Shown one piece after another: positions 1 through 64,000 of a DNA stretch of 64,000 nucleotides (its first letter is position 1; the number at the start of each line of letters is the position of its first letter). This stretch comes from Botryllus schlosseri (lineage: Eukaryota). Position numbers and translations under genes: made by a program. Below the pieces are notes generated by a model that was given only the letters and a program-made list of their open reading frames with translations, was not told the DNA's origin and made no database searches. Location of the stretch: positions 22,074,001 through 22,138,000 of the forward strand of contig CM119372.1 of assembly GCA_051294905.1 (NCBI GenBank), in the 5' to 3' direction.

Positions 1-889
1 GTAATTTACCAACTTTAAATCCATTCGCGGATGTACTAAAGGTAAATCCAAATAATCCAAAATGAAATATTTGGACTTTGACATAGTCTGAATTGAAATA
101 GATTGACAAACATGACTACCAACTTTCCCGCAGTCCCATTTCGATATTATATGCACATTGATTTGAAACAAGTAATGAAACATTACAACTCTATTCGCGA
201 TCCCGCTTTCCGTTTGTCAAAGAGATATTTTAACATCTTTCCATACTCAAAAGAATTCTTCACAACATTAACAATTGTTAAAAATCTAGTTTTCACTTAC
301 TTGATTATATCACTACAACTCACAAACTTGAATTAATTCATCCTGGCTGTATTCGTATGATCGGTCTTTTTTATTCGATTGTAAAGGTCGTTACTATTCT
401 GAAGACAAAGTATTTACTAATCGGTACATATACGATTTGACTTGGACATATTATATTTTGAGTATACGAGATTTGAATGTCCGAACAATAACTGAGAATT
501 AATTTATCACAATTAAATCCGTATATTACAGCGTAAAAGATATTTGGGGGTCAGCAACTCTGTACGGTCGTAGTTACAACCACATTAACTAATCTACCCA
601 GGCAACTCGTCATGATCATTCCTGAAATCAACACAAACACGACCACTGACTTGAGTTAACCGCGAAACAGCATCAAGTTTTAAATCCGCTTGCAGCTGAC
701 GGATTATTCGAATACATCGATGGAGAATATTATTGAACTCGTCGGTATTGTTACTTCAACAAATTACACCGACTGCGAAAGTTAATATTGAATGGTAAGA
801 CTTGATCACATATTTGTTGATCACAGACATGACAAAAAAACATGACCGAGATTTTATAAACTAGTCATATTACTCTACACATCTATCAA

Positions 890-1600
890 TATCAAAATGC
901 GAGTCATCCAATTTTTCTACTAAAGTAACATTGCACTTTCGGATTCGGTATAGTCATACAAATTGTATTAAATCCAACATCAAAACAAAAGGATTTTTTT
1001 TAGTTTATTGAAATCAAATCATTCGTCTTCGACTTGTGCTTTTCTAGATTGCACGCAACAATTCGTTACGAATGAGCTGTAACCAAAGTTAAGAATTCTT
1101 TGTGTCCACAGATATAGAAGATGAATATAGCTAACACAATCACGAATCGACGTTTCAGAGTATTTCACGGATGTAATAAACTTGTTAGTGTCGCCTATCT
1201 AAAAGTATGCATGCGTTCGATTTCCATACCGACTGTTGCGATGTTTAGGATTCGCTTACCATGACCAAGAGTGAGGATTTAACATCAATGTCGTTACTGG
1301 AGGTATTCACAACAGAGAATCGAAACATTACACAGTGTGAAAATATATCTTTGATATCAAAGCACTATCCCAAGTACACGATTAATACTCAACTCCGTTC
1401 ACACTTTCTATAGAACGTGCTAAATGTAAAATATCACGAGGTTGCACTCTAAGACTTTGATCATTACAAAAGTAAATTGAATATGTTTGCTCGACGCATT
1501 CAATTCAACTAGAAATGTCTAGGGCACAACAATCGTAATATTAAGGAAGTACTTGCTACACTGTAATTCACTTAACGTGTTTTGCATTGTTGTTCATTTG
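890..1600 (+). pseudogene. Highly decayed A32-like packaging ATPase relic (mirror copy at 7962-8672, minus)
   Basis: Colinear fragments across stops and frameshifts: HP..F; SDSV*SY (three single-nt changes from Walker A SGSGKSY); EL*PK; LLEVFT..ENISLI; LNVKY..VAL*DFDHYKSKLNMFARRI (cf. recalled Polinton motif LNAHYIVLFKNPRDKSQI..LARQ). Span ~230 codons. Recognised by eye only. Confidence 0.4.
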
Positions 1601-2194
1601 TAGTATTGATTGTTTTTGAACCCCCAAATAATAATTCTCGACATGAAACCAAACCGCTGAAAGTCGTTACCATCACAACGAAACAATGTGAACGATGTTT
1701 GCCAAATGTACCCTATGGTTAGGTGTACTAGAATTATTTGTGTAACACATACACCGACAATGTAATCGAAAATTTTTCCGTTGTCATTCGCTAAAGTAAA
1801 TGTCATCACAATACTCTGTCACTAAAGATCTTACTTGTATCTGATTGAATCACCGATAATTAACTCGCTAAATCAAACCATAAGGAAATTTCACTCACTC
1901 ATCAGATATGAAACAGCGTCGCTTAGTCGGTGTAGATCGTTTTTCTAAATGCAAATCATACCTGACCAACAGAAAACAATTTTCACTCACCTTGTAATGA
2001 AACCAAGTGGTGGACCTTCGTTCAATATTTTGTTTGTGTCAAATACTTTGCAATAAACACAGTGGAGTGGTCGAGCTTTACAGCAGCAGACTGTAATCTG
2101 TAAATCAAGCTTACATCCGACTTGTAACTGTATCGTTTACCTAACCGAGTTGTATGCACAGTTTGATATTTTTTGTTATTTGGTAATTGCTGAA

Positions 2195-2910
2195 TATACT
2201 ACTTCGAAATACTCCCTTGAACGTAATTTCCATCGTCGTAATAATCGAAGTACATTTGTGTCGAATTCGTAACAGCCGACTATGACATGATAAATTTTTG
2301 ACAAGTTATGCTTGGAAGATTGGTTGTATATCACGAAAAATAATTACCGCTCATATTGATACTGTTATCCATTGTTCGGTATTTTCAAACGAGTAAAATT
2401 TATTACTCGAGTTACTCCGCTTAATGCAAATGTAAACACAACCGTCTTTCAACATCGCAAAGACATCGGTACAAAGTATACAATCAAACGCAACAAGTTT
2501 TACTTTCGTAGGTTGTGTATGGTTATCCTGCATAACTCATTTCTTACCAAAGCCATATGAAATAAATTCATGTTACACGAAAATATTCACTCATGCTACA
2601 AACCTGTACAATGATTGGTGGTGCTTTCAAACTGTTTCGATACCTCAAGAACTTTATTGTCTGAATGGTTGTTCATGTATCGTAATAATCAAGTAGTTCA
2701 ACACAGAACTAGTATTAACAGAAACACCAGAGTTGTTTACACAAAAGTTTGTATGTGTACAGTATACGAATACCATGTGTAAGTCCAGCACAATTGTGGT
2801 ATCCATACGAGTTTAGTTAACACAATTTACGACACCGAGGTCGCGTCATCTTTCGTAAGACAACAAACCAAGGCTTCAGGATATGTCCATGTCATAGCAA
2901 TGAATCGGCT
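2195..2910 (+). pseudogene. Highly decayed retroviral-like c-integrase relic (mirror copy at 6652-7367, minus)
   Basis: Colinear fragments: YTTSKYSLERNFHRR (cf. YTLHKP.RR.F.RR); *QVML (WQADL); NNYR/HIDTVIHCSVFS (GYKYILTVIDVFS); TPL; RNKFY (GKEFY); EINSCYTKIFTHAT (E.KAS.VERFNRTL); NN...HRTSI; SGY. Many stops and frameshifts. Recognised by eye only. Confidence 0.45.
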
Positions 2911-5414
2911 ACTCCAACAACAGAGTGCATATGTTTTCTAGTTACGGTGCTTACATCTTACACACAAATCAATCTACTTTGCTAACGAAAAGTGGTGAGT
3001 CATCATATGGTTATCCTCACTAGTAAAACATACTATCATACAAAATGGTCGTTATAGTTTGCACACCAACGGTACATCGTACAAGTAACAAGTCTCGAGA
3101 ATCCAGTTATTCAAAAAACGTGAAAGTATTTCTACACCAAGTCGTTATGTTGACGAAAGCGTATATTGTAATATCATGATCGATTTGCATTCGTTGGTCA
3201 CAAACTGTCACTACTCTAAATAATTCTTTTTCACTCAAACACAAACGCATACTTGTCACCATTCGTTTTCATCAAGTACGAGTTCAAGAAACTTACTACG
3301 ACATGAATTTTTATTTTTATGTTGTGTAAATAGGTAATAATTAATTCAAGTAACACTATATCAACATCATCGAGTTGTGCTAATAGATTTACATGTGGTC
3401 TTGTGGTTTTCATCGGGACATACAGCACGAACTAACTGTAGACTCCTCTCTGTTGTACAGCTACTCGGTAATCGAAATGCATTAACATGTAAACAACGAT
3501 CTTGTTTCGTCACACCAAAAATATGTTCACTGTCGCGATACTCCGCACAAGACGTGCATAGCCTTTTCACACTCGTAATAGTATACCAACGTCAAGCGAT
3601 AACGTTTAACAAGACCAACGACACTGAACCCACGACGTTTACCTATGTAAAATTACCACTTTCACTAACCAGTCCATCGTTTACCTGACTAAACATATTA
3701 TTTTCCTTTGGAGATCTGATGTTTACCCAGAGTAAGAAACCTTTTTCACTTGGAAATCTATTTTTTCTTTGGCTAACAAACCTTTTTTCACTTGTTAATA
3801 TATTTTTTCCTTGGCTAACAAACCTTTTTTCACTTGGAAATCTATTTTTTCTCTGGTTAACAAACCTTTTTCCCCGGGTAACAAACCTTTTTCCCTGAGC
3901 AACAAGCCATTTTCACTTGGTGGTCCGTCGTTTACCTGAGTAAAAATATCAGTTTCCTTTGGGGATCTGGCGTTTACCCAGTGTAACAATACATTTTCGC
4001 TTGGAACAATACTTTTACCTAGAGTAACTAATCATTTTCTCCTGGGTAACAATCCCTTTTCGTCTGGAAACTATCATTTAACTGAGTACCAATATCGTTT
4101 TCACTTGGAAATACATTTTTTCCCTGGGTAACAATACCATTTTCGTTTTGAAAACTGACAACCACACCGGTCAATTTGATATTTTTGTATATTGTTACAA
4201 CGAACAGTGACGGAAATATACACAGACTACCGGTTTCAGAGTACACCCCATCGGTCGTATCACGTCAATATCATCGGTTAACCACATACAATATACTCTT
4301 GTACACCGAAATGCACGCTTTGGAAAATTGGACAATAGGCTGCGATAGTTCTGTGATGTCCGGGTTCGTGCTTTAGATTTTCCAGAGTCAAAATGTCTGA
4401 ATAAAACACCTCCTCGACGACGGTTGGTATGTGGATAACGGTGTTCGGAAAACGGTTGGATTTATGTCACCCATCGCGATAACAATTCCAGGTCGAGTTT
4501 TCCTCCCGCATGTTTACTATATTGTGTCTTTATTGGTCAATGTATGTCTCGACATTCAGTTTGAAATCGGAAATGATAAAGTATGTAACCGGATCCGGAT
4601 ATCAACTCTGAATCGATAAACCAATGAACAATATTCAAAGTAAACATGTTACACCCTGTGTTTCCACGAAAAAATACCATCCAGACATACGTCGCGCTTG
4701 TTTGCCCACATCAGTATACGCGCAAATGGAGGTGTGTGACATTGCATGCAATGTGTTGGTATACAAACATCGATCCACAGACATTATCATAGCCGTTGTA
4801 TACCAACACATTGCATGCAATGTCACACACCTCCATTTGCGCGTATACTGATGTGGGCAAACAAGCGCGACGTATGTCTGGATGGTATTTTTTCGTGGAA
4901 ACACAGGGTGTAACATGTTTACTTTGAATATTGTTCATTGGTTTATCGATTCAGAGTTGATATCCGGATCCGGTTACATACTTTATCATTTCCGATTTCA
5001 AACTGAATGTCGAGACATACATTGACCAATAAAGACACAATATAGTAAACATGCGGGAGGAAAACTCGACCTGGAATTGTTATCGCGATGGGTGACATAA
5101 ATCCAACCGTTTTCCGAACACCGTTATCCACATACCAACCGTCGTCGAGGAGGTGTTTTATTCAGACATTTTGACTCTGGAAAATCTAAAGCACGAACCC
5201 GGACATCACAGAACTATCGCAGCCTATTGTCCAATTTTCCAAAGCGTGCATTTCGGTGTACAAGAGTATATTGTATGTGGTTAACCGATGATATTGACGT
5301 GATACGACCGATGGGGTGTACTCTGAAACCGGTAGTCTGTGTATATTTCCGTCACTGTTCGTTGTAACAATATAAAAAAATATCAAATTGACCGGTGTGG
5401 TTGTCAGTTTTCAA

Positions 5415-5885
5415 AACGAAAATGGTATTGTTACCCAGGGAAAAAATGTATTTCCAAGTGAAAACGGTATTGGTACTCAGTTAAATGATAGTTTCCAGAC
5501 GAAAAGGGATTGTTACCCAGGAGAAAATGATTAGTTACTCTAGGTAAAAGTATTGTTCCAAGCGAAAATGTATTGTTACACTGGGTAAACGCCAGATCCC
5601 CAAAGGAAACTGATATTTTTACTCAGGTAAACGACGGACCACCAAGTGAAAATGGCTTGTTGCTCAGGGAAAAAGGTTTGTTACCCGGGGAAAAAGGTTT
5701 GTTAACCAGAGAAAAAATAGATTTCCAAGTGAAAAAAGGTTTGTTAGCCAAGGAAAAAATATATTAACAAGTGAAAAAAGGTTTGTTAGCCAAGGAAAAA
5801 ATAGATTTCCAAGTGAAAAAGGTTTCTTACTCTGGGTAAACATCAGATCTCCAAAGGAAAATAATATGTTTAGTCAGGTAAACGA
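5415..5885 (+). repeat. Degenerate ~21-bp tandem minisatellite inside the palindrome arm (mirror copy at 3677-4147)
   Basis: Units such as GAAAAAGGTTTGTTACCCGGG / GAAAAAGGTTTGTTAACCAGA / GAAAAAATAGATTTCCAAGT. Translates as 7-aa repeats ENGLLLR-EKGLLPG-EKGLLTR. Confidence 0.85.
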
Positions 5886-8800
5886 TGGACTGGTTAGTGA
5901 AAGTGGTAATTTTACATAGGTAAACGTCGTGGGTTCAGTGTCGTTGGTCTTGTTAAACGTTATCGCTTGACGTTGGTATACTATTACGAGTGTGAAAAGG
6001 CTATGCACGTCTTGTGCGGAGTATCGCGACAGTGAACATATTTTTGGTGTGACGAAACAAGATCGTTGTTTACATGTTAATGCATTTCGATTACCGAGTA
6101 GCTGTACAACAGAGAGGAGTCTACAGTTAGTTCGTGCTGTATGTCCCGATGAAAACCACAAGACCACATGTAAATCTATTAGCACAACTCGATGATGTTG
6201 ATATAGTGTTACTTGAATTAATTATTACCTATTTACACAACATAAAAATAAAAATTCATGTCGTAGTAAGTTTCTTGAACTCGTACTTGATGAAAACGAA
6301 TGGTGACAAGTATGCGTTTGTGTTTGAGTGAAAAAGAATTATTTAGAGTAGTGACAGTTTGTGACCAACGAATGCAAATCGATCATGATATTACAATATA
6401 CGCTTTCGTCAACATAACGACTTGGTGTAGAAATACTTTCACGTTTTTTGAATAACTGGATTCTCGAGACTTGTTACTTGTACGATGTACCGTTGGTGTG
6501 CAAACTATAACGACCATTTTGTATGATAGTATGTTTTACTAGTGAGGATAACCATATGATGACTCACCACTTTTCGTTAGCAAAGTAGATTGATTTGTGT
6601 GTAAGATGTAAGCACCGTAACTAGAAAACATATGCACTCTGTTGTTGGAGTAGCCGATTCATTGCTATGACATGGACATATCCTGAAGCCTTGGTTTGTT
6701 GTCTTACGAAAGATGACGCGACCTCGGTGTCGTAAATTGTGTTAACTAAACTCGTATGGATACCACAATTGTGCTGGACTTACACATGGTATTCGTATAC
6801 TGTACACATACAAACTTTTGTGTAAACAACTCTGGTGTTTCTGTTAATACTAGTTCTGTGTTGAACTACTTGATTATTACGATACATGAACAACCATTCA
6901 GACAATAAAGTTCTTGAGGTATCGAAACAGTTTGAAAGCACCACCAATCATTGTACAGGTTTGTAGCATGAGTGAATATTTTCGTGTAACATGAATTTAT
7001 TTCATATGGCTTTGGTAAGAAATGAGTTATGCAGGATAACCATACACAACCTACAAAAGTAAAACTTGTTGCGTTTGATTGTATACTTTGTACCGATGTC
7101 TTTGCGATGTTGAAAGACGGTTGTGTTTACATTTGCATTAAGCGGAGTAACTCGAGTAATAAATTTTACTCGTTTGAAAATACCGAACAATGGATAACAG
7201 TATCAATATGAGCGGTAATTATTTTTCGTGATATACAACCAATCTTCCAAGCATAACTTGTCAAAAATTTATCATGTCATAGTCGGCTGTTACGAATTCG
7301 ACACAAATGTACTTCGATTATTACGACGATGGAAATTACGTTCAAGGGAGTATTTCGAAGTAGTATATTCAGCAATTACCAAATAACAAAAAATATCAAA
7401 CTGTGCATACAACTCGGTTAGGTAAACGATACAGTTACAAGTCGGATGTAAGCTTGATTTACAGATTACAGTCTGCTGCTGTAAAGCTCGACCACTCCAC
7501 TGTGTTTATTGCAAAGTATTTGACACAAACAAAATATTGAACGAAGGTCCACCACTTGGTTTCATTACAAGGTGAGTGAAAATTGTTTTCTGTTGGTCAG
7601 GTATGATTTGCATTTAGAAAAACGATCTACACCGACTAAGCGACGCTGTTTCATATCTGATGAGTGAGTGAAATTTCCTTATGGTTTGATTTAGCGAGTT
7701 AATTATCGGTGATTCAATCAGATACAAGTAAGATCTTTAGTGACAGAGTATTGTGATGACATTTACTTTAGCGAATGACAACGGAAAAATTTTCGATTAC
7801 ATTGTCGGTGTATGTGTTACACAAATAATTCTAGTACACCTAACCATAGGGTACATTTGGCAAACATCGTTCACATTGTTTCGTTGTGATGGTAACGACT
7901 TTCAGCGGTTTGGTTTCATGTCGAGAATTATTATTTGGGGGTTCAAAAACAATCAATACTACAAATGAACAACAATGCAAAACACGTTAAGTGAATTACA
8001 GTGTAGCAAGTACTTCCTTAATATTACGATTGTTGTGCCCTAGACATTTCTAGTTGAATTGAATGCGTCGAGCAAACATATTCAATTTACTTTTGTAATG
8101 ATCAAAGTCTTAGAGTGCAACCTCGTGATATTTTACATTTAGCACGTTCTATAGAAAGTGTGAACGGAGTTGAGTATTAATCGTGTACTTGGGATAGTGC
8201 TTTGATATCAAAGATATATTTTCACACTGTGTAATGTTTCGATTCTCTGTTGTGAATACCTCCAGTAACGACATTGATGTTAAATCCTCACTCTTGGTCA
8301 TGGTAAGCGAATCCTAAACATCGCAACAGTCGGTATGGAAATCGAACGCATGCATACTTTTAGATAGGCGACACTAACAAGTTTATTACATCCGTGAAAT
8401 ACTCTGAAACGTCGATTCGTGATTGTGTTAGCTATATTCATCTTCTATATCTGTGGACACAAAGAATTCTTAACTTTGGTTACAGCTCATTCGTAACGAA
8501 TTGTTGCGTGCAATCTAGAAAAGCACAAGTCGAAGACGAATGATTTGATTTCAATAAACTAAAAAAAATCCTTTTGTTTTGATGTTGGATTTAATACAAT
8601 TTGTATGACTATACCGAATCCGAAAGTGCAATGTTACTTTAGTAGAAAAATTGGATGACTCGCATTTTGATATTGATAGATGTGTAGAGTAATATGACTA
8701 GTTTATAAAATCTCGGTCATGTTTTTTTGTCATGTCTGTGATCAACAAATATGTGATCAAGTCTTACCATTCAATATTAACTTTCGCAGTCGGTGTAATT

Positions 8801-10684
8801 TGTTGAAGTAACAATACCGACGAGTTCAATAATATTCTCCATCGATGTATTCGAATAATCCGTCAGCTGCAAGCGGATTTAAAACTTGATGCTGTTTCGC
8901 GGTTAACTCAAGTCAGTGGTCGTGTTTGTGTTGATTTCAGGAATGATCATGACGAGTTGCCTGGGTAGATTAGTTAATGTGGTTGTAACTACGACCGTAC
9001 AGAGTTGCTGACCCCCAAATATCTTTTACGCTGTAATATACGGATTTAATTGTGATAAATTAATTCTCAGTTATTGTTCGGACATTCAAATCTCGTATAC
9101 TCAAAATATAATATGTCCAAGTCAAATCGTATATGTACCGATTAGTAAATACTTTGTCTTCAGAATAGTAACGACCTTTACAATCGAATAAAAAAGACCG
9201 ATCATACGAATACAGCCAGGATGAATTAATTCAAGTTTGTGAGTTGTAGTGATATAATCAAGTAAGTGAAAACTAGATTTTTAACAATTGTTAATGTTGT
9301 GAAGAATTCTTTTGAGTATGGTAAGATGTTAAAATATCTCTTTGACAAACGGAAAGCGGGATCGCGAATAGAGTTGTAATGTTTCATTACTTGTTTCAAA
9401 TCAATGTGCATATAATATCGAAATGGGACTGCGGGAAAGTTGGTAGTCATGTTTGTCAATCTATTTCAATTCAGACTATGTCAAAGTCCAAATATTTCAT
9501 TTTGGATTATTTGGATTTACCTTTAGTACATCCGCGAATGGATTTAAAGTTGGTAAATTACCAAAATGATTGAATATTATCGGGTTAGAGATAGTTGGTA
9601 TTGATTCTATAACTGTTAAAACAGCGGCGTGGAATGTGTGAATAATTCAATGTGACTGAAAGTCGGCGTCAGTAATATTCAGGTTACGGTCGAATCAAAG
9701 GATCACGTTAAAAAGATTTCTCAAATTAATTAGAATTGTACCGGATCAACACATTCAAATACGAATCAACTTGAGCTGTGTAGTAAGTTTCATTTCAAGT
9801 TTGACATATTGACACATTACTTGTATTTTCGCATGATTCTTATCATACAACTAAAGTCAACCACGTTCCGAAGTGTCAAACATATAGCGACCACCAGAAA
9901 GTGCCAAATTGTTGGTTTACGAATCACCGTCTGCGACGACTCTGGGACAAACTAGTTACGGAAATATTACCTTGTGAGCGATCGGTATGTCTGTAACACC
10001 AAATCATGAGCGATCGCTATGTCTGGAGCATTACCCTGTGAGCGGTCGTAGGATTTTAAAATGATATCACACCCTTTTGAATAAGCGTTCACTTCACAAA
10101 GGATTAGGGTTAGAGCGGAAATAAGTGACAATTTGTCGCTATTCAAGTTACCGACACTGGCGGTCTGTTATTCGTTACTTATTAAATCGTACGAGTGAAA
10201 TCAAGCTCTGTGCCAAACTGCTTACGAAAATTTCACCGCGTGAGCGATCGATATGCCTGTAACATCAAGTCGCGTATGTCTGAGACATTATCTTGTCAGC
10301 GAACGCAGGGTTTGCAAACTATTTCACACCTATTTGGAGTGTTAATATGTGAACGCGGCTATTGTTGGTATTGGAATCGCCGTCTACGACGGTTCCGTGG
10401 TAAACCAAGCGACTGATTCCTAGATTTAGCAAACTATTTCACACCCTTTTTGGTGAAAGTACGACATGCCGCTAGCATTCTATCAACGAAAGTACGAATC
10501 ATCGCCGCGTCCACAAGAATAACGATATATCATTGTCGTACTCACCGCAAACGTTGGGATTAACTCGAATCGGTCATATATAATAATTTGTAATATACAC
10601 ATTAACTAAGAATCAATCACGTGACTATTTACTATTCCTGATACTTCTTCAACACAGCGCGAGGGTTGACTATACCCGAAAGGG

Positions 10685-10964
10685 CGAATCACCGCTACCG
10701 CCTATAGCAAAAAAGGTGAGTCATGACCGCGAGTATTTCAATACGAGTCACCGCCGCAGCCTATACCTGAAAGTACGAGTCACGACCCCGATTTTTCAAT
10801 ACGAGTCACCGCCGCAGCCTATACCCGAAAGTACGAATCACGGCCGCACCCATAAGAACCCATTACGAGTCACCACCACAAGGGGGGTCTGAAAGTACGA
10901 GTCACCACCCCGGGTTTTCAATACGAGTCACCACCCCGCCCATAAGCCACAATGGCGAATCGCG
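10685..10964 (+). repeat. Subterminal array of 10 CGARTCAC-like motifs
   Basis: Motif starts at 10685, 10717, 10744, 10776, 10802, 10834, 10866, 10898, 10924 and 10956; spacings 32, 27, 32, 26, 32, 32, 32, 26, 32. Confidence 0.9.
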
Positions 10965-10983
10965 ACCGATCATACTAACTACT

Positions 10984-11024
10984 TACACCCTAGGGTGTAC
11001 GACCACCCCGGTTGAAGAGCACTG
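10984..11024 (-). mobile_element. 41-bp terminal piece of a hAT MITE interrupted by the giant element
   Basis: Reverse complement CAGTGCTCTTCAACCGGGGTGGTCGTACACCCTAGGGTGTA matches 53834-53874 with one mismatch and stops abruptly at the ACTACT terminus. Confidence 0.9.
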
Positions 11025-11124
11025 GGCTAGTGTATTGTAGGATATCAATTTCTTTCATCTTCTCGACGCTTCGTATTCGATCCTCTATTTTTGCCGATAA
11101 TAAGAGAATGTATAGCATGTCGCT

Positions 11125-11504
11125 CAGAATTGTCAAACTCAACTGACGTCGCGGGTCGAATTCAAATATACAGATCACTCGCGGGCCGCACCAGTCAAAT
11201 GATTCCTAAATATTACGAACCCTAAACTCAGTATATGCACTTTTTCGCATTCTCGGAATTGAAAGTTATTGTCAGCGATTTTCTCCTGACGATAACTACA
11301 ATCACAACTCCGCTGTCGCGTTGTTATAATGTGGCCTTTGAACATACTCGAAATTTGCTATCTTGAAGGAATATTTATTAGTGGTATTTCTTACTGCAAA
11401 TTCGAAAATGTGTTGGATAAAATCACGCAATTTTCACGATATACTCAGAATTTCTTCGCGGGCCGAATGAAATCATTTGGCGGGTCGTACGTTTGACACC
11501 CCTG
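11125..11504. mobile_element. hAT-type MITE
   Basis: CAGAATTGTCAAAC...GTTTGACACCCCTG ends, CGCGGGCCG internal motifs, 8-bp TSD ATGTCGCT/ATGTAGCT. Confidence 0.7.
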
Positions 11505-11694
11505 ATGTAGCTAGACAACTACTTACGTATTTTATTATCCGTTCTACGTGTGCGTGAGCGATACAAGGCATTTTTGCATCTATATTTACCTTTATATTCG
11601 TTATTTGATTCAAGATAAATGACCAATTGACCTCTTTAACATAGCCAGTAAAATATAATGAATTTGAATGATCACTCATGCTTCGAAAATTCAA

Positions 11695-11855
11695 TTTGAC
11701 TTGACTTGACTCGAGTCACCTCCAAAAAACGGGTGACTTGACTTGACTCGAGTCACCTTTGAAAATCGATTGACTTGACTTATTGACTCGAGTCAAAATG
11801 TGCAATGACTGGAGATGACTCGTGACTCGAAGGTAGTGACTTGATCCCAACACTG
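11695..11855. mobile_element. End fragment of GACTCGAGTC-rich hAT MITE (family A)
   Basis: Ends GTGACTTGATCCCAACACTG, the reverse complement of the start of 58545-59463. Confidence 0.8.
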
Positions 11856-12785
11856 CATTCTGGTTGCTCTTTTTAATATTTGATGATATCATGAAAAGGG
11901 GGCGCTGAATTATTCACTATCATGAAGAGAGGCGTGCCTAAAAAAGTTTGAGAACCACAGTTCTAGAGTATAAATAGAAGAATGTGGATAGGAGTTTAAA
12001 GAGAGTTAAAAATGTATTATTTTTAGCATTGTTTCGAATCATGGCAGCAAGTAGACATTTTTTCAATTAATAACCGTCAATTTCTCATTACCTGACATGA
12101 ACACATTCACGCATTTATGAACAATGTAATTTTACAAATAAAATATCCAGGAGAATATAGCTAAAATGTTTCACTCGGCCCGCCAACGTACTTCGACTTC
12201 TGATTTGGTCCGCAATAACACTGTGCTGCGGTCGAAAATTCATTTTCAAGGGTCAAAGATGTTTTTGAATCAATTTTTCGCGCTGATCAATAAATGCAAT
12301 CAGTTTTTCTCAATCAGGTCAAGTTTTTTCTCCACGGCATGTTCAATTACGCTAGCTTTTGGTCATTATTCTTCACAAAGAAATTCATTTCTGTGGTAGC
12401 TTAATTCGTCATGCATGTGTTCATTTTTTGCAAGATGGTATTTTTATTTGAATTCAAGGTTTTGCACCGACAGCCGTTTTATATACCACTAAAATATAAT
12501 AACAAAGTTGAAATAAAGGCACTCACAATTACAACTAACCAACAAATCATAATTTAGCTCAATGGCGCTCAACCTGATAGAAGAATTAGAAGTTAATATG
12601 ATACACTATAGATAGCCTACTTGACAGCCCGAAAATAGCGAAAAGTAAGTAGATCACAAAATGTTACGAATAGAGTACTTCAAAAAAGTAGAAGTACTTC
12701 GTTACTGATCCCCTCTGCGTATTGGCAGTAATCCGAACCCACACAAACCCCCACGATTCAGGAACACTAAGATCGATGCGGTGAT

Positions 12786-12791
12786 TTTATT
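12786..12791 (-). promoter_or_regulatory. Candidate polyadenylation signal (AATAAA) of the R3H gene
   Basis: TTTATT on plus, ~1.4 kb downstream of the stop codon; alternative at 12443-12448. Confidence 0.4.
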
Positions 12792-14189
12792 GAAAATACA
12801 CAAATCCCTCCCACAAGACCACATGAAAAAAGTTTTAACAAATATTAAAATGTGATGTAAATAACTGACACACTTCTAACAGGCGCAAGCCCACTGTGTA
12901 GGCCCGCCTCCAGAGAAGTGAACGCGTCAGCTTCAATCTACATCACACTGGCAGCACGGACGATTGTCTACAGCACAGCGATCCAATCTCGTCCATTCAT
13001 CGATCGTTCTCCAAGAAGGGAATTCGCGAAGACATAAATTGCACGATAGATTATCAAGTCTTCGGGTGGCAATATGACGGGTCACGGCAGTGACGGTAAA
13101 TTATAATTGAGTTGTTAGACAGCATCGAATACAGGAAGTTCTACCGACTTTGCGTTTGAACAGTACTGTCAAAGTGCGTGCTCGCTGTGCGCATATCGCA
13201 GCTTGTTCTACGCTTAGAAATTTCACGCGAGCACACAGCCGGAAAAAATAGGAGGGTTCAGCAAAATCACGTAGAAACGCACACCGAATTTTTCCAACCA
13301 GGTCAGAAATTAAATCTGGAAAAGGGAGACACGTCTGTTGCATCCAACAAGAAAAGACACTCCGTTGCAGAGATGTCAGGAAACACGACAGAGTGAATTG
13401 ATTGAAAGCACGGGCAACTCGTCAGTCAAGGTACTTGTGCGGCGGCAAGAGACTTTGTGGAATCAAATCAAAAGTTTTTTCTTTCACGACAGCATCAAAT
13501 CGTGCAAAAAGTGACGCTCTCACGCGAAATAGGATCACCGCTACAAAACTGTTTCTGCAAACGAACATCTCCCACTTGATTGCCTTCAAAATATGCGGTT
13601 TGGAAGTGACAAGAGATACAAAAAGTGTAAACGAGAGTAGTCGCCAGCCGCGCGTAACGGTACGCGTCGTCGGCTTACGACAAGTACACAGAAAAAACGA
13701 TACGTGACAGTGATAGCACCGACATAGAATTGCGTTTTCCGATCCGGTGACACATGTCGTTAACCACAATAGTGAAAAATATGTAAGTACAAAAGCGGCC
13801 ATGATATTTGTGCTGTTGTTGTAAGGAAAAATCAAGGCATCGGGAGAGGTTTACGTGTCGTATAGACCAGTTTCGAATATCTTCCAACAGGACAATAACA
13901 ATGAGCTCCGACAGAAATTACAGGGGGCCAGCTAATTCCACGACTTGACTGATGGAAATCACGAAAATACGAGTCCTTGCAAACACAGGGTCAATGACTG
14001 TGACGGCAAGAACGAATCATGCCAGTCCAGTCAGGCATACGTCTGTGCGTCGACCAGTCACGTCGCCGCTTGTCGATCGATATGCGCGTTACCATGATCA
14101 GAGACAGACAGACTAACACGAGTCAGACGAGGGGCGCAAAAATGCCGGATAAAGAATGGGAGGGAATAGAAAAAAGTCGTAGAAAAACG

Positions 14190-42719
<28,530 letters not shown>

Positions 42720-43763
42720 TGTTAACTGTTCAAATGTTCAAAACCACCGAATCTTCAATCACTGCTTCCAATGATACACAGAATCAGCCCGTCTCTCCTT
42801 TTCAACCCCGTAAATGATGCACACGCATACTTCGGCTCAAAAATCTTCAATTAGAACTCCTAAATATGCATTATTCGATTACTATCAGAGAACCAAGTAA
42901 CTCCTGGTAAGTGAATAAATTCAGCGATGTTAATATTATACTATGCATAATTGCACTCCCACATGATACTAGCTGGTAGCTGCCATACCATCAAGGACAA
43001 AAACCCAAACGTCCAAATATAATCATATCACTACACTGGAAAGGCAGTAGTAGTAAGGTTGTATCAACTTACAAGTGCCAAACAATACAGTGAACTAATT
43101 TGATATATAGTTGGTTTGTGAGAAAGAAGTTAGGTAATGATATTACACATTACTCAAGTATCTTGCGGTTTGCCAACCCTCCCAAAACCAGGGCACACAC
43201 ACGTAAAATCTAACCCGGGAAATTCCCATATCTAACCAGGAGTGACATCAACCAATCACACCCAGCCGAAGGTCATAGAGGGTGAAGTGTTACGTCATTA
43301 GTTCAAGTCACTTTCGTTTTTTTTCTCTGTAAGAGGTAGGAAACTGCAATGTATCCATAATATTCTCTAGATTTCTTGCAATTCTGGACTGTAGGTATGG
43401 ACATTCTTATCAGAAGATGGACTGCACGATGATTTACCTGGTTGTGCAGCAGCATACCTTAGTCATCAAAACAATTACATGGTTTATGCAATATGCAGTT
43501 TCTAGTTTTACTCATGACGGCAATTTTATAGCTAGGTTGGATTTGGGAATCAAGATCGTTAAATAGATTCAAAATGAATCCGAAAATCATCTCATTAGAG
43601 AGCTGATCACCACGCGATGCTGGATTGGTACCAATACAGTTCATGTTATAAAAGTATTGTATCGTTGAATATCTGAAAGCAGATTATGTGGTTAAAAAAT
43701 GTATAGGTAAAGACTGTAGATTTGAAATCCATTCTGAAACACAAATTCACTAGCTTTTTTGAT

Positions 43764-44344
43764 AGGGTCCGTCTACTTAGTGCGTGTCGACTATGTGAGA
43801 TGTCGCAGCTATATACCGACTATGAAAATATGATATACAATCACTAATCATTAATCACCAGGCAAAGCGGCTTGATAGTTAAAGAGACAGTCTCAAGACG
43901 TTGATTCGGCTCCCACTGAGAAACTCTCATTATGACAATTAAAGTTTAGTTCAGTTGGTTTTACAATGAACGACCCACAAACTGCACATTCTATCTTAAA
44001 TTGCCCTAGTTCGTATTAATCACATCAGAAATAATGGAATTCCACAAAGGTTGACAAAACGGATTATATACCACAATACCACTATACATTCAAAATGCTC
44101 CCTTCGCAGGAATCTTCAGATTATCGTTGATCATAAATTTGAATTGGCGAGTTTGATGAAAGTTTCATGGCATTTTCGTGATGACCGTCGTCTTGCTTTG
44201 CAAATTGTTGTCAAGTCTTTTTGCTGACATACAGGAGCATTACAAACTGCTAATTGGAATGGTCGGAAGTGACTACCTACCAACATATCTGCGACATAGT
44301 CAACATAGCCAACATAGTCGATATGCACAAAGTAGACGGACCCT
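43764..44344. mobile_element. MITE with TIR AGGGTCCGTCTACT and GACTATG repeats
   Basis: 14-bp perfect TIR extending imperfectly; TSD not clear. Confidence 0.65.
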
Positions 44345-44837
44345 GTTTTACATATTTTAAAGATACTTCCAAGATCAAGGGGAAAGATTTATGTCCAAGA
44401 TGACAGTCACAGGTATAGCACTCTCAACTATATAGTTACCGGTGACAATTATATCATCAATAAATGAAAACCTGAGACGTATTTTGGCAATACGAAACAC
44501 CTATATCAATGCAGTGTGGAATTGGCTGCAACATCACGCGCAAGCGCAACAATAAGTTTCATTACTTTATGAAAGAAACCCTTTCGTTACACGCAACTCA
44601 TTGCCGAAAACAACCAGTCTGGTTTCCAGTCTGGATATCAACAGATAGTTTATACCACATCATATATACTGGAAACCAAGAGAAATCCTGTTATCTAAAC
44701 TCACGTATCAATGTTGACATCAGCCGTACGTATCATATATAAATGATCAGGTCGTAGCTCGTAGGTCTATTTGCAGACAATAGAACTTGTAGCTCATTCA
44801 ATTCATGTACGAGAAGTGAGACAAAAAGTAATTTTAT

Positions 44838-45520
44838 CGCAGTTGTAATGACTCGAGTCATGACTCGACTTGAGTCCGACTCGAGTCCCGATTTTCTGAT
44901 GACTCAACTTGACTCGAGTCATTTTCTCAAAATATGGAAATGACTTTATACTCGCATGACTCGAACCAAGTCATATGACTCGAGACACAGACGGCCAAGA
45001 CTGATATTTTGTTATAATTTCGAAGAATAGTAAAGTACTGTAACCACCCTATTGAGATTTCGTCTATTGGTACCAGTGCTTGAAAACCTGATTGGAATCG
45101 CTGGCCTTTTTGCCTGATATATCAGGTGAGCAGCGATGATTTTCCAAGTTAAAGTAATTTAATAAAAAAATAATTAAAAAATGAAATATAGTGTGAGCAG
45201 AGGACACCGATTCCATAAAGGCTTGAAAATGCGACCAGAAACTGCTAAAAGTGAGGAATATTAGTATATAATAAATGCGCATCATTCAGTATCACCAAAC
45301 AGAGTTATAAAAAGCGAGTTCAACAGGATTTTAACTGGAGACTGAGCAGTCAACACATTGACTTGGAGTCGGGTCATAATACCATGACTCGGACTCGACC
45401 CTCTGCTCAATGACTTGTACTCTGACTTGACTCGGTGGTGAGTTGAAAATGACTCGACTTGACTCGAGTCAAGTGAGATTGACTTGTGACTCGGAGCCTT
45501 GTGACTTGGTAACAATCCTG
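44838..45520. mobile_element. GACTCGAGTC-rich hAT MITE (family C)
   Basis: TSD AATTTTAT on both sides; degenerate CAGGGTTGTAA TIR. Confidence 0.85.
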
Positions 45521-46489
45521 AATTTTATGTACACTTCAGTGACAACCGTGAAAGGAAATATGTATTAGTATACTCATTCTGTTATCTTAGCCAGTCTGAG
45601 TATTTCACACAGTATACGATACCGCAATTTATAGATATATTATACAATTCACAAGTTAAACATTACAGTATCAATTAAGTTAACCCATACCAATTAGAAC
45701 AATAACAAACGATAACTGCATCAAATTTCAGAGTTATACTCCATTGTAACATACCTTCCATCCGTTAGTTCGTTTATCTATATTTTTCATAAATTCTAAA
45801 CACCAGCACACATACGCTACATGATAAAAACACCGTCCGTAGCCCGTAGGTATACCGTAATCGTTTACACTAATATATGTCCAGTGTAATTGGCAAAACC
45901 AAGGATATCACTCATATTAATTTACAAGGACTGATACTGCCGCATTCTCGCATGAAGAGCCAAAGAATCGCATGACTGAAATCGCACTACAACCATCGAG
46001 ACAAGAACAACTACCGGAAACGACAACAGCATCCAGATCTCGCTCGCCAGACGAGAAGCCGCGGCCACCACGAGAAGCACGACTTCTTCTGAATGGCATC
46101 CGCGCGAAATATCCATGCGTACATGGTCCGCGTTACGGCGAATATCGGCTTAGGCTACGACAAGATTTTGTTTGACCAGTGCTATAGTCATGCTATCCTT
46201 TATAATTGTGTTATAGACTTTCAAAAATAGTCACGCATAAATGTATATCATCGAGATTTTTATCAATTAACTGAACCTACGAATACACGACATAAAATTA
46301 GTGGGACGTGTAGAACGTAAAATTGAGATTGATGTACTCTACAAGTGTACGGTTGTACCATAGCAATTTACAGCGTAGCGTCTGTAGTTCATACAGATGT
46401 GCTCAATGCTTAATCAAGTTGTCACATTGCCATTGTAAATATGTTATTTCTGGAGTATTTTCAATAACTGGAAATAAGTAGGCCTACTA

Positions 46490-48832
46490 CTGCAAGCTTG
46501 AATGCCGTCACCAGTGAACAAATGCCCAAAGTGCATGAGTGGACGTCCCATAATAGCCTTCGGGTTAACGCTGCGAAATCCCAATTATTGGTCGTGAACT
46601 CCTGCGATAACCTAACCGTTGACATCGCTGACCAACCAATTTCCAACACTAAAAATGCCAAATACCTTGGTGTTTTACTGGACTCGGACATGTCCTGTAA
46701 GAGTCACATACAATCACTCAAACCACAACTATCGAAGGTATGTGGTCTTTTTCACCGCCTTAGCTACATTCTGCCGGTCAGCGTGCTGTTGATACTCTTC
46801 AACACTCTATTCCTATCAAAGTTACAATACGGAATTATTTGTTGGGGTGCTGCCTGCAAGAATACAATTGATCCACTGAAAAAACTTCAACATCGGATCA
46901 TCCGTATCATAACCAAAGCCCCACGGGGGCCTGGATGTGCAACTGATAAATCGCTTCTTAAAAGATTTGGTGTTCTAAACTTAGAAGATATGAGGAAGCT
47001 AGAGATTGCCAAGTTTATGTATCAGTTCCATTGCGGTCAATGTCCCTGAAATTTCAACGACTACTTCACCTCGGAGACAGAAGCGGACAAGTACAGCACA
47101 CGCGCGTCAACGAAGAACAAGCAGAGGTGGTCAAAGTAGTCAAGAAAGCTACTCAAGTAGAAGTAGAAGTAGCGGCGAAAAAATCTACTCAAGTACGAGT
47201 AGAAGTACTTCTTCCGTAAGTCACCTAAAACTACTTTAAGTAGAAGTAGAATTGACTGACTTTAAATCTACTCAAGTAAGTAAGTAGTTTTGAAAACAGT
47301 CTTAATTCGTTCACTTGGACTGTCAAAAGCTGCAAATTGAGCTATGCGGAAGGTGCAGAGAGCTTGATTCGTATTGATGCATCCCAGGAGGTATCAATTT
47401 TCGACAGAATATACATTCTTTCGCATCATGGGATGCAAATTATAGCATTGATATGAAAATGCGATACTAACCCTTTGTTTACTAGCAAACCCCGTTTTAG
47501 AGAATATCATGACATGACGCCCTACCCCATATTATAAGGCCCCAAGTTTAGGCGAAGAGCAATACGGAGAAGTTGTATCGGATACGGTTTCAACACTTTG
47601 CGAGATTAGTTAACGTTAATAACTAATATTGTGGATCGTAAAATTTATATTTAGTGAAGCTTTATTTTTGGAAAATAGAGGCATTACTATACACTTGCTT
47701 TTATGCTTCAACATGTATGTTCTGCAGACAAAAGAACTGAAAGTAATTAGGACTGAAAGTATGATACTCGGAATGCAAAGTTAAATATAAATACCACTTC
47801 TAAAAAGCGGAAAATATATATTTCATGTCTTTTGTCCATAAAGCTTCATAGGTGATCTGCTAAAACAGATGTAACGTTCAGAAAGCACTTTCCAGATTAG
47901 CCCGACCCGTCATAGGCTGCTAGATTACGATATGATAGGTAATTGCTCGATTGCGAATCGGTAGTTTTGTAATCTTATGGTGGGCCTTATTTACTGTGAT
48001 GAAATATTTGATGTGATGACAATGCGACAATGCGGTGTGAGCGGAATCAAGCAATCCGGTAACTAAATAATATTCACCGATACTTTCGTGAAAACATATT
48101 TGTCAATCCACATAACTACTGTGCGCGAAGCGCAGCAAAATTTCTGGGCTTTGCTTGACTTTTATGAACATTAAACGTTGGTACTCCGTGAAAACAGCCC
48201 CGAAATTCCTCAGGCTAGCTTTCGTATTGGGGGATTAAACTACTTCTACTTGACAAACTGAAAATAGCGAAAAGTAAGTAAGTAGATCACAAAATATTAC
48301 GAAGTAGAAGTAGAAGTAGAGAAAATCAGATCTACTTGAGTAAGTACCAGAAGTAGAGGAAAACTACTTGAGTACTTCCAAAAAGTAGAAGTACTTCGTT
48401 ACTGACCACCTCTGAGAACAACTACCATATGATCAGGACTGAATAACAAGAAAACGCATTGCTCTATCAAGTATGCAGAACCCCAATTGTGGAACAGCAT
48501 CTCGCCGGCTATCCGACAGTCGTCGAGCATGTGCGCATTCAAGTCGAAATACAAGCAATTTCTTCTAAATCAATACTAGCCAGTCTTCAGGATTACCGGA
48601 CCACGACCTAACATCGACCTCGCCCTCCGCCACATGCCACCCCATTTTGTCGCTTGCGTCTTATATTCTCTGCATTACTTTTCATTCAGTGTGCATGCCT
48701 CTTATTTACTTCGCCTAGGCTAAAGTGGGTGTCTGATCTTAATGGCTACTCCAAGTTGTTTCGACACCTTCCTATCTTTTCATTGTATCGCAGTCTTGTG
48801 ATGTTTTGAAACGATGAAAATATTAATAAACC

Positions 48833-48883
<51 letters not shown>
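46490..48883 (+). mobile_element. 5'-truncated CR1/L2-group LINE (RT C-terminus, 3' UTR, (TGAT)n tail), split by a hAT MITE
   Basis: LRVNAAKSQ, KYLGVLLDSDM, LQYGIICWG, LQHRIIRII; resumes after 48414 with PQLWNSI...AFKSKYKQFLLNQY*; AATAAA at 48825 and (TGAT)12 at 48833-48883. Confidence 0.92.
47122..48414 (+). mobile_element. AGTAGA-repeat hAT MITE (family E)
   Basis: TIR CAGAGGTGGTCA, TSD AGAACAAG/AGAACAAC; reverse-orientation homolog at 61352-62653. Confidence 0.92.
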
Positions 48884-48884
<1 letters not shown>

Positions 48885-49200
48885 GTGTAGACCTACACAG
48901 AATGTAAAAAAATCAGGCAGGTGTCACTCGTTGGAATGATTTACACTAGAAATCTGCTTCAGCAGAATAGATGCAGTCGTCCTATAGAAGAAAACTTTGC
49001 TTTTATCTATCATAATTTAGCAAATTTTGGAATGATCTCCACAAGTATCGGAAGATTGCTTTACTACGGCTACTATTTACATCTCTGTTCTGGATGACGA
49101 CGAAAAAGCATTACGCTAGCGATAGGTGTCGCTGTAAACCACAACATCGATTGTATTCAGATAGAACTCTCCATGCCAGCTACGCTGTAAATTGCTATGG

Positions 49201-49646
49201 TATTATGACTCGAGTCGAGTCCAAGTCATTGTGTTGACCGACCAGTTTCCAGTTAAAGTCTTGCTAAATCCACTTTTTATAACTCTGTTTGCTGATATCG
49301 AATGGTTCGCATTTATAATATTGTAATTTTCCTCATTTTAGCAGTTTCTGGTCGCATTTTCAAGTACTAGTACCAATAGACGAAATCCCAATAGTGTGCT
49401 TACTTTACTATTCTTCGAAATAACAATGAAATGTCGGTCTTGGTCGTCTGAGTCTCGAGTCATATGACTTGGTGCGAGTCATGCGCAATGACTCGAGTCC
49501 AAGTCGAGTCAATACACAGATTGACTCGAGTCGAGTCGAGTCATTTCCGTATTTTGAGAAAATGACTCGAGTCAAGTCGAGTCATCATAAAATCGTGACT
49601 CGAGTCGGACTCGAGTCGAGTCATGACTCGAGTCATTACAACCCTG
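49201..49646 (-). mobile_element. Truncated family-C hAT MITE
   Basis: Ends GAGTCATTACAACCCTG; reverse complement of the left part of 44838-45520. Confidence 0.85.
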
Positions 49647-51629
49647 GCCTATGGTTTAAAATCTGTCATTCAATTTGTATTTTAGTTGGTACTGTGTACT
49701 GACTAATAATAAACTCTCCTTAAACCCGTCTCTCTCTACGACTACTTTGATCACCGCTGCATATTTCCTAATAGAACCATAGTCGTTTAGCCTACAGCAC
49801 AGTGCTGTAAACGACTATGAAAGAACTAACGCTCGTCCGAAATTACATCCGTCCAAATTTACTAGTTACCGAGTGAAAGCTACCTATTCCTAAGAATATA
49901 CAATAATAATAATAATAATAATATCAAGTTTCTGCTAGTCGGAGCCGTTCAACTGAAAGTAAGCATTTAGGCCTATACTCTAGGGCGCGTCCTATTAATT
50001 TTTCTATCGTACTTTCTGTGCACCTCACTTTGCTAGATAAGCTGGCTATAGTAATATATAAAGAACCGGCGACAAGAATACAATCGTGTTTCCAATAGAG
50101 TAGAGTCCATGGTGGCTATACTACATATAGTCTCAAAGTTTCAGAAATAAAACTTGCGGCGAAGCCGATTTCCCAAAAGCATGTCGAAAGCGCATTCATG
50201 TCTCAAAAAGCACCTGTCTACAATGCAAGCTGTGTCTCAGTCGATCAATCTATAATAACATTATCATCATATGTTTCGTTCCCGCCGTGGAGCGGAGAAT
50301 GGACGAGGCGCAGGCATTGTTCATTGTTGATTTTATTGAAATTTTTATCGGATCTAAACACCGCAAGATTGCGATATGATGAAAAGATAAGCCATGTCTA
50401 GACTCCCAGGCTTTCCTTGGCGTTCCCGATCCATTGTCCAATTCGTCTATGCTGCCGTTCTGCAAGGCGCGCGGAGCATATATTTCCTCATCTTATCACT
50501 GATCCTAGTCTACTTACACTACACACTATTACATGGTGCGGCGTGGGGAACAGACAAAATTTATCACCGCAATTGCAAAGTGCAGTTTTCGCGCTTTCAA
50601 GAGTAGCCTATATACGTTCGGCAATCAAGCACATCCGTTGATATTACCTCGGTGAAACAGCGATCTTCACTTCGTAATTCCACAGGACGAATTATACAAT
50701 GCGTGCTTCGCGGGTAGGGAAATCGCTGTAGAAACTATAACGCCTACGCTTCATTATAACATCTTTGTTTGAAATTTATTGCATTTCAACTGCGGGCCAC
50801 TCTGTGCACGGCGCTGGCAGCATAAAAAAATCAACACTAAACGAGCATGCACCTTGACAATCTCAAAAATTTTACTTGGTTTGTTACAAAAGTTTGCTCG
50901 AAATATCAAGCTTTCCGTTTGTGAATAGTGACTCTCTGCTGTGAGCTTGACCCGCAATTACACAACATCAAGAGCGAAATGCACTAACCCATATATAGTC
51001 AATGTTCCCTCTAAGCTTCGCACGTGCACAAATGCTCAGTGCTGACACAGTCTCTGCGCACAGAAATTCCAAGTTGCGCACAAAAAATCCGAAGTAATGA
51101 CCCTTTTTTAGTCGTTACGCACTGTTGTCCAAGGGTCTGCGTAGTGAGTTGGTGAGTGTGCGCAGTCTGGTCAAAAATTTGAGGGAACATCGCCCATATT
51201 GCTCTTCAGCCTTTTTCGTCGTGGTGCACCCTTTTAACATTTACTCAGAACTCGTAGCCTACACCCCTGGCTACATAACACACTAAACCCGTAGTAAGCC
51301 TAATCCAGGGGTGTTTCTGTTCAACCTTTTTGCTACTCACGGCCGTCTTTCGATTACATATATATTATATATATATGGGATATATAGCATACCGCCGTAT
51401 AATTCGTATAACCGTATAATTCGATAATCTGAATATATTTTTGAATATCTGAACATTTCAAATATAACTATAATCAATAAATCGTCAGATTACATTTTCA
51501 TTTGAACAAGACAAACACAATGTACAATGCGATGTATTGAACAGATAGGAGGATGCCGAACGACCATGTTGCGGTTGCAGTTGCGGTATCTTAAACTGGC
51601 ATCCACCTTGGCTCATAGTGCCCGATGTC

Positions 51630-51899
51630 CAGAGGTGGTCAAAGTAGTCACCGTCTCTACTCAAGTAGAAGTAGAAGTAACGCCTGGATTTCTACTCAAG
51701 TAGAAGTAGGTGTGCTGGTTCACAAGTAAGTAAGTAAGTAAGTAGGCATTCTACGCTTATTTTTGCCTACAAAACTGAAAACTGTCAAGTAGAAGTAGAA
51801 GTAGTCTAAAATCATAACTACTTAAAAAGTAGTTTGAGTAGGCAAAATCTACTTCAAGTACTTCAAAAAGTAGAAGTACTTCGTTACTGACCACCTCTG
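51630..51899. mobile_element. Short family-E hAT MITE
   Basis: TIR CAGAGGTGGTCA, perfect TSD CCGATGTC. Confidence 0.92.
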
Positions 51900-52179
51900 C
51901 CGATGTCACAGCTCCTTTTTCGATGTTCGTCTCTATTGTGCGGCTCTTTCTTGATCTTTCCATTCTGTGTGAGTGCCCTCTCTCACCGGGTCTTTTTCTG
52001 GGCTTGGAGGACCCAGCATGGAATCGAGCCCGGGCCGCCTGGGCGGTAGGCCCTTATCGTCACCACTACGCTATCTCACCAAATTCTACAAATTTTCAAA
52101 TAGCTATATGGCCGATCTCAAATAACTCCCGTGACCCACCTTTTAAGAACCCCTGTAGAGGCTACTACGTAGACTATAC

Positions 52180-53774
52180 CAGTGGTTCCCAACCTTTTTC
52201 GACTCATTGCCCCCTTGTCAATCTCGACACAAATTTTCGCCCCGACACATATTTACGAATCCGAAAAAAGAGGACACATAAACGGAAGATTTATTTACCA
52301 ACTCTAATCGATGGTGAATTCACTAAAAAAAGGCCATTTTCCGAAGTGGTAGGTCAGGGGATTCCAAATTTTTTTCTTGAGTCACACTCGAAAAATTAGA
52401 ACACGCTCGCGGCACACTTACAAAAATGTGCTTTTGAGAAAGAATTTACCTGCTAATGCGATAGCTATGCTCATTCATACGAAGGTATATGCGACTGAAA
52501 CGAAGTTAGGTATATATCAGAGATGAGCATGGATTAGGATTAGGTTTTGAAAAAACAGGATTTGTGAAATTTTGTCGGATTTGGATTGGATTGGACATTT
52601 TTTTTAGAACGGATTAGGATTTGGATTGGATTTACATATTTTCTGGGAGATTGAAATGTCGTGTGACGAATGGCGACAAACTTTATTCAGATCAGTTATT
52701 AATGTACTTATGGTTATCAAGTTATCTTAAATCAAGTGACTCGTTGGTTGTGAAAGAAAATTTTCGAATCCCTCCGTTGCATAAATTAGTATTTTTTCTG
52801 AATTTCCAGTTGGAATCGGATTAGGATTGGACATGGACTTGAATATGAAAAAGTTATGGATTAGGATTAGGATTTGGATTTGAAGGTTCGGATTTGGATT
52901 GGATTAGGACATAGAAATTTCAAATCCGCTCATCTCTGGTATATATGGATTGCTGCATAGTGCATACCCGTATTTCGTCGTCAATTTCAAGCAGTCTCTC
53001 TCCAGCACAGCTTTTAATATCATTCAAAACAAAGGAGCTATATGCTCATTTATACGAACATATATGTAACTGAAACGAAGTTACATTGGACTGTTTTCGA
53101 CATATACCCGTATTTCGTTGTCAATTTCAAGCAGTCTCGTGTCTCGTTCGAGCACAGCTTTTCATATCATTCAAAACAAAGAAGCTATACGTTCACATAG
53201 TTATTGAGATAGAAATGGCAATCCCTACAAAGGCCATGGTGTCTATCATGATATGGGCTAGGATTTGAAATGAGACAACCATTTTTGTGGAAACAGCGTT
53301 TTAAAAAACGGGATGTTTCGTATATATCAATGAGCTGTTCTCCAATGAGATTGCTTGTTTCATTGCTTCCAAATGGACCGACTACCCATCTAAAGTTCTG
53401 GATAACAAATTGTGAGAAGAAATATTGCAATGCAAGTTGAAATCCAGGCAGTGTGCTCAGGTTTTGCGTAGTAATTTTATTTTGAGGAGATGCTTCACAA
53501 GTAGCGTGAAACGAATCATCGGCACATAGCAGCCCAATTATACAATGTGATAATTCATCTACTCATCAGCAATGTCATGATTTGTTCCATTGTTTCATTT
53601 GTCCATTGGTCCCGCGTCTATACTTTCCGTTGAGTTGACTTCTTTTTCGGGTTATATGCAGAGTAAGCCGTCTTCACGTGCATTTTTTGACCGTGTTCAT
53701 TAAATATATCACACTGGACGTTTTAACATTTTCGCCCGCTTGTTTCTCAAAATCGCCCACGTTGGGAACCACTG
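52180..53774. mobile_element. hAT (Buster-like) element with decayed transposase traces
   Basis: TIR CAGTGGTTCCCAAC, TSD GACTATAC/GACTAGAC; minus-strand WVVGPF..EQLIDI and RLLEIDNEIRV fragments. Confidence 0.75.
52518..52938. mobile_element. GGATT-repeat hAT MITE
   Basis: TIR CAGAGATGAGC, perfect TSD GTATATAT. Confidence 0.92.
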
Positions 53775-53833
53775 GACTAGACGGTCCGCTATATGAGCAG
53801 TTTATAGAAGAGAGAAACAGTGATATATTAGAC

Positions 53834-55426
53834 CAGTGCTCTTCAACCGGGGTTGTCGTACACCCTAGGGTGTACCAGAACTTTCAAAGGGTGTACCACT
53901 CGGATGGGGTGTACAGGGGTGTACCAGATCCACATTATGATTAACCGATCATACGATGACTATAGCTATCACAAAAATACGCCAGTTTATGCTTCAAAAC
54001 AGAATGACTGGATGTGTAATATCGTACAATGTGATGTCATAAGCAAATGTTTCTAATTATTCAACCTTTGGTAATGGGACTTATTACTTCCTTTTCGAGC
54101 AGAGCAGGGTGTAGTTAGCATGTGTTCAGCTTGCGATATCTGTCTGATGATTCTCGAGGAAACCACCGCTAAATCTCGGACATTTTGAATTTGTGCTTCC
54201 TGCGGCCAGCTTATGAATAGTGCAGAATACATAGCCTACTTACGCAGCCACGGGGTCGAGTTTGCGAACCACTGCGTTAGATGGTGGTCCAGTAAACTCG
54301 AGCCCTTCTTCGTATTATCATTTACTATACGTTGCAGTCTTGCTCAAATGTCCATCCTTATTTCGGCTACGTCAGGGGTGCTCAACCTGCGGACGTACGG
54401 CCTCATTCAGCATAACCATAATTTTGCGATCTTCTACACATATTTAAATTAGCGTGTGTTGGCGGCCGTCATTATGTAACCAATTGTTGGTGGTTCTAGT
54501 CTCGGCTCTGCCATGTTTCTATGTGTCGGAGGATTATGGTTCCTCGTCGCCGACCCCCTGTTAACGTAGCGTCTTGAAAAGCCCAGAAGAAGAGTTAACC
54601 GAGCTTCAAAGTCAGCAGCAAAGTCCTGAAAGTGGACGCACGTTAGCGAGAGAGAATGAAGAATGGGAGTGCGCGTGCAAGCAAAAGTCGTCCTCATTAC
54701 CCAAAGCAAAAATACTAAACTTTAGGAAATGCACTGTCGTGGCGCACAAATTCTAAACAGGCGATTATCACCACTGTCATTGATGTGTAATAAAATATTA
54801 TTATTTAACAATACAAACAATCCTGGTGGGAGGCCAAGAAATAACAACATGCAACTAAGTGATTAATAGGAACCGCAAGATGCATCATCATTAATATTGT
54901 ACCCAATATTTTCGAAAACACCCTCCATCAGCTCTACGGGTTAATCTGATCACGTGAGCTGAGAATTAATAAATTTTTGACAATAATATGTGAAACTACC
55001 AACATTTTCGATGAAATCCATTCAAGGGGCAAAATTTTCGCGCTCTGCGCGACTACACACATAATCCTAGTGTCTTTTCTTGACATTTATACTCGCGATT
55101 TTGGTACATAAATTATATGTTGTAAGCCTGCTGGGATGTTTTGCTTCTACAGTAAGAAAATTTGCGCATTGCATATCTCAAGAAATAAGTGAAGGCACAG
55201 AACACCACAAGGGCTCTCCGTGGTGTTAAGTTCCCAGTATCAAATTTCATATGAGCATTTGTCATCCATGCGCCATGGCGAATCCCCGTTGGAATCCGGA
55301 CGTATTGTATATATGTAATCAAAATGCGGCTTTCGGCGTTATCGGTGTATTATACGGTCCGGGGTGTACGAGTTTTGAGAAAATGTTAAAAGGGTGTACC
55401 ACGACGAAAAAGGTTGAAGAGCACTG
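53834..55426. mobile_element. Non-autonomous hAT element (same family as the target of the giant palindrome)
   Basis: TIR CAGTGCTCTTCAACC, GGGTGTAC repeats, flanks TATTAGAC / TATTAGTG-TATTAGAC. Confidence 0.85.
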
Positions 55427-55480
55427 TATTAGTGTATTAGACTACTTCACTACTAGTTTTCGACAACGTAAGCTGTAAAC

Positions 55481-56212
55481 CAGTGTTGGGATGACTCGAG
55501 TCATGACTTGACTCGAGTCAGACTCGAGTCACCTTTTTCGTATGACTTGACTTGACTCGAGTCACTTTGCTAAAATTACTTGACTCTGCGTATCAGAAAT
55601 GCGGGTTGACTCGTGACTCGGAGCAAAATTCAGGAGTCAATTTCAAGTCATCAAGTAATCGGGGTCGATAAAAAACACAGTAACTTGCATATGTTCCTAT
55701 TGTTCGCGAAACGCTGGTGTAACCCGTGAGTGCGACCAATCCTTTATTGATCGTGCGTCTTACTGAGCCTCCATTGTTCTCTCACAAATCAATTGACCGC
55801 AAACGAAGTGATCGAAGCTTACAGCTTACGTTGTCGTAAACTAGTATAGTAAAGTCATTAAATAGCAAAAGGTGTATTTCTGTTCTCTGTTCTTACCTTA
55901 ACCAAACCTCTTGTTTTATAGAAATTGTATATTCGATTATAGCTTATATAATCCTCAACCATTGTCGCAGGCTCGATTTTTATCATATCAATTTGTATGG
56001 GAAATGTATTGCATCTTATCATTTCGTTTCTCTTCTCTCTATTTTGGCTGGTATAACTATAAACTGAGTATATGCAATTACTTCAGTAGTTTAACGATAC
56101 ATCGCCTTCTTTCATGTATATATCAAACTCTACAGTCTACATTCATTCATCGCTTCTAAATCAATGAACACTCAATCTGTATTTCAGATAGCTAGCGTAA
56201 TTCAATGACGTA
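55481..56212 (+). mobile_element. Family-A hAT MITE, interrupted at TA 56211-56212
   Basis: Starts CAGTGTTGGGATGACTCGAG; colinear with the reverse complement of 58770-59463. Confidence 0.85.
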
Positions 56213-56669
56213 GGGTAGAGTGGGGCAACGCGCCTACCCTAAGCGGGAAACGTCATAATATAGGCCTACACCAAACTATAGTCGAAACGAATTGAATCTC
56301 GAAATTTGCGCGCGAAATATCGTCCCCACTCTACTACAATCGTCTGGAAAGTCCAAAGTATCAATTACCATATGTAAAATCATCATTTATCTATGTTCAT
56401 CAATTTGACGTTTTGCTACATGGGTGGGGTAAAACGTCTCCATTGGCGTTTCACCCCGTTATACCCTTCTAAATAACGCATGACACTCAGTAACCGATGA
56501 ATATTTAATCAATATACAGACCTATACAAGCTTCTTCGCCTCATCATGGCGTACCGGTTCTTTTGAAAACAAATTCCATCCAGAAATACCAACTGATTAT
56601 GACAAGTCAAAAACAAAGTCGGAATTTCTTGAAATGTACCTTGTTTAGTGAGAGGGATAGCCTATATTC

Positions 56670-57123
56670 TAGGCTTACCATATTTTGGAAATGAAAAAAG
56701 AGGACACTTTTTCAGAAATTGCAGACATGCAAAACTGGAGAAGAATTCTCAAAAACCGGTAAATTTTTCCCACTTCGTGATCGGTTGACTAAAAAAAAAA
56801 AAAAAAAAAGGTCATCACTTTCGCTCACAGCTCAAAATAAATAACGTTTTTCTCTCCACATTGCCAGATGGATGACTAAAAAAAAGGTCTTCTTTTAGCT
56901 CAGAGCTAAAATCACCGCTTTTCCCTCCGAAATACCCGCCGGAGCGTCACTTCTCGGCTAATTTGCGGCATATAGCTCGCAATTTGATCTAAATCTGACC
57001 TAAATTTTCAAAAAAGAGGACAAAATCTCAAAAAAGAGGACAAAAGGGCGTCCTCCGAGGACACTTTCAAAAAAGCCAAAAAAGAGGACAAATCCTCTTA
57101 AAAGAGGACGTATGGTAAGCCTA
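56670..57123. mobile_element. hAT MITE with GAGGACA repeats
   Basis: TIR TAGGCTTACCAT, perfect TSD CTATATTC. Confidence 0.92.
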
Positions 57124-57608
57124 CTATATTCGCCAGCCGAATAGCAATTTCAATAGAAATGGTGTTCTCCGAGAAGGCATCCCTGAGGAACCCATAAACG
57201 GCTACTCAATCCACTGGACTTTAAGGGGTGGGGCGTTTTACCAGGGTTGTAATGACTCGAGTCATGACTCGACTCGAGTCAGACTCGAGTCACGATTTTT
57301 TTGTGACTCGACTTGACTCGAGTCATTTTCTTAAAATGGGAAAATGACTCGACTCGACTCGAGTCAATATTTGGATTGACTCGACTTGTACTCGAGTCAT
57401 TACGCATGACTCGACTCAAGTCATTGACTCGGCTTATTTTATGTGACTTGAAGGTGAAGAAAGTTGCGAATCACAATGGTTAGATCATCGCATGTGACGA
57501 ATTCTGTCGACATCGCTATTTGTCACCACTGCTTTCGTTGCACTCGTCTGATATCAGATATACGCCGCCGTAAAAACAAAAGACAATGGTACATAGTAGC
57601 AAAGAGCA

Positions 57609-57990
57609 ATGCATTGTACAAAATCATCCAGTGATGAAGAGGTAATAGATCCTCCGCCATCAAAGTACTCAAGACATTACAATTATACAAGCAAACCATC
57701 GAAGGAAAGTCCAATTAGAGCCAAAGAAATGACTAAGATGGTCAAGTACTTGGAAGAGACTGATAAGCTCATGTGTAGATATGAAGGCGATGATTCTTTG
57801 CATTTTGGGCCAACTAGAATGGATGAGTATCTAATGCTCTTCAGTGTGGTTCAAAATTGCTTTTCAATTCCTGCATCTAATGCACCAGAGGAACGTGTAT
57901 CCAGTGGATGTGAATTATTCTAAGGCCATGCCGCCTCAACATATATGAGAATCTCCTTTCCACTTTAGTATTTTTCAAGTGTAACTCATC
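57609..57990 (+). pseudogene. hAT transposase C-terminal dimerization-domain relic
   Basis: FSIPASNAPEERVSS, then after a frameshift LRPCRLNIYENLLSTLVFFKCN. Confidence 0.85.
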
Positions 57991-58544
57991 GATTTGATCT
58001 GCTGTCTGTGAAAACACACAATACCCGCCGTCCGTTTGACGTTTTGTTAGGTATGTGCATTGTGCACGTGATAATAATGAATGGCTAATGTTGTGTGATA
58101 TTTGTACAATATTGCCGATCAAAAATGCCTTCTTTTTTATTGTACTGGGTGGCTACTTGATAAAATTGCTACGTTGCATAAAAAGAACACTGAATCTGGC
58201 CTAAATTGAAAAAGTGGAATCAATGAAATGAGAGGAGAAAATTTTGGATTTGAAAATACATGGAGTATTTTTAGTGAGAAATGATTTCATATAATATAAT
58301 TACATACTAGCAGTAAGTCGACTATTTTTTCATATCCAAAATATTCCACTCTAATAACTCCGCTTCTTCTAGTTCAGTGGTTCCCAACCTTTTTCATCTC
58401 GTGCCTCCCGTGGCCGAAATTTGAGCCAAAATTCCCCCCTTAGGAGAAATCTGCCCGATGATTGAAAAAGGTAATTTTTACCGCGCGAACACCTGTTAAC
58501 TGAGAGAATAAGACGGGTGGTACCGAGTGCTTGTTTCTAGCAGG

Positions 58545-59463
58545 CAGTGTTGGGATCAAGTCACTACCTTCGAGTCACGAGTCATTTCGAGTCATTTCAC
58601 ATTTTGACTCGAGTCAAGTCAAGTCAATCGATTTTCGAAGGTGACTCGAGTCAAGTCAAGTCATGCGAATTTTGGAGATGACTCGAGTCAAGTCGAGTCA
58701 AGTCAAGTCAAGTCACGAGTCAAGTCACAATTCAAGTCAAGTTGCCTTTCGGAAGTATGAGGCATGATTACGTCATTGCATTTTGATAGGTGTCTCAAAT
58801 ACAGATTGAGTGGTCATTGAGTTTGAGCCGATGAACGAATATAGAGTTAAATATACACGCAAGAAGACGCTGTATCGCTCACATATTTGTATAATTGCTA
58901 ACCTACGTGAGTAATTGCATATCCTCAGTTTATAGTTACCAGCCAAACTAGAGAATTTACAAATTAATATCATACAATTCGAGCCTGCGCCAATGGTTGA
59001 GGACTATAATAAACAATCTTCGAATCCAATTTCAATAACAATATGTTTGGTTAAGGTAAGAACAGAGTACAGAAATTTACATTTTGCTATTAAATTACTT
59101 TACTATACTAGTTTACGACAACGTAAGCTGTAAGCTCTGATCACTTCGTTGCGGTCAATTTATTTGTGAGAGAACAATGAAGGCTCACTAAAACGCACGA
59201 TCATGAAGTGATTGGTCGCTCTCACGGGTTACACCAGCGTTTCGCGAACAATCCGAACATATGCAAGATACAGTGATTTTTATCGACACCGATTACTTGA
59301 TGACTTGAAATTGACTCGTGAATTTTGCTCCGAGTCACGAGTCAATCGACATTTCTTATACGTCGAGTCAAGTCAAGTCAAGTCATTTTAGCAAAGTGAC
59401 TCGAGTCAAGTCAAGTCATACGAAAAATGTGACTCGAGTCCGACTCGAGTCATCCCAACACTG
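58545..59463 (-). mobile_element. Complete family-A hAT MITE
   Basis: TIR CAGTGTTGGGAT, perfect TSD CTAGCAGG; empty site visible at ~39606 in the other B copy. Confidence 0.95.
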
Positions 59464-59708
59464 CTAGCAGGGCTCTAACAACACTGTGTAGACCTGCAAA
59501 AACAATGGTCTTGGTCCCAATCAAACAAATTCTGGAAGGCTTGACTCAACAGACCCCCACACTTCCATTTTTGTTTTCGGCATACCATGCATCAATCGCT
59601 AATAGAACTGCTGTGATAAATCAGTATGCATAAATTTACTGGTCTCGCGATTTTTTTCTCAAGTTTGTTTATGCATTTGGCCAATAATATTGGTACTTTC
59701 ATATATAG

Positions 59709-60228
59709 CAGGGTTGACCAGACTCGAGTCGAGACAATCTGTGTATTGACTCGACTTGGACTGGAGTCATTGTGCATGACTCGAAGCTAGCCATATGACT
59801 GGAGACTATAAGACGGCCAAGGCCGACATTCCATTGTAATTTCGAAAAACAGTAAAGTGACCAGTGACCACCCTATTGGAATTTCGTCTATTGGTCCTGG
59901 TACTTGAAAATGCGACAAGTAACTGTTCAAAGTGAGGAAAATTAGTATATTATAAATCCAAATCATTTAATATCACCAAACAGAGTTATAAAAAAGTGGG
60001 TTTAACTAACAAGACTTCAACTGGAAACTGAACAGTCAACACAATGATTTGGACTCGGACTCGAGTCATAATACCATTACCATGACTCGGAATCGACCCT
60101 CTGCTCGGTGACTTGGACTCGGACTTGACTCAATGGTGAATTGAATATGACTCTACTTGACTCGAGTCAAAGCTATGAAAGTGAGATTGACTTGTCACTC
60201 GGGGCCTCGTGACTTGGTTACAGCACTG
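59709..60228 (+). mobile_element. Family-C hAT MITE nested in B
   Basis: CAGGGTTG...CAGCACTG, TSD ATATATAG/ATATATAA. Confidence 0.85.
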
Positions 60229-60993
60229 ATATATAAAATACATGTGATCAGATTTCCTGCTGGAGGTCATTTAGGACACCCATTACGTTTCGGCAACATT
60301 GCACCAAGTTTAACATGTATTTTTTCGATCGGGTAGCTGTTCGCTAAAAATAATGCAAGGCTAGCGATCACTTTGACTTGAATCGATGACGTCGGAATAT
60401 TTTGTCACTGTCTGAAAATGTTGACTTGAAAATATAAGATAAATACTTTCACTAGAGGTATTGTTGTGATAGATTCGGCACGGCATTTGCTCGCTGAGGA
60501 TATGTTTGATTGAGAGGCCGTCGCTGGCCTGCAAAATTGTCGTGCGAACTGCATCACATCTGAACTAGTTCTATAAAAAAAACAAGGGGGAATTCGATAT
60601 GTGAAAAAGAGATTTCAAATAGCATTTGAACATACTTTCAGCAAACAAAACCAGCCATATGGAGCATACGTTCGGATATAACTGGTTGACTACATGACAG
60701 TTCGGACATGAACAATTTGGGAAATCCGTTACAATTCTCAAGTGGAATTCCTCCCTAAAAATTGCAAAATTCCCCCCAAGGGGGGAATTCCTCCCCGGTT
60801 GGGAACCACTGTTCTAGTTGGAATTGAGCCAAATTTTTTATGAATCATATTTTTACACAATCTAACAATATCATGAGGTAGCCGGTATATTTCGAAAGTC
60901 TCTATTTGTAATTAATCCAAAATATTTTCTCTTAGCACTGCTTTCTACTGGTTGGAATTAAGCAAATTTAAGTTATTTTAGATAATCTAACTA

Positions 60994-63052
60994 CAGGGGT
61001 CACCAACCCGGTGCCCGCGGGCACCAGGTAGCCCGCGAGCCCATTCTAAAAATAGGTGGAATAGCAGTAGTAAACAATATTACTTAATTACTATTCGTAG
61101 TCAGATAGCCGTGAAGTACTAGCAGATTTTCAATATCTGTATACCCGTTACGTATTGCATCTTTTGGCACAGCTTGTTTCTGTTACACTCAACGCAGTTT
61201 AATATACCATGTTTCTAAGTTTCTAAGTTGCTGCTGTCCGGTATAATGAAATTTTGTCATTTCTGGATGCTGAACAGTTGGAGATTGAAATTGTAACGCT
61301 GCAAAATGACCCCCACCTCAGTCTGCAGCAAACGTTTGGTGCATTCTTAATCAGAGGTGGTCAGTAACGAAGTACTTCTACTTTTTCGAAGTACTCAAGT
61401 AGTTTTCCTCTACTTCTGGTACTTACTCAAGTAGATCTGATTTTCTCTACTTCTACTTCTACTTCGTAATATTTTGTGATCTACTTACTTACTTTTCTCT
61501 ATTTTCAGTTTGTCAAGTAGAAGTAGTTTAATCCCTTAATATGAAAGATAGCCTGAGGAATTTCGGGGCTGTTTTCATGGAGTACCAACATTTAATATTC
61601 ATAAAAGTCAAGTAAAGCCCAGAAATTTTGCTGCGCTTCGCGCACAGTAGTTATGGAGTAACAAATAGGTTTTCACGAAAGTATCAGTGAATATAATTTA
61701 GGTACCGGATTCCTTGGTTCCGCTCTCACCGCATTGTCGCCCATATCAAATATTTCATCACAGTAAATATGGTCCACCATAACGTTTGAAAATACCGTTT
61801 CGCAATCTAGCAATTACCTATCATATCGTAATGTAGCAGCCCATGATGTGTCCTGCTAATCTGGAAAATCCGGCTTTTTTAAACGTTACACCTGTTTTAG
61901 CAAATCACCTTTGAAGCTTTATAGACAAAAGACATGAAATATATTTTCTGCTTTCTAGAAGTGGTATTTGTATTTCACTTTCAATTCCGGGTATGATACT
62001 CGGAGTATGATACTTTGAGTTCTAATTGCTTACAATTCTTTTGTCTCCAGAACATAGGCCTACATGTTGAAGCATTAAAGCAAGTGTAGCAATGTCTCTA
62101 TTTTACGACAATAAAGCTACACTAAATATAAATTTTACGATCCACAATATTTGTTAATAACGTATACTAATCGCGCAAAGTGTTGAAACCGTATCCGATA
62201 CAACTTTCCCGTATTGCCCTTCGCCTAAACTTGGGGCCTTGTAATATGGGGTAGGGGGCCATGCCATGATATTCTCTAAAACGAGGTCTCCTAGTAAACA
62301 AATGGTTAGTATCGAATTTTCACATCAGTACTATAATTTGCATCCCATGATGCGAAAGAATGCTTATTCTGTTGAAAATTTATACTTCCTGGGATGCATT
62401 TATACGAATAAAGCTCTCTGCACCTTCCGCATAGCTCAATTTGCAGCATTTGACAGTCCATGCGAACTAATTAAGACTGTCTCAAAACTACTTACTTACT
62501 TGAGTAGATTTAAAGTCAGTCAATTCTACTTCTACTTCAAGTAGTTTTAGGTGGCTTATGGAAAAAGTACTTCTACTTGTACTTGAGTAGATTTTTCCGT
62601 CGCTACTTCTACTTCTACTTGAGTAGCTTTCTTGACTACTTTGACCACCTCTGTTCTTAATACGGAAAAGTACAGTGGTGTATGCGCAGCAGCTATGAAG
62701 GTTACAAGCGTCTATGGTTCAACTTATCGTTGTGAATCAGCCTTTTCGCTCATGAACTTCATCAAAAACAAAGACAAAACACGCTTAATTAATGCACATC
62801 TGAAACACTCACTCAGAATTGCAGTGTCAAGTTAAATACCAGAGTACAGCGCACTAGTTGATATCATACAATGCCAGGCTTCCCGCTGACCGCTATAGAA
62901 ACAGATAACATGATGTCTAGTCCTGCCCAGTGCTGTGAATATCAAAGCGGAAATTCAGTGTGGTACGGGTAAACGGCGGGAGTAAAAAGTAGCCCGCCGC
63001 TTCAATCATTACGCAAAAGTAGCCCTCGGATGCAAAAAGGTTGGTGACCCAT
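60994..63052 (+). mobile_element. Buster/GTF2IRD2-type hAT element with a transposase C-terminal relic
   Basis: CAGGGGTCACCAACC...GGTTGGTGACCC, TSD TCTAACTA/TCTAACAA; EQLEIEIVTLQND and YGSTYRCESAFSLMNFIKNKDKTRL..HL...LRIAVS. Confidence 0.88.
61352..62653 (-). mobile_element. Family-E hAT MITE inserted in the Buster relic
   Basis: TIR CAGAGGTGGTCA, perfect TSD TTCTTAAT. Confidence 0.95.
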
Positions 63053-64000
63053 TCTAACAATTTTAAGAAGTAGCCTCTTTTTTGAGATTCTGTCTTCATT
63101 TTTGAGAATTTTTTGGTAAATGTAGGGCAAATTAGAAGACAACAGTAAATCAGCACTAAAGTAACGCTCCGGCGACTATTTCGGCAGCTGAGCAGGAAAG
63201 TTGACCTTTTTTCTGGTCAACTACCTGATATAATACGAAAGATAAACTGTTCCTCTACATAAACGTTTATCTGTTGATTCTTTTACCAGCTTGTATCTAG
63301 CTAGACGTGAATTCGTAGGTCCTCTATCAGATAGTATGTAGACGTGAATTCGGTAATTCTCTATAAGCTATTTCTGAGCGGTCGTCGATGTCCTCGCAAT
63401 AAAAACTGAATGCTTTTATTTGTGATATATCATCATCATCATTGGTTTATTAGCAATTTTATCAGTTCAATACACCACAAAAAATGCGATACAATGAATA
63501 GACAGGAAGATGTCAAAGCGACTTGGATTTGTCTATGGAATCGGACACCCACCTTGGCCTAGGCGTAGTAAAGAGGAGGCATGCACACTGAATGAAAGTA
63601 AAGAATACAGTATAGAAAAAGAAAGACTGACAAGACTGATATTTGATTTAAAGTTCTAAGATTAGTAACGTTATCGTATTGGCGGCCTGTCTCGTCTATC
63701 TGTAGCATCGGTATATGAGGCCAGGAGCTGTCTGTTATCTGCCTAACTAAATAAACTTGTGCGATATCACCCAAGCAGGATTGAAAACATACGTTGAACA
63801 TGACTTCAATACTGTGACTTGGACTCGACTCGAGTTATAAGACTATGACTCGGACTTGACCCTTAAAACGGTGACTTGGACTCGGACTCGAGTCGGTGAT
63901 GAATTGAAAATGACTCGACTCGAGTGAAAACCACAAAAGTCAGATTGACTCGTGACTCGGAACCATGTGACTTGGTTACAACCCTGCGTTTTACTCCGCG

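What the first reader, a model, noticed from the sequence alone, without database searches (positions are those of the whole stretch)
1..10983. Giant fold-back element: an apparently integrated palindromic (snap-back) Polinton/Maverick derivative of ~12.4 kb
Seen: arms of at least 4766 bp at ~99.9% identity around a 29-bp apex. The right arm continues 1.4 kb past the mirrored part and ends sharply in ACTAACTACT inside a known hAT MITE. Established: Polintons/Mavericks have AG-initiating (often AGTAGT) TIRs and 6-bp TSDs, encode a c-integrase and packaging ATPase, and replicate by protein priming from their termini. Inference: one end of a Polinton was copied back on itself, so the whole element is one TIR pair with two identical origins and attachment ends. 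It could be replicated, integrated and perhaps packaged in trans, like a copy-back defective-interfering virus genome.
Basis: partly seen in the sequence, partly recalled or inferred. Interest (0 to 1): 0.9.

Follow-up and report, generated by a model that had tools for sequence, protein, structure and literature searches.

The report
Loop-deleted giant palindromic Maverick-dependent transposon
This is a real 12.4-kb gene-less mobile element built as one huge palindrome; it is a centre-deleted member of an abundant family that uses the end sequences of virus-like Maverick/Polinton elements living in the same genome.

Summary
The element is C2:22072579-22084983 (window -1421 to 10983), 12,405 bp. 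It has two 6,188-nt arms with 10 mismatches, a 29-nt spacer, AGTAGT...ACTACT ends and a TACACC duplication. An uninterrupted paralogous site lies at window 53869-53874.

It is not a one-off snap-back. All 11 other long copies examined are palindromes, most with 6.3-6.7-kb arms; nine have a ~0.9-kb loop homologous between copies. A loop marker occurs 458 times in the genome. The window copy lacks about 1.1 kb at the centre, and its junction is unique.

No genes were found in the arms or the loop. Only the terminal ~300 bp resembles a Maverick. A 15.8-kb autonomous copy has the same first 21 nt, a 6-bp duplication, a chromodomain integrase, an ATPase, and polymerase-like and capsid-like ORFs.

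Two ~7-kb single-arm relatives exist; one is collinear with a whole arm. The two arms of each copy are each other's closest relatives in 9 of 9 copies.

Replication and packaging in trans remain inference, and reads could not test the apex. The scan has met this family before on other DNA (e1-7786796, e1-7786340).

The parts
1..4766 (.). Left arm, the part inside the window. The arm begins at window -1421 (C2:22072579), so the full arm is 6,188 nt.
   Evidence: There are 10 mismatches and no indels against the right arm over 6,188 nt.
4767..4795 (.). 29-nt spacer ('apex'). It is the asymmetric remainder of the left inner arm after loss of about 1.1 kb: the family's ~0.9-kb loop plus about 70 nt and 100-110 nt of the two inner arm ends.
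   Evidence: window 4000-4795 aligns to L011 7339-8134, and window 4796 onward aligns to L011 9226 onward. Copy D gives the same picture; the junction 27-mer (up to 1 mismatch) occurs once in the genome.
4796..10983 (.). Right arm, 6,188 nt, non-coding. It is collinear over its whole length with the single-arm element L037.
   Evidence: no open frame longer than 115 aa; 0 of 24 arm ORFs of 60 aa or more reach a Pfam cut-off; no Maverick protein remnant; collinear with L037.
3701..3921 (.). Mirror image, in the left arm, of the right arm's internal 42-bp repeat array at 5641-5861.
   Evidence: pairs I2 and I4.
5641..5861 (.). Internal 21/42/84-bp tandem repeat array of the right arm.
10683..10983 (-). 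Maverick-type terminal region. The first 21 nt read from the end (AGTAGTTAGTATGATCGGTCG) are identical to the autonomous copy. It also holds 32/58-bp subterminal repeats at 10718-10848.
   Evidence: 76% identity over 236-242 nt to both TIRs of L034/L035; tandem repeats; the 21-mer occurs 237 times forward and 235 times reverse in the genome, against 0 for the control.
10984..10989 (.). Right copy of the 6-bp target-site duplication TACACC. The left copy lies at window -1427 to -1422, outside the window.
53815..53940 (-). Paralogous copy of the flanking repeat with an uninterrupted target and a single TACACC at 53869-53874.

Best explanation
The element is a non-autonomous, gene-less transposon that depends on Maverick/Polinton elements of the same genome. 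It belongs to a young, abundant family whose members are giant palindromes: two ~6.3-6.7-kb arms and a ~0.9-kb unique loop, typically ~13.4 kb in total. The window copy is a member that lost ~1.1 kb at the centre, leaving a 29-nt spacer.

Shown: it is an insertion with a 6-bp duplication. It carries the Maverick (AGT)2 end motif. It shares its 21-nt terminus and subterminal repeats with autonomous 15.6-16.5-kb Mavericks that have open integrase frames.

Inferred, step 1: the Maverick chromodomain integrase inserts it in trans.

Inferred, step 2: the architecture arose as an inverted (copy-back or tail-to-tail) dimer of a ~7-kb single-arm non-autonomous element that lost its right end.

Inferred, step 3: the arms are kept alike because a displaced single strand would snap back into a 6-kb hairpin during protein-primed replication by the helper polymerase. 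That hairpin would rebuild a duplex terminus and expose mismatches to repair. Arm-to-arm gene conversion in the chromosome would give the same pattern.

Inferred, step 4: the central deletion is a break-and-rejoin or template-switch event at the hairpin tip, either in place or just before insertion.
For: Insertion. TACACC lies on both sides, and a paralogous site is uninterrupted.

Family. The 10 copies fetched all have long inverted arms at 98.8-99.98% identity. Nine are clean and one (I) is rearranged. The centre of a 17.2-kb copy shows the same build. Eight of those 10 have perfect 6-bp duplications and AGTAGT ends. Marker counts in the genome: terminal 21-mer 237+235, loop 28-mer 250+208, mid-arm 30-mer 166+166, with 0 for every control.

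Window copy as a centre deletion. The mid-arm markers are 5,809 bp apart here, against mostly 6.7-7.4 kb elsewhere.

Maverick link. C2:23192168-23207958 (15,791 bp) has a GTCGTT duplication, the same first 21 nt and a 344-bp TIR. It also has an rve+chromo integrase and an AAA/A32-like ATPase. Its 1,163-aa ORF sits nearest PF03175 clusters (21 of 30 hits, score 0.95). Its 432-aa ORF sits nearest clusters that carry the DJR-like domain in 14-30% of members. Five of the 42 terminus pairs that I paired enclose an integrase match.

End motif and 6-bp duplication of Mavericks: passages of PMC8097293 and PMC10045372.

Single-arm relatives: L037 and L036.

Arms in lock-step. The left and right arms are sisters in 9 of 9 copies. 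Identity is 99.68-100% within a copy and 97.7-99.7% between copies.
Against: No read-level support for the apex could be obtained.

Pfam PF03175 finds nothing in the genome and does not match the 1,163-aa ORF, so 'polymerase' rests on a language-model look-alike.

Only 5 of the 32 integrase matches of the relevant group on contigs C1-C5 lie inside listed terminus pairs (my count). The helper relation is therefore shown for a subset only.

The L037 body-to-right-end junction is unique in the genome. L037 could thus be a one-arm deletion product of an old dimer rather than an ancestor.

Short copies also integrate: L036 has a perfect duplication. Size is therefore not required for integration.

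The loop has no detected source.
Confidence: 0.8

Rival explanations
1. The 29-nt apex is an assembly error. The real locus would hold an ordinary family member with the ~0.9-kb loop, and the assembler skipped the centre of a long palindrome.
For: The junction is unique in the genome. No read or contig laid could be shown to bridge it, because Logan's contigs there are 60-110 nt pieces of a high-copy repeat.
Against: The missing piece is asymmetric and cuts about 70 nt and 100-110 nt into the two arms, which is not what a collapse at identical sequence gives. Other copies also vary at the centre: marker spacing of 6,044 bp and about 2.9 kb, and copy C with 4.1-kb arms. The arms keep 10 real differences.
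Confidence: 0.07
2. A unique snap-back of the end of an autonomous Polinton happened at or just before this insertion.
For: The ends and the duplication are those of a Maverick. The arms are nearly identical.
Against: All 11 other long copies examined share the palindromic build, and the arms are 97-99% alike between most copies. The arms hold no Maverick gene remnant, and only ~300 bp match the autonomous copy.
Confidence: 0.03
3. A foldback transposon family is moved by a transposase that is not a Maverick integrase, and the shared ends are coincidence or capture.
For: The family is gene-less. Long-TIR foldback families exist in other superfamilies: Galileo of the P superfamily (PMC4168063, search listing) and Drosophila FB (recalled).
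Against: The 21-nt terminus is identical, similar subterminal repeats extend over 240-350 bp, and the same 6-bp duplication is seen in an autonomous Maverick. IS3EU/GingerRoot, the other group with 6-bp duplications, ends in TA..TA (PMC10045372 passages), not AG..CT.
Confidence: 0.04
4. This is a rival for one step only. The arms stay alike through arm-to-arm gene conversion of the integrated copy, as in large sex-chromosome palindromes (recalled), and not through a hairpin stage of replication.
For: Left and right arms being sisters in 9 of 9 copies is equally expected under this reading. It needs no virus-like replication.
Against: It does not explain why the unpaired loop is 5-10% diverged between copies whose arm bodies differ by only 1-2%. 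The hairpin model does not fully explain that either.
Confidence: 0.35

Closest known systems
Maverick/Polinton elements and their non-autonomous derivatives
   Same: 6-bp target duplication, the (AGT)2//(ACT)2 end motif and terminal inverted repeats (PMC8097293 passages). It shares its terminus with autonomous copies encoding a chromodomain integrase, an ATPase, and polymerase-like and capsid-like ORFs. Derivatives without polB that are still mobile are reported in butterflies (preprint 10.1101/2025.02.07.637071, passages).
   Different: It has no gene at all. Its TIRs are 6.2-6.7 kb, which is about 93-99% of the element, against 46-1,447 bp (mean 402) in intact vertebrate Mavericks and ~2 kb in the butterfly elements. 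Only ~300 bp is Maverick-like.
Snap-back and copy-back defective viral genomes
   Same: A highly symmetric palindrome carrying two copies of one genome end. This matches the definition of snap-back genomes in PMC13506859 (passages). AAV 'snapback' DI genomes are described in PMC8235507 (start of abstract in the search listing). Adenovirus incomplete particles with inverted left-end duplications (Daniell 1976) are recalled; the paper is not held.
   Different: Those are transient by-products in infected cells. This is a germ-line family with at least 458 integrated copies, and its arms are not a truncated helper genome.
Foldback transposons (Drosophila FB, Galileo and similar)
   Same: Long inverted arms make up most of the element. 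Internal and subterminal tandem repeats are present, there is little or no coding capacity, and movement is in trans.
   Different: Galileo belongs to the P superfamily (PMC4168063 listing). The FB 9-bp duplication is recalled. Here the duplication is 6 bp with Maverick ends, and the arms are several times longer and mostly unique sequence rather than repeat arrays.
Large chromosomal palindromes with arm-to-arm gene conversion (recalled, no paper read)
   Same: Arms more than 99.7% alike within a copy while copies diverge.
   Different: Those are not mobile and have no target duplication or defined termini.

Membership tests
Polinton/Maverick sensu stricto (autonomous) | [quoted passage not shown] | tested here: not met
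   No open frame longer than 115 aa in the arm. 0 of 28 ORFs reach a Pfam cut-off. No tblastn remnant of 72 Maverick ORFs apart from spurious frames over the TIR repeats.
Maverick-dependent non-autonomous element | 6-bp target-site duplication | tested here: met
   TACACC lies on both sides, with an empty paralogous site. Eight of 10 other copies have a perfect one.
Maverick-dependent non-autonomous element | Maverick end motif 5'-(AGT)2 ... (ACT)2-3' | tested here: met
   AGTAGT...ACTACT. The motif is as given in PMC8097293.
Maverick-dependent non-autonomous element | Termini shared with an autonomous element of the same genome that encodes the integrase | tested here: met
   C2:23192168-23207958 has the same first 21 nt, 76% identity over ~240 nt, a GTCGTT duplication and an rve+chromo ORF of 359 aa. 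Five terminus pairs enclose integrase matches.
Maverick-dependent non-autonomous element | Actual mobilisation, replication or packaging by the helper's proteins | not testable with these tools
   Inference only.
Snap-back defective genome | Near-complete palindrome carrying two copies of one genome end | tested here: met
Snap-back defective genome | Generated by polymerase copy-back during replication of the parent genome | tested here: inconclusive
   A single-arm relative is collinear with a whole arm, but its junction is unique, so the direction of descent is open.
IS3EU/GingerRoot (the other 6-bp-duplication group) | TA..TA (sometimes TG..CA) termini (PMC10045372) | tested here: not met
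   The termini are AG..CT.
Drosophila-type Foldback (FB) | 9-bp duplication and arms made of tandem repeats (recalled) | tested here: not met
   The duplication is 6 bp. Tandem repeats cover only a few hundred nt of a 6.2-kb arm.

The most novel reading that the evidence does not exclude
The palindromes are satellite genomes of an endogenous Maverick virus, not just integrase-hitchhikers. A ~7-kb defective genome doubled itself head-to-head. The dimer (median 13.4 kb, about 85% of the 15.6-16.5-kb helper) then outcompeted the monomer because it fits the helper's replication and capsid. Each cycle passes through a single-stranded 6-kb snap-back hairpin that keeps the arms identical. The germ line of this animal would then record an ongoing virus and defective-interfering-particle arms race, with at least 458 integrated 'DI genomes'.
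Probability: 0.25. Interest if true: 0.85.

Novelty: new variant of a known kind. Interest (0 to 1): 0.6.

Why it matters
Mavericks/Polintons are thought to be viruses as well as transposons, but their replication is mostly inferred. Here a gene-less family uses Maverick ends and outnumbers its apparent helpers. Its TIRs are more than four times longer than the longest reported for intact vertebrate Mavericks, and its arms evolve in lock-step. This gives a natural system for asking whether Maverick DNA passes through displaced single strands and capsids.

The family adds at least ~6 Mb (458 x ~13 kb, about 1.2% of 495.5 Mb) of long perfect palindromes to the genome. That is relevant to genome stability, to hairpin RNA and small-RNA production, and to assembly quality.

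The 'unique snap-back' reading is replaced by 'centre-deleted member of an inherited palindromic family'.

Tried and rejected
Reads. The look-up of sequencing runs and read laying on window 4600-11300 with four runs gave only Logan contigs of 60-110 nt from a high-copy repeat. A loose end at 10984 in run X17 (2 contigs) matches neither the element nor the expected empty site and was left uninterpreted.

Pfam searches of the whole genome. PF03175 gave 0 matches and PF00770 gave 0 matches, and the control genomes rang for neither, so this does not show absence. PF04665 gave a single hit. It led to a different Maverick lineage (C11:4506703-4526063) whose ends (GTGACTACT...) are not those of the palindromes.

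Gene content of the arms and loop. Pfam found nothing at or above a cut-off. Rfam found 0 and tRNA search found 0.

PDB sequence search with the 1,163-aa ORF found nothing meaningful. My motif regex for polymerase motifs found none.

Chromosomal inverted duplication is rejected: the mirror stops exactly at the terminus and the flanks differ.

Counting L037-type monomers by their junction gave 1 hit, so no monomer family of that exact form exists.

Longer copies as candidate autonomous forms. The 17.2-kb copy is only a longer palindrome.

Literature. Four full-text searches found no description of giant palindromic non-autonomous Mavericks. Most subscription papers and Repbase are not covered, so this is not proof that none is in print. 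Daniell 1976 and Daniell & Mullenbach 1978 are not held.
Full report
OBSERVATION. The repeat finder gives inverted arms at 1-4766 and 4796-9561 with 29 nt between them. The window is G000:C2:22074001-22138000 in a 495.5-Mb assembly of 219 contigs. The 1.4 kb that the right arm has in excess (window 9562-10983) is mirrored upstream at C2:22072579-22074000, and the match stops at query position 1422, which is window 10983. A direct count gives 5 mismatches in the inner 4,766 nt and 5 in the outer 1,422 nt, with no indels. The arms are therefore 6,188 nt at 99.84% identity, the spacer is 29 nt, and the element is 12,405 bp.

The left junction reads ...ttctggTACACC|AGTAGTTAGTATGATCGG. The right junction reads ...CCGATCATACTAACTACT|TACACC|ctagggtg. 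The flanks themselves are not mirrored.

A second copy of the flanking repeat inside the window (53940-53815, minus strand) reads ...gaaagttctggTACACCctagggtgtacgac... with one TACACC. This serves as an empty site. A chromosomal inverted duplication and an assembly fold-back that includes the flanks are both excluded.

A FAMILY, NOT A SINGLE EVENT. The terminal 1.4 kb has many matches in the genome, and they lie in minus/plus pairs 8-14 kb apart. I fetched ten such pairs and compared each with itself on the opposite strand. Nine (A-H, J) are clean palindromes with arms 98.9-99.98% alike. Eight have arms of 6.3-6.7 kb around a unique centre of 888-976 bp. Copy C has 4.1-kb arms and a 1.4-kb centre. 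The tenth (I) is rearranged but still has long inverted arms. The centre of a 17.2-kb copy has the same build.

Eight of the ten have perfect 6-bp duplications, all different: CTCGGC, CCCGTT, GGCGTT, GTCGTG, GACCTT, GATGGC, AACGAC and CCCGTG. All eight have AGTAGT ends. B is unclear and I was not determinable.

Exact-pattern counts over the whole genome are as follows, each with 0 for the reversed control. The terminal 21-mer (up to 1 mismatch) occurs 237 times forward and 235 reverse. A loop 28-mer (up to 2 mismatches) occurs 250+208 times. A mid-arm 30-mer (up to 2 mismatches) occurs 166+166 times, nearly all in minus/plus pairs. The markers catch overlapping subsets, so 458 is a lower bound for loop-bearing copies.

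Of the first 100 terminus matches listed, I paired 42 plus/minus neighbours. Five enclose an integrase match (see below). The other 37 measure 6.9-17.2 kb, with a median of 13,426 bp, and 29 of the 37 lie between 11.6 and 14.8 kb. The integrase search scored only 144 of 770 candidates, so misses are possible.

THE WINDOW COPY IS A CENTRE DELETION. Against copy A, window 4000-4795 aligns to L011 7339-8134, and window 4796 onward aligns to L011 9226 onward. The window therefore lacks L011 8135-9225, which is 1,091 bp: the 912-bp loop, about 70 nt of the left inner arm and about 100-110 nt of the right. The 29-nt 'apex' is the stretch of left arm that outlasts its mirror. Copies B, D, E, F, G and H give the same picture.

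The junction 27-mer is unique in the genome, so nothing shows that the short-spacer form has itself multiplied. The mid-arm markers are 5,809 bp apart in the window against mostly 6.7-7.4 kb elsewhere. One other pair is at 6,044 bp and two are at about 2.9 kb, so central deletions recur in the family.

CONTENT. The arm has no open frame above 115 aa, and the inner arm plus loop of copy D has none above 173 aa. None of the 28 frames of 60 aa or more (24 from the window arm, 4 from the D loop) reaches a Pfam cut-off at E <= 0.1. Rfam and tRNA searches find nothing. Tandem repeats of 21/42/84 bp lie at 5641-5861, of 32 bp at 9966-10048, and of 32/58 bp at 10718-10848.

THE MAVERICK LINK. A Pfam A32-ATPase search gave one hit, in a 19.4-kb TIR-bounded Maverick-like element on C11 with an rve+chromo integrase. 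Its ends differ from those of the palindromes.

Searching the genome with its integrase gave 144 matches (770 candidates), of which 141 have no stop inside the matched stretch. They fall into identity groups near 95%, 74%, 65% and 47-49%. The last group holds 76 matches by my count.

Five matches of the last group lie inside terminus pairs: C2:23192168-23207958, C3:21012484-21028988, C2:20634793-20650377, C2:20718146-20733730 and C4:12050118-12078340. That is 5 of the 32 matches of that group on contigs C1-C5. The others presumably carry variant termini, as several palindrome sub-lineages do.

I fetched the first of these. It is 15,791 bp with a GTCGTT duplication on both sides. Its first 21 nt are identical to the window's terminus, and its first 30 nt are identical to copy H's. 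Its TIR is 344 bp at 100% identity, plus 309 bp more beyond an indel. Its ORFs include a 359-aa rve+chromodomain integrase and a 217-aa AAA/A32-like ATPase.

Its 1,163-aa frame has no Pfam match. The nearest Atlas clusters for that frame carry PF03175 (21 of 30 hits, score 0.95). Its 432-aa frame sits nearest clusters that carry the double-jelly-roll-like domain PF21738 in 14-30% of members, plus one Capsid_N cluster. These last two are look-alike leads, not alignments.

The window arm matches this element only over its outer ~240-300 nt at 76%. The other copies match over 240-350 nt at 72-84%. A tblastn of 72 Maverick ORFs against all arms and loops hits only frames that run over the TIR repeats.

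Passages of PMC8097293 give, for vertebrate Mavericks, 6-bp duplications and the end motifs (AG)3 or (AGT)2//(ACT)2. They give sizes of 12.7-24.6 kb (mean 16.9) and TIRs of 46-1,447 bp (mean 402). PMC10045372 gives 6 bp for Polinton, and TA..TA ends for IS3EU/GingerRoot, the other group with 6-bp duplications. The palindromes thus have Maverick ends and duplications, but TIRs more than four times the longest reported there.

SINGLE-ARM RELATIVES. Two short terminus pairs were fetched. L037 (C4:1950243-1957250, 7,008 bp) has a 359-bp TIR at 97.2% and flanks tgcgac/cacgac. It is collinear with the whole window arm from the terminus to the inner end (77-91% identity) and then runs straight into the right subterminal repeats. 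By eye, homology to copy D continues to within about 30 nt of D's arm end, and there is no loop homologue.

L036 (C3:21448695-21455609, 6,915 bp) has a 170-bp TIR and a perfect GTCGAT duplication, and it is partly collinear. Neither has a frame above 135 aa.

Each arm of a palindrome therefore equals a complete gene-less single-arm element minus its right end, which is what an inverted dimer would look like. Caveat: the L037 junction is unique in the genome. L037 could instead be a one-arm deletion product of an old, diverged dimer, and such lineages exist (copies I and J). The direction of descent is not settled.

ARMS IN LOCK-STEP. For a 1.9-kb mid-arm segment, left and right arms are 99.68-100% alike within a copy and 97.7-99.7% alike between copies. 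In a FastTree tree the two arms of a copy are sisters in 9 of 9 copies, with support 0.74-1.0. Copies I and J were left out because they had no HSP of 1,500 nt or more. Without homogenisation, arms would group by side.

Along the arm, mean pairwise identity among 8 copies is 96-99% from about 300 nt inward. It is ~76%, with many gaps, in the repeat-rich outer ~300 nt.

The loops of 9 copies are 90-95% alike, except for D/G/H at 99%. For D against A, transitions to transversions are 53:24 in the loop and 14:15 in the arm. This four- to five-fold excess of loop divergence is unexplained. A single-stranded loop in a hairpin stage is one idea. A recent sweep or exchange of arm sequence is another.

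MECHANISM. Integration in trans by the Maverick integrase is well supported. Three further steps are inferences: protein-primed replication from two identical ends, snap-back of the displaced strand, and repair of mismatches in the 6-kb stem. They fit the lock-step arms, but chromosomal gene conversion fits equally well. Packaging is suggested only by the length mode, which is about 85% of the helper's length. It is weakened by the fact that 7-kb elements also integrate.

READS. Four runs were laid. Their contigs are too short in this repeat to bridge the apex, so the assembly-error rival for the apex (not for the family) remains at about 0.07.

EARLIER NOTES OF THIS SCAN. e1-7786796 (a 13.6-kb palindrome with Maverick-like ends, other foldback types not excluded) and e1-7786340 (nested giant foldbacks, arms in lock-step) describe the same family on other DNA.

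LITERATURE. Four full-text searches found no report of such palindromic non-autonomous Mavericks. Repbase and most subscription papers were not searchable.

Noticed in passing
L032:604 to L033:9964 (C11:4506703-4526063): A 19.4-kb Maverick-like element with 359-bp TIRs at 98.6%, an A32-like ATPase and an rve+chromo integrase. Inside its TIRs it also holds frames with Death, BIR (IAP-like), caspase and ubiquitin-conjugating E2 domains, which may be apoptosis-related cargo.
   Followed up: partly
Loops of copies A, B, D-I and K (e.g. L017:8059-8992) against arm bodies: The unique loop is 5-10% diverged between copies whose arm bodies differ by 1-2%. It is also richer in transitions: 53:24 against 14:15. 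Unexplained.
   Followed up: partly
whole genome: There are at least four Maverick integrase lineages (about 95, 74, 65 and 47-49% identity to the C11 query). 141 of 144 matches have no stop inside the matched stretch, so Mavericks are numerous and young here. Pfam PF03175 nevertheless finds nothing in the genome.
   Followed up: partly
window 15510-15760: A small hairpin-like inverted repeat with 121-nt arms, 93% complementary and 9 nt apart.
   Followed up: no
L019:1190-1540 and L012:5625-5660: Copy E sits inside the subterminal repeats of another family member. A further AGTAGTTAGTATG terminus starts 13 nt after the right end of copy A. These are nested or adjacent insertions.
   Followed up: no
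window 10984: In run X17, two contigs that match the right flank are preceded by letters that are neither the element's end nor the expected empty site (table 7).
   Followed up: no
C1:28413349-28425568 and C5:6894398-6906689: Two other copies of 12.2-12.3 kb may also have shortened centres. The first shows only one inner-arm 65-mer hit. The second has a marker spacing of 6,044 bp.
   Followed up: no

Follow-up and report, generated by a model that had tools for sequence, protein, structure and literature searches.

Non-autonomous Polintons are exemplified by a named zebrafish element, Polinton-1N1, and, amongst viruses, snap-back or copy-back defective genomes are self-complementary molecules that retain only their termini and depend upon a helper. 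Polintons are defined by the possession of an integrase together with pPolB, at least in the excerpts of PMC5499653 and PMC6431247 that address this point, and intact vertebrate Mavericks, as described in part of PMC8097293, measure 12.7-24.6 kb, with inverted repeats of 46-1,447 bp, 6-bp duplications and an (ACT)2 end. In C. elegans, Polinton remnants consisting of 744-bp TIRs are reported in an extract of PMC11414722. With regard to replication, the model outlined in portions of PMC4196379 and PMC4046053 holds that an excised single strand forms a racket, which is copied by a protein-primed polymerase; as far as these portions go, the folded single strand as a route of Polinton replication is so far a model drawn from sequence. 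No description of whole-element palindromic Polinton satellites was found in the literature surveyed, the scope of which lay outside Repbase and the founding paper on non-autonomous Polintons.

The window analysed here, i.e. the whole 64,000 nt stretch of Botryllus schlosseri DNA (GCA_051294905.1, CM119372.1:22,074,001-22,138,000, forward strand), opens within a palindrome. We consider it probable, though by no means assured, that this is a young copy, with a length of ~12.4 kb assuming symmetry, of an abundant fold-back satellite that is gene-less and helper-dependent and has Polinton/Maverick-type ends. This reading draws on the palindrome itself, its right end, the host repeat that it cuts, a diverse family of copies, rare alleles present in both arms and the lack of detectable core genes, all as observed; the mechanism set out below is our proposal. 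The features concerned are as follows (strand given where assigned).

1-4766: left arm, visible part; runs off the window start, with ~1422 nt more predicted upstream
890-1600: putative ATPase relic of the first-pass annotation; unsupported, with the behaviour of non-coding arm sequence
2195-2910: putative integrase relic of the first-pass annotation; unsupported, with the behaviour of non-coding arm sequence
3656-4148: internal tandem array with 21/42/84-nt periods, mirrored at 5414-5906
4767-4795: unpaired loop of 29 nt, a probable remnant of a longer central spacer
4796-9561: right arm, the mirror of 1-4766 with 5 substitutions
9562-10983: right arm, outer part; its partner would lie before the window
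9940-10944: subterminal repeats, from repeat comparison
10978-10983, plus strand: terminal ACTACT, the (ACT)2 Maverick end motif as given in part of PMC8097293
10984-11035: host repeat cut by the insertion, matching 53823-53874; its first 6 nt are a candidate target-site duplication

Direct comparison of the arms confirms the palindrome, with 1-4766 being the reverse complement of 4796-9561. The first-pass annotation had reported only five arm differences, and this count is exact: there are 5 substitutions over 4766 sites (pairs 240/9322, 2507/7055, 3768/5794, 4095/5467 and 4187/5375) and 0 indels, giving an arm-to-arm divergence of 0.105% (Poisson 95% interval 0.03-0.24%). The 29-nt loop is unpaired in the predicted centroid fold. 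Beyond the paired region, multi-copy contig coverage of 9562-10983 continues to ~11010 in all four of the runs mapped. An inverted repeat of 4766 nt is thus observed, and it would extend to both termini: by symmetry from the right end, the predicted arm is 6188 nt and the element 12,405 nt, with its left end 1422 nt before the window, such that the 1.4 kb preceding the window should mirror 9562-10983. The subterminal repeats of 9940-10944 comprise a 140-nt pair (9940-10079 and 10206-10336) as well as 32- and 58-nt units, and one 9-nt word occurs seven times at 10743-10931, all within 240 nt of the terminus; these copies are possibly binding sites at a replication origin. With regard to composition, the element is AT-rich (37.6% GC), and its CpG observed/expected ratio is 1.29 (4796-10983), against 1.00 in the host part of the window. 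CpG is therefore over-represented, and the family carries no sign of methylation-driven decay.

The right end of the element is ACTAACTACT at 10983. A 52-nt, 92% match to the host repeat at 53823-53874 begins exactly at 10984, and the 30 bases before this position show no match to that repeat upon sequence comparison; the abrupt start of the match therefore indicates that the insertion interrupted a copy of this repeat. At 6 nt, the end motif is short, with 46 matches to ACTACT or its complement across the window, but the boundary is set independently by the cut repeat. Of the Polinton/Maverick pattern (AGT)2//(ACT)2, it is the right end only that is present, as the left terminus and the partner of the candidate target-site duplication would lie outside the window. 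The suggestion that the terminus is crisp hence stands for the right end (10983, ACTACT, host repeat from 10984), the left being beyond view; the idea that this sharp terminus is a mere window edge is wrong, since the end at 10983 is real. It had also been proposed that host MITEs saturate the rest of the window and are missing from the element. Within-window repeat matching, which detects only repeats present twice in the window, covers 0% of 1-10983 and 18.6% of 10984-64000, in agreement with the second half of this statement, but saturation applies only beyond ~39 kb. Between 10984 and 39438 repeats cover just 2.4%, with repeat-free gaps of 8.1, 6.1, 6.8 and 5.5 kb, which are similar to the 6.2 kb of unique sequence in the element. 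Because neighbouring host DNA has equally long repeat-free gaps, the absence of host repeats inside the element is weak evidence of its youth.

Compared with autonomous Polintons/Mavericks, the element shares the (ACT)2 right end and is of the same order of size (~12.4 kb predicted here, against 12.7-24.6 kb in the part of PMC8097293 cited above). In contrast, none of the core genes (pPolB, integrase, ATPase, protease, capsid) is detectable in it, and an inverted repeat of no less than 4.8 kb, probably 6.2 kb, accounts for almost all of its length, against the 46-1,447 bp given for Mavericks in that excerpt. Lacking integrase and pPolB, it falls outside the autonomous Polinton family and works like a non-autonomous derivative. 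It resembles non-autonomous Polintons and TIR-only remnants in having Polinton ends without core genes, so that movement would need a helper. It differs from non-autonomous Polintons in being a whole palindrome with a 29-nt loop, belonging to a diverse multi-copy family, although long arms are possible there also. Snap-back defective viral genomes are similarly self-complementary, keep only termini and depend on a helper (which would be the case here), but they are transient replication products, whereas the element is an integrated chromosomal DNA family.

The first-pass annotation had described ATPase-like (890-1600) and integrase-like (2195-2910) relics, the stops and frameshifts of which were taken as lesions shared by both arms. 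In every profile test, and on both strands, these regions score at background. The supposed lesions are the ordinary stops of non-coding DNA (7-19 per frame of ~238 codons), open-frame lengths in the element match those of simulated sequence, and both arms carry them for no other reason than that their sequence is the same. Pfam searches of six-frame translations, in which stops were replaced by X, identified no family in 9 long frames; the 12 frames covering the claimed relics gave 3 weak unrelated matches (E 0.02-0.08), and a further 30 frames gave 4 weak unrelated ones. The most integrase-looking of the three frames of 2195-2910, compared by phmmer with 1.84 billion proteins, gave 2 matches, neither of them an integrase: a repetitive low-complexity protein, and P0002, an unnamed singleton predicted protein from a 729-nt contig, with no Pfam family. 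P0002 matches element DNA in more than one frame (49-68% identity) and is taken here to be an ORF that arose by chance in a divergent copy of the element; its frame changes suggest a long non-coding career.

Reference sequences of Polinton type were sought by scanning motifs over viral contigs, with one scan yielding 15 loci and three others 0; on a reading of their ORFs, 7 of these are Polinton-type and 8 Ty3/gypsy-like. Amongst the Polinton-type loci, jelly-roll capsid, pPolB and (weakly) protease matches were found in 6 of 12 ORFs checked, and one Polinton-type viral contig, L011, has inverted ends (1-40 and 15558-15597) and may be a complete element. Homology searches added 120 integrases listed out of 6,530, and 118 ATPases; the profiles comprised 44 integrase sequences and, for two ATPase profiles, 98 and 6 sequences. 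Plain hmmsearch with these profiles produced no match (best domain E 13), nor did tblastn of 238 homologues against the element at E 0.05. Frameshift-aware profile search likewise returned no significant match to Polinton ATPase or integrase: the best element scores were 17.0-20.7 bits, against 14.5-22.3 bits for 16 host chunks per profile, with all 8 of the distant gypsy-type integrase loci used as a positive control scoring 34-50 bits. Under a neutral-decay codon model, the claimed integrase reached 13.8 and 23.7 bits (null means 18.5 and 20.0), scores equalled or exceeded by 95% and 25% of 104 host tiles, respectively; the claimed ATPase reached 13.1-20.6 bits (null 17.2-19.9), with 40-92% of host tiles as high, and the opposite strands of the two regions 14.5-19.4 bits. 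With regard to power, control genes left out of the profiles and damaged by 0.6 substitutions per site and 3% indels scored above the null maximum in 9-12 of 12 runs. For the first ATPase profile this figure is optimistic, since a 74% relative of its control remained in it, and a clade far from all reference sequences could escape these profile tests. When whole profile cores were aligned, 11-82% of 44 element tiles scored as high as the claimed relics, with element tiles serving as the null, as shuffles were miscalibrated (averaging above all real tiles). The 7 Polinton-type loci supplied 66 ORFs with a length of 190 aa or more, none of which exceeded its null maximum against the element; these were single-sequence queries with less power, and the short protease ORF was tested by tblastn only. 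No pPolB, jelly-roll capsid or protease gene was detected in the element by these means.

Two further candidates were set aside. Raised scores of all three profiles at 5281-6280 are attributed to the A-rich tandem array, nothing standing out once this was masked, and a GIY-YIG/T5orf172-like reading near 4950-5200, made by eye, has no Pfam support. Two unbroken ORFs of 115 and 72 aa had no usable match in the protein atlas, which shows neither absence nor novelty. Ancient ATPase or integrase gene remains are, then, not supported, and nothing shows that the DNA of the element ever encoded core Polinton genes. The earlier proposal that the sequence decayed over a long non-autonomous career accordingly falls as far as gene decay is meant, there being no significant ATPase or integrase profile match. 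As no gene remains are detectable, the paradox of ancient decay beside young arms vanishes.

The element belongs to a family of copies. Of 24 listed runs from 11 studies, 20 hold the stretch 2000-4795 wholly or partly, and the best of these runs may derive from the source sample. Contigs of 4 runs from 4 studies were mapped on 4720-11700, with 168,667, 8,474, 11,957 and 349 contigs placed and all 30 bins covered. Across these runs, 24-34% of contigs are at 99% identity or above, 30-35% at 95-99%, 29-36% at 90-95% and 3-9% under 90%, corresponding to a mean divergence from the window copy of ~4% (3.8-4.6%, a rough value from band midpoints). Rather than a single-copy locus, the element is thus a diverse multi-copy family in all four runs. 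In run X1 alone, 214 sites of the whole 4720-11700 stretch, flank included, have another letter in at least 20% of depth, and many contig joints are internal deletions among copies. Summed contig depth (an X1 median of 296,734 for element bins, and 27,659, 14,540 and 62,029 for flank bins) is not taken as copy number. In run X15, contig depth varies ~100-fold over 4720-11010 and is highest at 5885-6117 and 10079-10311; this pattern is a lead for possible transcripts, although contig depth cannot rank regions. Scans with terminal 18-mers gave 0 viral matches and 2 metagenome matches, which are unrelated and do not extend.

The centre of the palindrome differs between copies. In run X1, the match of 33 contigs stops at 4795, beyond which they carry different sequence; other copies therefore have a longer spacer, of which the window copy kept 29 nt. 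Amongst the contigs listed, none crosses the 4795/4796 junction. A 29-nt loop in a 12-kb palindrome should be unstable, indicating either a recent deletion or an effect of assembly.

Of 318 variable sites, 40 were listed for allele analysis, and with 7 in the host flank dropped, 33 remained, 26 of them in the visible arm. All 26 are identical in both arms. At 24 of the 26 the window copy carries the minority letter of run X1, and at 10 a different letter makes up at least 97% of the depth in X1. At 5895, 7093, 7479, 7636 and 8302 the letter of the window copy accounts for no more than 0.4% of depth in X1 and occurs in none of the three remaining runs, with the proviso that rare alleles at a depth of 13-111 in X1 could be error contigs, and that X1 is not proven to hold the window copy. 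Changes on the copy's own branch would be expected on one arm; with at least 10 rare shared alleles against 5 unshared differences, the arms therefore appear to have been equalised, and the data favour equalisation along the lineage of this copy, whether during transposition or in the chromosome. The comparison of arm-to-arm with copy-to-copy divergence proposed in the first-pass annotation contrasts 0.1% between the arms with ~4% from the contigs of other copies, which lends weight to its alternatives of recent integration or continual homogenisation. Together with the both-arm rare alleles, it favours equalised arms as well as a young insertion.

A directional component is discernible amongst these alleles. 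At 13 of the 33 element sites, the letter of the window copy differs from one that takes up 97% or more of X1 depth; of these, 9 are A/T to G/C in the window copy, 2 are the reverse and 2 are neutral. This 9:2 bias (one-sided p = 0.033) comes from a threshold chosen after seeing the table, with 40 of 318 sites listed, and six of the nine changes are of the same transversion class; it is hence a hint only. GC-biased conversion in the same direction is reported for primate palindromes in an excerpt of PMC8981503. The element further resembles the mammalian sex-chromosome palindromes of that excerpt in having arms that are more than 99% identical, derived alleles in both arms and a hint of GC bias, but differs from them in being mobile, gene-less and multi-copy, such that equalisation may occur during transposition. 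What is new in the window copy is the combination of shared rare alleles, a weak 9:2 GC bias and a collapsed spacer.

A mechanism can be envisaged in which an autonomous helper Polinton would supply polymerase and integrase, and the excised single strand would fold upon itself, as the racket/panhandle model has it, to give a hairpin paired over nearly its whole length. An element consisting entirely of inverted repeat would thereby form an almost complete duplex with the correct origin at its open end. Mismatches between the arms would be corrected or overwritten in this fold-back, and each new insertion would start with equal arms yet differ from the rest of the family. The 5 arm differences would then have arisen after insertion, and so would date it, and in the window copy or its parent the central spacer would have been deleted almost entirely. 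Whole-arm equalisation does not follow from the racket model on its own, and the correction step is one that we infer. A more ambitious version, that giant gene-less satellites equalise multi-kb arms by GC-biased mismatch correction, on the folded strand or in the chromosome, and stay mobile with a 29-nt loop, is offered only tentatively.

Other explanations account for parts of these data. The same element could have had its arms equalised after insertion by recurrent chromosomal arm-to-arm gene conversion, aided by the tiny loop, in which case the insertion could be much older than 0.1% implies. We regard this as unlikely, though deserving of attention, in that several alleles look private to the window copy and yet occur in both arms, and the A/T to G/C excess runs in the direction seen for palindrome conversion in the excerpt of PMC8981503. 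Set against this, the bias depends on a post hoc threshold and on 40 of 318 sites, the element is AT-rich (37.6% GC), its right end is intact and no host repeat has inserted into it; private alleles would also be expected if the parent copy were absent from the mapped runs, and a bias of this kind could come from mismatch repair acting on the hairpin during transposition. An assembly artefact, in which the reads of both arms were fused or co-polished, or the spacer went missing at the hairpin, would render the near-identity, the loop or both partly artificial. The departure of other copies into a longer spacer exactly at 4795, the lack of a listed contig bridging 4795/4796 and the presence of 0.90, rather than all, of the sampled words in the best run are compatible with this, but the five arm differences persist and are spread along the arm, and the right end and flank are clean; its probability is consequently put lower again.

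Lower still is that of the arm being a remnant Polinton coding module, with an ATPase and integrase decayed beyond recognition or derived from a clade far from the profiles. The Maverick-type end is in keeping with such a module, as are the impression, gained by eye, of short words at 2195-2910 spaced about like integrase motifs, the drift of this region across frames between copies seen with P0002, and the degraded state of 96% of genomic Mavericks (as stated in part of PMC8097293). However, the claimed relics lie at background where heavily damaged control genes were recovered, whole-profile alignment does no better there than on other element tiles, no ORF of the 66 from Polinton loci rose above the null maximum, and neither phmmer match from 1.84 billion proteins is an integrase, so that this reading is largely refuted. 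Drosophila FB-type elements are fold-back transposons, and the internal and subterminal tandem repeats of the element recall them. It could thus be a fold-back transposon of another superfamily, with an end resembling the Maverick motif by chance, and the absence of any Polinton gene and a target-site duplication length beyond the view of the window leave room for this; an exact (ACT)2 at an independently defined boundary makes it very improbable indeed. A young copy of a gene-less satellite with Polinton-type ends is, for these reasons, the reading retained.

Whole-element palindromes with rare alleles in both arms make the folded-strand model testable, as arm-shared versus arm-specific changes across copies and individuals separate correction during transposition from later conversion. 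Should GC-biased equalisation be true, hundreds of independent insertions would record a Polinton replication intermediate, and would allow conversion between arms to be measured directly in a setting other than sex chromosomes.

Beyond the element, several Gln/Pro/Ala-rich open frames on the minus strand (18181-41366) resemble exons of a long host gene; Pfam searches of 13 host ORFs found no family at E 0.01. A 193-aa ORF on the plus strand (46468-47049), which has no Pfam match, resembles the C-terminal part of a LINE reverse transcriptase. A 1.3-kb host repeat occurs twice in opposite orientation, at 47122-48415 and 61351-62653, ~13 kb apart and with 89-97% identity. The host sequence also contains two small fold-back elements, one at 24891-25127 with perfect arms of 86 nt and a 65-nt spacer, and the other at 15510-15760 with 121-nt arms at 93% identity and a spacer of 9 nt.
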